Shown here: positions 1-64,000 of the stretch, piece by piece | Position numbering within the stretch: the first letter of the stretch is position 1 | Layout: the number at the start of each line of letters is the position of its first letter | Source of the DNA: Octopus sinensis | Lineage: Eukaryota | DNA: 64,000 nt | Assembly (NCBI RefSeq): GCF_006345805.1 | Contig: NC_043015.1 | Span: 24,924,001 to 24,988,000, forward strand | Direction of reading: 5' to 3' | Notes under the pieces: generated by a model | Database searches by the model: none | What the model was told of the DNA's origin: nothing | The model's input: the letters and a program-made list of their open reading frames with translations, nothing else | Position numbers and translations under genes: made by a program

Positions 1-713
1 GTATAGATTTAAGTATGTACATATATGTATGTATGTATATATATATATATATTATCTATATTAGTATTTGATTGAATGCTATACATCCTCTTCCAAGTAA
101 GTTTTATCTTAATAATTCTGATGTGCACTATATATGATCTTACTCTTTCACTTTTCTCTCTTTCACTCTCTTATTCTTTTATCTCATCTTCTCACACTAT
201 TCTATCCTATTACTCTGCCACTCTCTCTCCCTCACTCCTCCTACACCCTTGCTCACATGGCTCCCATTTGACCATCGGCTATCTTTCTTTGTTCTTCTAA
301 CTTGTGTTTCTTTCTTTCTCCCCATTGTAGCTGGAACAAGGAAGACTTTTTCTTGTTTGTCTCCTGCCCATGTTTGATTTACACGTTCACCACCACAACC
401 TCGTTTAGGCTTAGCAGCCCTTCCTGTTTGTTTTTACTGTCCTGTTTGCGTTAACAATATTGACCCTTTGCAAAATAGCAAATTTTATTTAATTTGCTTT
501 GTGGGAGCAACTGTTTTATTGAAAGCATATATTGTTGTTAAATGCTCAAAATACGAGACTAGAAAAAAAGCCAACAACTGATGAAGGGTCGTTCTTTATG
601 TTGTTTGTTTTGTTTTCTATTTGTGTGTTTCATTCTTCAAAAAAATAGCTCATATTCCATGTACTTGTACTTTGTATTTTTTCTTGTATCCATTTCATGA
701 CGTCCTGTGCCCA

Positions 714-877
714 CATATGCATATATATATATATTTACACATATATAGATATGTAAGCATGTACACATATGTATGTATATGCATGTGTATATATATATAT
801 ATTATTTATATTATTATATATATGTATTTATATATATATGTATACATATGTATGTATGTGTGCGTGTATATATATAT

Positions 878-920
<43 letters not shown>

Positions 921-975
921 TATATTATATATATATATGTATGTATATCTATATGTGCATGTGTACATAGAGAGA
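714..975. repeat. (TA)n/(TATG)n compound microsatellite, one of many (e.g. 17040-17262, 42120-42260, 52420-52600, 56670-56900)
   Basis: Directly visible. Confidence 0.98.
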
Positions 976-1287
976 TAGGTAGAACATAAGAAAATATAAT
1001 GCTGCTAGACAAAATTATAATTATGTAGATAATGATAATATATGTGAAAAGAAGACAGAATGGAATATATAGGTAATAATTTTAATACTGATTTTTTAAT
1101 GAAGTTAACAAAATAATGATAATAATGATAATGGCTGCAATGATGTAGGCATTGATGTTAGTGGTGTCATAAATTGTGACAATGATGTTGATAAAGACGA
1201 TGATGTTGGTGGTAGTGATTTTCTGAAGTCTTTTGAGAGGTTAAGCTTAGTAATTTTAACAAAACAAAAAGACAATATCAAACTTAA

Positions 1288-1312
1288 AATAATAATAATA
1301 ATAATAATAATG

Positions 1313-1400
<88 letters not shown>
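1288..1400. repeat. (AAT)n microsatellite (also 11140-11222, 36292-36390, 40313-40538, 62446-62503)
   Basis: Directly visible. Confidence 0.98.
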
Positions 1401-1913
1401 GGCAAATGAAAGAGATAAAAAATGAAACATGAGAAGACAAATCAACAATAACAAAAAAAAAGAAAAATGGACAAAAGAAAACAAACCTACAAAATAAATA
1501 AGACAACAAAAAGAAATTAAAATAAATAAATAAATGAATAATTAAACACTGAAGGCAGCAAAAATGAGAATACCAATACTTCATCATTACCATCACCACT
1601 ACCACCACCACCAACAACAACAACAATAACAAGAAAAACCTCAATGATGATGAATATTCATTAGGTGAATCAACATTTATGGTTTCAAACAATATCTTTG
1701 GATAGACATTAATATGTTGGCCAACGTTTCATTGTATCTATTATTGGTCTTTAAATGATTCTAAATTCATAACCGAAAAACACTTAAAAGACAAGAAAAA
1801 AGAAAAAAAAAGGAAAGAGTAAGGCAACAACAACAACAACTTCAGTAATGAAAGTAGCAATCATCATTAGTAATAACACTACTCTGGCACTGTTGCTGCT
1901 GCTGCTGCTGCTG

Positions 1914-1959
<46 letters not shown>

Positions 1960-3144
1960 AACCACCTGTCATATCATTCCCACCACTAGCAGCACCACTG
2001 CCATCACTACCACTAGAACCAACACCACCAAAACTACTACTACTACTACTACTACTACTACTGCTGCTGCTGATAATGATGATGATGATGATGCAATTTA
2101 CAATGATGAGTTGGCAAATAAAAAAATGAAGGGAAACTGATACGGAAATGAATTATTCTAAAAGTTTAAAACCACATCAAATGGTAAACTGCAGAAGAGA
2201 GTGAATTAGGGATATGCTTTTTGGTGTTGTTTATATTGTTATTTGCAGTTGTTTCTCTGTAGTTCCAAGGTAATGATGTCTAACATTTATATATCGACAA
2301 ATATATACATAGATATACTTTTGAATCAATTAAGAATGATTAAGTTTAGGCATGCAAACGACTATCTTCACCTGTGGACATGTCTGAGAGACTTCATTAT
2401 GAACGATTTCAAATGTCGTGTCCCCATATATATATATGTATATATATGATATTGATAACTATATGCATACATATGTATGTATATGCATGTGTATATATAT
2501 ATATATGTAATTATATATATATACATATATATAAACCAGCGACCGCAAATCGCTAAGCCCACTCGCTTTCGACTCCACTACGAATGCACAGCTCATGAAC
2601 GGCTAAAAGTTAAGATTTCTTCTTTCAACCTCGCTCCTACTACCCTCTGCACGTATAATCACTATTCCTTCAGTTCCTTCAATTTCTCTCTCATATTTTC
2701 CTTCAAATTGACTTCTCTGATACTTTCAAACCTACTTTCTTGCTATCACGATTTTTCAGTACCCTCTATTCATATTTTCTTTCAGTTTTCAACATACCAT
2801 TCATGTAATGTTTTTCGTTTAGCCTCGTCTCCCTATTTGCTCCCGTTTCATAGCCACTCATCGTCTCCCCTAAACATTGACTTCTCTGATACTTTCAAAC
2901 CTACTTTCTTGCTATCACGATTAACAGAATCCTCTTGCTAGTTTGGGGTTGATCCGCCCACCCACCCCCTGCACACATGCCGGAAGTTCCTATTCTTTTC
3001 ATCCCTGGGTTGCTTCCCTTGAAGACTGCAAATGCTCTTTCACCATCCCTACCCCTAGTTTCGACCTAGGTAAGGTAATGATCATACAGTGCAAAATATG
3101 AATGGGTAGTGTTATGCAGGTTGAATTGAAGGCTACTGTATTAC

Positions 3145-6100
3145 TTGCTCATGAATTCTGCCAAATGCGAGCTTTCTTTTCAGGTACATGAAGCTACTGT
3201 CCACCGACGCAGGGTCCCTAGGGCCCATACCTCCCACACCCTCAGGGTTGGCACCCTCAACGTTGGCACACTGAAAGGTAGGTCTGGCGAGATAGTTGAG
3301 ATGCTTGAACGGAGACGTGTGGATATATGTTGTATGCAAGAAGTAAGGTGGAGAGGAGGTTCTGCTAGGTTCCTCACAGGCAAGGAACACAGGTACAAGA
3401 TTTTCTGGGCAGGGAACACTGACGGGGTTGGAGGCGTGGGTATACTTATCGCTGAGAAATGGGTAGATAAAGTAATTGAGGTAATCAGAGTATGCGACAG
3501 AATACTTAAGATTAGATTAGCGCTTCATCATAGTTTAGCAACCATTATATCAGCCTATGCTCCTCAGTCGGGGCTACCTGATGGACAGAAAGACCGATTC
3601 TATGACACTCTACTGCAGACTACCTCGTTGACGAACGACAGAGACCTTCTCTTTGTGGCTGGTGACTTCAATGGTCACGTTGGACGACATGCTGGGGGCT
3701 TCCACGGCGTACATGGAGGCTATGGCTCTGGTTCCCGCAACGAGAAGGGAACCAGGCTGCTGGAGTTCTGCGATGCAAATAATCTTATGATTTGCAACAC
3801 TAACTTCAGGAAACCTACCAGCCACCTAGTCACCTACCGATCGGGCCAACATACCAGCCAAATTGACTACATCCTTGCCAGGCAAAGGGAGAGATGGCTA
3901 CTTATAAATGCCAAAACCTTCCCAGGCGAAGAATGCACCCCACAACATAGACTGGTAGTTAGTGACTTTAGGATCAGGAGTAGGAGGACATCCAGAAGAC
4001 GACCAACATGGAGAAGAAGGATCTGGAAGCTTAAGGATCCTGTGAATGGACAGAGATTTAGAGACATGTTACTTGAAGCCTTTGACGAAGTAGAAGGGGA
4101 TAGTGTATCACATGGGGTAGAGGACAACTGGACGTTTCTAAGGGACAACCTGCTGAGAGCCACTGACCAGATCTGTGGCTGGTGCAAAGTCCCCTCTCGT
4201 CCCAAGGTAACGTGGTGGTGGAACAGTGTCGTAGACAGGGCTATTAGAGAAAAGAGACAGACTTGGAAGCACTGGAAGAATGGTGGTAGCAGGGAATTGT
4301 ATCAGACTGCTAAAAGGGAAGCTAGGAGACAGGTCTATCTAGCCAGAGGGGAAGCAGATAAGAAAAAATTTGCCAATGTTCTGCGCCGTGAGGACCAAAG
4401 ACTGGAGGTGTTTCGCGTTGCAAGACAGTGTGTGAGAGAGAATTGTGATGTGGTGGGAGAGAAGTGTGTTCGCATGGAAGATGGTTCACTTGTGCTAAAC
4501 GAGGATGCAAAGAGAGAGCTTGGAGACGCCACTATGAAAGGTTGCTGAATAAAGAAAATGAATGGGATAAAGAGAGTCTGCCGAACGTTGACCCAACAGA
4601 GGGACCAGCTATCAGGGTTGATAGTTCCTTAGTAGCTAAGGCAATTAGAAGCATGAAGACAGGGAAAGCCCCAGGCCCATCAGGTATCACTGCAGAGATG
4701 CTCAAAATATCTGGTAGTGTCGGCTATAGCCTAGTCACCTGTATAGTTAATCAGGTGATACATGAAGGAGTCATACCCAATGACTGGTGTAGCAGCATAA
4801 TAGTCAACTGCTACAAAGGTAAAGGTGATGCCCTAGATACAAATAATTACAGAGGTATCAAGCTGTTGGATCAGGTAATGAAGGTTACAGAGAGGGTCAT
4901 AAGCCAACTAATTAGAGAGAGAGTTAGTTTAGATGCAGTTTGGTTTCGTGCCAGGGAAAAGTACCACTGATGCTATATTCCTGGTAAGGCAGCTGCAGGA
5001 GAAATACCTAGCCAAAGATAAGGCCCTGCACCTGGCTTTTGTTGACATGGAGAAAGCCTTCGACAGGGTCCCCCGATCCCTCATATGGTGGTCAATGAGG
5101 AAACTAGGAATAGAAGAATGGTTAGTGAGAGCTGTGCAAGCCATGTACAGGGACGCTGCTAGTAAGGTGAGGGTTGGAAATGAGTACAGTGAAGAATTCC
5201 GGGTAGAGGTAGGGATCCACCAAGGCTCAGTCCTCAGCCCCCTCCTATTTATCATAGTCCTCCAGGCAATAACGGAGGTATTCAAGACAGGATGCCCCTG
5301 GGAGCTCCTCTATGCTGATGACCTTGCTCTAATTGCTGAGTCATTATCAGAACTGGAGAAGAAGTTTCAGGTGTGGAAGCATGGTTTAGAATCGAAGGGC
5401 CTTAGAGTCAACCTAGCTAAAACCAAAGTCCAAATAAGTAGGAAGGTAGACAAATCACAAACGCCTTCAGGTAGATGGCCCTGCTCGATCCGTAGAAAAG
5501 GTGTAGCTAGAAACTCTATAAGATGCACCAAGTGTAAGCTATGGACACATAAGAGGTGCAGCAATGTCATAGGAAGGCTAACTAGGAAGATGGTTTTTGT
5601 ATGTGGCAGATGCTCGGGAGCATTAACCTCTGAAAATCTGCAGAAAACAACTTCCGTCACTTTCCAGGGGGAAAAACTAGAAGTAGTTGATAGCTTCCGT
5701 TATCTTGGTGACCAAGTCAGTAGTGGGGGTGGGTGTGCTGAAAGTGTAACGGCTAGAGTAAGAATAGCCTGGGCAAAGTTTAGGGAGCTCTTACCTCTGT
5801 TGGTGACTAAAGGCCTCTCGCTCAGAGTAAAAGGCAGACTGTATGATGCATGTGTACGAACAGCCATGCTACATGGCAGTGAAACATGGGCCGTGACCGC
5901 TGAGGACATGCGTAAGCTCGCGAGAAATGAAGCTAGTATGCTCCGTTGGATGTGTAATGTCAGTGTTCATAGTCGACAGAGTGTAAGTACCTTGAGAGAA
6001 AAGTTGGACCTAAGAGGAATCAGATGTTGTGTGCAAGAGAGACGATTGCGCTGGTATGGTCATGTGGTGAGAATGGATGAAGATAGGTGTGTGAAAAAGT

Positions 6101-6267
6101 GCCACACCCTGGCAGTTGAGGGGACCTGTGGAAGAGGTAGACCCAGGAAAACCTGGGTCGAGGTGGTGAAGCACGACCTTCGAACTCTAGGTCTCACCAA
6201 GGAAATGACCAGAGACCGAGACCTATGGAAGTATGCTGTGCGTGAGAAGACCCGGCAAGACCAGTGA
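3145..6267 (+). pseudogene. RTE APE-RT polyprotein ORF (~1040 aa) broken by two mutually compensating frameshifts (~4520 and ~4930)
   Basis: ORFs 3145 and 4933 share a frame and the middle segment is in ORF 4464. Comparison with copies 2 and 4 indicates a 1-nt loss (gagagagcttggag vs gagagaggtttggag) and a 5-nt loss (ttagatgcag vs ttagatgagatgcag). Confidence 0.9.
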
Positions 6268-6314
6268 GAACAATCAAAATCAAATCATATATCAGAAAGC
6301 AGGGGTTAAGTGAC

Positions 6315-7110
6315 CCATCTGTTCGTGTCCGCTGTCAGCCTCGTCTGGCACCCGTGCCGGTGATACGTAAAAGCACCATTCGCTCATGGCCGTTTGCCAG
6401 CTCTGCCTGGCACCGTGTCGGTGGCACGTAAAAGCACCATCCGTTCGTGTTCGTTGCCAGCCTCGCCTGGCTCCGTGCCGGTGACACGTAAAAGCACCGT
6501 CCGTTCGTGGCCGTTGGCCAGCTCTGTCTGGCCCCGTGTCGGTGGCACGTAAAAGCACCATCCGTTCGTGGCCGTTTGCCAGCTCTGTCTGGCCCCGTGT
6601 CGGTGGCACGTAAAAGCACCAGCCGTCCGTGTCCGTTGCCAGCCTCGGCTGGCCCCCGTGCCGGTGACACGTAAAAGCACCATCCGCTCGTGGCCGTTTG
6701 CCAGCTCTGTCTGGCAACCGTGTCGGTGGCACGTAAAAGCACCATCTGTTCGCGTCCGTTGCCAGCCTCGGCTGGCCCCCGTGCCGGTGACACGTAAAAG
6801 CACCATCCGTTCGTGGCCGTTTGCCAGCTCTGTCTGGCCCCGTGTCGGTGGCACGTAAAAGCACCATCCGTCCGTGTCCGTTGCCAGCCTCGGCTGGCCC
6901 CCGTGCCGGTGACACGTAAAAGCACCGTCCGCTCGTGGCCGTTTGCCAGCTCTGCCTGGCAACCGTGTCGGTGGCACGTAAAAGCACCATCTGTTCGTGT
7001 CCGTTGCCAGCATCACCTGGCCCCGTGCCGGTGACACGTAAAAGCACCATCCATTCGTGGCCGTTCGCCAGCTCTGTCTGGCACCTGTGCAGGTGGCACG
7101 TAAAAAACAC
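6315..7110 (+). repeat. Tandem array of 13 ~60-62-bp units (two subtypes, mostly alternating A/B) in the RTE 3' UTR
   Basis: The anchor cgtaaaagcacc recurs at about 6366, 6427, 6487, 6548, 6609, 6670, 6731, 6793, 6854, 6915, 6977 and 7037, with a terminal variant at ~7099. Confidence 0.97.
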
Positions 7111-7339
7111 CCACTACACTCACGGAGTGGTTGGCGTTAGGAAGGGCATCCAGCCGTAGAAACACTGCCAGATCTGACTGGGCCTGACGAAGCCTTCCAG
7201 CTTCACAGACCCCAGTTGACCCGTCCAACCCATGCTAGCATGGAAAGCGGACGCTAAACGATGATGATAAACGATGATGATGTACGTATATATATATATA
7301 TGTATGTGTATATATATATATATATGTATGTATGTGGAT

Positions 7340-8100
7340 AAAGGAAATTATATGACCTTGGTGAGTGTGTATGCTCCAACTATGTGCTATACTGATGACA
7401 AAAAACTTTCTTTCTACCATGCTTTGAAGGGTATTATAAGAAATATCGCTCGGGCAGACAAAGTCATTGTACTGGGTGACTTTAATGCTAGAATGGACAT
7501 ATGGACTGTAATTGGAAAGCATGGGATGGGAAAGTGTAATAGTAATGGCATGCTTTTGCTGCAGATGTGTGAGGAGCTGTGTCTGTGTGTTACCAATACC
7601 ATGTTTCAACAAAAGAATAAGCTTAAGACTACATGGATGCACCCTGCATCTAAAGAATGGCATATTCTGGATTACATCCTAGTTAGGGTGCATGACAGAC
7701 AGGATGTACAGTGTGTTCATGTTCTTCGTGGAGCTGAGTGTTGGACTGACCACCGCCTATTACGCGCAAAAGTGAAATTAGTCACAATACATAAAATCCG
7801 AGCTGCAGGGATTACCCTGCCTAAAAGACTGAATGTTGATTGTCTTAGGTGTAATAGTGTGAAGAGAACTTTACAAGAGGAAGTGAATGCTGCAGATTTT
7901 GGGGAGGATTGGCCGACCCTTAAAAAGTCAGTTTATGATATAGGCAAGAAAGTTCTGGGATTGATACAAAGAAAGCATCAAGATTGGTTTAAAGAAAATG
8001 ATGAACATATAGATGATTTATTGGCTGATAAAATACGTACTTTGTCACGCTATTTGTCAGCAAAGTCACAGGAAAGGGAAGTGCTGCATAGGGAACTCAA
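7340..8100 (+). mobile_element. APE endonuclease fragment of a second (BovB-like) RTE-group LINE
   Basis: ORF 7274-8197 contains TLVSVYAPT, VIVLGDFNAR, GKCNSNGMLLLQMC, NTMFQ, TTWMHP, HILDYILV and WTDHRL, and is flanked by (TA)n. Confidence 0.9.
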
Positions 8101-10289
8101 GGATATATATATATATATATATGTACATATGTATGTGTATATATATATATATCAAAAGACGAAGACAGGTGATGTAGAAAACAAACAGATGTATTAGTAT
8201 AACACTCAGGAATAGAAAAAGTCTTTTACGTTTTGAGCCTACACTCTTCTACAGAAAAGGACACAGAAAAAACAAGGAGAGAAACAAAGAGAGAAAAAAA
8301 TATGTGTAGTGGCTAACGATCTATCATGTGTATAAATATATGTATGTGTATATATATATAATATATATATATATATACATACATATATATATATACATAC
8401 ATATATATATATGTGTATACAGTTGTGTAAATGCATATATATGAATGTATTCATATATGTACAGATGTACATAGGAATACATAGATGTAATTTGCATCAT
8501 CATCGTGATTTAAATGTCCAATTCCTAATGCTTGTTTCGGTTGACTGGAGTCTATTGAGGCTTGCCCTTCCTGCCAGATCCTTACCCATTTCCATGCAAG
8601 GTAATACTTCCTGTGCCCCACATGTTTTCAGAGATTATTAGCCCCATAAACGACAGTGATACTCATTTGCAACACTTCATATGTTGTCAAGATAAGGGGA
8701 CACAAACATACACACACAAATACATGATTGGCTTTTTACAGTTTCCATCTATCAGATCCACTCACAGGATATTGGTTGGCATGAGACTTTAATAGCAAAC
8801 TCTTTCAGAGGATGTCACACTGTGGAACTGAATCCAAAACCATGAGGTTGCAAAGCAAACTTCAGCCCCTTTCCCCTAATATATATGACAAGGTGCTAAA
8901 TAGTTCATGGCTTTGAGTAAAGGAAAATGTAGGGGGATCAGTTAATTATGGTTTTATTCAACATATTCCCCTCTCAAATTCACAAGCTTGGTCCTTCAGA
9001 TTGTTTAAGCCCTGTAAAAGAACTTAGAAGGTTTGGCTTCCAACTAGACCTTTCACAATCCCCTTAAAGCCAGGAATTTTTCAGCACTCCACTCCCAACC
9101 CGTATAATCAACAACTTCATTCCCATCATTAACCATTACATTTAAACAGCAGCTGGTTAGCATCAACATAATGAATTATTGCTTAAATTCACTCTTAAAG
9201 CATCTACTCTTTCTCTCCCAATATTCAGAGATCTGATCTCACTACTTCATCACATACAGTGTTCACCATTTGTATATTATGTCATTTAGATCAAAGTTTG
9301 TCTTTTTCTTCAGCATTTGTATCTTACCTTCATAGCATTGTTAAGCCACCTTCAGTACATCAGCTGATGTCTTTACAACCAATATTGAACACTGCTCAGA
9401 AAGATACTATAAGCTGCATCTAACAGTATGCTATGTACGTAATTAACCCATCATTCAAAACTTTGCTTTTACCATAGATGGTGGGAAGAAACCTTCAAAA
9501 CCACTTATCTCAGCTGAATTATGAGCTCCCATACAAAATTTAAACAGGACTGTTATTAAATATTTAATCCATGTAACACTACCGTATATTAGAGTATTTT
9601 ATCAAACTAATATCATCCTTTTAATCTTGCTCTTTGTGTCAATAATATTTTTGTATGATTCAGAAAAAATGAATTTAGTGTTAGATGTGTAATATTCTTT
9701 CCTATAATTTTTATTGGATTATTGATACCATTAATAGAACGGACACTTCTTAAAGCATGGGATTAATTCAATTCATACTTTTGTTGATTTTACTGATATT
9801 TGTCTTGATTTAGGTGTGAAGATTGTTCTGAGTTCAGCTTTGCCAAGATCATCACTCTAAGTTCAATCAAATATGATGTCAGGCAAGTGGCGGGAGCAAT
9901 AATATTGACTAAGCAACTACACCTCAAAATTTCTCACCTTATGCTTAAATTAGAAACAATTATTATTATGAGTTTTTTCTTCTTCCTTCAATTTTCTTTC
10001 CATTTTTGACAATTTTCTTACTGATATCTAAGCCAAAAGAAACTCTTTGTATACATCGATAGACCAGTCGAATAAACACATCTGATTGTTCATTTACAAA
10101 ATCCAATAAAGTTATGTAGAGAAAAAAACACTATTTGAATGAATGATAAACATTCTCACAGCAACAATGCTCTTCTTAATAGGTGTGACATCCCATTGAG
10201 GACAATCTTTTGAACTTCTTGCAAGGATGGTAAACCAGGGATCATTTTCAAATAATTTTCACTTCCTTATTTCATCATTCCAAGTGATC

Positions 10290-10400
10290 CTAATTACTGG
10301 TATTCTAATTTCCCTGAGATGTCGCATTTTTTGTGATTTCAATGAGCAAATCTTCGTATTTTCTCAGCTTATCAAATTCTTTTGCCCCAACAATTAACGC
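10290..10400 (-). mobile_element. Small second REL-element fragment
   Basis: The reverse strand reads GAKEFDKLRKYEDLLIEITK, nearly the same as SAKEFDKLRKYKDSFIEIFK at 37580-37640. Confidence 0.65.
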
Positions 10401-10439
10401 ATGCTAATTTAGTTAGCAGATATTAAAATATCTTGATGT

Positions 10440-10910
10440 TTGGTGACAATAAGTTTCCTCAAATCATAAGAACCAAAGGTCAACAATGACAGTTTCAATT
10501 CCATTCTCTTTCAGTCTTTTAAATAGGATTTTGGGTGTGGTGCCAAGTGAACCAATTACTACAGAAACAATTGTTGCTTGGAACTTTCAGTCTCAGCACT
10601 TGGGATGGATCCTGATATTGCTCAATTTTTTTTTCCATTTCTTTATCTTTGACTCTGCTATTATAAGGAATTGCAAAATCTGTGATCTTATACTCTTTGT
10701 TTATTTTGTTTTCTGCAATCATGCCTGGTCTTCTGACACAAAATAGTATGGTCAGTCTTTATAGGGAAGTCACACAAATTCTTGTAATCCTCATTTTCTA
10801 TCACAGCCTCTGGTCCATGTTCATACAACTTATCTGTTGCTTTCAAGCCACAGACGTGGCCAACATCCCAATACACTCTTTTACCTTCACACACTCATGT
10901 CTGCCCAATA
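10440..10910 (-). mobile_element. C-terminal fragment of an REL-endonuclease non-LTR retrotransposon (R4/Dong/NeSL-like), frameshifted
   Basis: RHE..V (RHD-like) motif, then KLYEHGPEAVIENEDYKNLCDFPIKTDHTI, then KITDFAIPYNSRVKDKEMEKKIEQYQD, then GSLGTTPK. This matches the W.H.P..V.ENE..KILWDF.I.TD...RPD...IID.A.P.D....KE.EK..KY signature. Confidence 0.8.
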
Positions 10911-11154
10911 TCATCGAAGTAGTGAGCTGGCCAAATTGTTAACACATCGGAAAAAATACTTAGCAGCATGTCTTCTAGATCGTTATGTTGTGAGTTCAAA
11001 TTCTGGAAAGGTTATCTTTGCTAGTCATCCTTTCAGGATCAATAATATAAACACCAGTTGACAGGGGTCAATGTAATCAACAATACGCTCCCCACACAAA
11101 AAAAAAAAAAAACTTCAGGCCTTTTACATATAGTAGAAAAGATTATTATTATTA

Positions 11155-11224
<70 letters not shown>

Positions 11225-11560
11225 GAAAACTCACAGCTTATTTTGCTGGGGATGATGGAAAGTGTCAGCTGCCCTCAGCCAGCAGACTAAGGTGATACTT
11301 GTGTACTGGTCATGATTCAAGAACCCTATGAAGAATTCTTACAGTTCCAAGGAATGGGGATTTTTGTAGGTGTTCTACCTTCTCACTTGCAGCAATGTTT
11401 TCCAGCTATGTTGATAGCTGACTGCTGATACTTCCAAGTGACCCAATTACTATTGCTATCTCCTCTACTCTCCTCATTGACCACAACCTTCATGTTTCCC
11501 ACTTCAAATTATTGTATTATCATTATTATCATTATTATTATCATTATTATTATTACTAAA

Positions 11561-11772
11561 GCAGTGAGCTGGCAGAATTGTTAGTACACAGAGTGAAATG
11601 TTTAGCAGTAATTCATCTGCCGCTATGTTCTGAGTTCAAATTCTGCCAAAGTCGACTTTGCTTTTCATCCTTTCAGGGTCAATAAATCAAGTACCAGTTG
11701 AGTACTGGAATCGATGTCATCAACTGTCCCCCTCCCCACAAAATGCATCCCTTGTGCCCACAGTAGAAAGGA
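11561..11772 (+). mobile_element. tRNA-derived SINE, family A, representative copy. Other copies: ~10921-11145 +, 23650-23790 +, 24809-25012 +, 35017-35193 +, 35262-35480 +, 38028-38196 -, 40540-40740 -, 44882-45085 -, 48762-48895 +, 58258-58412 +
   Basis: tRNA-like head (gagctggcagaattgttag...gagttcaaattc: A/B-box-like), shared body (ctttcatcctttcggggtc...aagtaccagttgag.actggg) and a ...gtagaaaggat tail running into (ATT/ATC)n. Confidence 0.85.
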
Positions 11773-12180
11773 TCATCATCATCATCATCATCATCATCAT
11801 TATTATCATCATCATCCTCATCAACATTATTATTATCATCATCATCAGCATCATCATTATTACTATTATTATCATCTTTGTTAGATATATCTATGATTGC
11901 AAGCATGTTTATGATTAGCAAAGACTAGAATCTTTTAAAAGCTTTGTTCTTTGCAACGTGTAAGCCCCACCAGAATTAAATATGTATATTCTGTGAATCA
12001 TCTTTCTTGTTCCTTCAGTTGAATTTCAAACTTCTAATCGCACCAAATATTATGTAGAAATGATTAACTCCCTTATACTAACTGGTGACCAGGGAACAGT
12101 GTGCATCTGTATGTACATATATATCAAAGTGTGCATTTGCATGCATATATATGACAATTCATCAATATGCTCATGTACGT

Positions 12181-12605
12181 ATACTCTTTTACCCTTTTAC
12201 TTGTTTCAGTCATTTGACTGCGGCCATGCTGGAGTACCGCCTTTAGTCAAATCAAATCGACCCCTGGACTTATTCTTTGTAAGCCTAGTACTTATTCTAT
12301 TGGTCTCTTTTGCCGAACTGCTAAGTTAGGGGGACCTAAACATACCAGCATCGGTTGTCAAGCGATTTGGTGGTGGTGGTGGGGGGGAGACAAACACAGA
12401 TCCACAACATATACACATACATACATATATATATACATATATACAACAGGCTTCTTTCAGTTTCCGTCTACCAAATCCACTCACATGGCTTTGGTCGGCC
12501 TGAGGCTATAGTAGAAGACACTTGCCCAAGGTGCCATGCAGTGGGACTGAAACTGGAACCATGTGGTTCGTAAGCAAGCTACTTACCATACAGCCACTCC
12601 TGTGC
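12181..12605 (-). mobile_element. tRNA-derived SINE, family B, with internal (TA/TG) microsatellite and (AAAGAGT)-type tail; second copy at 52045-52410 (-)
   Basis: Head ggagtggctgtatggtaagtagcttgcttac...gtttcagtcccactgc...ccttgggcaagtgtcttctac; body ...gactaaaggcggtactccagcatggccgcagtcaaatgactgaaacaagtaaaag. Confidence 0.8.
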
Positions 12606-13980
12606 CTAAATATATGTAAAAATATTATATATGATCATATCTATACATCTATATATACATATATACACACAAGCACGCACGCACACACACGTGTGCACAA
12701 AGTATGGTACTTACATTTTTTCCCTCTATCTCTCTATTACTCATCAATATTACTCATCTTCTATTACTCATCTTTGTTAAATATTCCTCTCTTTCTCGCT
12801 CTCTATGACTAAGATTCAATCACAAAAACAGCAACGCATGAATAGCAACAATGATGATGATGATGGTATTTCTAATAATAATGTTAACAGTGATGGCATT
12901 GTTAAATAATAGATTTTTGTGTATTATAGCTAATATGATATTATAAGTTCAAATTATACACCGTAATTCTCTTCGTTAATTTCTTTAACTTCATAAAAAG
13001 ATGTTTCTAATTTGATGGTGCCTACAATAGAATCAAGATAAATATATGTCTAGTTTCTTGTGTAGGTGAAAACAGACAAATATGTTCATTTCTTTCTTTC
13101 ACCCACCTCTCTCTCTCTCTCTCTCTCTCTGTATACACACACACACACCTTGCAGCAGACATGTATGTATGGTTAAGAAGCTTGCTTTAGAACAGTGTCA
13201 TTATTGTTTCAGTCTCAGAACATGAACGTTGTTGGCTAAGAGTCTGTACGATACCTTGGCAAACGACTTAAAGTGAAGTTGGTTGAGAGAAAGGGCAGAA
13301 ATTATTGATATCTATTTATCTGTACCTGTGTATATGTGTGTCTCTAATGTGTATGAGTGAGTTTGTATTTCTCCTCATCTTTATGTGTGATCACTAACTG
13401 TAAGGAAACAACATCTTCTCTATCAATACAGTTGGTGTCATTTGCTTGAAGTCAGCCACGGAGACATGCCCAGGCTTCTTCACACATTGTGCAGGCCTTT
13501 TGAATAAAAAAGCTTGATTAATTAGTGCTGTTTGCTTCCTGTTTACTGAATAAATAAGTCTAGGCTGTTCAGAAGACAAACAGATAATTATCTTGGTTAG
13601 AAACAGGTGAGAATTGGCAACAAAAAAGGCATCCAACTGTGAAAATCTACCTCATTAAATACAGTCTCATACAAGCATAGAAGAGTGGACATTAAAACGA
13701 TAATAGGAATGGACTGAAAGCAGCCAGGCAGAATGTTTGTTCTCTCCACTTAGATCTTTCATTGATCACTCTCCTACACCACCAAGAATCTCTCCTCCAC
13801 CACCAAGTACCTCTCCTCCACCATCATACAGCTCTCTCTTCCCGCCAATCACTAAATCTGCCCAATGCTCTTACAGCTACATGCTACATCTCCGAGAAAT
13901 CCCGTTAGTTGTAAACAAGTAGTTATGCCTAACACTTCAACTATATCATACACACAGGCACACAACACCACACACACACA

Positions 13981-14059
<79 letters not shown>

Positions 14060-14296
14060 AGGAGGATTTGAAAATGCAGAGGTCTTTTAAAGATGTTTTT
14101 TGACTTGACTGGTTTCACTTTTTTTAAAAAACGATTTTCAAAAGTAAAGTGCAAGGCTTTGTGTAGCCTTTGTGGTGTTAAAGCTTAGTTAACAGCTTTA
14201 AAAGACCTCTGCATTTTAAAATCTTCTTCCCTATATATTTCCACTCTTGTGGCACCTTCAAATTTTACTTTGTTTTATATATATATATTATATATA

Positions 14297-14351
<55 letters not shown>

Positions 14352-14352
<1 letters not shown>

Positions 14353-17040
14353 CATCATCATCATCATCATCATCATTTAACATCTGCTTTCCGTGCTAGT
14401 ATGGGTTGCACAATGTTGACTGAAGGCTGGCAAACCAGATGGCTGCACCAGGCTCGAGTCTTGATCTGGCAGAGTTTCTACAGCTGGATGCTCTTCCTAA
14501 CGCCAACCACTCCGAGAGTATAATGGGTGCTTTTTACGTGCCACCGCCATGGGGGCCAGTCAGCTGGTACAGGAAGAGACCTCACTCGAATCTTTTTACA
14601 CGTGCCACCAGCACAGGTGCCAGTAAGGCAATGCTGGTAACGATCACGCTTGAATGGTGCCCTTTTATGTGTCACAGGTAAGGAAGCCAGTTGGCTGCTC
14701 TGGCACTGATCATGCTCCGATGGTGTTCTTGGCACCCTACTAGCACAGGTATAAGTGCCAGTAAGGCGACACTGGTAACGATCATACTCGAATAGCCGCT
14801 TTGTCAATGATCACACTCGTGTGGTGCTCTGTGCACCCCGCTAGTACGGATGCCAGTCATAGAAATGATTTTGATTTTGATTTCACTTGCTTCAACAGGT
14901 CTTCGCAAGCAAAGTTTAGTGACCAAAGAAGGAAAAGGTACGCATAAGCGGGCTGGTTATGCCCCTGGCATAGGCCACAGGTTAAGGTCTCATCTGGCTT
15001 GCCGGGTCTTCTCGAGCATAGCATATTTCCAAAAGTCTCGGTCGCTAGTCATTTCTTTGGAGAGGCCTTATGTTCAAAGGTCATGCTTCACCACTTCATC
15101 CCAGGTCTTCCTGGGTCTACCTCTTACACAGGTTCCCTCAACCGCTAGGGTGTGGCACTTTCTCACACAGTTATCCTCATCCATTCTCACCACATGACCA
15201 TACCAGCACAGTCGTCTCTCTTGCACACTACATCTAATGCTTCTTAGGTCCAACTATTCTCTCGAGGTACTTACACACTGTTGAGTATGCACACTGACAT
15301 TACACATCCATCGAATGATACTGGCTTCATTCCTTGTAAGCTTATGCATATCCTCAGCAGTCACAGCCCATGTTTCACTGCCGTACAGCATGGCTGTTCA
15401 TACACATGCATCATACAGTCTACCTTTTACTCTGAGCGAGAGGCCCTTTGTCTCAAGCAGAGGTAAGAGCTCTCTGAACTTTGCCCAAGCTTTTCTTATA
15501 CTAGCAGCTACAGTTTCAGTGCACCCTCCTCTGCTACTGACATGGTCACCTAGGTAACGGAAGCTATCAACTACTTCTAGTTTTTCTCCCTGGCATGTGG
15601 CGGAAGTTGCTCTCTGCGCATTTTCAGTGTTTATCGCTCCCGAGCATCTGCCACATACAGAACCTATCTTCCCAGTTAGCCTTCCTTTGATATTACTGCA
15701 CCTCTTATGTGTCCATAGCTTACACTGGGTACATCTTATAGAGTTTCTACCTACCACTCTACAACAGATCGTGAAGGGCCATCTACCTGAAGGGATTTGT
15801 GGTTTGCCTGCCTTCCTACTTATTAGGAATTTGGTTTTAGCTAGGTTGACTCTAAGGCCCTTCGATTCTAATCCTTGTTTCCACACTTGAAACTTCTTCT
15901 CTAGTTCTGATAGTGACTCAGCAATTAGAGCAAGGGCGTCAGCACAGAGGGAGCTCCCAGGGGCATCCTGTCTTGAATTCCTCCATTAATGCCTGGAGGA
16001 CTATGATAAATAGGAGGGGGCTGAGGACTGAACCTTGGTGGACCTCTACCTCTACCCGGAATTCTTCACTGTACTCGTTGCCAACCCTCACCTTACTGAC
16101 AGTGTCCATGTACATGGCTTGCACAGCTCTCACTAACCATTCATCTATCCCTAGTTTCCTCATTGACCACCAGATAAGGAATCGGAGGACCCTGTCAAAG
16201 GCTTTCTCCATGTCAACGAAAGCCAGGTACAAGGTCATATCTTTGGCTAGGTATTTCTCCTGCAGCTGTCTCATCAGAAATATGGCATCAGTGGGGCTTT
16301 TCCATGGCACAAATCAAACTGCATCTCATCCAATTTTACTCTCTCCCTAATCAGTTGGGCCTGGGGCTTTCCCAGTCTTCATGCTTCTAATTGCCTTAAC
16401 TACCAAGGAACTGTCAACTCAGATAGCTGGTCCCTCTGTTGGGTCAACATTCGGTAGACTCTCTTTATCCCATTCATTTTCTTTATTCAGCAACCTTTCA
16501 TAGTGGCGTCTCCAAACCTCTCTCTTTGCATCCTCATTTAGCACAAGTGAACTGTCATCCATGCGAACACATTTCTCTCCTACCACATCACTCTTACACA
16601 CTGTCTTCCAACACGAAATACCTCAAGTCTTTCATCCTCATGGCGCAGAACATTGGCAATTTTTTTCTTATCTGCTTCCTCTCTGACTAAATAAACCTGC
16701 CGCCTAGCTTCCCTTCTGGCAGTCTGATACGCTTCCCTGCTACCACCGTTTTTCCAGTCCTTCCAAGCCTGTTTCTTTTGTCTAATAGCCCTGTCAACAA
16801 TATTGTTCCACCACCACGTTATTTTGGGTCAAGAGGGGACTTTGCACCATCCACAGATCTGGTCGGTGGCCCTTAGCAGGTTGTCCTGTAGGAACCTCCA
16901 GTTGTCTTCTACCCCATGTGAAGCTATTTCCCCTTCTATTTCGTCAAAGACTTTGAGTAATATGTCTCTGAAACTCTCAACTTGCGGGATCTTTAAGTCT
17001 CCAGACCATTCTTCTCTTTGCTGGTCATCTTCTGGGCATC
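14352..17040 (-). mobile_element. 5'-truncated, internally deleted RTE LINE (copy 2)
   Basis: Minus-strand ORFs 16419-16601, 15939-16310 and 15398-15886 are homologous to copy 1. There is a ~230-bp deletion at ~16360 (GKAPG joined to QLIRE), a divergent 3' array at 14520-14850 and a (CAT)n tail at 14352. Confidence 0.93.
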
Positions 17041-17056
17041 CATATGTATGTATATG

Positions 17057-17115
<59 letters not shown>

Positions 17116-17190
17116 ATGTATGTATATATATATATATGTATGTATGTATATGTATGTATATATATATATATATGTATGTATGTATATATA

Positions 17191-17242
<52 letters not shown>

Positions 17243-17262
17243 ATATATGTATATACATATAT

Positions 17263-18174
17263 AGAGTGAAAAAAACTACAGAAGCTTGTTTTATAAGGTT
17301 AAAGAATATATTTAAGTCGTCATGTTAGAAAAATGTTATGAAATTTTGTGTATAGTAACATAGTTTTTGGAGAAATAACCGGTTTCATGTAAACTTTTCA
17401 AATTTCTCAAATTTCTTTACCTATATCTCGTCATGTCTTCGTTATGAAGTGCAAAGAGGAGTTCCAGGCAGGGGGGAGGCAATGAGGGATTTCTTCCGGT
17501 ATAAGGGAGATAATCGCTTTATATTTTTTTATTTTTTTCAATGAGATGAGTTTCTCTGTATAAGAATGTTAGGATGGTTAAGTTTAGGCTTATATTTTTC
17601 AATGAAGAATGTTTCCTTGTTTAATCTAATTTGTGTTGGTGTTCCACTAGCACATTGATAGAATGGAAAGATTAAAAATCGTGGAAGTAGTTGCTTTGCG
17701 CATTTCTCAATATGCTCACTAAAGAGTATCATTCTGTATTCTGGGAATGCAATCTGTTGTTGATGCTGAGTGCATCTGCATCTGAGTGATAATCCAGTGG
17801 ACCCTACGTAGTTTTGGTGGCAGCCCGAGCATCTTATGACATAAATTATGTTTTCAGAAGCACAAGTAAAATTAGATTTGATCTTGAATTTTTGTCCCTC
17901 TTTCAAAAGGAAATCTGATCCTTGCAGAAGGTTTGGGCATGTTGCGCAGTTTGGTCTACAACGTTTTTTAAACTTTTGCATCCGTAATTTCAGAAAACAA
18001 TTTTGCCTTTGTGAGAATCTTTTTTAGTGATTTAAGTTGTTTGTAGCTTTTAATGATTTTATGTATATTTAGAATTTCCTTTAATTTGGGGTCCTTATGA
18101 AGTATTGGTAAATTCTGGGTGATGACGATGAAGGCTTCTTTATTTCTGGGGTTGTATGTGGATATGTAAGGCAG
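17263..18174 (-). mobile_element. Penelope-like element 3' part: RT thumb/linker + GIY-YIG endonuclease + 3' UTR
   Basis: LPYISTYNPRNKEA...LPILHKDPKLKEIL...SYKQLKSLKKILTKAK, followed by ORF 17538-17981 with C..C linker, NIIYVIRCSGCHQNYVGST (GIY-YIG-like), L..R..QH, EHIEKC and E.FFI.KY.PKLN. Confidence 0.9.
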
Positions 18175-18927
18175 ACACTACCCAGTTCAACTCAGAGAGG
18201 ATGGGATCAGACGTGCAACAGAAATCGACATAAAAACTTTGAGAAAAGTTAAACACAACAACACACCTTCCCCGAAAATACTGCCTTACATATCCACATA
18301 AATTCAAGATCAAATCTAATTTTACTTGTGCTTCTGAAAACATAATTTATGTCATAAGATACTCGGGCTGCCACCAAAACTACGTAGGGTCCACTGGATT
18401 ATCACTCAGATGCAGATGCACTCAGCATCAACAACAGATTGCATTCCCAGAATACAGAATGATACTCTTTAGTGAGCATATTGAGAAATGCGCAAAGCAA
18501 CTACTGCCACAATTTTTAATCTTTCCATTCTATCAGTGTGCTATTGGAACACCAACACAAATTAGATTAAACAAGGAAACATTCTTCATTGAAAAATATA
18601 AGCCTAAACTTAACCATCCTAACATTCTTATACAGAGAAACTCATCTCATTGAAAAAAAGAAAAAATATAAAGCAATTATCTCCCTTATACCGGAAGAAA
18701 TCCCTCATTGCCTCCCCCTTGCCTGGAACTCCTCTTTGCACTTCATAACGAAGACATGACACGATATAGGTAAAGAAATTTAAGAAATTTTAAAAGTTTA
18801 CATGAAACCGGTTATTTCTCCAAAAACTATGTTACTATACACAAAATTTCATAACATTTTTCTAACATAACGACTTAAATATATTCTTTAACCTTATAAA
18901 ACAAGCCTGCTGTAGTTTTTTCACTCT
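18175..18927 (+). mobile_element. Inverted, internally deleted second copy of the same Penelope-like element
   Basis: 18301-18927 is a near-exact reverse complement of 17263-17890. 18175-18300 encodes HYPVQLREDGIRRATEIDIKTLRKVK...ILPYIST. Confidence 0.9.
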
Positions 18928-18978
18928 TTTCAATTTTTTATACATCCAACCACGTGCTTTCTCACACCAACTTTCTCA

Positions 18979-19035
<57 letters not shown>

Positions 19036-19066
19036 ATGTGTGTTTGTGTATGTATGTATATATATA

Positions 19067-19109
<43 letters not shown>

Positions 19110-21100
19110 GCTTATATATCTGAGTAGCTGTGTAGCTACCTTACAAAAAGGCTCCTTGTTATTCACTTCAACCCATTATCCCCTAATACAGAGCTGCCTC
19201 CTCCTCTACTGTATTCCTACTCAGTTGAAGTGATACTTAATCTTGCAGGATGTATGGTAAACACTAATGCTGGTGCCATGCGAAAGACACCCAGTGCATG
19301 CTATCCAATGGTTGTCATTAGGAAGGGTATCCTGCTGTAGAAGCCTTGCCAAAGTAAACATTGGAGCATGTTGTGGTCTTTGAACCCATCGGATCTCATC
19401 AACTCATCTAACCCGTGCCGCATGGATCACTAAGTCTAAATGATGCTAAAGATACTGATAACGATATGTATTTATATATCACACACACACACACATACAC
19501 ACTTGCAAGAGTGTGTTTAAACATGCGTACGGACATACATATATATGTATCATTTGAAATCTGTTTCCTATTTACAAGATTTTGTTAATGGATATAATTA
19601 ATTAGAAATAATCGAAAGACAAATATTAATAATCTGAAGACTTAACAAAATAATTCCTAGTTCCTCAACTTGTCCGTTACTTTAATTATCAGTCACAACA
19701 TAAACAGAAATGACTTCCAATCCAATTTCACTTTTTTCAACACAATTCTATTACTTTCATAATGATTTGAGTTAATTAATTGAGTTGTGCACACAATGTT
19801 TCATATATATTACAAGCACACACACACATGCACACACTCATACATACAACAAACATATGTATATATATGTACATTTCTATATTTTCATGATGTTAATCTA
19901 TACATATGCGAATATCAATGTACTTACTCTTATGTATTTGTGATTGTGCATGTGTGTGTAAGTGCATGCATATATGCATATATAAATATTTATGTTTCTA
20001 TATCTATATATCTACTTACACACATACACACGCAAACATATACACACATACACATATATTTATATATATATATATATATACATATATCACTAATAGAAAC
20101 ACAGAAGCACCTGTACACACATAGATTTATTAAAATATATATAAACACAAATGCACGTGCATACACATACATACATGCACGCACATGCACACACGCACAC
20201 ACACACACATGCTCACACACTCACACACACACGCACACGCACGCACACACACACACACACACAAATCTTAATTTGTTTGCATTCTAAGCATCAACCTGTT
20301 CCATCTTGATGTGTCTAATCAATAATTATTAATATCAAAATGTATTAATTACTCCACTGTTATGAAAATAAGCTAATTACAAACCAACTACTTGACTATC
20401 TGAAAAAAAAACATAATAATTAAAAAATATGTTATATATTCTGTGTGCAGGTGCTTGTATTAATAATATATTTTGCTCTAAGAAACGTTATTTATATATT
20501 TAGGAAAGAAACTTTTTTTTAAATATCTGGAAAAATAAAATATAATAAAACAGCACAAATCTGGTAAACTTCTTTTCCAAGTATATTGTCTGTTGGAGTT
20601 GTATATTATCAGAATATACTAAACTTAAAATAGTGCATCTCAAATGTTAGTCATCGTGTTCAAGTTCCTAGCACAGATCATATTTTTGCTGTTGGTTCAT
20701 CACACCAGACACACGAGTAATTGAGAGGATGGAATAGAACAGACAATGAAAGGCAATGCATGATTGATAGGCCAGAATATAATATGTACTGAATTGCTCT
20801 TTAATCATTGTCTGGAGGAAAACTTCAACTAATTCAAAATACTTTTGTTTCCTCAGAATTCATTTATCTAAATCTATGATAGTGTCACTCTTTAGTTATT
20901 CTTCTTGATTCATTTTATTTTCTTTTATTTGTGCATCATTTGTTATACATATGAAAAAAAAAAATCTATAATCAGTATATCAGAGACAGGCTTGATTAGA
21001 TTATATGATGATAAAGTCTAATAAGACTGAAACATCTGCAGAGTAGTTCCCCTTGAATAGAATGGATCATGAAATATATAACTCACTTTTGTGAACTTAC

Positions 21101-21158
21101 TCCCTACTTTTAAAGTTATCTTCCATTTTATTTACAATTAATGCCAGAAGTGAAATTT
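21101..21158 (-). CDS. Candidate host-gene exon (EISLLALIVNKMEDNFKSR)
   Basis: ttaacag| acceptor, |gtaagt donor, 58-bp open frame (phase 1 to 2); unique sequence. Confidence 0.3.
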
Positions 21159-24100
21159 CTGTTAATCCACAAGTTATTATAAGTATCATTTGGTGCACCA
21201 TCCCTAATTTACTTATATGGGGATAATATAACAAGTTTAATTAATTATCAATATTTCTCTGTTTTTGACATCTTCATCAGCACTGAGTATAAAATCAACA
21301 GTTTATGAGGACTTTATCTTTCTATTTGAATTCACGCTTTGCATAAATTCCTTTTTGAAACTATTTAGATATTTCATTAGTTTTGGTCTTTGAAAAAAGA
21401 TCATAAAATTGCTTTTAAATTAATTTGACAGTATTGATTTCTAATATAAGTTTTTCCGATTTTGATATAATGAAGTGATGAAATGATACTGTGGCATCTC
21501 TAAGTTTGTTCTTCTCAACAACATTGGTCATTTTTAGGGCACAACCAATTCCCTGCAATCACTCTGCAGCTTGCTGCAACTCAATCCCCAGATCACTGCT
21601 ACTGACAGGCTGTTACTTCATTGTGTCTTCAGTTGTCATGAGAATGGCTTTTGCCCTTTTCAATTTAGCTTTCTTCTCATTCATTCCAGCACTGGCCTTT
21701 CCAGCATGACTCTTCTTTATTTTTTATCAGTTGTATTATGCCTTGTGCTACAGGTTTTGCTTTGAGTTCAAACCACACCATGGTCAGATTAGCCTTTCTT
21801 TCGTGGGGGTCAAGGAAAATTTATTTATTGATGCCAAGTAATAGACTGGCAGAACTATAAGAATATCAAACCAGATATTTTATGGCATTTGTCTCATCTC
21901 TATGTGTTCCTGTGACCATATCTGCAACTCTTGGCTGGTGTTTCTAGTAGAAGTAGCTCTCTTCAATACTGACTTCTCTTTTTGTTTTGTTTTTGTGCTG
22001 TTTTTCTTTTTGAATTCCACAAAAATTCCTAAAGCTTTCAGAATAACAAGCATGCAAGAAATATGAAGCTCATATATTTAAGAAGATAATTACTTCTATT
22101 TCTTCTAGTGAGTGGTGGTGGGAGGTTATTGCTATGCTTGATATTTCCATTATAAAATCGAAAAAAACCCTTCTGGCTGACTTTGAACCCAAAGGTGCAA
22201 GCATGTTAAGTGATTTGTTTCCTGACCATGTGCTTTTTAGTCCAATCGCCAATTTTCTACGGCTGGATGCCCTTCCTGTCACCAACCCTTTTTAGTTTTC
22301 ACAGAAGATGGGAAATGAAGGACACCAATTGTACCACAGTGATTGCTCACTCACAACTATCATGCAATGTCGAGAAAGGACAGTATAAAACACACACAAC
22401 AAGCTTCCACACAGTTTTCTTCAACAAAATCAACTCATAAAACTTTGAATGACTTGAGAAGACACTTGCCCAAGGTGCCACAGAGTAGGACTGAACCTGA
22501 TGCCTTATGGTAGGGGAGAAAACTTATTACCCACACAGCCATGCCTGTACCAACATGAATGACAGAGAATATACCAATCACTGACGAACAAGAAACCAAG
22601 AAAATCCCAGGGTGGAACTGAAGTTGGCAAATAAGAGGAGAAAATTGATTGCTGGGAGATATTTAGTCCCAATACACTAAACTTCTCCATGAAGAATCTT
22701 TAACATAGAATCTAATTTAAAATATTAATTGAAAACAAACAATTAAGAAGGTAGATTGTCTTATACTGAAATATGACTAAAATCTCAATTATCTCGCTAA
22801 TACAAATTTACATTTCGGTGAAATAAATAATTAAACAAACAAAAAATAACCCAAAATTATTACACCATTTTTTCTATGTATTTATTTATACATTATGACT
22901 GGATATATAATTCTGATATAATTTAATAAATAGAAATACTAGATTAATCTGCCGAATAAATTTCATTTACCTTTTGAAATTTTAAATTGAATTTCAAATA
23001 GAAAAAGAAAAATACATTTTTGATTACAGTTTCTGTATAATCTTAAATATTCTAGAGAGTGATATGCTGTAAAATAAATGAGTAAACTGTAGCCAAATGC
23101 TACAATATCCTAAAAAAACCCACAAAGAATAACAAAAGAAAAGCTATTTTGGTTACTAATTAATTCAGTCAAGCAATCGAACAAGATTTCAAGTGAATTC
23201 ACTGATTTCTTAAGAAATTAATCCAAATCCAAAGTAAATATTCCGTTAGTGGCTTTCTCTCAGACTGTCTGTTCCTTTGTTTCAAGATTTTGTTTGTAAT
23301 TTCTTTTAAAATTATTAATTGAAAACTAAATTTGAAAAAATACTAAGAAACAATGATATTTAAATAAGTATTTCTTGTTTTAATATTTTCAAAATATTCT
23401 AAGCCGAAAAAATGATAGAATAATAAGTTGTGGCCAAACATACTAAGGACATCATTACAATGTAGTGAGACAAGTTAATCAAAATGAAGCCTAATTAAAC
23501 TTCAGTTTGTAACAAGCATCAATATATTTGTTTCAACTGATAAACATTTTAATTAGATATTAATATTATTATGCATTATCAATATTATTGTCTCCTTCCT
23601 CCAGTCTTTTTGTCAAACTTTAATTATTATGATTGAGTTTTCATTCTAAGCTCAAAACCTACCAAGGTCAATTTTGCTTTTCATCCATTTGGTGCTGATA
23701 AAAGGGAGTACCAGTCAAATATTGGGGGTCAATGTAATCAAGGAAACTCCTCCTACACAATTTCATGCCTTGTCTCTATTTTAGAAAGAGTTATTATCTT
23801 ATAATAATTCTGCTTGTCATTGCATTACTTAGCCCATTGGTTACGCTTTCATGTGATTAGAGCAAAAGAGGGAGAGACAGAAAAGAGGGAGAGAGAATGA
23901 GAGGGAAGGAGAAAAAGAAAGAGGGAGAGAGGAAAATAGAAAGAGAGAGAAGCATCCGTGATGTGAGATAGGGGAAACATAATGATTTTAGCAGAGGGGT
24001 GATGTTCTGATGGTGAAGTTAAAGAAAGACAGAGAAAGTGAGGGGAAATAGAGCAAGGAAGGAAAGAAAGAGGAGAAAAAGAGAGGAGGGAAAGAGATGA

Positions 24101-24574
24101 TGATGGTGGTGGTAGTGATTAGATAGTGAAAAGTGTATTTTTTTAATTGAACTTCCTCATATCACCTATCATTTAACACATGCATGTAAGTGCAATTCCA
24201 TGAAATATTCACGCTTATTTATGTGGCAGACATATGCAATTTAAATAAAGGTTGTATCACATGTACAGGATATTTGGGGTTTTTTTTCTTCCTTTATGGG
24301 AAACATGGAAAAATAAGAGTGAATATTTATTTTGAGTACTGTGATTTAAGTCTATAAAACTGTTCAGAAATTATATAAAGTGGATTAAGTAATCATCCTA
24401 TTCCAATTTCCTTCACTTTCCTGTGATTAGCAGATGAGTGACCATCTTTCCATACAGACATAACACAGGCTACACTTTCAGGTTTTTTGGATAAAACTTT
24501 CAGAAATAACACCATTGATTTATTATTAATTCCATGAAATATTCGTGGATTCCATTGGATATGAAGGTGCACTA

Positions 24575-24800
24575 TCCAAACATGATCGATGCCAGGCCTG
24601 CCTGACTGGCTCCTGTGCCGGTGGCATGTAAAAAGCACCCACTACACACTTGGAGTGGTTGGTGTTAGGAATGACATCCAGCTGTAGAAACCTTGCCAAA
24701 TCAGATTGGAGCCTGGTGCAGCTGCTGGCTCTCCAGACCTCAGTCAAAACGTCCAACCCATGCCAGCATGGAAAACGGACGTTAAACAATGATGATAATG
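24575..24800 (+). mobile_element. RTE 3'-tail-only insertion (one array unit + terminal domain + (GAT)n). Similar copies: 19255-19450 +, 47350-47630 +, 49905-50130 -, 57500-57660 +, 58470-58620 +
   Basis: cctgtgccggtggcatgtaaaaagcacccactacac...ggaatgacatccagctgtagaaac...ccaacccatgccagcatggaaaacggacgttaaac. Confidence 0.85.
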
Positions 24801-25159
24801 AGGATGTACCAAGCTGGCAGAATTGTTAGAGCAATGGACAAAATACTGATCATCATTTCTCGAAGCTCTTTAGATTCTGAGTTCAGATACCACTGAAGTC
24901 AAATTTGTCTTTGATCTTTTTGGAGATAAAATAGCAGTCATGTGCTAGGGTTGAAGTCATTGTCTAATCCCTAACCCTAAAATTCCTAGTCTTGTGCCAG
25001 AATTTGAAACAATCATTACCATTATTAAAGGAGCAAATAGGCAGAATCCCTACAGTGTCAGAAAAATTGCTTTCCAGTCTTAATTTTGGTCCTGGAAAGT
25101 TTTGGCATTTATAAGCAGCCATCTTTGCCTTTTTCAGGTGAGGATGTAGTCAATCTGAC

Positions 25160-25712
25160 TAGTGTGTCTGCCCGAGCGGTAGGTAACTAGGTGACTGGCA
25201 GGTTTTCTGAAGTTAGTATTGCAAACCATAAGATCATTTGCGTCTCAGAACTCCAGCAGCCTGGTTCCCGCCTCATTGCGAGTGCCAAAACCGTAGCCTC
25301 CATGTATGCCATGGAAACCCCCAACATGTTGTCCAACATGTCCATTGAAGTCACGAGCCACAATGAGAAGGTCCCTATCATTCATCAATGCGGTAGTCTG
25401 CAAGAGGGTGTCATAGAATCGGTCTTTCTGTCCATTGGGTAGCCCTGGCTGAGGGGCATAGGCCGAGATAATGGCTGCTAACCCATGGTGGAGCACTAAT
25501 CTAATCTTAAGTATTCTGTCACATACCCTGACTACCTCAATTACCTTATCTACCCATTTCTCCGCAAGAAGTATACCCACACCTCCAATCCCGTCAGTGT
25601 CCCCTGGCCAGAAAATCTGGTACCTGTGTTCTTTACCTGTGAGGAACCTAGCAGAACCTCCTCTCCTCCTAACTTCTTGGATGCAGCACATATCAACACA
25701 TCTCCGTTCAAG
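25160..25712 (-). mobile_element. RTE APE-domain fragment (copy 3)
   Basis: ORF 25245-25739 (ILERRCVDMCCIQEVR...ISAYAPQ...DFNGHVG) is homologous to the copy 1 N-terminus. Confidence 0.92.
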
Positions 25713-25897
25713 TATCTGTATTTTTATATATGCATCCATGTCTTTATTTAATTTCAGTAGGGAAGGAAATTAGATGACTTTTTAAGAGTCATTTTTGAAA
25801 GATAAACATGACACATTTGCAGAGTTTTCAGCAATATTAAATGGTATTTTCCTCATTAGCATTGTTATAAGGGTACACATATAATAATAAGATTACA

Positions 25898-26509
25898 TCA
25901 TCATCATTGTTCGACCGTGGTCGAGACAATGGAATTTACCATGCTACGCCAGACTTCACGGTCCATCATAGCATTATGGAGGTCCTGTTGCTGGATGCCT
26001 GTATCCCTGGAGATTACATCAGGGTAGGAGAGTGTGCACCCGCTGGTATCGCTAGTAGATGGCTTCCAGAGGAGAAGAGTAGAAATTGCCTTGTTTTCAG
26101 CTCTACAACAATGTCCAGCAAACTGGACTCTCCTACCTTTCACAAGAGATGACACAAGTGGTAGTTTCCCATATATTTGCATTTTGGTTGGATGACGCTT
26201 CCACAAGAGATTTTGACTAAAGCGTTGGACTCTGTAGATAGGTACAAAATGTTTGAAATCCTTAAGCTCTATGGGATTCCAGACAAAATCATTTCTACCA
26301 TCAAGGTCCTCTACACAGACCTTAACCCCTGACGGAGAAACATCATCTTTCTCAATCAAAGCTGGAATACTACAGGGAGACACACTTGCCCCATTTCTCT
26401 TCATCATTGTCGTTGACTATGTGCTACATATGTCAGTTGATACCATCTCTGGCAAGTGCTTTGAAAGAAAACCTAGAAGAAGTTCCAGACACCCAGCTGA
26501 ATACTTGAC
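25898..26509. mobile_element. 5'-inverted RTE-group LINE insertion with 14-bp target-site duplication
   Basis: 25898-~26218 is the C-terminus on the minus strand (RRVQFAGHCCR...MMDREVWRSMV, (GAT)n tail). ~26219-26509 is RT on the plus strand (KALDSVDR, GILQGDTLAPFLFIIVVDY). TSD ataataagattaca at 25884-25897 and 26510-26523. Confidence 0.9.
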
Positions 26510-27108
26510 ATAATAAGATTACACACACACACTCATATGAATATATATGTATATACATAGGCATACATAATGTATACATGCATATTTATACACACACATA
26601 CATGCACAGCATACAAATATATACACAATATATCCATTTACATATGCACACATACATACACACACACACATTCACACAGAAATATACAAACACCTGTCTG
26701 TTCAATGAAATAATCTCTGAAATCATTTAAAAGTAACATATTGCCCATTCTGTAATCCTATAACTTAGATACCTACGAATGCAAATACAAAATTTATGAC
26801 CATCAACATAGACATAAGAATAGATATGTTTCTTGTTCTAAGTAGGTACATGAAAGTTTGAAATGTAACAACAATGCAAAAGAACTATTTCCTGCCGCAT
26901 ACCACAAGAAATATCTAATTCTTTGCAACATGAAACAGCTGCTAGGTTCAGTTGCAAATAGAACTTTGTTGAAATATAGCATTGTCAAATCACCTCTGGA
27001 CCTCCAGCAAAAAGTACATGGAAACTAAATTTTCTCTATGTATATTCATAGACATAGACTGACAGTATGTCATATACTCATCTCTCTCTCTCTCTCACTT
27101 TCACTTTC

Positions 27109-27159
<51 letters not shown>

Positions 27160-27277
27160 ACATACAGATATACATATGCAAATATAAAGATACACATAAG
27201 TATATACGTATATAATATGTACACAGACAAACATACATGTTACATGTGTGTGTGTGTGTGTGTGAATACATACGTAC

Positions 27278-27445
27278 TTGCAGACATTTAATTTCACTAA
27301 GCTTACACTTCCATCCATCAACTGCAAACTTCAGCAAAAATAGTGATATTGACAGGTCTGTCCCAGAATAGAAGCAGGGTGGATGAGGCTTAAGGTAAAT
27401 GTTGACAGCCTTTGAGTGCTGTGTGAGGTAGCACTCACTCACCAC
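27278..27445 (-). CDS. Candidate host-gene exon (VVSECYLTQHSKAVNIYLKPHPPCFYSGTDLSISLFLLKFAVDGWKCKLSEIKCLQ)
   Basis: ttgtttagcag| acceptor, |gtacgt donor, 168-bp phase 0-0 open frame in unique sequence. Confidence 0.35.
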
Positions 27446-27852
27446 CTGCTAAACAACAGCAACAAATTTAACTAAACCAACCAAGTACTTAAACATAACA
27501 TTTTGCAAGGCAAGAGTGTGCATCACATGAGACACCCACTTCCTGGTGACCTTGCATACAAACCCAGAAGTACAGCATTGAAATATTTCAGCAAATCCCA
27601 GCAGAAGAATCACTCCACATGACAAAAAGGGGTATTATATGGGTATGTTACCCACAAATTCATGTGAAAATTACCATGAAGTGTAGCTTGTCTCAAACTC
27701 TTGATTGCTACAAGACTTCACATCTGAAAGCCTATATTTTAGCAATCCATGGGCAGGAAATAGCTAAGAAATATCTAATGAGTAAACAAGAGTGAAGTGC
27801 TTAAAATCCAAAGGTAAAACTAAATGTTGCTTACACTCTGTGGAGGACATAC

Positions 27853-27946
27853 CACATGTAAACAGTATCTGCCCCCAAAATGTCTCTAAGGTACTGCCAT
27901 TGTGATATGATGATGTTGTTGTTAAAGCATTATAAAATGCAATCAC
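27853..27946 (-). CDS. Candidate host-gene exon (VIAFYNALTTTSSYHNGSTLETFWGQILFTC)
   Basis: gtttttacag| acceptor; donor |gtatgt at 27852 or the alternative |gtaagc at 27834; only one open frame. Confidence 0.3.
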
Positions 27947-28716
27947 CTGTAAAAACTGTCTTGAGATTAATATAAGCCACAGATCTGCTATTGACTGTGT
28001 GTGTAGTTAACACAAGCAATATTGGTCATTCCGATCAAAATTTGTATCAAGTTCAATCATAACTTGCCAGATATATCTTTTGAAGACTGATAAGAAGAAT
28101 CACAGAGAGTCATAGAAATCAGATGCTCAGCAGATGTGAACTCCAGTTTCAAAAGAAGCAAGAACGAGAATATTTATGGACAACTGCTTCAAAGCTTACA
28201 TCTCCTCTTCTTTGATTATAAATTCCATTTATATCAAAAATTATCAGTGCACATATCTAGGTAAGTTAATTTTGATGTGACAATATTGGAATGCTCAGAT
28301 TTTCAGAGAAAAGGAGAGAGCAGTTAAAATGTAATTTATGGAGGCAATTTGTGAAAGGAACAGTAAAAATATGCAAGAATTTTCTGGAGTCCAAAATTGA
28401 ACAGTGATTGTTATTGCTATCGGAATTCAAGTGATGAAGCTTTTGTTTCTCTGCCAGACAGAAATGCCTTTCATTCTGGAAGAATTCTAATTAAAAACAA
28501 AGCAACGATATAATGGCATACACACTCACACACACACAAACGTATACATATATATAGTTATTCATATTCACACATACAGACACATATATCCATATACATA
28601 TATGGGAAAGAATTCATAGTAGTGAATACATTTGCATTTCATGGACTTAGAAATAAGAAATAAGAAATTCTTAAGTCTTACAACTAGGTGAAACTGAAAT
28701 AAATTAATGTTGTGTC

Positions 28717-28797
<81 letters not shown>

Positions 28798-31700
28798 TAT
28801 CTGTGTGAATGTATTTAAAATCCACTATGTTAATTTTTTTGAGTTATTTTAAAGTAATTTTTATATAGTATGGTGTATGAATTCTAATGGGAACATCTTC
28901 TAGTAGTTTGGATATGGCAGTAACTACATCCTTCTATCTCTCTGATTGAATTTACAAATGTCTTTCTCTGCTGCTATTTTTGTCTTTCTCTCATTTCCAC
29001 TGTGTGTGTGTATGTGAGTTTGTGTGTCTGTGTGTATGTGTGTTTTTGTGTGTGCATGTACATACTCATATATAAATATGTATGTAGGTATATGGAGATG
29101 TATATTTGCAGCAAGTATAAGTGAGTCCATATATTTCAGAGAAAATGCTAATTCCATGAATACAAATATATACAAATGATAAATGCATGAAGACGTATGG
29201 GGTTTGCTATTACCACACCAAATATCTCAACTGCTGTACACTGCTTTGAAAGTTCTGTGTTTTCTGGATGTGGTCAGCCAGATGAAAGCAACTCAGGTTG
29301 TATTTCACAATCAGGCAGCAGCACATGCAGAAAAAAAAACCATGGTGTCTGCATTTAGATGTTGTAGTATTGATCCTAACACCATATTTTTAATGCCCAT
29401 TTTTGCATGGGTCAGAAAGAATCTGCTGAAGAAGATTTTCTCCAGCTGGATGCTCTTCCAGTCACCACTTCTCACCTATTCTCAAGCAAAGAAATATTTC
29501 CTTGTGGTCAGACATGTTTTCATGGAAGATTGGAAATTAAGAAATCAGTGATGCTATACTATATCAAATAAAGTAAACCAACCCATCACCATCAACATGC
29601 ATACACATATACAAACATATATATAACAGGCTTCTTTCAGTTTCTTTCCATCAAACCCAATCACAAAACTTTGGTTAGCCTAGAATTATAGTAGAAGACA
29701 CTTGCCAAGACACTTCCCTGTTTTGCATATGGCCAGGAGTCATTTTATAGAGATTCAGCTTCTATTTCTAGCATATATAGTGATTGCATAAGAGTCTTCA
29801 TTGTGAGTTCTTTTGAATGGGCTGAGTATTGCAGGATGAACAGAGGCAGCCAAAAGTATGTTGGTAAGGAACAAAAGAGAAGAACTACAAGAATTATTTA
29901 GGGGTCGCAGCCAAACCTGAGTGTTTTGACTTCTATACTATTGAAAGAAACGATGCTATATCACCACAAAATAAAGTGTTTCTTTTTAAAATTATTTCTT
30001 GAACATTTGGAATATTTCTTTTTATTTCTTAACAAATCTGAAAATAGGACATTAATATTCTTACGAAATAACCAATATTGTTATTGCTGTTGTTGACCCC
30101 CAAATCAATCCTGAACATTCAGATCCATGAGCAAAGATGTTTCAGTTTTATAAATACCATCTTCCTTTATGAATATTTACTGCATTACCTGAGTCTTTCA
30201 TTCTACTGAGATGAGAAGTTGTGATTGGTGGGATATTTAGCTACTGTTGCTATTTCTTGCAATGTAACTGGCAAGAGAGAAGCTCCCTCATGGCTTTACA
30301 CTCACTCAGTGGTTTAATTCTATATAATTGTTAACTTTTTATTAAATCCATTCTTTTTTTCTTTATGTTCTTTACCAAACACTAGAAGATTTTTTGCCTT
30401 TTTTTATATATATATTTTAATTCCAGACTTGACTAATTTCTTATGGGAAGAGTTAAAGGGGATTCAGATGCTAATTTAGGTGATGGCAAGAAGCTGAAAT
30501 CATTACTAGACAACACTGCTCTTTAATCAATAATGATAACATATCTCAGTAGACAAATAATGATGGTTTATCTGTGTTTGTGGATAATCCATACTGTCTG
30601 AAAGCAATTCAAAACATGTACACACTGACACACTCATAATTGCTGTCAAAATCCTTTCAGCCTGATAAAGATGATGATTCAAAGCACTTTGCAACCATCA
30701 AAACTCAACTCAGCCATAACCCTAACAAATTCCTCAATCTAATGTTCCCTTGCAAGCGGGATAGCAAAACTGCAACAAAACAGTACCTGGCAGAGTTTCT
30801 TCAGGAAATCTCCATCAACAGTGACTATTATCTCAGTTAAAACATGAATGTGTCCAAAGACGGAGGTGAGGCAACAATTTTAACAGTTCAAGTAAGAAGC
30901 TGACAAAGGACAATTGTTGTGTAGAGTCCCACACAACAAACTGCTGTGCAAGCTTCTAAAAGCCCATATTAGGGTTGAGTGATGGAGATCTGTTAAGTCA
31001 ATCCTTTATGTTACGAAATATATCAACAATAGCAGAGACATTACTGAAATTCATTTTACTGCAAATATTTGTGCCAGGTCAGTAGTTTGACGATATCTAT
31101 ATCCCTCTTTCCAAACAATCCACTGAGGCCCTCTTAAATTTTATTGGCATTGTCTTTCATTACTGACTGAAAGAGAAACATAAATAACCTTGAGGTTTCT
31201 TGTTTGATAATAATGGCAAGAATTTTAGTCGAGTCACTCCCCTAGTCTTTAGCATATGGTGATACTAAAAATATGGTGATGCTACAAAGGAAATAAAAAA
31301 GAACTCAAGATGTTAGACAGAACAAATGTTTAAAATATTACTTATGATTAAAATTTTGCATCCTTCTATTACTCTCGTTCACATTCCAGTTTATAGCTAA
31401 CCCTTATATGCAGCTGGCTGACTTTATTTATAACTTTGGTTGATTCCAGCATTTACAGCATATGACATGATGTTCTACTGATTTCCAGCCATGTCATTGT
31501 CTATGTTTAATTCTAATCAGTAGTTCTACTAATTTTAACAATACAGTACTTTTTTCATGACAGCATTCTAAAAATAACTCAGACTTCCTTTTCAATGAAA
31601 CTGCTGTTTAGGGTGGAAAGTAAGTAAATCCTGATTTGCCTGAAAATTATACTTCTAGCAGAATTTCAGTGTAGAATACCATAGATGGTAAATAATATAC

Positions 31701-32079
31701 TGGAGATTTGTTTCCCTACCTGTCCAAAGATGTTTCATATATTCATCAAGCAATGATAGATTACCTTTACATTTTGCAAGTTAAATGTTTTATAATATTT
31801 GTATTATGTGGGAAAATGTCCGAGAATCAGACTTAAGACAGTCTTTGTGAGATTAAATTTCACATTGTTTGAATGGGTGGTTAACTAAGACAATTTTACG
31901 ATCACTGTTTAAATTTCTGTTACCTTCCATTATCTCAAATTACTTCAGAGCTTGGAATAACTTTAATTTTATCGTTAAATACATGATGCTCCCGCACTTT
32001 AACATAAATATGTCTGTTTAAAATTTTTGGTCACATATAATTATGGTCCTACTCTAGATAGTTGTACAATTATAAGTAC

Positions 32080-32217
32080 CTGATTTTCTCTTATATTCTT
32101 CTTGAGTAACTTATCTGAGCTTTCATTGAATAGTGTTATGTCAGCAATCTTCTTTATCAGATCCTCCATTTCACCAGAATGTTTCGATATGTCAGATTCA
32201 ATTTTGAATGTATCATC
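32080..32217 (-). CDS. Probable internal coding exon of an unidentified host gene (DDTFKIESDISKHSGEMEDLIKKIADITLFNESSDKLLKKNIRENQ), helical/coiled-coil-like
   Basis: Strong polypyrimidine acceptor tttatttccatttcag|, donor CAG|gtactt, 138 bp = 46 codons, phase 0-0, natural amino-acid composition. Confidence 0.6.
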
Positions 32218-32502
32218 CTGAAATGGAAATAAAGCAAAAGTAAATAGATAGATAAATGATATCAATAATAATAATATATGGATTTCAATGTAACTCTTTA
32301 CAAAAGTAAATAAATAATAGGAAGAGTGTCATGTGATATGTAATACATGTACATGGATGCTCTGTCTGTTGAATTGAACACTATTTTGACACTATGTGTA
32401 TAGTCATTGGGTTCTAAATGAAAAAATCTTAAGTATGCAGAATTATGGAAATTCCAAATTTGGACTGGAATATCCCACAATCCTTTCTACATAAAATGAC
32501 AT

Positions 32503-32519
32503 AATAATGATGATGATAA

Positions 32520-32550
<31 letters not shown>

Positions 32551-32655
32551 GGTGGTGGTGGTGGTCGTGGTGGTCGTGGTGGTTATGGTGGTGGTGGTTA
32601 TGGTGGTGGTGATGATGATGATGAAGATGACGACGACGATGATGATGATGATGAT
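32503..32655. repeat. Compound (GAT)n-(GGT)n-(GAT)n triplet repeat; similar graded triplets at 1890-2092 and 46005-46150
   Basis: Directly visible. Confidence 0.97.
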
Positions 32656-33479
32656 AACACTATTCTTTAGCAGTGACTTCAAAGTTTCAGCCAGCCAAGC
32701 CAAGGAGTAAACCTTCAGATTAATGGAAAACTGTTTTTATTATAACTGAACATAAAAACAAACATTAATGTGTGTGTGTGTGTGTGTGTGCATATTTCTC
32801 TTGATAATCTCATCCATTTTCATGCTTCTTTGTTTTAGTTGATGGTGGACACAGATGCAGCAGCACCAGCAACAATGCATGCACACACATGCTCAAGCAC
32901 AAACACATACGCACGTGGAAAACGTTCATGTTCCAGTCAAACAAGACAAGAGAGACAACTCTGTTATTTAAATGAGATAAAATCAAACGAAACAGAAAAC
33001 AGCAGGAGCAGTATTATATTAGCAATCACTTAACTCTCTCTTGATTCCAGCTGAAGGGGTTCCTGAGTAAACAGCCATTATATTTCTAAATATGTTGAAC
33101 AATGAATTGCCATGCTTCCAGTGCCTCTGTCAATTTATCATCTCTAAATAATGGCTAACTTTAAACAATATTCGACTTTTAAAAGATTCTTAGATAGTGG
33201 TAGGTTATATTTCACCTTTTTAGATCTTATAATAAGTTCTTATGAAACTGCTTCTATGTGTGTGTGTGTGTGCGTGCGAGTGGCCGTTGCTGGTGCTACG
33301 ACTTTTGCGTCAGTAATGCACTAAAACAAAGAAACTAGTAAATGGGAAGAAATGGAAGAGATAAATGGGAAGGAAAATAGAAAGCACTAAGAATATACAT
33401 ACGCATGAGGCACATATAAGAGCATAGACATTTGTACTTAACATATAAATACAGAGCAAGCAAGCTGAGAGTGTGTGGA

Positions 33480-33532
<53 letters not shown>

Positions 33533-36250
33533 TTATATAGGTGATGGTGATGGTGGTGGTGGTGGTGGTGATGGTGGTGGTGATGGTGGAATTGCTATCA
33601 TAAAAGCGTCAGAGTTTCCTTTGAAATGAATGGAATAAAAACAAGAGAATGGCAGGCAATGGGTTTCAATCAATTTAAAAGGACTCTGTTGAAATTTCTC
33701 TTCTTTGCTGACTATGAAAATATTTCCTCTATTATCCATGGTGGGCAAATTGGAAATTATGGTACACTGTCTGCTTTTAATATTTGCAGAGCTTCAGGCA
33801 TCTTCACACATTGTTTATTATATTTCATACATGACATTCACCCGAGTTCAGTGACAGATTGTAATTTAAATTATTCATGTCATCACCATCGCCATCATTG
33901 CTATCTATGTTACCACTTTTATCATCATCATCATCATCATTAACATCATCTTTCTCACTGTTACCATTGTGGTGCTGCTTTCATGTAGCTTACTTTAAAT
34001 TTTAAAGCAATAATATTCGAGTCTTCACCACAGTATATCTCAGAATGATTTTCTTATTTTTTCATATTTTTTATACAGTAATAAAAAATGAAATGATATT
34101 GTTGACGTGAGCAATTGTTGTCTCAGAATGCTAATGGTTAAAAGAAATTTACAGAACAAGTCTGGTTGTCTTGACAGTGGAAGAAGAAAAAGAAAACATA
34201 ATTCCTCAAATGTTAAGAGATTCTTACTATTTTGGCATTGTACCCCACAATGTTTTTTGAAGGTATTTTCCTTTTTCATTTTGAAATACATAATATGACA
34301 AATAACCATTATTTCTAGCATTTACAAAATTTGCCACAAATTTTGGGGAAGGACTATTGGTGGTTTACATTCATACCAGTACTTGACAAATCTGATTGAG
34401 GAGAGATAAAAGTGGTCCTGGTAAAATTTTAACACACAATATAAGCATAATTATAGCTACTAATTTGACTAGTACAATTTCACTTATTTGATCTTATTGA
34501 AGTTTTATCCCTTGATGGTTGGTTTTTGATGATAATCATTCTTAGAGAGAATTTCTGTCTGGTAATTGCAAGGAAAACCTCATTTAATCTGTGGAACTTA
34601 CTATACTAATTATATGAAATCCTACCATATGTGTTTATTAATCAAAATGCTTACCTGGAGGCAAACCTGCACACCTTAGTCATATTATGTCACTCACCAT
34701 TCCATCCATCTCTTCCACTCACTATCTCTGGGAAGGATAATGGTGGGGTAGAATCTAAAGGCACCTCCTCTATAGGGTTCTATCAGCAGTAACTGTCATT
34801 AGACTTTCCAGTCAGAATCTCAAAGGTGACTAAAGGAGACTGGATATTATCAAACCAACTCATCTTTGGTCTACCTCCCATGTCTCCTGCCAGTTTGCTT
34901 GACTTGAAGTATCCAACTTGCAATCCTTTCCCATAACATTCTAATCACTTGTCCATGGTACAAGTGATGTGACCATTCAATGGGAAGAAGTAGCAACTGG
35001 ACCAAGAAATATTTGGTCCAAATCTTTGGCATTTCATCTGGCTCTACAGGTTCTGAGTTCAAGTTCCACTGAGGTTGACTTTGCCTTTCATTATTTATGG
35101 GTCAATTAAATAAGTACCAGTTGAACACTGGGGTCTATGTAATCATTTTACTCCCACCCTAAAATTGCTGGCCTTATGGCAAAACTTGAAACTGTTATCA
35201 TCATCACCATTATTATTATTATTATCATTCTTCTTCTTCTTATTATTATTATTAAGACAACATGCTAGCAGAATTGTTAGCCCAGTGGTCAAAATGCTTA
35301 GCAGCATTTTGTCCATCTTTACGTTATGAATTCAAATTCCACTGAGGTCAACTTTGTCTTTCATCTTTTACAGGGTCAATGAAATGAGTACCAGCTGAGT
35401 ACTGGGTGTCAATGTAATCAACTGGATGTTCCTCCGTTCTTCCAAAGCATTTCAGGCTTTGTGCTTATAATAGGAAGGACTATCATCATTATTATTACCA
35501 TTTATTTGTTTTCCTGAATTCTTTTTTTATATCTTTTATTATATCATTATTTTTCTCATTCTTTTTCGATTGTATTGTGCATTTCCTCCTTTTATAAAGC
35601 CCACAATGTCTTCAGCCCTAGTGGCCCATAAAAGAAATCATCATCGTCATTGACATCATTGATGACATCCTTTTTTTCTTTTCCCTGTCTTTTAATGGAG
35701 ACACTATCAATGGCTGATTATTTTAATGTAAACAACAGAATTTCAGAATTCTCCTAAGTTTGCAATGAAAGGATAACAGAAACATCTATCAAACTGTATT
35801 ACCATAAAGAAGAGCAAAGGGAAGGAGGAGGAGGTGAGGAAGAGGAAAAGGAAGAGAAGGATGGAGAAAGAGATGATAAAAAGAAAAACGAGGCAGACAG
35901 CAATCATGAAAACCAAGAAAAATAAAAACAAATAAAGTAAGCAAATATGCCAATAAAATATGATTAAACTCAAATACAAAAATAATACATTACCAAACAA
36001 AAAAAGTAAACACAAGAAAAAGAAAAGACAATTCAATCTGCTAATTAGAAAATTAATAAGTGGGTTCAAATTGTTAATAATTCTCAATGTCTCTCAAAGT
36101 AGACATTCAGACAGAAAGTTTAATGTGCAATACCACATTGTGCCAACATTGAAGATATTCACAGAAGTTCTTCTAAGTAATGCCACACGTCTTTCACTTC
36201 CACCATTACTGCTTCAACTACTACTACTACTGCAACTGCTGCTGCTGCTG

Positions 36251-36292
<42 letters not shown>

Positions 36293-37137
36293 ATAATAAT
36301 AATAATAATAATAATATAATAATAATGACAATAATAATAATAATAATAACAATAATAATAATACAGTAATAGAAATGATAAAAATAATAATTATAGCTCA
36401 ATGATTTGTTTTATATACACCGAACACGAAAGATATTTTAAACACAAATCTCAGAAAGTAGAGTGTATTTTATGCTTTACTTATTTTATTTTATTTCATC
36501 TTATTTTATTTAAAATTTCATGAGATCACGTTTTGTTGTTAATCATTTTATCTAATATTTTGTTTATTATTACTATTATTTTTACTTTTATTTATTTATC
36601 TATTTATTGGTCTTCCAATAAATTTTGGGTGCAATAATTGTAATTCTTTTTCAATTAAAAATGTAAATATAACAAATAAAATATAATGTAATTGTATAAA
36701 TAATAATAAAAAATTTTGCCATTTTTTGGTTTTCTTTTTTTCTTTTTTTCTTTTTGTTACAATATAATTATCATGTTGGGAAACCAATTTTTAAATAACT
36801 TTAATCATGTATAATTTTCTGCTTCACTTGAAGCAGATAATGATTCGTATTGCAAGAGAACAGGTTAAACTTGCTCAGAAGGTCACAGCTGTAGCTTTGC
36901 TTTACAAAACATAAATAACTGAAGGACAAAAAAAAAAAGAAAAAATAAATGACCGAACCTTCTGAGTGATGGTATGAATTTTGAACACCCGTGCAGTTCA
37001 TTTCCATCTACATATTTTCACAAGTGAACTAATAATATAATAATGATAATGAAAATATCAATTGTCATGGTAGACTTGGCCAGCATTTACACTGGATTAT
37101 GTGCCTTAAGAAGAATTGGTAAGAACATAAGCCTATC

Positions 37138-37407
37138 AAGATTGACTGCCAAAATAATATGGCAGTCCTGGTTTAGGACGAATATTGCTGCATTTGAGAC
37201 CCAGGAGACATCGTCTCCAGCTGCCTATATGACATGATCTGTGTCCTTATATCTTTGAACAAGAGAATCTAGCACCTCTACTCTTGTTCGAAAATATAAG
37301 GACACAGCTCATGTTGTATAGCCAGCTGGAAACGATGTCTCCTGGGGCTAAATTACAGCAACATTCGTCCTAAACCATGACTGCCATATTATGTTGCAAA
37401 CAATCTT
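37138..37407. repeat. Fold-back (long palindromic) element, ~128-bp arms, 15-nt loop
   Basis: atatggcagtcctggtttaggacgaa...ccttatatctttgaacaagag (to 37265) pairs with ctcttgttcgaaaatataagg...ttcgtcctaaaccatgactgccatat (from 37281). Confidence 0.92.
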
Positions 37408-37489
37408 TACTCCAAAGTACTGTCGCTGATTATCTCTCATTGTGAGATTTAAAAATAGTAATTTCCTGTCAACATAGTTCAAAATAAAT

Positions 37490-37800
37490 GTATCAATTCT
37501 CTTCAGAAATTGTTGTGAAAGACCAAAACAATAAAATCTGTTTATTGCTCAACATGAGTATCCCTTGTGATTCCAATATTTCAGCAAAAGAATTTGACAA
37601 GCTCAGAAAATATAAAGATTCGTTCATTGAAATCTTTAAAAAAATGTGGCATCTGAAGGCATTTACAATACCAGTGATTGCAGGAACGTCTGAAATGATC
37701 AAAGAAGGAACTAAAAATTATTTGAGAATGATCCCATTCATGCCAGAAGTGCAAAAGGATGAACTGAGAAGAGCATTGATGCTGAGACGGTGATAACCTA
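37490..37800 (+). mobile_element. REL-endonuclease retrotransposon C-terminal fragment
   Basis: IVVKDQNNKICLLLNMSIPCDSNISAKEFDKLRKYKD...MWHLKAFTIPVIAG matches the PD-(D/E)xK-type REL domain. Confidence 0.8.
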
Positions 37801-38199
37801 TCATGAAAAGAATTTTTGAAAATTAACTTTAGTTGATTTTGTTAATGAACAATCTGGTGTGATTATTTTAATAGCCTATCAATGTATATGGTTTCTTTAG
37901 CCTAGGTGTTGAGAAGACACTTGGCCAGAAATGTAAACAAAATTGAAGGAAAAAGGAAACAAAAAACCCTAATTGTAGTAGTAGCAGCAGTACTAGTAGT
38001 TGTAGCAGCAGCAATAGTAGTACAATAGTCACAAGGCCTGAGATTTTGTATTTATTAATTCTAGTGCAACACTATTATTTCATTGACCCCAAAAGAATGA
38101 CGGGCAAAGTCAACTTTAGCAGAATTCGAACTCGGAACATACAGACAGACAACATGCTGCCAAGTATTTTGCCTGGCATCCTAATGGCTCTGACAGCGT

Positions 38200-38619
38200 A
38201 CCACTCTAACAAACAAGAGTGCCTAATAATTGATGTGGCAGAGCCAGGAGATCAACATATCATGAAGAAAGAAAGAGAAAGAGTTGATAATTACGGAGAC
38301 TTCAGAACTGAGAGTGGTAAGATGTGGCAGCTACGAGAGTCAAACATAAAGGTTGTCCCTATTATCATCGGAGCATTGGGTTCAATACCACCCAATGTGA
38401 AAAAAAAACATCTGAAAACCTTAGAGATACTCTACAATCTACATGTATTGTAAAAGTCAGCATTACTTGGAACTGCACGCATATTGCGTAAAGTACTGTC
38501 TGTCTGAGGTCCTTGTTGTGACTTGACAAACAGTAGAAATCTCCAGTAGATACAATATCTTCAATACACAACCTCACGATATTGTATACTGTATGACGTC
38601 TTTAATAATAATAATAATG

Positions 38620-38689
<70 letters not shown>

Positions 38690-38690
38690 C
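38200..38690 (+). mobile_element. 3' end of an R4/Dong-like REL retrotransposon ending in (TAA)n
   Basis: CLIIDVAEPGDQHIMKKERERVDNYGD...MWQ...VVPIIIGALGSIP...(Q)KSALLGTARILRKVLSV*, then a short 3' UTR and (AAT)n at 38603-38690. Confidence 0.82.
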
Positions 38691-40300
38691 ATACAGAAAA
38701 TGCTCTGGTGATTTTTAGATATTGTTATTTAGCATAGGAAAAAGGCCTTAGATTATATCAGACCCAGAACATGGTTAATAACCAAAGTTGCAGCAGTAGC
38801 AGCAGCAGAGGCAGTGAGGGCAGCGGCAGCAGTAGCAGTAGTACCCTCTGCACAAGAAGAAGATGACCAACCAGGGCAATCAAACATAATTGGTTCCCAT
38901 TTGGAATTTCCGACTATGAATGTTCAATAGTTTGATCAGCAAATCAGAATCTTTGAATCAGCATCAATGTAGCTTGGTATTCTACAGATACATGTTTCTT
39001 TAATGTAATTCTCAGGTAGAATCAATGTGGCTAAGAGACACGTAGCTGTACCATTGAAATTACAAATGCAATCCACCTGAAGGTTTCAGTACATGTTCCT
39101 TTTATTAAATGTAATTGGGTTGACCCAAAACCATAGAAAATAACATTTTCCTACGATACCGTATAGTGGAATCAAAATTGGGAGCTCATGACAGCAAAAC
39201 TATCTTCAGAACCATTTGGTTGTATGGTGCCAACAATCAAACTGTAGTCGTAGACAAAAACTATTTGATTTTTATTGCATAGATAAATTTTGGCCAGTTA
39301 TTTACAAGTGAAGATCTGTGTTATCAACATGAAGAATAATTTAGTCATTTGTTGTATCAGATTTTGTGGGCAGCATCGAGTAGTTTGATCTATAGTGTCT
39401 ACCATTCTTTTGGTCATTCCCTTTTATTTTAATAATTAAATCTACTTCTAAATGTCAATGAGTAGAACTTAGCCCTTCCAGCCATGTGTGTGTGTGTGTG
39501 TGTGTGTCTGTGTGTCTGTGTGAATGCCAAGTGCTGCTGCATTGAGAATTGATGTTAACAATTTGAATAGGACTTTGATTAAGGATTGAAAGCATCTAAT
39601 ACACATGTAAGCCAGCAATTGTTGTTAGCAACTGTGGACAGGTTCTATAATTTAGAAATTTCATGTCTTTCAAATGGGAATAAAGATTGGCTACAATATG
39701 GCAAGTACATGTTACACTTGTAGTGGATAATTGTGCTGTGAGAAAGTTAAACGATATGTCGAGTGAATTAGAGCCAAACTACTTTCACAAATTTCAACTC
39801 GTGTTTGATGTATAGAAAACATTATTACCAACATTGGACATGGCATTTTCAAGAGTTTGCCTCAAGCCTTTCCTCTCTCTTCTCTCTATTTTAAGGGGCA
39901 AATACAATTAAATTTCTTCAGCAACTCATAAGAAAATAATAAGCGTAAGAAAGTATAATTTTGATTTGCAGTAGCAGTTTCATTTCCCTTGGAACCCTGC
40001 TGCATTAGAAATGGTCGTAGCTTCTATGCATTCTGCTTCTCTTATCCACTAAGACTTGCAGCCTTAAATACTAAATGATTTATAGATGTGAATGGAACAC
40101 ACAACAGCTAAGGAAGAAGGCATACATGCTTAAAATACTGACCCCTTCTGTTCACATTGCCAACCTAGCAGTCACTCTTATTGTTCCCTTTGAGCTTTAT
40201 AATAGAAAGAAGGATAAGTAACTTAGTCTCACTTTTTTTCCTATTTTAAGAGGTGAATACAATTAAACTTCTTTGGCAACTAATAAGAAGAAAAAAGTTT

Positions 40301-40364
<64 letters not shown>

Positions 40365-40486
40365 TAATAATAATAATAATAATAAAATAATAATAATAAT
40401 AAAATAATAATAATAATAATAATAATGATAATAATAATAATAATGATAATAATAATAATAATAATAATAATAATATAATAATAATA

Positions 40487-40539
<53 letters not shown>

Positions 40540-42439
40540 CTCAAATTTTGGCACAAGGCTGGCAATTTCAGGGCAGGATTTAAGTTGATTACATCAACCC
40601 TATACTCAACTGGTACTTATTTTATCGGCCCTGAAAAGATGAAAGACAAAGACAACCTTTGTGGAATTTGAACACGGCACATAAAGATGGAAGAAATGCT
40701 GCCAAACATTTTGCCAACCATGCTAATGATTCGGCCAACTTTTGGTGCTTTTTATCAATAAGAAAATATTAACCATGAAACTATGTAATTTAAATGTTAT
40801 TGAATTAAAATGGTTGTAAATATTTATATTTTGGTTCTCTTATTCAGCAAGAAATACGGCTTTGTGTACTGAGAGATATAAAGTTGACGATGAAGTGCAC
40901 AACCTGTAAAGAGGAAAGTGTTAAAACTCTGAGCTCTCATTGCCCAATATTCAGCTCTTACTAAAAGACAGTTGTACTCCACTTCATTGGCTGAGAAAAG
41001 GAAGAAAGGCTTCTAACTTGAAGAAAATATTTTTTCTTCAATAAGTATACAACAGCCATAACACATGTTAAAATAAAATGAAAGTAGAATAAGAAGGTAG
41101 ACATATTTTTCCAGAAGTAAATTAAATTTTGACAGGAACAAATTTGGGCACTGGTCCAGCACTTTCCAGCCGCTATGATATATTTAAAACTACAGAAAAT
41201 ACGGACACTGGTGTAGTTTTTGTCTGGGTTTTTTAGTGTCTCCAGAGATTTAAGCAGATGAAATTGGAAATATGGAAATGAATCAGAAATCGATAGAAGG
41301 AAAAGCTAAATTAAAGTTATTTAAAATGTTGTCCTTTAATTTTAAAAGAAAGACAAAAAAATTTAGTTACATACAATATTAAAACTATCATATTAATATT
41401 ATAGTGGTTGTTGTTATTACACCAGTTCTGTAATGCATTAATTTTCACAAATAACATAACTTGAAAAATTACCATATTTTGTTTATCTAAGCTGAACGAA
41501 TGAAACTCTGATAAGCTGTACAATCTATAAGTCTTGTTGTTGATGAAAATAATTATCTTCCTTTAGAAGCAAAACTTACATTCAATTATCATAATGGAAT
41601 TTCCCAGTCAAGCGTAAACTTGATTAATTTCTATTAAGAAAAATATCATAAATTACATCAATTGAAAACAAAAAAAAATATAATGATGAAAATATAAATA
41701 TATAAAAAAAAAGAAGCGAGAGTAAAAAGATATCTTAACAACTTGAGATTATTAGTAACACAACTTAATACCGAAAGAAAATACACAAAAATGGAATTAA
41801 AAGAATAAATATTTTCTTTCCAGCTCTTAGATAAGACAAAAAAAAAATAACTAACGAAAGAAACAAACAAGGTAAAAAGAAATACAGAAGGACAGAAAGA
41901 AAGAGTGATAGGATCACTTGTATCTTGTGTGAAAGAATAACAAAATTTAGTTTTTGTTCTTATGTTTACAGGTATCAACTGTTAGGTTTATCTTATATAT
42001 GTATATGTGTATACATATGTATATATGTACACATATGTATGCATGTATATATATATATATGTATATATATATATCATCATCATCATCGGAAAGCGGACGT
42101 TAAACGATGATGATGATGATGTATGTGTATATATACATATATGCATGTATATATGGTTGTATATATATATATGTATATGCATGTATGTATGTGTGTGTAT
42201 ATATATATATATATATACACACACGTGTATTTATAAATTTATATATGCATACACATATATTGTTGTATATTGGGTGGGTCATTATATCAATAATAAACAC
42301 AGGAACTGTTTCTGTCTCACTTCTTTATTATTACGATTATTATCATTATTATTATTATTATTAATAGTCAACTAATTAACTATTTAACCAATGAACAAAT
42401 TGCTTGTTAATTGTTCGATCAATCAATCATTTACCTAGG

Positions 42440-42800
42440 TTCGTCAGAGTTTTTTCATCACCATTCAAACCTCATCAATGACATCCTATAGTGTGACATG
42501 GTTTGGCTCATTTGGGCCAAATGTATAGGCTTTGGTCATTTGGGGATTGTGATGATGACTTGTTTCTTCTTTGGTGATTCTTGTCTGCAGCAGTTACTCT
42601 GATCTTCTCAAACTGTTTGCAGTAATCTGGATGCTGTCTCACCCCACCTCCTTCCATGATACAACTCCTTCTCACCCTGTGGAGTTCTATCCCTGCCTGG
42701 GTGGGCTGGTGTTCCAACCCTCTTTTAAATACTTCTGAGATAATACCTCTGTCTCTTGACCTGGCCCAGCTTGTTGTACAATACGGCCTTCAGCATTTTG
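42440..42800 (-). mobile_element. Degraded 3' end of a BovB-like RTE LINE
   Basis: MLKAVLYNKLGQVKRQR resembles RLPK.VLY.EL..GKR. QFEKIRV..DKNHQRRNK and a decayed C-terminal C2H2-like YIWPK*AKPCHTIG are also present. Confidence 0.5.
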
Positions 42801-43257
42801 GATTAGTCCATCTGTGAGACTTGACCTGCTCATCTGAGCTGTGTGAGCAGCAGCATGATTTCAGTGCTTGGAAGGTTGACCTATTGGAGGACTTAGTTGT
42901 TAGTGACAGCTACCTTCCATGAGATGCTCACGATGTAGTGAAAACATCTTTGCTGGAGGCATTTCAGCAACTTCACCTACTTCCTCTTCAGCAGAAGACA
43001 GCACTGATGACAATTGGCTTTTAAACTTTGATCCTGGTAGTTAGCACACTCTTTTACCATCTGCAAACATCTGAAGGAAGTACTGGCTTTGGCAATGTTG
43101 TCTTTTTAACAGGCTTTGCCATTAGAAGTGAGGCTCCCCAGGTAAATGTTTGACTGAGTTAAAGCAGTGTCTTTTGATGCTAATTTGTGGAGGTCAGTAT
43201 GTGTCATGAAATGGTTTCTAGTACAGTACTTCAGCTTTTCTCGCGCACGCATGCACG

Positions 43258-43302
<45 letters not shown>

Positions 43303-44488
43303 CCACATTATTCCATTATTGAACTCTGAAACCAAACAGAACCTCTCTTATCAAGAACTCCAAAATTAACTCAAAGGACCATATACCCAACATCCAATGT
43401 AAGTTCTCTCTTAGAATAATTTGTCCTTCTTAGTCCAATATTGGTAGAATTAGTAACCAAATTATGGATAGAATTGTCTCTATGTTCAGAAAGAAAATTT
43501 TACTTGACTTGTCATCTTCCACCTCTGAAGTAATGGCTTCTATCAATGATAGATATTAAATTTCTGCAGTTCGATATTGATCGCCACAACTCTTCCAACT
43601 CACCTACACTTCTAAGAAAAGCACTCCTCTTTGCTATGAAAATCTCTGATTTACTAAAAAAGGACATAACCATTATATCGGCATCTAGATGAATTATGAA
43701 ATTTTACAATAAGCTCTGGGCTAGGAAAAAATAAACAAAATAACATCGACATCACCTTGAAATCTAATCACTAAGCACAAGTCATAGATTTTGTGGATAT
43801 AAACTTATTAAATTGAATTAAGAATGAATTTCAAAATCTGGAAGGGAATCTATGTAGGGGTGATGCTTTGATCATAATCTGAGAATTATAGCAATGCTAT
43901 GAGAGAATTAAGAGAAGAGTTATAGGACACTTTAAAAATTTAGGTTTGTCTGTTGTGTTTAATGAAGACCATAAAATGGTGAACTTCTTAAATATTACTC
44001 TAGAGCTCAGTATATGTCTGCAGCTTTAAATAACAAGTACAATTAATCTCAAGGCTTCCACACAGTATCCATTAATCTGGTTTCACTCACAAGTTGAGGT
44101 TATCTTAAAAGATACCACACAGTGAATCAATCTGGAGAAACAAATTTCTTACTCACTTGGTGAAGCAATGTCAACTCTTAAATTAACAATATCAATTACT
44201 CAACAGATTGATTTTCCTGATTGAAAGGGATCAGTTAAATTTTGCCAGGTGATGCACTTTGAGACCAAGAAGATAATATTTTCATTTTCATTTAATGTCT
44301 GCTTTCCATGCTGGCATGGGCTGGAGGATTTGAGAGGAGCTGCCTAGGCAGAAGAATGCACCAGGCTTCAGTGTCTGTTTTGGCTAAATCCTCTTCCTAG
44401 CAGACAAAATATCTTTTGAAAATAGAAATAATATATGTCTAAATATCTCAAAGGGATTTATGTAGTAGCAGCCCAATAAAGTGATAAT

Positions 44489-44727
44489 ATGTCGTCAACT
44501 TAATGTGACAGTCCCATAAAAGGGAAGAATGCTACTGTTACTGTTACTGTTAGGAAACACAGTTTCCTGCTGGACTTGACACATTTCCTGGGTCCTTACG
44601 TTTTCAAAGAGGAGACAAGCACCTCCACCCATCAAAGCCAGAAGCCAGAGATTAGTTTCAGAATCATTGCTCATCACCAGTAGGATTCTTCCCTTTTTAT
44701 GGGACTGTCACATTAAGTTAACGACAT
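44489..44727. mobile_element. MITE-like element with ~49-bp terminal inverted repeats
   Basis: atgtcgtcaacttaatgtgacagtcccataaaagggaagaatgctactg (44489-44537) matches the reverse complement of 44678-44727 with 2 mismatches and 1 indel. No clear TSD beyond a possible AT. Confidence 0.7.
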
Positions 44728-46109
44728 GCTATCAAAATATCTTTTGGTATTCAAATACAAAGTTTTGTGTTCTGCATTCGAGTTGTGCAGGTCATCTTTT
44801 GCCATTTGTTCTCAAAGATCTATGAATTAAATACTGGCCACATTTGAGAGAGGGAAACAAATAGGATAAAATATTCTTTTCTACTCTAGGCACATGGCCC
44901 GAAATTTTTGGGGAGGGGGCCAGTTTATTAGATTGACACGCAGTATTCATCTGGCACTTAATTTATAGACCCAAAAGGATGAAGGGCAGAGTCAACCTCG
45001 GCAGAACTTGAACTCAGAATGTAGAGACAGACGAGATACTGCTAAGAATTTTGCCCAGCATGCTAATGTTTCTGCCAGCTCACCACCTTAAGAGGATAAA
45101 ATATTTGATGCTGTACTAGACAAAGAAAGAGCAATGCAGCCACATGACCTGCTAAAAATATCAGCCAAATTTCACATGAAAGTGAAGGTTACATTGGCTA
45201 TTACAAATATTTATTGATCAAAATGACAAGATGCTAATATATTGAATGTCTTTGATTTCATATTTGCTCAAATTGGTCACACATGGAAGCAAGAAAAGAA
45301 AAAAGAAAAGGGATATTAAAAATAAGTCATTTTTAGCAGTGGAACTTGAAAGATACGAAGTTGTAATTAACAACATGTAGAATATTGGGTTAAAAGGTCT
45401 GCTTGGATGGACCAAATGACAAAGGCTGCCTGTGGGATAGAAACAACAATAAAGGTAAATATTTCTGAAAGTAAATTTGGATGGAATCAGTAAATATATG
45501 CAACTTTAGTTAGGTGCACAAGATGTAACAACTGTGAGTAAGAAACTAAATCAATTCTGTTATGAATTAGTTGATTGAATGACTTCCTTGAAAATGTCAG
45601 AGAATGGTTGGTTATGGAAGGAGTTTAATCATGTATGCAAGCTCCAAACAAAACTAAAAAAAAACCAGAAAGTCTTCCCTTCCTTGTATATCTTATGTAT
45701 ATCTTCCTCTTATTCAAAGTGTGTGTGAAAAAATAGGAATTTGTGAAAACGTAGTTGCTGTCCTTTCTATTTATATAAAGAAGGAGCTAATTAAATGTGA
45801 TCACACTTTAACAAAGAACAACAACAATCATCATAAAGCTAACAAAAAGAAAAATGAAGCAAGAGGAAAAGAGAAAGGAACAAACAACAGCCAAAAGAAA
45901 CTAAATAAAAGGACGGTGAAAATGAAAGGAAAGGGCACTTGTAACTTTAATTTCAATTGTGAATTTCTCATACTTTTTTGGTCACAAAAACAAGAAGCAG
46001 AACTATAGCTGCTACTGCTGCTACTACTACTACTACCACCACCACCACCACCACTACTACTACTACTACTATTACTACCACCACCACCACCACCACCACC
46101 ACCACCACA

Positions 46110-46152
<43 letters not shown>

Positions 46153-46428
46153 TTATTTTCACGTCACCAGCCAACAAAAATATATCAATGTCAAAACAGA
46201 ATCCATCAATCAAGTCTTTAAGTAAGAGTTGCTTTAAGATGAAATTGCTTTGTGTAATGGATTTTTTTTTATCTTACAATATTTATATATTAATATATAT
46301 GTGTATATATGTGTGTATGAGTACTACATCATCATGATATATTTATTACTAAGATATATATATGTATATATATATATATGTATATGTATTATGTATAGAT
46401 ATATGTGTGGTGTGTATGTATATATATT

Positions 46429-46461
<33 letters not shown>

Positions 46462-47699
46462 CTGTGTGTACAGATATTTTTTAGGGGTCAGCAAAGATAA
46501 ATAGAGATAAAAAAAAGGTAACAGACAATGAAGGAAAAGCTCTTGATAAAATAATTTATTTTTCCCCCGCACGAATGTAATATTGCTGTGTCATTTATGA
46601 GGGAAAATCACTTAAAATGAGCTGCACATTTTGCTGTTTTGATTCTGGATTGAATATAGTTGGAGTAATTACATTTAATGTCTCAACTAAATGAAATAAA
46701 ATGTCATTTTATTATATGAATAAAAGTACAATGACATAAATACACACACAGCTAAGCTTTGATGTACTATTGACACAAACACATTCAAGCAACAACATAA
46801 GAAATGCATACAAATGCACAATTGGGAATTAAACCTAATATAGATTTATTTCTTTACTAAAACAAGGTCAACACGAAGTGCAATCATACACACACACACA
46901 CACACACACACATAGATGTAGATAAATAGATATATGCATAGATAGGTAGACAAATGATATATGATACTAGACTTACCCGGGGAAAGTATTCATGGTACTT
47001 AGCCTACTTTCTGAACTTATTTAATTGGAACTATCCAAACAATAGTATTCAATTTATATAAGTAGAAGTTTTTTTTTTAAACAATTTTTATCCTAAAAAC
47101 ACCTGTTACTTTTGCTTTAAAGTGAAAGAGAGGAGAAAGTGAAAGATGTATGAACGTGTATGTGAAATGGATGTGTGTGTGTGTGTCTGTGAGAAAGAAA
47201 AATAGAGAGTGTGTTACTTACACATACAAGAAGTTGGTGGATAAGATGGTGCATCATGATCTTTGGTTGTTGAGTCTCACAGACATGATGACAAGTGACA
47301 GAGATTTCTGGCAATTTGCTGTGCTTGAGAAGACACATCAAGCCATGTGGAAACGTGGTCGTGGCCAGTGCTGGTGATACATGAAAGGAAACCATGCCAG
47401 TGACATGTAAAAGGAACCTGTACCAGTGGCACATACAACACACCAGTGTCAGTGACATGTAAAAGGCATTCTGTACACTCTGTGGAGTGGTTAGGAAGGG
47501 CTTCCAGCCATAGAAAATATGCCAAAGCAGATGACTTGAACCTGTTGCAGCTCTCTGATTTATCAGCTCCTGTCAAACTGTCTAACCCGTGCCAGCATGG
47601 AAAACAGATGTTAAATGATGATGATGATGAATTCCTCTCAACACATGGCTATGATGCTGTCCCACTACTTCTGCTCAGAGATGTACATATCGTCAGCCA

Positions 47700-47900
47700 C
47701 TAAGAGACATGCTCAACTGGATAAGGTCAAACAACTGGCAAGCAAATCTGTGGTATTGAGCAGAATATTTGCTGAAGCCCATCTTTTATTGCAAGACAAA
47801 AACAACGTACAAGATTTCCCCTGTTTCATTATCAATGGTCTGCTAGTGGCCTGCCCCCTTAATTGTCAGCTAACATCTTGATTTAAGTTTTCCTTTACAA
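47700..47900 (-). mobile_element. Possible decayed pogo/Tigger CENP-B-type HTH fragment
   Basis: GQATSRPLIMKQGK...NKRWAS loosely resembles G.P.SGP.I.EKA...AS.GW; weak. Confidence 0.25.
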
Positions 47901-48343
47901 AATCCCATGGTATTGCTTCAAATAAATCTTGATTTTTATGACTATACCCACTATGATTTCTGTCGACACACTCAGTCATACCCCTAATAGACCCGGCCTT
48001 ATATATACAAGAATTTGATAAAACTAGTCTATAAATTAAAAGTGACCCCATATAAAAGTGACAAGCAAAATCTGTAACAAGTCTTTCTTCCTGATACCTT
48101 AGTAGCTTCTAAGTGGAAGGAAAAGCAACAATGTTCTTTGTCTATCTCCTTAACTTCTTGGAGATTTTAGGCAAAATTATACTAATGTGTCCATCTGTTT
48201 TAATTTAATTAAATTCTATGTCTTTGTGCAGCTGAAGATTGCACTGCATTTAAAATGATGCAATGGTTGCATTGTTCAATTAAATGGAGTTGCATGAAAC
48301 GATCGTGCTGCATTACCTCTGAATATCCTTGTTGCTTATTTTG

Positions 48344-48421
<78 letters not shown>

Positions 48422-50267
48422 ATAGAAAGGTTGGCTTTTCTTTGGACAGATCTTATATATTTGAATTTTAAATGTTTGAAATATTATCAAACTTGATTCC
48501 AATAATGATTGCAATGTAAATGAATTCAGAATATTATCTTACACATTTATCTGTTTTTATTTTTTTCCCAATTTAATTATTTAAAATCTTACACTGAAAA
48601 ATGTCAAGAGATCAGAAACTGAATTACTCTTAATTAGCAAAAATAATTATTTATTAAAATAATAAACAGGCTTAAATATCAACAGTGGAATGATTACTAT
48701 TTTCTCCATTCAATCTACATGACTACAGAACATCTACCAGTTATTGCTATTTGACCAATACTGCCAAGGTCAACTTTGCCTTTCATCCTTTCAGTTTCAA
48801 TGAAATAAGCATGATTTATGCCTAGGGTCAATGTAATGGACTATTTTCCTCCCCCTACAAAATTTCAGGCCTTGTGCTTATAGTAGAAAGGATTATTTGT
48901 TCTGTTCAATGACAAAAAAGCTAAAAAAAAAACAAAAATAAAAATATACATACATACATATGTATATACATAAATACATACATACATATACATACATACA
49001 AACATATATATATACAACAGTCTTCTTTCAGTCTCCATCTACCAAATCCATTCACACAGCATTGGTCAGCCTAGGGCTACAGTAGCCCAAGTTCCCATGC
49101 AGTGGGACTGAACCTAGAACTATGAGATTGTGAAGTAAACTTCTTACCACACACGCACACTTTCACCTATGATTGATGAAGTATAAATCACATCTCACCA
49201 CCAAGTGGTACTTCCCTGTGACCAGGTGTACTCGGCTATTGAGCAATAAGTGTATTAAAATGAGAGGAGCAGTGAGAGGGCAAGACTTAGTCCAGTCAAC
49301 TATTCATGACCTGATCAATCATAACAATCAAATTATGATAGAACAAATATGTGATCACAAATTTACATTTATCTTGAAATATTTGGAAATTAAACGATTA
49401 GGAAAGACATCGTAGCTTATTGGAAATATATATGTCACACTCTACACACCTGTTTATATTGAGTTAATTTGTAGCTGTACATACACAGTTAATTGGTTTA
49501 GATTACTTTCTATTACAGAATCCAATTTTCATATTAACACCATCAAATTATTTAATCTAGATGTCGACTGATTTTTAACTAATTGTTGATGAGGTTTCAG
49601 CATGTTTGCTGCACATGCAATTCATTAAAACTTAAAAGATACACAATTATACCGTTACCTAAAGAAATCAATATTGATCAATGACTAATATTACCTTCAT
49701 TTTATTTGGCAACTATGGGGGACAACTCTGGGCATGCTTCAGTATATTCTGATCTCATCAGTTAGGTTTATATTTATCATAGGAATATGATGATGACAAT
49801 GATGATGATGATAAGGAGGAGGAGGGGGATTAAGACACTGATGATGATGATGATGATCAATATAAATATTTAGATGTTGATATGGCTGTGTGTAACAAGT
49901 ATGCTTCCACGTTGTTTAATGTCCGCTTTCCATGTTGGTATGAGTTGGACGCGTTGACTGAGGGCTGGCAAGCCAGAAGGCAGCACCAGGCTCCAATCAC
50001 ACTCGAATAGTGCTTTTTATGTGCCACTATTACAGGACCAGTCACCCGGCACTAGCATTAATCATGCTCAAATGGTGCTTTTTACATACCATCGGCACAG
50101 GTACCAATAAGGTGGTACTGTCATCAGCCAAGTTCTGCTGTGTGTACCTTGGGCAAGTGTCTTTTACTATAGGCCCTGGTCATCTAGTGCCTTGTGTAGA
50201 CAGAAACTGAAATAAGACCATTCTGTATGTGTGTACATGTGTGTGTGTGTGTGTGAGTACATATATA

Positions 50268-51400
50268 TTCAGTGTGCAACTAATTTCCCACCATTTTTTT
50301 GATTTTGAAATTTATTACGTTTTTAAATTTTGGCATCTATTTTTTTTATCAAGAATTCTGTTTTTGAATCATTTTGGAATCTATTTTGTTTTTTTTTTCT
50401 AGTTAATTTTAGTTCACTTTTGTTTATTTTCAGGTCATTAAAATGGAATGTCAAGTTAAGAAAAATGAGCAGTTTTGACACCTGTTTCTTTTTGCTTTTA
50501 ATCAAGGTTCTATGGCCACAAAAGCTGCTTGCAACAATTGTGCTGTGTATGGAGAGGGTGCCATAGCTGAGAGAACCGTTTGTGATTGGTATACCAAGTT
50601 CAAAAATGGCAAGTCTGACCTCAAAGATGCACCTCATTCTGGCCGTCCAGTTGAATTCGAAGAAGAGAGATTAAACCAACTTTTGCAAGAAAATTCTCAT
50701 CAAATCACAAGGGAACTGGCAGAGAAAATGGAATACTTCCACACTGCTATAGAGAAGCATCTTCACTCGATGGAAAAGGTTCGGAAGTATGGAGCATGGG
50801 TTCCGCATGCTTTAAGTGACAACAAAAACCAATGAGACACAATCTCTGCTGGGTTGCTTGCTCGTCACCACTCAACTCATGGACGCAAGCAATGATATCT
50901 TTACCGAATCATTACTGGCTACAAAAAATGGTGCCTGTACCTGAACTTTATGCTCAACAGATGGATTGGCTCAACATGGCTATTCAAGAGAAAACACTAA
51001 TTGGCAGCATGGAGTTCTTCTGCTGCACGACAATGCCTGCCCTCATGTCACCAATATGACCAAAGAAGCCATTCAAATACATGGTTGAGAAGTGCTGCCA
51101 CACCTGCCACACTCTCCTGATTTGGCATCAATGAATTTCTACCTGTTTTGATATCTTTCAAATGCTATGCGCAGTTTTGTTTAATACTGATGCAGAATTG
51201 AGAGGTTGGTTGGATTAATTTTTCGAGTTGAAATTGGGTGATTTCTACCAATGAGGTATTGAAAATTTTGTTGAACATTGGGAAGAAGTTGTAAACAAGG
51301 GTGAATAAATAATTGATTAATTAGTTGTTATTTTTTTATTAAACCTTTTAAAATACCTAAATTAAAAAAAAAAACGGTGGGGACTTAGTTGCCAACTTTA
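50268..51400 (+). mobile_element. Decayed mariner (Tc1/mariner) DNA transposon with TIRs and TA TSD
   Basis: ORF 50512-50835 contains an HTH and WVPHAL. LLHDNACPH lies at ~51020 and PHSPDLA at ~51100 (HDNA.PH and YSPDL motifs). Left TIR ...gcaactaatttcccaccattttttt matches right aaaaaaacggtggggacttagttgc, flanked by TA. Confidence 0.92.
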
Positions 51401-51878
51401 TATATGTATATATATATATATATATATATGTGTTATGAGAGGTAATGGTGTCAAAAAACCTAAAGGTATCAGGTAATGGTGAATAAGTGCTATGGACAGA
51501 CTATAGTTAAGCTCCAGGTTTGGTGATTCAATAACACCATTTACAAACTCTATGCTTGGAATGACCAATTTTAAATACTATTGGAGCTTACACACAAGGT
51601 ACAGGAAACTTATATGTATACCATTCTACTTAAATAATGGAACTGCAGATACAATATCCCTGCATATCTCACATATGTTTTCATTCCTCCCGTTCAGTCT
51701 CTATTTCATATCTTCTGTAGAATACCTATTGCTCAACCATTTTCTCACACCATCTCCGATGAAGGGATATATAATATATCCCAGAAACAGCTGTGAGACC
51801 TTTGCTTTATAAATATTCTGAAATCTTGCACAGCCTTAGATTTTTATCTTATTCTGTTAATTTTATATATATATATAT

Positions 51879-51879
<1 letters not shown>

Positions 51880-51963
<84 letters not shown>

Positions 51964-51964
51964 C

Positions 51965-52028
<64 letters not shown>
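51880..52028. repeat. (GATA)n tetranucleotide microsatellite
   Basis: Directly visible. Confidence 0.98.
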
Positions 52029-52029
<1 letters not shown>

Positions 52030-52445
52030 TAAATATATATTTTATTTGTTTCAGACATTTGACTGTGGCCATAATGCAGCACCACATTTACTCAAACAAC
52101 TTGGCCCCAGAACTTATTCTTTGTAAGCCTAGTACTTATTCTATCAGTCTCTTTTTTGCCGAACCACTAAGTTACTGGGACATAAGCACACCAACATTAG
52201 TTGTCAAGTGGTGATGGGGGGAAAATCAGACATACACAAACAAATACATATGCATATATATATAAGTGACGAGCTTCTTTCAGTTTCCATTCACAAGGCT
52301 TTGGTTGACCCAAGGCTATAGAAGAAGACACTTGCCCAAGGTGTCACGCAGTGGGACTAAACCAGTAACCATGTAGTTGGGAAGCAAGCTTCTTACCACA
52401 CCTGTGCCTATATACAAATATATACATATAAATACATATACATAT

Positions 52446-52495
<50 letters not shown>

Positions 52496-52599
52496 CATAT
52501 AATTACATATACATATATATATATATACATATAAATACATATACATATATATATACATATATATATACATATATAATATACATATAATTATATATACAT

Positions 52600-55500
52600 C
52601 ATCATCATCATCATCATCGTTTAACGTCCGTTTTCCGCGCTAGCACGGGTTGGACGGTTCGACCAGGGTCTGGGGAGCCAGGGGGTGCTCCAGGCTCCAA
52701 TCTGATCTGGCAGTATTTCTACAGCTGGATGCCCTTCCTAACACCAACCACGCCGCAAGTGTAGTGGGTGCTTTTTACGTGCCACTGGCACAGAAGCCAG
52801 TCGAGGCGGTGCTGGCATCGGCCACGTTCGGATGGTGCTTTTTATGTGCCACCGGCACAGAAGCCATTCGAGGCGGGGTTGGCATCGGTCACGTTCGGAT
52901 GGTGCTTTTTATGTGCCACTGGCACAGAAGCCAGTCGAGGCTGCACTGGCAACAGCCATGTTCAGATGGTGCTTTTTATGTGTCACCGGCACAGGTATCA
53001 CAACTACTGTTTCCATTGATATTTGGTTCAATGTTCATGTACATGCACTTGACTCAACAGGTCTCCTCAAGCACAGCGAGATGTTCCGGGATCCAAGGTA
53101 CTTTGAATGGGCAGGGGGTATGCGGAACTGGTGCGGGAAGCATCCCGGGTCTTAGTAGTCACAGCACATCTCCAGAGATCTCGGTCCTTCACCATTGCCT
53201 CAGTGAGGCCCAACACTCTGAGGTCATGCTTGACTACCTCATCCCATGTCTTCCTGGCTCTACCTCTCCTCCTGATTCCTTCAACTGTTCGGGAGTGGCA
53301 CTTCTTCACACATCTCTCCTCATCTATCCGCAGTACATGACCATACCATCGCAAGCGTTGCTCTTGCACACCGCATCTGATGCTTCTTATGCCTAGCATT
53401 TCTCTCAGGGTGCTTACACTCTGTCGTGCATTCACACTGACATTACACATCCAGCGGATCATGCTAGCTTCATTTCTTTCAAGTCTACGCATGTCCTCTG
53501 TAGTCACGGCCCATGTTTCACTGCCGTGAAGCATGGCAGTTTGCACACATGCATCATACAATCTACCTTTCACTCTGAGTGAGAGACCCTTTGTCGCCAG
53601 TAGGGGTAGGAGCTTTCTAAACTTTGCCCAGGCTATTCGTATTCTAGTGGTGACACTCTCTGAGCATCCACCCCCACTACTAACTTGGTCACCCAGGTAA
53701 AGGAAACTATAAACTACTTCTAGTTTCTACCCCTGGAGTGTGATGGAATCTGTTTTCTGAGTGTCTGTGGTGTCTATTGTCCCTGTGCATCTGCCGCACA
53801 TGAAAGCTATCTTATCAGTTACTTTCCCTTTGATGTTGCTGCACCTCTTATGCGTCCATAGCTTACACTGGGTGCATCTTATGGAGTTTCTACCTACACC
53901 TTTCCTACAGCTCGAGCAGGGCCACCTGCCCGATGGGGTGTGTGCTGAGTTCACCTTTCTGCATACTATAACTTTGGTCTTCGCTACATTTACTCTAAGG
54001 CCCTTTGATTCTAACCCTTGTTTCCACACCCGAAATTTCTTTTTTAGTTCCGGTAGTGATTCTGCTATGAGGGCCAGGTCATCAGCATAGAGGAGCTCCC
54101 AGGAGCAACCTGTTTTGAATTCCTCTGTTATTGCCTGGAGGACTATGATGAATAAAAGGGGACTGAGGGCTGAGCCCTGGTGTACACCTACTTCTACCCA
54201 GAATTCTTCACTATATTCGTTGCCAATCCTAACCTTGCTGACAGCCTCTCTGTATAGAGCCTATACAGCCCTTATTAGCCATTCGTCAATCAACAGTTTC
54301 CGCATCGACCACCAGATAAGGTATCGGGGAACCCTGTCAAAGGCTTTCTCCAAGTCCACAAAAGCTATGTAGAGGGGTTTATCTTTAGCTAGGTACTTCT
54401 CCTGCAGTTGTCGGACCAGGAATATAGCATCAGTGGTGTTTCTACCTGGCACAAAACCGAACTGCATCTCATCTAAGCAAATTCTCTCCCTAATGAGATG
54501 GGTTATGACCCTCTCTGTGGCCTTCATCACCTGATCGAAGAGTTTAATACCCCTGTAGTTATTTCTATCTAGAGCATCACCCTTACCCTTATAGCAGTTG
54601 ACTATGGTGCTGCTACGCCAGTCATTGGGTATGACTCCATTATGAACTACCTGGTTAACAATATGGGTGACTAGGCTGTTTTAAGCATCTCAGCAGTGAT
54701 ACCTGATGGGCCGGGGGCTTTACCTGGTTTCATATCCTTAATTGCCTTAACTACAAGGGAGCTGTCTATTTGGATAGCTGGTTCCTCTACTGGGTCAACA
54801 TTTGGCAGGCTCTCCTCCTCCCATTCATTCTCTACATTCAGCAGTCTTTCATAATGGCTTCTCCAAGACTCTTTCTTTTCACCAACATTAAAGGCAAGTG
54901 TCCCATCATCCATGCGGACACATTTCTCTCCTGTAACATCACCATTTTCTCTCACACACTGTCTAGCAATATGAAATACTTCAGTTCTTTGGTCCTCACA
55001 TCGCTGGACATTGGCAAACTTCTTTTCTGCTATATCTTTGGCTATGTATACCTGCTGCCCAGCCTCCCTTTTGGCTACTTGGTATGGTTCCCTGCTACCC
55101 CCATCACTCCAGGCTCTCCAGGCCTGTTTCTTAGAACTAATGGCTTTGTCTACTGCACTATTCCACCACCACGTAACTCTAGGTCTGGAAGGAACTTTGC
55201 ACCATCCACAGACTTGGTTTGTGGCACTCAGCAAGCTGTCCCGTAGGAATTTCCAGCTACCTTCTATGTCCGACGTCTGTAGCTCCTCCTCCCTCTCATC
55301 AAATTTCTTGATGAGGATGTCCCTAAATCTCTGACCATGTGAAGGGTTCTTTAGCTTCCAAATCCTTCTTTTCTGGATTGGTCTGTTTCTTGGAGTCCTT
55401 CTGGCCTCAAGCCTAAAGTCACTAATTATTAGCCTATGCTGAGGGATACACTCTTCACCCGGGAGAGTCTTTGTATTTAAGAGCGACCCTGCATCCAGCT

Positions 55501-56620
55501 GTCTGGTGAGGATGAAGTTTATTTGGCTAGCGGAGTCCCCTGACTGATAAGTTATAAGGTGGCAGTCAGGCTTCCTGAAGTTAGTGTTGCAGATTAATTT
55601 ACATGCATCACAGAATTCCAGTAGTCTAGTTCCCTCCTCATTTCTGGTGCCAATACCATGGCCACCGTGAACCCCAGTGAAGATACCCGATTCCCGCCCA
55701 ACATGCCCATTAAAGTCTCCACCCACAAAGATGAGGTCTTTGCCACTAGTCTTTGAGGTAGCCTGTAGAAAGGTATCATAAAAGTGGTCCTTCTGATCAT
55801 TTGGTAGGCCCGCTTGTGGGGCATAGGCGGAGATAATCGTAGCTGTGCCACTCTGTAGGACTAACCTGAGCTTAAGCACTCTATCGCAAACCCTGACAAC
55901 CTCTATGACATTATCCACCCATTTCTCCACAAGGAGAATGCCTACACCCCCTACCCCATCCATGTTACCTTGCCAGAAGACTTTATACCTATGTGCCTTG
56001 CCTGTGAGGACCCTAGCTGAAGCACCTCTCCACCTTACCTCTTGTATGCAGCATACATCAACCCGTCTTCTCTCAAGCATCTCTACAATCTCACTAGACC
56101 TACCTTTCAGTGTACCAACATTGACAGTGCCAACTCTGAAAACTGGGAAGGAGATGTGAGGGGGAGGGGTGTAATTCTGCGCCTGAAAAGAAGAGGGTTG
56201 TTGTGGTGGCGGTGATCGATTTTTAGGCATTTTCGTCTGATCTCTCTCTTCTGACCTGACAACATTCAAGCATTTAGGCATGTTAAGGTTCTGGTCCCTG
56301 CGGTAGGCAGGGTCAGGTGTTAGCAGCATTGTAAGCACAAGCATTAAAGTCATTGATGGTGTAGATGTAACCTCTGTGGTATAAATACTGAAATTCTAGG
56401 TGTTAGTAGTATTCTAAGCAAGCATTATGGTCATTGAGCGACGTGGTTTAAGCAGTGTAGCAGAAACATGGATATTCTAGAGATGGGCTGGGGGGGGTGG
56501 GGGGTTCTAGCAGGGAGAAGAGAGAGTGAGGGGGATGGGGAGAGGGTGCAGGTAATATAGGGGAGCATCAGTGGGGAGGGGTGTTAGGAGAAACGATGAC
56601 AGGTTCTAGACAAAATAGAA
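52600..56620 (-). mobile_element. Near-full-length RTE LINE (copy 4, diverged subfamily)
   Basis: ORF 54671-56353 (APE + linker), 54261-54530, 53727-54029 and 53067-53573 (RT, PHD-like finger, LRWYGHV). 3' array at 52760-53000, (CAT)n tail at 52598. The 5' boundary is approximate. Confidence 0.95.
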
Positions 56621-56685
56621 CGTAGGATATCACGAGAGGGGTAATACATGGTGAAATAGCGTATTAAATACATATACATATATAT

Positions 56686-56739
<54 letters not shown>

Positions 56740-56752
56740 CATATATATATAC

Positions 56753-56798
<46 letters not shown>

Positions 56799-56863
56799 AT
56801 ACATATACATATATATATATACATATAAATACATATACATATATATATATAAATACATATACA

Positions 56864-56895
<32 letters not shown>

Positions 56896-59554
56896 CATGT
56901 AAATATATGGCTGATGACCTGACGTGGTTGATGAAAGGACCGTCTGATTGGCACTCATGCCAGTGGAACATTAAAAGCACATTCGAACATCAAAATGAAT
57001 TAGAAAGCATCTCTTGACCATTTTGGAAAGAAATATTTTATGGAATTTGCTAGTTTAAATAGCTTCAACAAAGGAGGCAAATTGGCTCAAGGGGCCAAAA
57101 TGGTTGAAACTGGTGATTTGCAACAATTACTATTCTCCTCTCAATACTTGTCCTCTATTTATCATATTCACCAACTGACCCCCATTCTTCCCCATCTTTT
57201 ACTTTGTCCTCTTACATTCATGAACCCCCTGCCTACCCACTCTCCTGGTTCTTTCTCAACCCCACCCCTCATTCATTTCTACTCATCTCATACCTTTAGG
57301 TTTGACACAGACATCTCATTACCAATGCTTTTATCTCCCCTTTGCCATTCCTCCCCAAACATCCCACTGCCCTCTCATATGAAATATGAGTAATCACGTG
57401 GCCCTTCTACAGCAAGCAACCTGTTCTGCTCTGGCTCCTTTTCTCATGCTTTAACCCCATATCTTTTGGTATAAAGCTACCTCGCTTGGGGTTTGTAGTT
57501 TTGCAAGTTGCATGGTGGCCCCACAAGAGCTGGTGGCATTGAAAAGGGCACCAGGCCATAGAAACCATGCTAAAGTAGACGGTGGCGTACGATGTAGGAC
57601 CTTGGGTCCGTTAGATACTGTTAAGCCATCAATCAGATGCCAGCATGGATCATGGACAATTACTGATGATGATGACGACTAGGATGATGATGAAGAGGAG
57701 GAGGATGATGATAAGGATGAAAAGGATGATGATGACGATGACTATGAGGAGGAGTAGAAGGAAAAGGATGATGATGGAGATGATGGCATTGATGATGACA
57801 ATGACGATGACTATGATGACAATGATGATGGTGATGATGATAACTGTGATGATGATGATGATGATGATGATGTCTCCTTCAGAAAGCATTGCATTTTTTG
57901 TTCAGAATCTGCCTTAAGTTCAACCCCTCAGAGATGTCAACTTTTATTTTCCTCCTTCAAAGGTAGATAAAAAGAAAAGCACCAATCCCAGCAAAAGCAG
58001 TGGATTGGTTCACCAATCCACGTTTAATATTAAACTGAACATCTTGCAGTATTTGCCTTGATACTGGGCATCCTGAGTTCAAGTCCAACCATATCCTACG
58101 TGGATGATAGACTTATCTCATAGCCTGCATTAATGCCACCACTTGACACGTTTACTGATTTTTGTAGAGTTTTATTCTGTTGAAAGCATTTCATCCAGAC
58201 TTTTGGTTTGTGTTGACATTGCTCCCACCCCATTCAGTCATTCAGATGATGCCTTCCATCCTTTACGTTCTGAGTTTAAATTCCACCCAGGTTCAATTTA
58301 CCATTCATCTTTTCAGGTTTGATAAATTAAGTACCGGTTGTGTACTGGGGTTGATCTAATCAACTGGCCCCCTCCTCCAAAATTTCAGGCCTTGTGCCGA
58401 AAGTAGGAAGGATCATCATCATTATTATTATCATTTTTTTTTTGTTTAACCAAAGATAAACCTACATCTTCAGAGTGGTTGGTGTTTGGAAGGGCGTCCA
58501 ACCATGGAAATCAAACCAAAATCAGACTGGAACCTGGTGCAGTTCTCCAGCTTACCAGTTCCAGTCAAACTGCCTCACCCATGCCAGCATAGAAAGCAGA
58601 CATTAAATGATGACAATGATGATGATGATGATGATGATGATAGCAATGATGATGATGATTATGATAGCAATGATGGTGATGGTGATGGTGATGATGGTAG
58701 TGGTGGTGGTAATGATGGCGATGATGAAGCAATGCTATAATTTAAGCTCAGTCGAATCTAGATTATTGTAATATTTCAACATTTGCATCTACACTTGGTT
58801 AATTAATACCTCATCAACTAATTAAAGAATGAGGAGAGAAAACATAACAGACTTAGATATTTTTTTTTTAATGAGAAAAGCATAACTGAAGGAAAAAAAA
58901 AAACTTCACATTTGAAAGGAAGATTTTTCTTAATTTTGATTTACCAAAAAGAGAAAACCCACATAAAATATCATTAACAATCATAACGATAATTATAACA
59001 ACAATAAAATGATGATAATAATGACATTAAATAAATAAATAAATAAACGGAGGGTTTCTGGAATAATGAATAATACAATGTTATTAGAAATATTTTAAAA
59101 AGCAAAAGTTGTTTATCAAACTGATTAGTTTTATGATATTTTAAAACAGAGCCTCATCATTTCTATTACAAAGCAATTTCTATGGACTTGGCTAAAACTA
59201 TGATAACAGTGTCTTGGAGGAAAAGGAAAAGAATGAAGTCATCCGATTTAATTGGATTAAATAAATGAACATTAATTATTGTCGAGACAGTTATATTTAA
59301 TGAGATCAACGAATCAATAATTGAGTATAAATTAATTGCATCACTAATTTTCTAGTGGTTAGCTCTGTCATTCATTACAATCTTAGTGATAAGTTCTATG
59401 ACACTGACAACAATTCTGGTGGTTAGTGCCATGTTATTGACTACAATTCCTTTGTTTCTCTTTTACCACTTCATGGTTTCTTGTGTGTGTGTGTGGTTCT
59501 TAGCAACACAGCACTTTGTTGCACCTTACAGATGGACAGCTATGAATGTATGTT

Positions 59555-59600
<46 letters not shown>

Positions 59601-59602
<2 letters not shown>

Positions 59603-59760
59603 CACAGGAGTGACTGTGAGGTAAGTAGCTTGCTTACCAATCACATGTTTCTGGGTTCAGTCCCACTCTATGGCACCTTGGGCAGGTGTCTTCTACTTTA
59701 GCCTCGGGCCGACCAAAACCTTGTGAGTGGATTTGGTAGACGGAAACTGAAAGAAGCCCA
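59601..59760 (+). mobile_element. tRNA-derived SINE family B head. Others: 13155-13330 +, 22400-22555 -, 49015-49150 -
   Basis: ggcacaggagtgactgtgaggtaagtagcttgcttaccaatcacatgtttctgggttcagtcccact...gaaactgaaagaagccc. Confidence 0.85.
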
Positions 59761-59767
59761 TATATAT

Positions 59768-59809
<42 letters not shown>

Positions 59810-59812
<3 letters not shown>

Positions 59813-60257
59813 TCATCATCATCATCATCATCGTTTAACGTCCGCTTTCTATGCTAGCATGGGTTGGACGGTTCAACTGGGGTCTGGCAAGCCCGAAGGC
59901 TGCACCAGGCCAGTCAGATCTGGCAGTGTTTCTACAGCTGGATGCCCTTCCTAACGTCAACCACTCCGAGAGTGTAGTGGGTGATTTTATGTGCCACCAA
60001 CACAGGTGCCAGACGAGGCTGGCAGACGGCCACGCTCGGATGGTGTTTTTTATGTGCCACCGACATAGGTGCCAGACGAGGCTGGCAGACGGCCACGCTC
60101 GGATGGTGTTTTTTATGTGCCACCGACACAGGTGCCAGACGAGGCTGGCAGACGGCCACGCTCGGATGGTGTTTTATGTGTCACCGACACAGGTGCCAGA
60201 CGAGGCTGGCGAACGGCCACGCTCGGATGGTGTTTGTTACGTGCCCTCAGCACGGCG

Positions 60258-60262
<5 letters not shown>
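59810..60262 (-). mobile_element. Non-coding RTE 3' module (4-5 array units + terminal domain + (GAT)n tail)
   Basis: Near-identical units gtgccaccgacacaggtgccagacgaggctggcagacggccacgctcggatggtgttttttat; no ORF-derived sequence; flanked by (TA)n. Confidence 0.9.
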
Positions 60263-60304
<42 letters not shown>

Positions 60305-60451
60305 TATATATACATACATACATACATACATACATGTATCTATGTATGTATTGTCATATGCAGAAGCATATATATGCACATGCTCATATACAAGAAAGAA
60401 AGAAAGAAAGAGATGAAGATCGTAACAAGGAAAATACAAACGCGAGAAGAG

Positions 60452-60454
60452 AGG

Positions 60455-60497
<43 letters not shown>

Positions 60498-60503
60498 GAG
60501 AGG

Positions 60504-60535
<32 letters not shown>

Positions 60536-60540
60536 GTGAT
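60452..60540. repeat. (GA)n microsatellite
   Basis: Directly visible. Confidence 0.97.
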
Positions 60541-61244
60541 AGAAAGCTTATGTGTTACAACAACAACTTTTAGTAGCAGTGTTTGTTGTGTGCAGTCCTA
60601 GTGATGACATATTTTCTAAAAGATAAAAGTAGAATAGAATTGCTGCTGGTGACACAAATTCTTTTTACTTGATGCTTTCAGCCTTGGAGCAACTGTTTCA
60701 GTCCCCAAATCATATTTATTCTTTATGAAGGCAAAATAAGCTGCTGTAATTCCATTATTGAAATGCAGCAAGGGGAAAATCCATAACGTAAAGAGAAAAT
60801 GCCATTTTCTGACCACTTCAAATGTGACACATTTTCTTCAACAAGTACATTTTCCAATCTTCAGCAAAATTCAATACTTCTTCGATGCATGCAAAGTACA
60901 TTTTATTGGCAAATTCCTTGTCTACAAATCCACAACAACGGCATGCTAAACCATATTTTGTACAATTCAAAACTGGTTCTAACATGAATTCCTCTTTACC
61001 AATAAACTTCAACTGACAGCAAATCAGTGATGCCATTTAGAAGCCAGACAATTTCCATCTGAGGATTACAAATCATTTGCTTGGCATAAAATAAAAGACA
61101 AATACTTACCAATGCTTCAGATTAAATTTCTCATATCTTCAAGAAAATACTCGCATACATTATTAAAATTTTTTAAAACTTCTTCCCCCCCCCACTTTTT
61201 TTAACATTTTTGTCTCTCTAAAATCATTTTTCATTTACTAAGCA

Positions 61245-61642
61245 TGGGTGAGTGGCTAAGAAGCTTGCTTTCCATCTATGACATGTAGGGTTCAAGTCCT
61301 GCTTGGCAGCACTGTGCAAGGGTCTTCTATTATAGCCCCAAACCAAATATAAGGCCGCCTTGTAAGTGGATTTGGGAGACAGAAACTGAAAGAAGCAGAT
61401 TGTGTGTGTGTGTGTGTGTGTGTGTCTATACATGTATATGCATGTGCATGTGCATCTCTGTGTAACCTTGACATCATGTGACAATTGTGAATGAATATCA
61501 ACATCATTCCAACAATTCTGATCATTTCCTGTCTTGATCAGTGACAAGGTGAAGGTTGATGATTAGAAGGGAATCTGATCATAGAAAATTTACCTCCAAC
61601 ACATTCTGTGTGACACATACCAGTATGGAAAACTGGATGTTA
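61245..61642 (+). mobile_element. SINE with family B head, internal (TG)n and an RTE-like (GAT)n tail
   Basis: Head at 61245-61400; tail ...gattagaagggaatctgatcatagaaaa...cataccagtatggaaaactggatgttaaatgatgatg. Confidence 0.7.
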
Positions 61643-62442
61643 AATGATGATGATGATGATGACACCATATGGTTAGGTTAGTTGTTCTTGAATATGGGTG
61701 GGTGCATAAAGGATTATAAAATATCAGAATGGTTCCTGTAGTCACAACCAACAAAATGCAAGACCTATGTTGACACAATTTGTGGAGAGCCTTAGCTTCA
61801 AGAAGAATTTTCATTAATGTTCTACAACCAAAAGCAAAATTTGTGTAGAATATGTTGATGAAGAATGACATGGCAAGGGCAGGGGTGTCTCGCAGAAACT
61901 CTACCAAGAATTAAGATATTTGTTTGAAAGAAATAAACTCATCCATTTCATAAAAAATCTAAGATTGGATTAAACTGAATGATTTTTTTTTTCCAGACAC
62001 ACAAGACGGAAGAAGCTGATTAACTACACTAATAAGAAACAACAGCTAAATAACACCCTTCTGCCAGTGAAGAATGAATAATGTAACATTAGTGAATTAT
62101 GTGAGATAAAATTGTTGTGTGGTCAAGGCTGGATTGTCTTTAATATTCAGTGTCCTGCTACAGAGATAACTTAACTAAGAGAAATTTAAATTTGCCTTTT
62201 TTGAATGAAACTTTCATGACAAAAACACATTTTCAAATTGTAACATTTACTAATTAAAATTATTGATTGAATAATTAGTAATTTTTATATTAATTATTTA
62301 ATAATTTTAATAATTAGAATTATGATTGCAAAATATATCAATATATAAAATTATCGATTGGTCTTGATTCACTGGTCTATGCCTAATCACTAAAATATGT
62401 GGTTTTCATCGATTCTGTCTATAATACTAATATTTGATGATC

Positions 62443-62479
<37 letters not shown>

Positions 62480-62504
62480 TAATAATAATAATAATAATAA
62501 TAAC

Positions 62505-63375
62505 CCCTTCTAATAAAGGCACACGGCCTGAAATTTTGAAGGAGAGACTAGTCAATTACCTTGACCCCAGTGTTTCACTGGTACTTCATTTATCGACCCT
62601 GAAAGGATGAAAGGCAAAGTCAACCTTGGTGGAATTTGAACTCAGAATGCAGTGATGGATGAAATGATGCTAAGCATTTTGCCTGGCATGCTAACGATTC
62701 TGCCAGCTTCATAATAATAATAATGGTCTCAAATTATGCCACAAGGGCAAAAATTTTGGGGGTAGGAGTTGAGTTGATTACATCGACCCCAGTGTTCAAC
62801 TGGTACTTATTTTATCGAACCTGAAAGGGATGAAAGGCAAAGTTGACCTTAGAAGAATTTGAACTCAGAACATAAAGACAGATGAAACACCACTAAGCAT
62901 TTTGACCATTGTGCTAATGATTCTGCCAACTCACTACCTTTAATAATACCAACAATAATAATAATAACGAGAATACTAAAAATGAACCCAACTGCTCTCA
63001 AAAATTAAGTGAAAAAACTGGAAAAAATAAATCAGAATCCTTGTTCAGCACCAGATCGATCCCAAAATTTAATCAGTTTGTGGCAGTCATGAGCCCAAAC
63101 ATCCCTGAAAGTTTCATCTGAATCCATCCTATGGTTCTTGAGATATCTTGTCCATGGACAAACAAATAAACAAACATGACTGAAAACAATACCTCTGCCT
63201 TAGCGAAGGCAGGGGTAATAATAATAATAAATAATCCCTTCTGCTATTAGCACAAGGGATGAAAGTTTAAGGGGACAGGTGAGTCAATTAGATTGACCCC
63301 AGTATTTGAGCAGTGAGTTATTAAACCTGAAAGAAAGTTAAAGTTGACTTTGGTGGCATTTGAACTAAGAATGTG
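62505..63375 (-). mobile_element. Cluster of three family A SINEs in the same orientation (62505-62708, 62723-62938, 63236-63375)
   Basis: Each shows aattttgaagg/ggg...gaccccag...actggtacttatttatcgaccctgaaaggatgaaaggcaaagt...gaatttgaactcagaa and is bordered by (AAT)n. Confidence 0.88.
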
Positions 63376-63764
63376 TGGAACAAACACCACAAGGAATTTT
63401 TTTCAATTTATTAGCCTACCACCTTTAAAAATAGTAACAACGATAATAATAAGGTTATTTGAGAATGATCCCTTGCTTACCTTCTCCCTAAGAAGTGTAG
63501 AGAATTGTTTTAACTGCTATGTCACAGATATTGAGAAGGGCATCATCACTGTGAGAAGAGCATTGTCACCCATGTCAATAGTTTTCCTTTTCCTTTCTTT
63601 TCCTGTTTCCTTTTTTCTTCTTTCACATAACTTGTAAATGAACAGTCTAGTGTTTAGTTTAATGCCCTACCAATGTATACAGAGAAGTTCTTTGTCCTTG
63701 GTGTCGGGAAGACACTTACCAAGAAATGGAAACAAATTTGAAAGAATAAGAAATATCCTTTATA

Positions 63765-63766
63765 AT

Positions 63767-63797
<31 letters not shown>

Positions 63798-64000
63798 GTT
63801 TAACGTCCGTTCTCCATGCTAGTATGGGTTGGACAGTTCAACCGGGGATCTGGGAAGCCAGGAGGCTGCACCAGGCTCCAGTCTTATCTGGCAGTGTTTC
63901 TACAGCTAGATGCCCTTCCTAACGTCAACCACTCCGTGAGTGTAGTGGGTGCTTTTTAAGTGCCACCTGCACAGGTGCCAGGCGAGGCTGGCAACGGCCA
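63765..64000 (-). mobile_element. RTE 3' terminal domain + first array unit, running off the window
   Basis: (CAT)n-cgtttaacgtccg...ggatgcccttcctaacg...gtgccacctgcacaggtgccaggcgaggctggc. Confidence 0.9.

What the first reader, a model, noticed from the sequence alone, without database searches (positions are those of the whole stretch)
6315..7110. RT-linked array of structured RNA modules arranged as mutually complementary A/B pairs
Seen: 13 units follow the RT stop codon in the order A-B-A-B-B-A-B-A-B-A-B-A-B. Each unit has a GCCAG-x-CTGGC hairpin, then a CGTG(C/T)C-GGT-G(A/G)CACG stem, an A-rich linker (TAAAAG) and CACC. CACC can pair with the GGTG loop, which is an H-type pseudoknot geometry. 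Folded alone, the A stem (GTGCC/GACAC) has a C-A mismatch and the B stem (GTGTC/GGCAC) has a wobble. Cross-paired A with B, both 5-bp arms are Watson-Crick, so the alternation looks compensatory. Inference: the array may be a selected RNA structure (RT-template recognition, exonuclease block, processing or ribozyme unit) rather than a neutral minisatellite. From memory, GGCACGTAAAAG resembles the core of the MetaSINE central domain; this is unverified.
Basis: partly seen in the sequence, partly recalled or inferred. Interest (0 to 1): 0.78.

Follow-up and report, generated by a model that had tools for sequence, protein, structure and literature searches.

The report
Octopus LINE 3'UTR stem-loop repeat array
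The 13-unit array is the expandable tandem-repeat part of the 3' untranslated region of a young octopus LINE retrotransposon, built from an old conserved two-hairpin RNA module; the A/B alternation comes from copying a two-unit block, and nothing shows it was selected for pairing between units.

Summary
Window 6315-7105 holds 13 units of 60-62 nt in the stated A/B order, each with GCCAG..CTGGC, CGTG(C/T)C-GGT-G(A/G)CACG, TAAAA and CACC. The array lies 47 nt after the stop codon of a frameshifted APE-RT-PHD LINE and before a conserved 3' tail ending in (ATG)n.

The unit is not private to this array. Most related LINE subfamilies in this roughly 2.7-Gb Octopus genome carry 0-7 copies before the same tail. 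The 20-nt core GGTGGCACRTAAAA(N)CACC also sits in the 3'UTRs of distant LINE relatives from other hosts, so the module is probably a selected cis element.

The A/B pattern is a dimeric higher-order repeat. Unit body and stem type are linked (aA 142, bB 151, 7 exceptions), and arrays range from 7 to 39 units across 28 near-identical insertions. Sister subfamilies have all-perfect or all-B stems. Inter-unit pairing is predicted about as strongly for those as for A/B.

Covariation is uninformative. Helix 1 is invariant, and the one varying pair in helix 2 is confounded by CpG decay. The pseudoknot is possible but unproven. The MetaSINE link could not be tested, and no tRNA heads were found. Cnidarian relatives lack the array, so it is not the RT's primary recognition site.

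The parts
3130..4548 (+). LINE ORF, N-terminal part with the apurinic-type endonuclease domain. This copy is frameshifted near 4450-4550.
   Evidence: Open frame. Pfam Exo_endo_phos E 5.4e-10 and Exo_endo_phos_2 E 2.9e-07.
4449..4970 (+). Middle ORF piece in another frame, covering the linker and start of the RT. A second frameshift lies near 4933-4970.
   Evidence: Overlapping open frames. No Pfam hit on this piece.
4933..6267 (+). Reverse transcriptase plus a C-terminal Cys/His (PHD-type) region. The stop codon TGA is at 6265-6267.
   Evidence: Pfam RVT_1 E 2.7e-25. Homologues carry PF00078+PF00628. The closest named proteins are from Octopus vulgaris and O. bimaculoides at 83-84% identity.
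6268..6314 (+). Short 3'UTR leader between the stop codon and the array.
   Evidence: Sequence. The same leader precedes the array in sister insertions.
6315..7105 (+). The array: 13 units of 60-62 nt arranged as a dimeric (A+B, 122 nt) higher-order repeat.
   Evidence: TRF gives 82% matches at period 61 and 89% at periods 122/245. Segmentation is and unit typing.
6315..6372 (+). Unit 1, partial, A-like (CGTGCC GGT GATACG).
6373..6433 (+). Unit 2, B (b body, CGTGTC GGT GGCACG, U.G wobble).
6434..6493 (+). Unit 3, A (a body, CGTGCC GGT GACACG, C.A mismatch).
6494..6554 (+). Unit 4, B.
6555..6615 (+). Unit 5, B. The B-B neighbour pair is inherited, since most sister insertions begin A-B-A-B-B.
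6616..6676 (+). Unit 6, A.
6677..6738 (+). Unit 7, B.
6739..6799 (+). Unit 8, A.
6800..6860 (+). Unit 9, B.
6861..6921 (+). Unit 10, A.
6922..6983 (+). Unit 11, B.
6984..7043 (+). Unit 12, A.
7044..7105 (+). Unit 13, the terminal type (b body, CTGTGCAGGTGGCACG). It is the fixed last unit before the tail in all copies and in most subfamilies.
7106..7135 (+). Start of the conserved tail: CACC followed by the small hairpin CACTC-ACG-GAGTG.
   Evidence: Sequence. The same sequence is present in all sampled subfamilies and in L122.
7136..7165 (+). Highly conserved tail motif GCGTTAGGAAGGGCATCCAGCCGTAGAAAC.
   Evidence: 63,619 forward and 63,397 reverse matches (up to 2 mismatches) in the genome, against 0 for the reversed control. 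A similar AGGAAGGGTATCCGGCC occurs in the distant relative L170.
7222..7253 (+). Terminal stem-loop CGTCC..CCATGC-TA-GCATGG..GGACG, the likely RT recognition element.
   Evidence: Nearly identical in the Hydractinia (L121) and L123 relatives, which lack the array. The consensus fold shows one AU-to-GC double change in an Octopus subfamily.
7255..7283 (+). 3' microsatellite (GAT/ATG)n, the end of the element.
   Evidence: TRF row 7255-7281. The (ATG)n end is shared with the Hydractinia, Mercenaria and L122 relatives.

Best explanation
The array is the variable-number tandem-repeat region in the 3'UTR of a young, recently active LINE of an Octopus genome. The element has a single ORF with APE endonuclease, RT and a PHD-type finger, and ends in a conserved tail, a terminal stem-loop and (ATG)n.

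Shown:
- Each 61-nt unit is a copy of an older 3'UTR module: CACCAT.., hairpin 1 GCCAG/CTGGC with a free loop, hairpin 2 (C/U)GUGCC-GGU-GGCAC(G/A), an A-run, then CACC.
- The module occurs 0-7 times before the same tail in most related subfamilies.
- Its 20-nt core is also found in the 3'UTRs of distant LINE relatives in other hosts.
- In this family a two-unit block was amplified head to tail into a dimeric higher-order repeat. The block is an 'a' body with a G-to-A change in the 3' arm plus a 'b' body with a C-to-U change in the 5' arm.
- Copy number changes mostly in steps of two units, from 7 to at least 39.

Inferred:
- The A/B complementarity is a by-product of two single transitions hitting the two sides of one base pair of a palindromic stem, carried along by block duplication. 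It is not a selected inter-unit duplex.
- The module acts at the RNA level as a dosage-tolerant cis element of the LINE transcript. It would be a protein-binding hairpin or small pseudoknot serving RNP assembly, export or stability.
- The terminal stem-loop plus microsatellite, not the array, is what the RT primarily recognises.
- Array length changes arise by template switching or slippage between identical units during reverse transcription, or by unequal exchange after insertion.
For: Anatomy.

Young, dispersed family: the A-B dimer has at least 40 copies at 97-99% identity on many chromosomes.

Higher-order repeat:
- TRF identity is 82% at period 61 and 89% at 122/245.
- In 28 insertions, body and stem type are linked: aA 142, bB 151, with only 7 recombinant types.
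- Neighbour pairs are b>a 123, a>b 111, b>b 21 and a>a 0.
- Every complete array ends aA, terminal unit, tail.
- Lengths such as 9, 11, 13 and 15 units recur, across a range of 7-39.

Module older than the array:
- 70 semi-random tail loci carry 0-7 units in many diverged subfamilies.
- Conservation peaks on the arms, GGTGGCAC, TAAAA and CACCAT, and drops in the loop and spacer.
- The 73%-identity RT relative L122 keeps GTGNNGGTGGCACGTAAAA.CACC but has a different first hairpin, GTGTCA/TGGCAC.
- L130 has yet another 10-bp first hairpin before the same core.
- L170 has the core after a decayed homologous RT C-terminus, E 5e-7.

Against a need for A/B:
- All-perfect and all-B arrays exist in sister subfamilies.
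- Cross-pair probability is 0.82 for A/B, 0.68 for the same array with perfect stems, 0.58 for L059 and 0.88 for the all-B array.
- Other subfamilies have other higher-order periods, 345 bp and 197 bp.

The array is not needed for RT recognition: L121 (Hydractinia) and L123 lack it but keep the terminal stem-loop and (ATG)n.
Against: - The two stem changes fall exactly on the two sides of one base pair and are mutually complementary. With about one new substitution in the B unit and 61 positions, I estimate the chance at roughly 0.01-0.02. This is a post hoc rough figure, so selection or a templated mutational mechanism is not excluded.
- The thermodynamic model does place the inter-unit duplex in the minimum-energy fold.
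- No covariation supports any helix of the module. H1 is invariant and the varying H2 pair is CpG-confounded. An RNA-level role therefore rests on conservation, on replacement of hairpin 1 by other hairpins in two relatives, and on more U.G than C.A variants. Those variant counts are not phylogenetically independent.
- Sampling is limited to 28 young copies and 70 tail loci from one part of one chromosome. The genome-wide census was blocked.
- The function is wholly inferred.
Confidence: 0.68

Rival explanations
1. The A/B alternation is selected because A and B units pair with each other. Each A 5' arm pairs with a B 3' arm and each A 3' arm with a B 5' arm, building a defined inter-unit RNA architecture that the element needs.
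For: - Both cross-paired arms are fully Watson-Crick, while each local stem is flawed.
- The minimum-energy folds of the A-B and B-A dimers and of a 6-unit array use the cross pairing, and the local H2 probability is about 0.
- A-A neighbours are never seen in 28 arrays.
- The coincidence of complementary transitions on one pair has a rough chance of 0.01-0.02 (my estimate).
Against: - Stem type is inherited with unit body, so alternation follows from block duplication. The absence of a>a pairs is expected from that alone.
- B-B neighbours are tolerated and inherited, 21 cases.
- Successful sister subfamilies are all-perfect or all-B.
- Cross pairing is predicted almost as strongly without the A/B changes, and the all-perfect version is more stable, -163.3 against -156.3 kcal/mol.
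- No other subfamily in the sample shows complementary unit types.
Confidence: 0.1
2. A neutral minisatellite. The units have no function, and their conservation reflects recent common descent and homogenisation within arrays. The array simply rides along in a tolerant 3'UTR.
For: - Copy number varies 7-39 among near-identical insertions without evident cost.
- The 3'UTR is duplication-prone at several scales.
- No covariation was found.
- Tandem repeats in hypervariable retrotransposon 3'UTRs are a known phenomenon (PMC9659126).
- Cnidarian relatives do without the units.
Against: - Old subfamilies have position-specific units 20-30% diverged from each other that still keep both arm pairs, the A-run and CACC, while the loops and spacers drift.
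- The 20-nt core persists in L122, L130, L131, L171 and L170, where the flanks are unrelated.
- A fixed terminal unit type is kept across subfamilies.
Confidence: 0.17
3. The unit is homologous to the Meta-domain, the 66-bp highly conserved central domain of MetaSINEs. The array would then be a tandem of a known ancient SINE domain, carried here by a LINE.
For: - The unit is 61-67 nt, against 66 bp for the Meta-domain.
- RT homologues at 50-57% identity occur in Hydractinia, a bivalve and lancelets. MetaSINEs are reported from Hydractinia, bivalves, a lancelet and the cuttlefish Sepia.
- The core motif is present in unrelated hosts.
Against: - The Meta-domain sequence is not in any text available here, so no sequence comparison was possible.
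- MetaSINEs start with a tRNA-derived head directly followed by the domain. ARAGORN found no tRNA-like head in 60 Octopus tail loci or in 14 other loci checked (13 metagenome-scan loci plus L122).
- The Hydractinia LINE relative has no unit.
Confidence: 0.2
4. A DNA-level role. The GC- and CpG-rich palindromes act as protein-binding sites, as an internal or antisense promoter, or as cruciform-forming DNA, rather than as RNA.
For: - Both stems are perfect DNA palindromes.
- The array is about 60% G+C in an AT-rich genome.
Against: - U.G-type variants (tolerated only in sense-strand RNA) outnumber C.A-type ones, about 94 to 48, and the U.G state is fixed in whole subfamilies.
- Hairpin 1 is replaced by unrelated hairpins in L122 and L130.
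- The element is copied through RNA, so selection on the master acts on the transcript.

No direct test was possible.
Confidence: 0.05

Closest known systems
Tandem repeats in hypervariable 3'UTRs of retrotransposons, such as Ogre Ty3/gypsy PisTR-A, and satellites derived from the L1 and CR1 3'UTRs (reviewed in PMC9659126; PMC7004042)
   Same: The array is a tandem repeat between the last ORF and the 3' end of a retroelement. Copy number varies between copies, and the region is prone to higher-order duplication.
   Different: Here the unit is itself an old conserved module with two inverted repeats and a core motif conserved across hosts. It is carried by a non-LTR element. No free-standing satellite derived from it was looked for.
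Stringent-type LINE 3' recognition stem-loop with a terminal microsatellite, as in eel UnaL2 and zebrafish ZfL2 (Kajikawa and Okada 2002, cited in PMC4824008 and PMC4758252)
   Same: The element has a conserved 3' terminal stem-loop followed by a short tandem repeat, and the tail is shared by a very large number of truncated copies.
   Different: That description fits the terminal stem-loop at 7222-7253, not the array. The array lies 120-900 nt upstream, varies in number, and is absent in relatives that keep the terminal stem-loop.
Highly conserved domains of SINE superfamilies: the Meta-domain (66 bp), and the V-domain 40-bp subdomain predicted to form a stem-loop (PMC4824008; PMC4758252)
   Same: The module is a 60-70-nt non-coding retroposon element with a core conserved across distant animal hosts, a predicted stem-loop character and unknown function.
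   Different: It sits in a LINE 3'UTR, is tandemly repeated, and has no tRNA head. Sequence identity with any named domain could not be tested.
Higher-order repeats of satellite DNA, such as alpha-satellite dimers, and the VNTR of SVA elements (general knowledge)
   Same: Two diverged monomer types alternate, identity is higher at the multimer period, and expansion and contraction occur in multimer steps.
   Different: The array is short (0.4-2.4 kb), lies inside a mobile element, and is copied through an RNA intermediate. Length change may therefore arise during reverse transcription.
Small H-type pseudoknots with an A-rich third loop, such as the luteovirus frameshift pseudoknot and the preQ1-I riboswitch (general knowledge)
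   Same: If the top pair of hairpin 2 opens, the geometry would be S1 of 5 bp (CGUGC/GCACG), L1 of 1 nt, S2 of 4 bp (GGUG/CACC) and L3 of 6-7 nt (UAAAAG).
   Different: There is no covariation, no probing data and no Rfam match. The pairing competes with the sixth pair of hairpin 2 and with inter-unit pairing.

Membership tests
Non-LTR retrotransposon (LINE) 3'UTR | An ORF with APE endonuclease and reverse transcriptase directly upstream on the same strand. | tested here: met
   Pfam Exo_endo_phos, Exo_endo_phos_2 and RVT_1 on 3130-6267. The stop codon is at 6265-6267 and the array starts at 6315.
Non-LTR retrotransposon (LINE) 3'UTR | A common 3' end shared by many dispersed, variably 5'-truncated copies. 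| tested here: met
   The tail motif has about 127,000 matches in the genome. Among 70 sampled loci, 0-7 units remain upstream of the tail, and many are cut inside the array or the tail.
Non-LTR retrotransposon (LINE) 3'UTR | Target-site duplications flanking full insertions. | not tested
   The 5' ends of copies were not fetched.
Higher-order (dimeric) tandem repeat / VNTR | Higher identity at the multimer period than at the monomer period. | tested here: met
   82% matches at period 61 against 89% at periods 122 and 245.
Higher-order (dimeric) tandem repeat / VNTR | Monomer types inherited as a block, with copy number varying between copies. | tested here: met
   Types aA 142 and bB 151 against 7 recombinant types. 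Arrays range from 7 to 39 units in 28 insertions, mostly differing by two units.
Selected RNA secondary structure (helices H1 and H2) | Compensatory (covarying) base-pair changes beyond what mutation bias gives. | tested here: inconclusive
   On A1 the covariation score is 0.111 against 0.103 for shuffles (60 of 500 shuffles as high). On A2, 0 of 500 shuffles are as high, but 34 of the 49 double-change cells come from one pair (CG 39, UA 33, UG 30, CA about 18) that lies on CpGs in both arms. H1 is about 95% invariant.
Selected RNA secondary structure (helices H1 and H2) | Stems conserved while loops vary, and the structure kept with a different sequence in relatives. | tested here: met
   Arm columns score 0.81-0.98 against 0.4-0.7 for the loop and spacer. 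H1 loops range from 6 to about 11-13 nt, with one 16-nt outlier. L122 and L130 have unrelated first hairpins before the same core.
H-type pseudoknot (GGUG loop with downstream CACC) | Complementarity of the loop to the downstream segment, with loop lengths that allow both helices. | tested here: inconclusive
   GGTG/CACC pairs in 88-96% of cells but never covaries. Both helices can coexist only if the sixth H2 pair opens (inference). The 5' base of that pair is the most variable stem column, C88/T25/G13/A4, while its partner G is kept.
H-type pseudoknot (GGUG loop with downstream CACC) | Experimental or covariation proof of the tertiary pairing. | not testable with these tools
   This needs SHAPE or DMS probing with mutate-and-rescue, or many more independent lineages.
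MetaSINE / Meta-domain | A tRNA-derived pol III head immediately 5' of the domain. | tested here: not met
   ARAGORN found no tRNA-like gene in 60 Octopus tail loci, or in the 13 metagenome-scan loci and L122 that were checked. The units follow a LINE ORF instead.
MetaSINE / Meta-domain | Sequence similarity to the 66-bp Meta-domain consensus. | not testable with these tools
   The consensus is printed only in a figure and no supplement text is held. Full-text searches for the unit's core strings found no relevant paper.
Stringent-type LINE RT recognition element | Sits at the extreme 3' end next to the terminal microsatellite and is kept in all relatives using the same RT clade. | tested here: not met
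   The array ends 150 nt before the microsatellite and is absent from L121 (Hydractinia) and L123, which keep the terminal stem-loop.
Any Rfam family | A match at or near the family's gathering score. | tested here: not met
   Only sub-threshold chance hits were found. The best in the array is NLPC-P60 at 18.9 bits against a gathering score of 53.7. The microRNA hits lie on a (TA/TG)n microsatellite.

The most novel reading that the evidence does not exclude
The 61-67-nt unit is a LINE-borne copy, possibly the source, of an ancient metazoan retroposon domain such as the Meta-domain. Its 20-nt core GGUGGCAC(G/A)UAAAA-CACC would fold with the preceding arm into a small A-rich-loop pseudoknot that binds a conserved protein partner. 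The octopus lineage would then have turned a single-copy element into an expandable multi-copy array, in which the A/B changes bias pairing between neighbouring units.
Probability: 0.12. Interest if true: 0.7.

Novelty: new member of a known kind. Interest (0 to 1): 0.36.

Why it matters
The tail that follows this array matches about 127,000 sites, so these elements form one of the most abundant repeat groups in an octopus genome. Octopus LINE activity is currently debated in connection with brain function (PMC9115989, PMC12988792, PMC13282606).

Three practical consequences follow:
- Knowing that the 3'UTR holds a conserved, copy-number-variable module helps annotate these elements. Arrays of 0.4-2.4 kb would otherwise be called satellites or 'unknown' repeats.
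- The array gives a marker for subfamily history.
- The work points to a short core motif, conserved across hosts, that could be tested for a protein partner.

If the unit proved to be the same as a named SINE highly conserved domain, it would offer a rare LINE-side origin for such a domain. The origin and function of those domains remain open. As it stands, the A/B 'compensation' that made the finding look special is most simply explained as a higher-order repeat.

Tried and rejected
- Rfam scan of 5800-7600 at E up to 10. Nothing relevant was found, and the mir-297-like hits are a (TA/TG)n microsatellite.
- Covariation on a MAFFT alignment of 42 short-loop units (A1) and on a CM-fitted alignment of 125 units (A2), with and without the pseudoknot. 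There was no usable signal beyond one CpG-confounded pair.
- Checking the MetaSINE claim. The paper text, its supplements, a later bivalve SINE paper, a mollusc SINE paper, and full-text searches for core strings of the unit and of the tail motif all gave no printed sequence to compare.
- Metagenome scan for GGTGGCACRTAAAAN{0,2}CACC. It returned 71 hits, about the number expected by chance, and most are bacterial coding sequence. Only four or five element groups (L130/L165, the L131 group, L171, L169/L170/L182, perhaps L138) extend the similarity.
- Search for tRNA heads. None were found.
- A genome-wide census of the four body-by-stem combinations, to look for intermediate families, could not be run.
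- I first judged the pseudoknot sterically impossible because of the 3-nt loop. I withdrew that: it is feasible if the sixth H2 pair opens.
- Minus-strand ORFs of up to 273 aa across the array come from a stop-free repeat and are not genes.
- The clade name of the LINE (RTE-like or other) was not settled. Only the domain content and the named relatives are reported.
Full report
**What is there**

Window 6315-7105 is a single tandem array. Tandem Repeats Finder gives period 61 with 12.9 copies at 82% matches, and a better fit at periods 122 and 245 (89%). Cutting at ACGTAAAA yields 13 units of 60-62 nt. Their second-stem types run A-B-A-B-B-A-B-A-B-A-B-A and then a B-like last unit.

Every full unit reads GCACCATCCG..CGTG..(T)GCCAG-loop-CTGGC-spacer-CGTG(C/T)C-GGT-G(A/G)CACG-TAAAA. 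Unit 1 is partial, and unit 13 is a separate terminal type (CTGTGCAGGTGGCACG).

The array begins 47 nt after the stop codon (6265-6267) of an ORF with an APE-type endonuclease and a reverse transcriptase. Homologues add a PHD finger (Pfam). In this copy the ORF is split over three frames.

About 150 nt of conserved tail follow the array. It has four parts:
- a small hairpin, CACTC-ACG-GAGTG;
- the motif GCGTTAGGAAGGGCATCCAGCCGTAGAAAC;
- a terminal stem-loop, CGTCC..CCATGC-TA-GCATGG..GGACG;
- a (GAT)n microsatellite ending near 7283.

**Host and family**

The window belongs to a 2.72-Gb eukaryotic assembly. The closest named proteins are from Octopus vulgaris and O. bimaculoides at 83-84% identity, so the host is an Octopus species. 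From memory the assembly statistics fit O. sinensis; I did not verify this.

The A-B dimer has at least 40 copies at 97-99% identity on many chromosomes, which marks a young LINE family. The tail motif matches 63,619 forward and 63,397 reverse sites with up to 2 mismatches, against none for the reversed control.

**The unit is older than the array**

The window holds other copies on the minus strand with the same tail:
- 52,622-53,300: an RT C-terminus, four 67-nt units and the tail;
- 59,829-60,260: four 63-nt units and the tail;
- fragments at 14.5, 24.6, 50.0 and 63.9 kb.

Seventy semi-random tail loci from chromosome 1 carry 0-7 units before the tail: 9, 15, 13, 14, 10, 5, 2 and 2 loci for 0 to 7 units. 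Many are 5'-truncated inside the array.

Clustering 138 distinct units gives 63 clusters and about 14 unit types seen at two or more loci. Old subfamilies have position-specific units that differ by 20-30% yet keep both arm pairs, the A-run and CACC.

Across cluster consensuses the conserved columns are:

| Segment | Conservation |
|---|---|
| GCACCAT | 0.87-1.0 |
| GCCAG | 0.86-0.97 |
| CTGGC | 0.86-0.98 |
| GTG | 0.81-0.98 |
| GGTGGCAC | 0.76-0.97 |
| TAAAA | 0.86-1.0 |
| First loop, spacer and middle of the 5' part | 0.4-0.7 |

First-hairpin loops range from 6 to about 11-13 nt, with one 16-nt outlier.

**Relatives in other hosts**

- A metagenome scaffold encoding an RT 73% identical (L122) has about four modules with GTGNNGGTGGCACGTAAAA.CACC but a different first hairpin (GTGTCA-CGTGAA-TGGCAC). 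The same tail motifs follow.
- The Hydractinia homologue (57%, L121) and another contig (58%, L123) have no units at all. Their ORFs run straight into a terminal segment, CCGTCCAACCCATGCTAGCATGGAAAA(C/T)GGACGTTAA plus (ATG)n. This is almost identical to the octopus end.
- A clam homologue keeps only the (ATG)n end.
- A metagenome scan for the 20-nt core gave 71 hits, about the chance expectation. Several element groups extend the similarity:
  - L171 (TTGTGCCGGTGGCACGTAAAAGCACC).
  - L130/L165, which have a 10-bp unrelated first hairpin before GTGCCGGTGGCACATAAAACACC.
  - The L131 group.
  - L170/L182/L169. L170 has the core downstream of a decayed ORF homologous to the window's RT C-terminus (31% over 81 aa, E 5e-7). 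It also has AGGAAGGGTATCCGGCC, which resembles the octopus tail motif.

The core is therefore an old 3'UTR component of this LINE group. The octopus lineage multiplied it.

**The A/B pattern is a higher-order repeat**

In 28 insertions of the young family the arrays have 7-39 units.

- The unit body (a: GTGTCCGTT-GCCAGCCTCGG; b: GTGGCCGTTTGCCAGCTCTGT) and the stem type are tightly linked. Counts are aA 142 and bB 151, against bA 3, aB 1 and bX 3.
- Neighbour pairs are b>a 123, a>b 111, b>b 21 and a>a 0.
- Every complete array ends aA, terminal unit, tail.
- Most arrays start A-B-A-B-B, and lengths such as 9, 11, 13 and 15 recur, so change is mainly in two-unit steps.
- An a body with a perfect stem exists in a closely related subfamily (L059, L072, L096). 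There the b body is only the terminal unit.

This suggests a history: an internal unit and a chimera of terminal-type and internal-type units were amplified as one block, each carrying one transition. Other subfamilies have other higher-order periods, 345 bp in L053 and 197 bp in L076. The 3'UTR is duplication-prone in general.

**Is the complementarity selected?**

The sequence facts are right. The A 5' arm (CGTGCC) matches the B 3' arm (GGCACG), and the B 5' arm (CGTGTC) matches the A 3' arm (GACACG). RNAfold puts this 7+7-bp inter-unit helix in the minimum-energy fold of both dimers (z = -2.07 against shuffles).

Four points weigh against selection:
- The 63-nt subfamily has B-type stems in all units with no A partner, and the 67-nt and L059 subfamilies have perfect stems throughout.
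- Because every unit carries the same palindrome, any 5' arm can pair with any 3' arm. The partition function gives maximal cross-pair probabilities of 0.82 (A/B array), 0.68 (the same array with stems set to perfect, which is also 7 kcal/mol more stable), 0.58 (L059) and 0.88 (all-B array).
- Alternation and the absence of A-A neighbours follow from block duplication.
- Inherited B-B neighbours are tolerated.

What remains is a coincidence. Two transitions fall on the two sides of one pair, which I put at roughly 1-2% by chance (post hoc, rough).

**Structure evidence**

- Helix 1 (GCCAG/CTGGC) is about 95% invariant, so it cannot covary.
- In helix 2 the only pair with many double changes is the outermost (CG 39, UA 33, UG 30, C.A about 18). 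Both of its sides sit in CpGs, so CG>TG and CG>CA decay alone give this pattern. The observed UA count (33) is close to the independence expectation (about 27).
- The short-loop alignment shows no excess covariation, with 60 of 500 shuffles as high.
- The GGUG/CACC pairing is conserved but never compensated. Its first pair reads GC 70, A.C-type 21 and AU 1.
- Supportive but weaker observations:
  - Stems are conserved while loops are free.
  - Hairpin 1 is replaced by unrelated hairpins in L122 and L130.
  - U.G-producing variants (about 94) outnumber C.A-producing ones (about 48), and U.G is fixed in whole subfamilies. These counts are not independent.
- The pseudoknot is geometrically possible only if the sixth pair of helix 2 opens: S1 5 bp, L1 1 nt, S2 4 bp, L3 6-7 nt A-rich. 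The 5' base of that pair is the most variable stem column (C88/T25/G13/A4) and its partner G is kept. This fits either a pseudoknot or a plain sequence constraint on GGTGGCAC.
- Rfam has nothing.

**How it most likely works**

Shown: the array is a dimeric higher-order VNTR of an old 3'UTR module in a young octopus LINE.

Inferred:
- The module acts in the transcript as a dosage-tolerant cis element, such as a protein-binding hairpin or small pseudoknot for RNP assembly, export or stability.
- The RT's primary recognition site is the terminal stem-loop plus microsatellite. That site is conserved from octopus to a cnidarian and shows one AU-to-GC double change in an octopus subfamily.
- Array length changes by template switching or slippage between identical units during reverse transcription, or by unequal exchange after insertion.

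**Comparison with known things**

- Tandem repeats in hypervariable retrotransposon 3'UTRs, and satellites derived from them, are well documented (PMC9659126, PMC7004042).
- Conserved 3' stem-loops with microsatellites are the hallmark of stringent-type LINEs (cited in PMC4824008 and PMC4758252).
- 40-70-nt conserved domains of unknown function are known from SINE superfamilies. One is predicted to form a stem-loop (PMC4758252).
- I found no description of this octopus array in the searchable literature. Octopus repeat papers do not mention it.
- The MetaSINE link is untested. The domain length (66 bp) and the host range of the RT relatives fit, but the defining tRNA head is absent and the consensus could not be read.

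**Limits**

- The young family is therefore represented by 28 insertions, and the wider superfamily by 70 loci from one part of chromosome 1.
- The census of intermediate unit types could not be made.
- No experiment bears on function.

**Verdict**

The feature is real and accurately described. It is best filed as a new member of a known kind: a LINE 3'UTR tandem-repeat region with a higher-order structure, built from a conserved stem-loop module. The 'compensatory A/B' reading is not supported, though not strictly excluded. Interest is moderate to low (0.36). It would rise if the unit proved identical to a named ancient SINE domain or if the pseudoknot or inter-unit duplex were shown experimentally.

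Noticed in passing
window 7222-7262; L121 4374-4412; L123 4824-4862: The last roughly 40 nt of the LINE tail (CGTCCAACCCATGCTAGCATGGAAA.CGGACG.TAA) are almost identical between the Octopus element, a Hydractinia (cnidarian) element whose RT is only 57% identical, and a third contig. In the latter two this segment overlaps the end of the ORF. This means either extreme conservation of the RT recognition site or horizontal transfer.
   Followed up: partly
window 7136-7165, and genome-wide: The tail motif GTTAGGAAGGGCATCCAGCYGTAGAAA has about 127,000 matches in the 2.72-Gb genome, roughly one per 21 kb. That makes this LINE tail group one of the most abundant repeats. A similar AGGAAGGGTATCCGGCC occurs in the unrelated-host element L170.
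   Followed up: partly
window 52622-53300 (-), 59829-60260 (-), 14524-14726 (-), 24569-24641 (+), 50007-50144 (-), 63946-64000 (-): Six further copies or fragments of related LINE 3' ends lie in the same 64-kb window. They belong to at least three other subfamilies, with 67-nt and 63-nt units and old diverged units.
   Followed up: yes
window 7271-8197 (+): Directly after the element's microsatellite a second, different LINE fragment begins. It is an open frame of 308 aa with an endonuclease domain (Exo_endo_phos_2, E 4e-08).
   Followed up: no
window 3130-6267: The LINE ORF of this copy is split over three frames, with overlaps near 4449-4548 and 4933-4970. This copy is therefore not coding-competent although its family is young.
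   Followed up: partly
L053 412-1358; L076 1601-2360: Sister subfamilies have larger higher-order tandem duplications of the 3'UTR, each containing leader sequence plus units. The periods are 345 bp (2.8 copies) and 197 bp (4.0 copies).
   Followed up: partly
L027 705-3116: One insertion of the young family has at least 39 units (over 2.4 kb) and runs to the edge of the fetched stretch. That is three times the length of the window's array.
   Followed up: partly
window 7280-7340: Sub-threshold Rfam hits to mir-297, mir-3149, mir-1277 and mir-466 fall on a (TA/TG)n microsatellite and are artefacts of low-complexity sequence.
   Followed up: yes
window, whole: Microsatellite density is very high, with 105 TRF rows in 64 kb. 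Many are AT, ATn and trinucleotide runs, often right at the 3' ends of the LINE copies.
   Followed up: no
L131, L161, L174, L185, L195 (metagenome contigs): Five contigs from one series of metagenome samples share the same roughly 500-bp element. It contains GAAAGTGTGGGTGGCACGTAAAACACCATAC, so the core motif sits in a repeated element of some other host. No RT was found nearby.
   Followed up: partly
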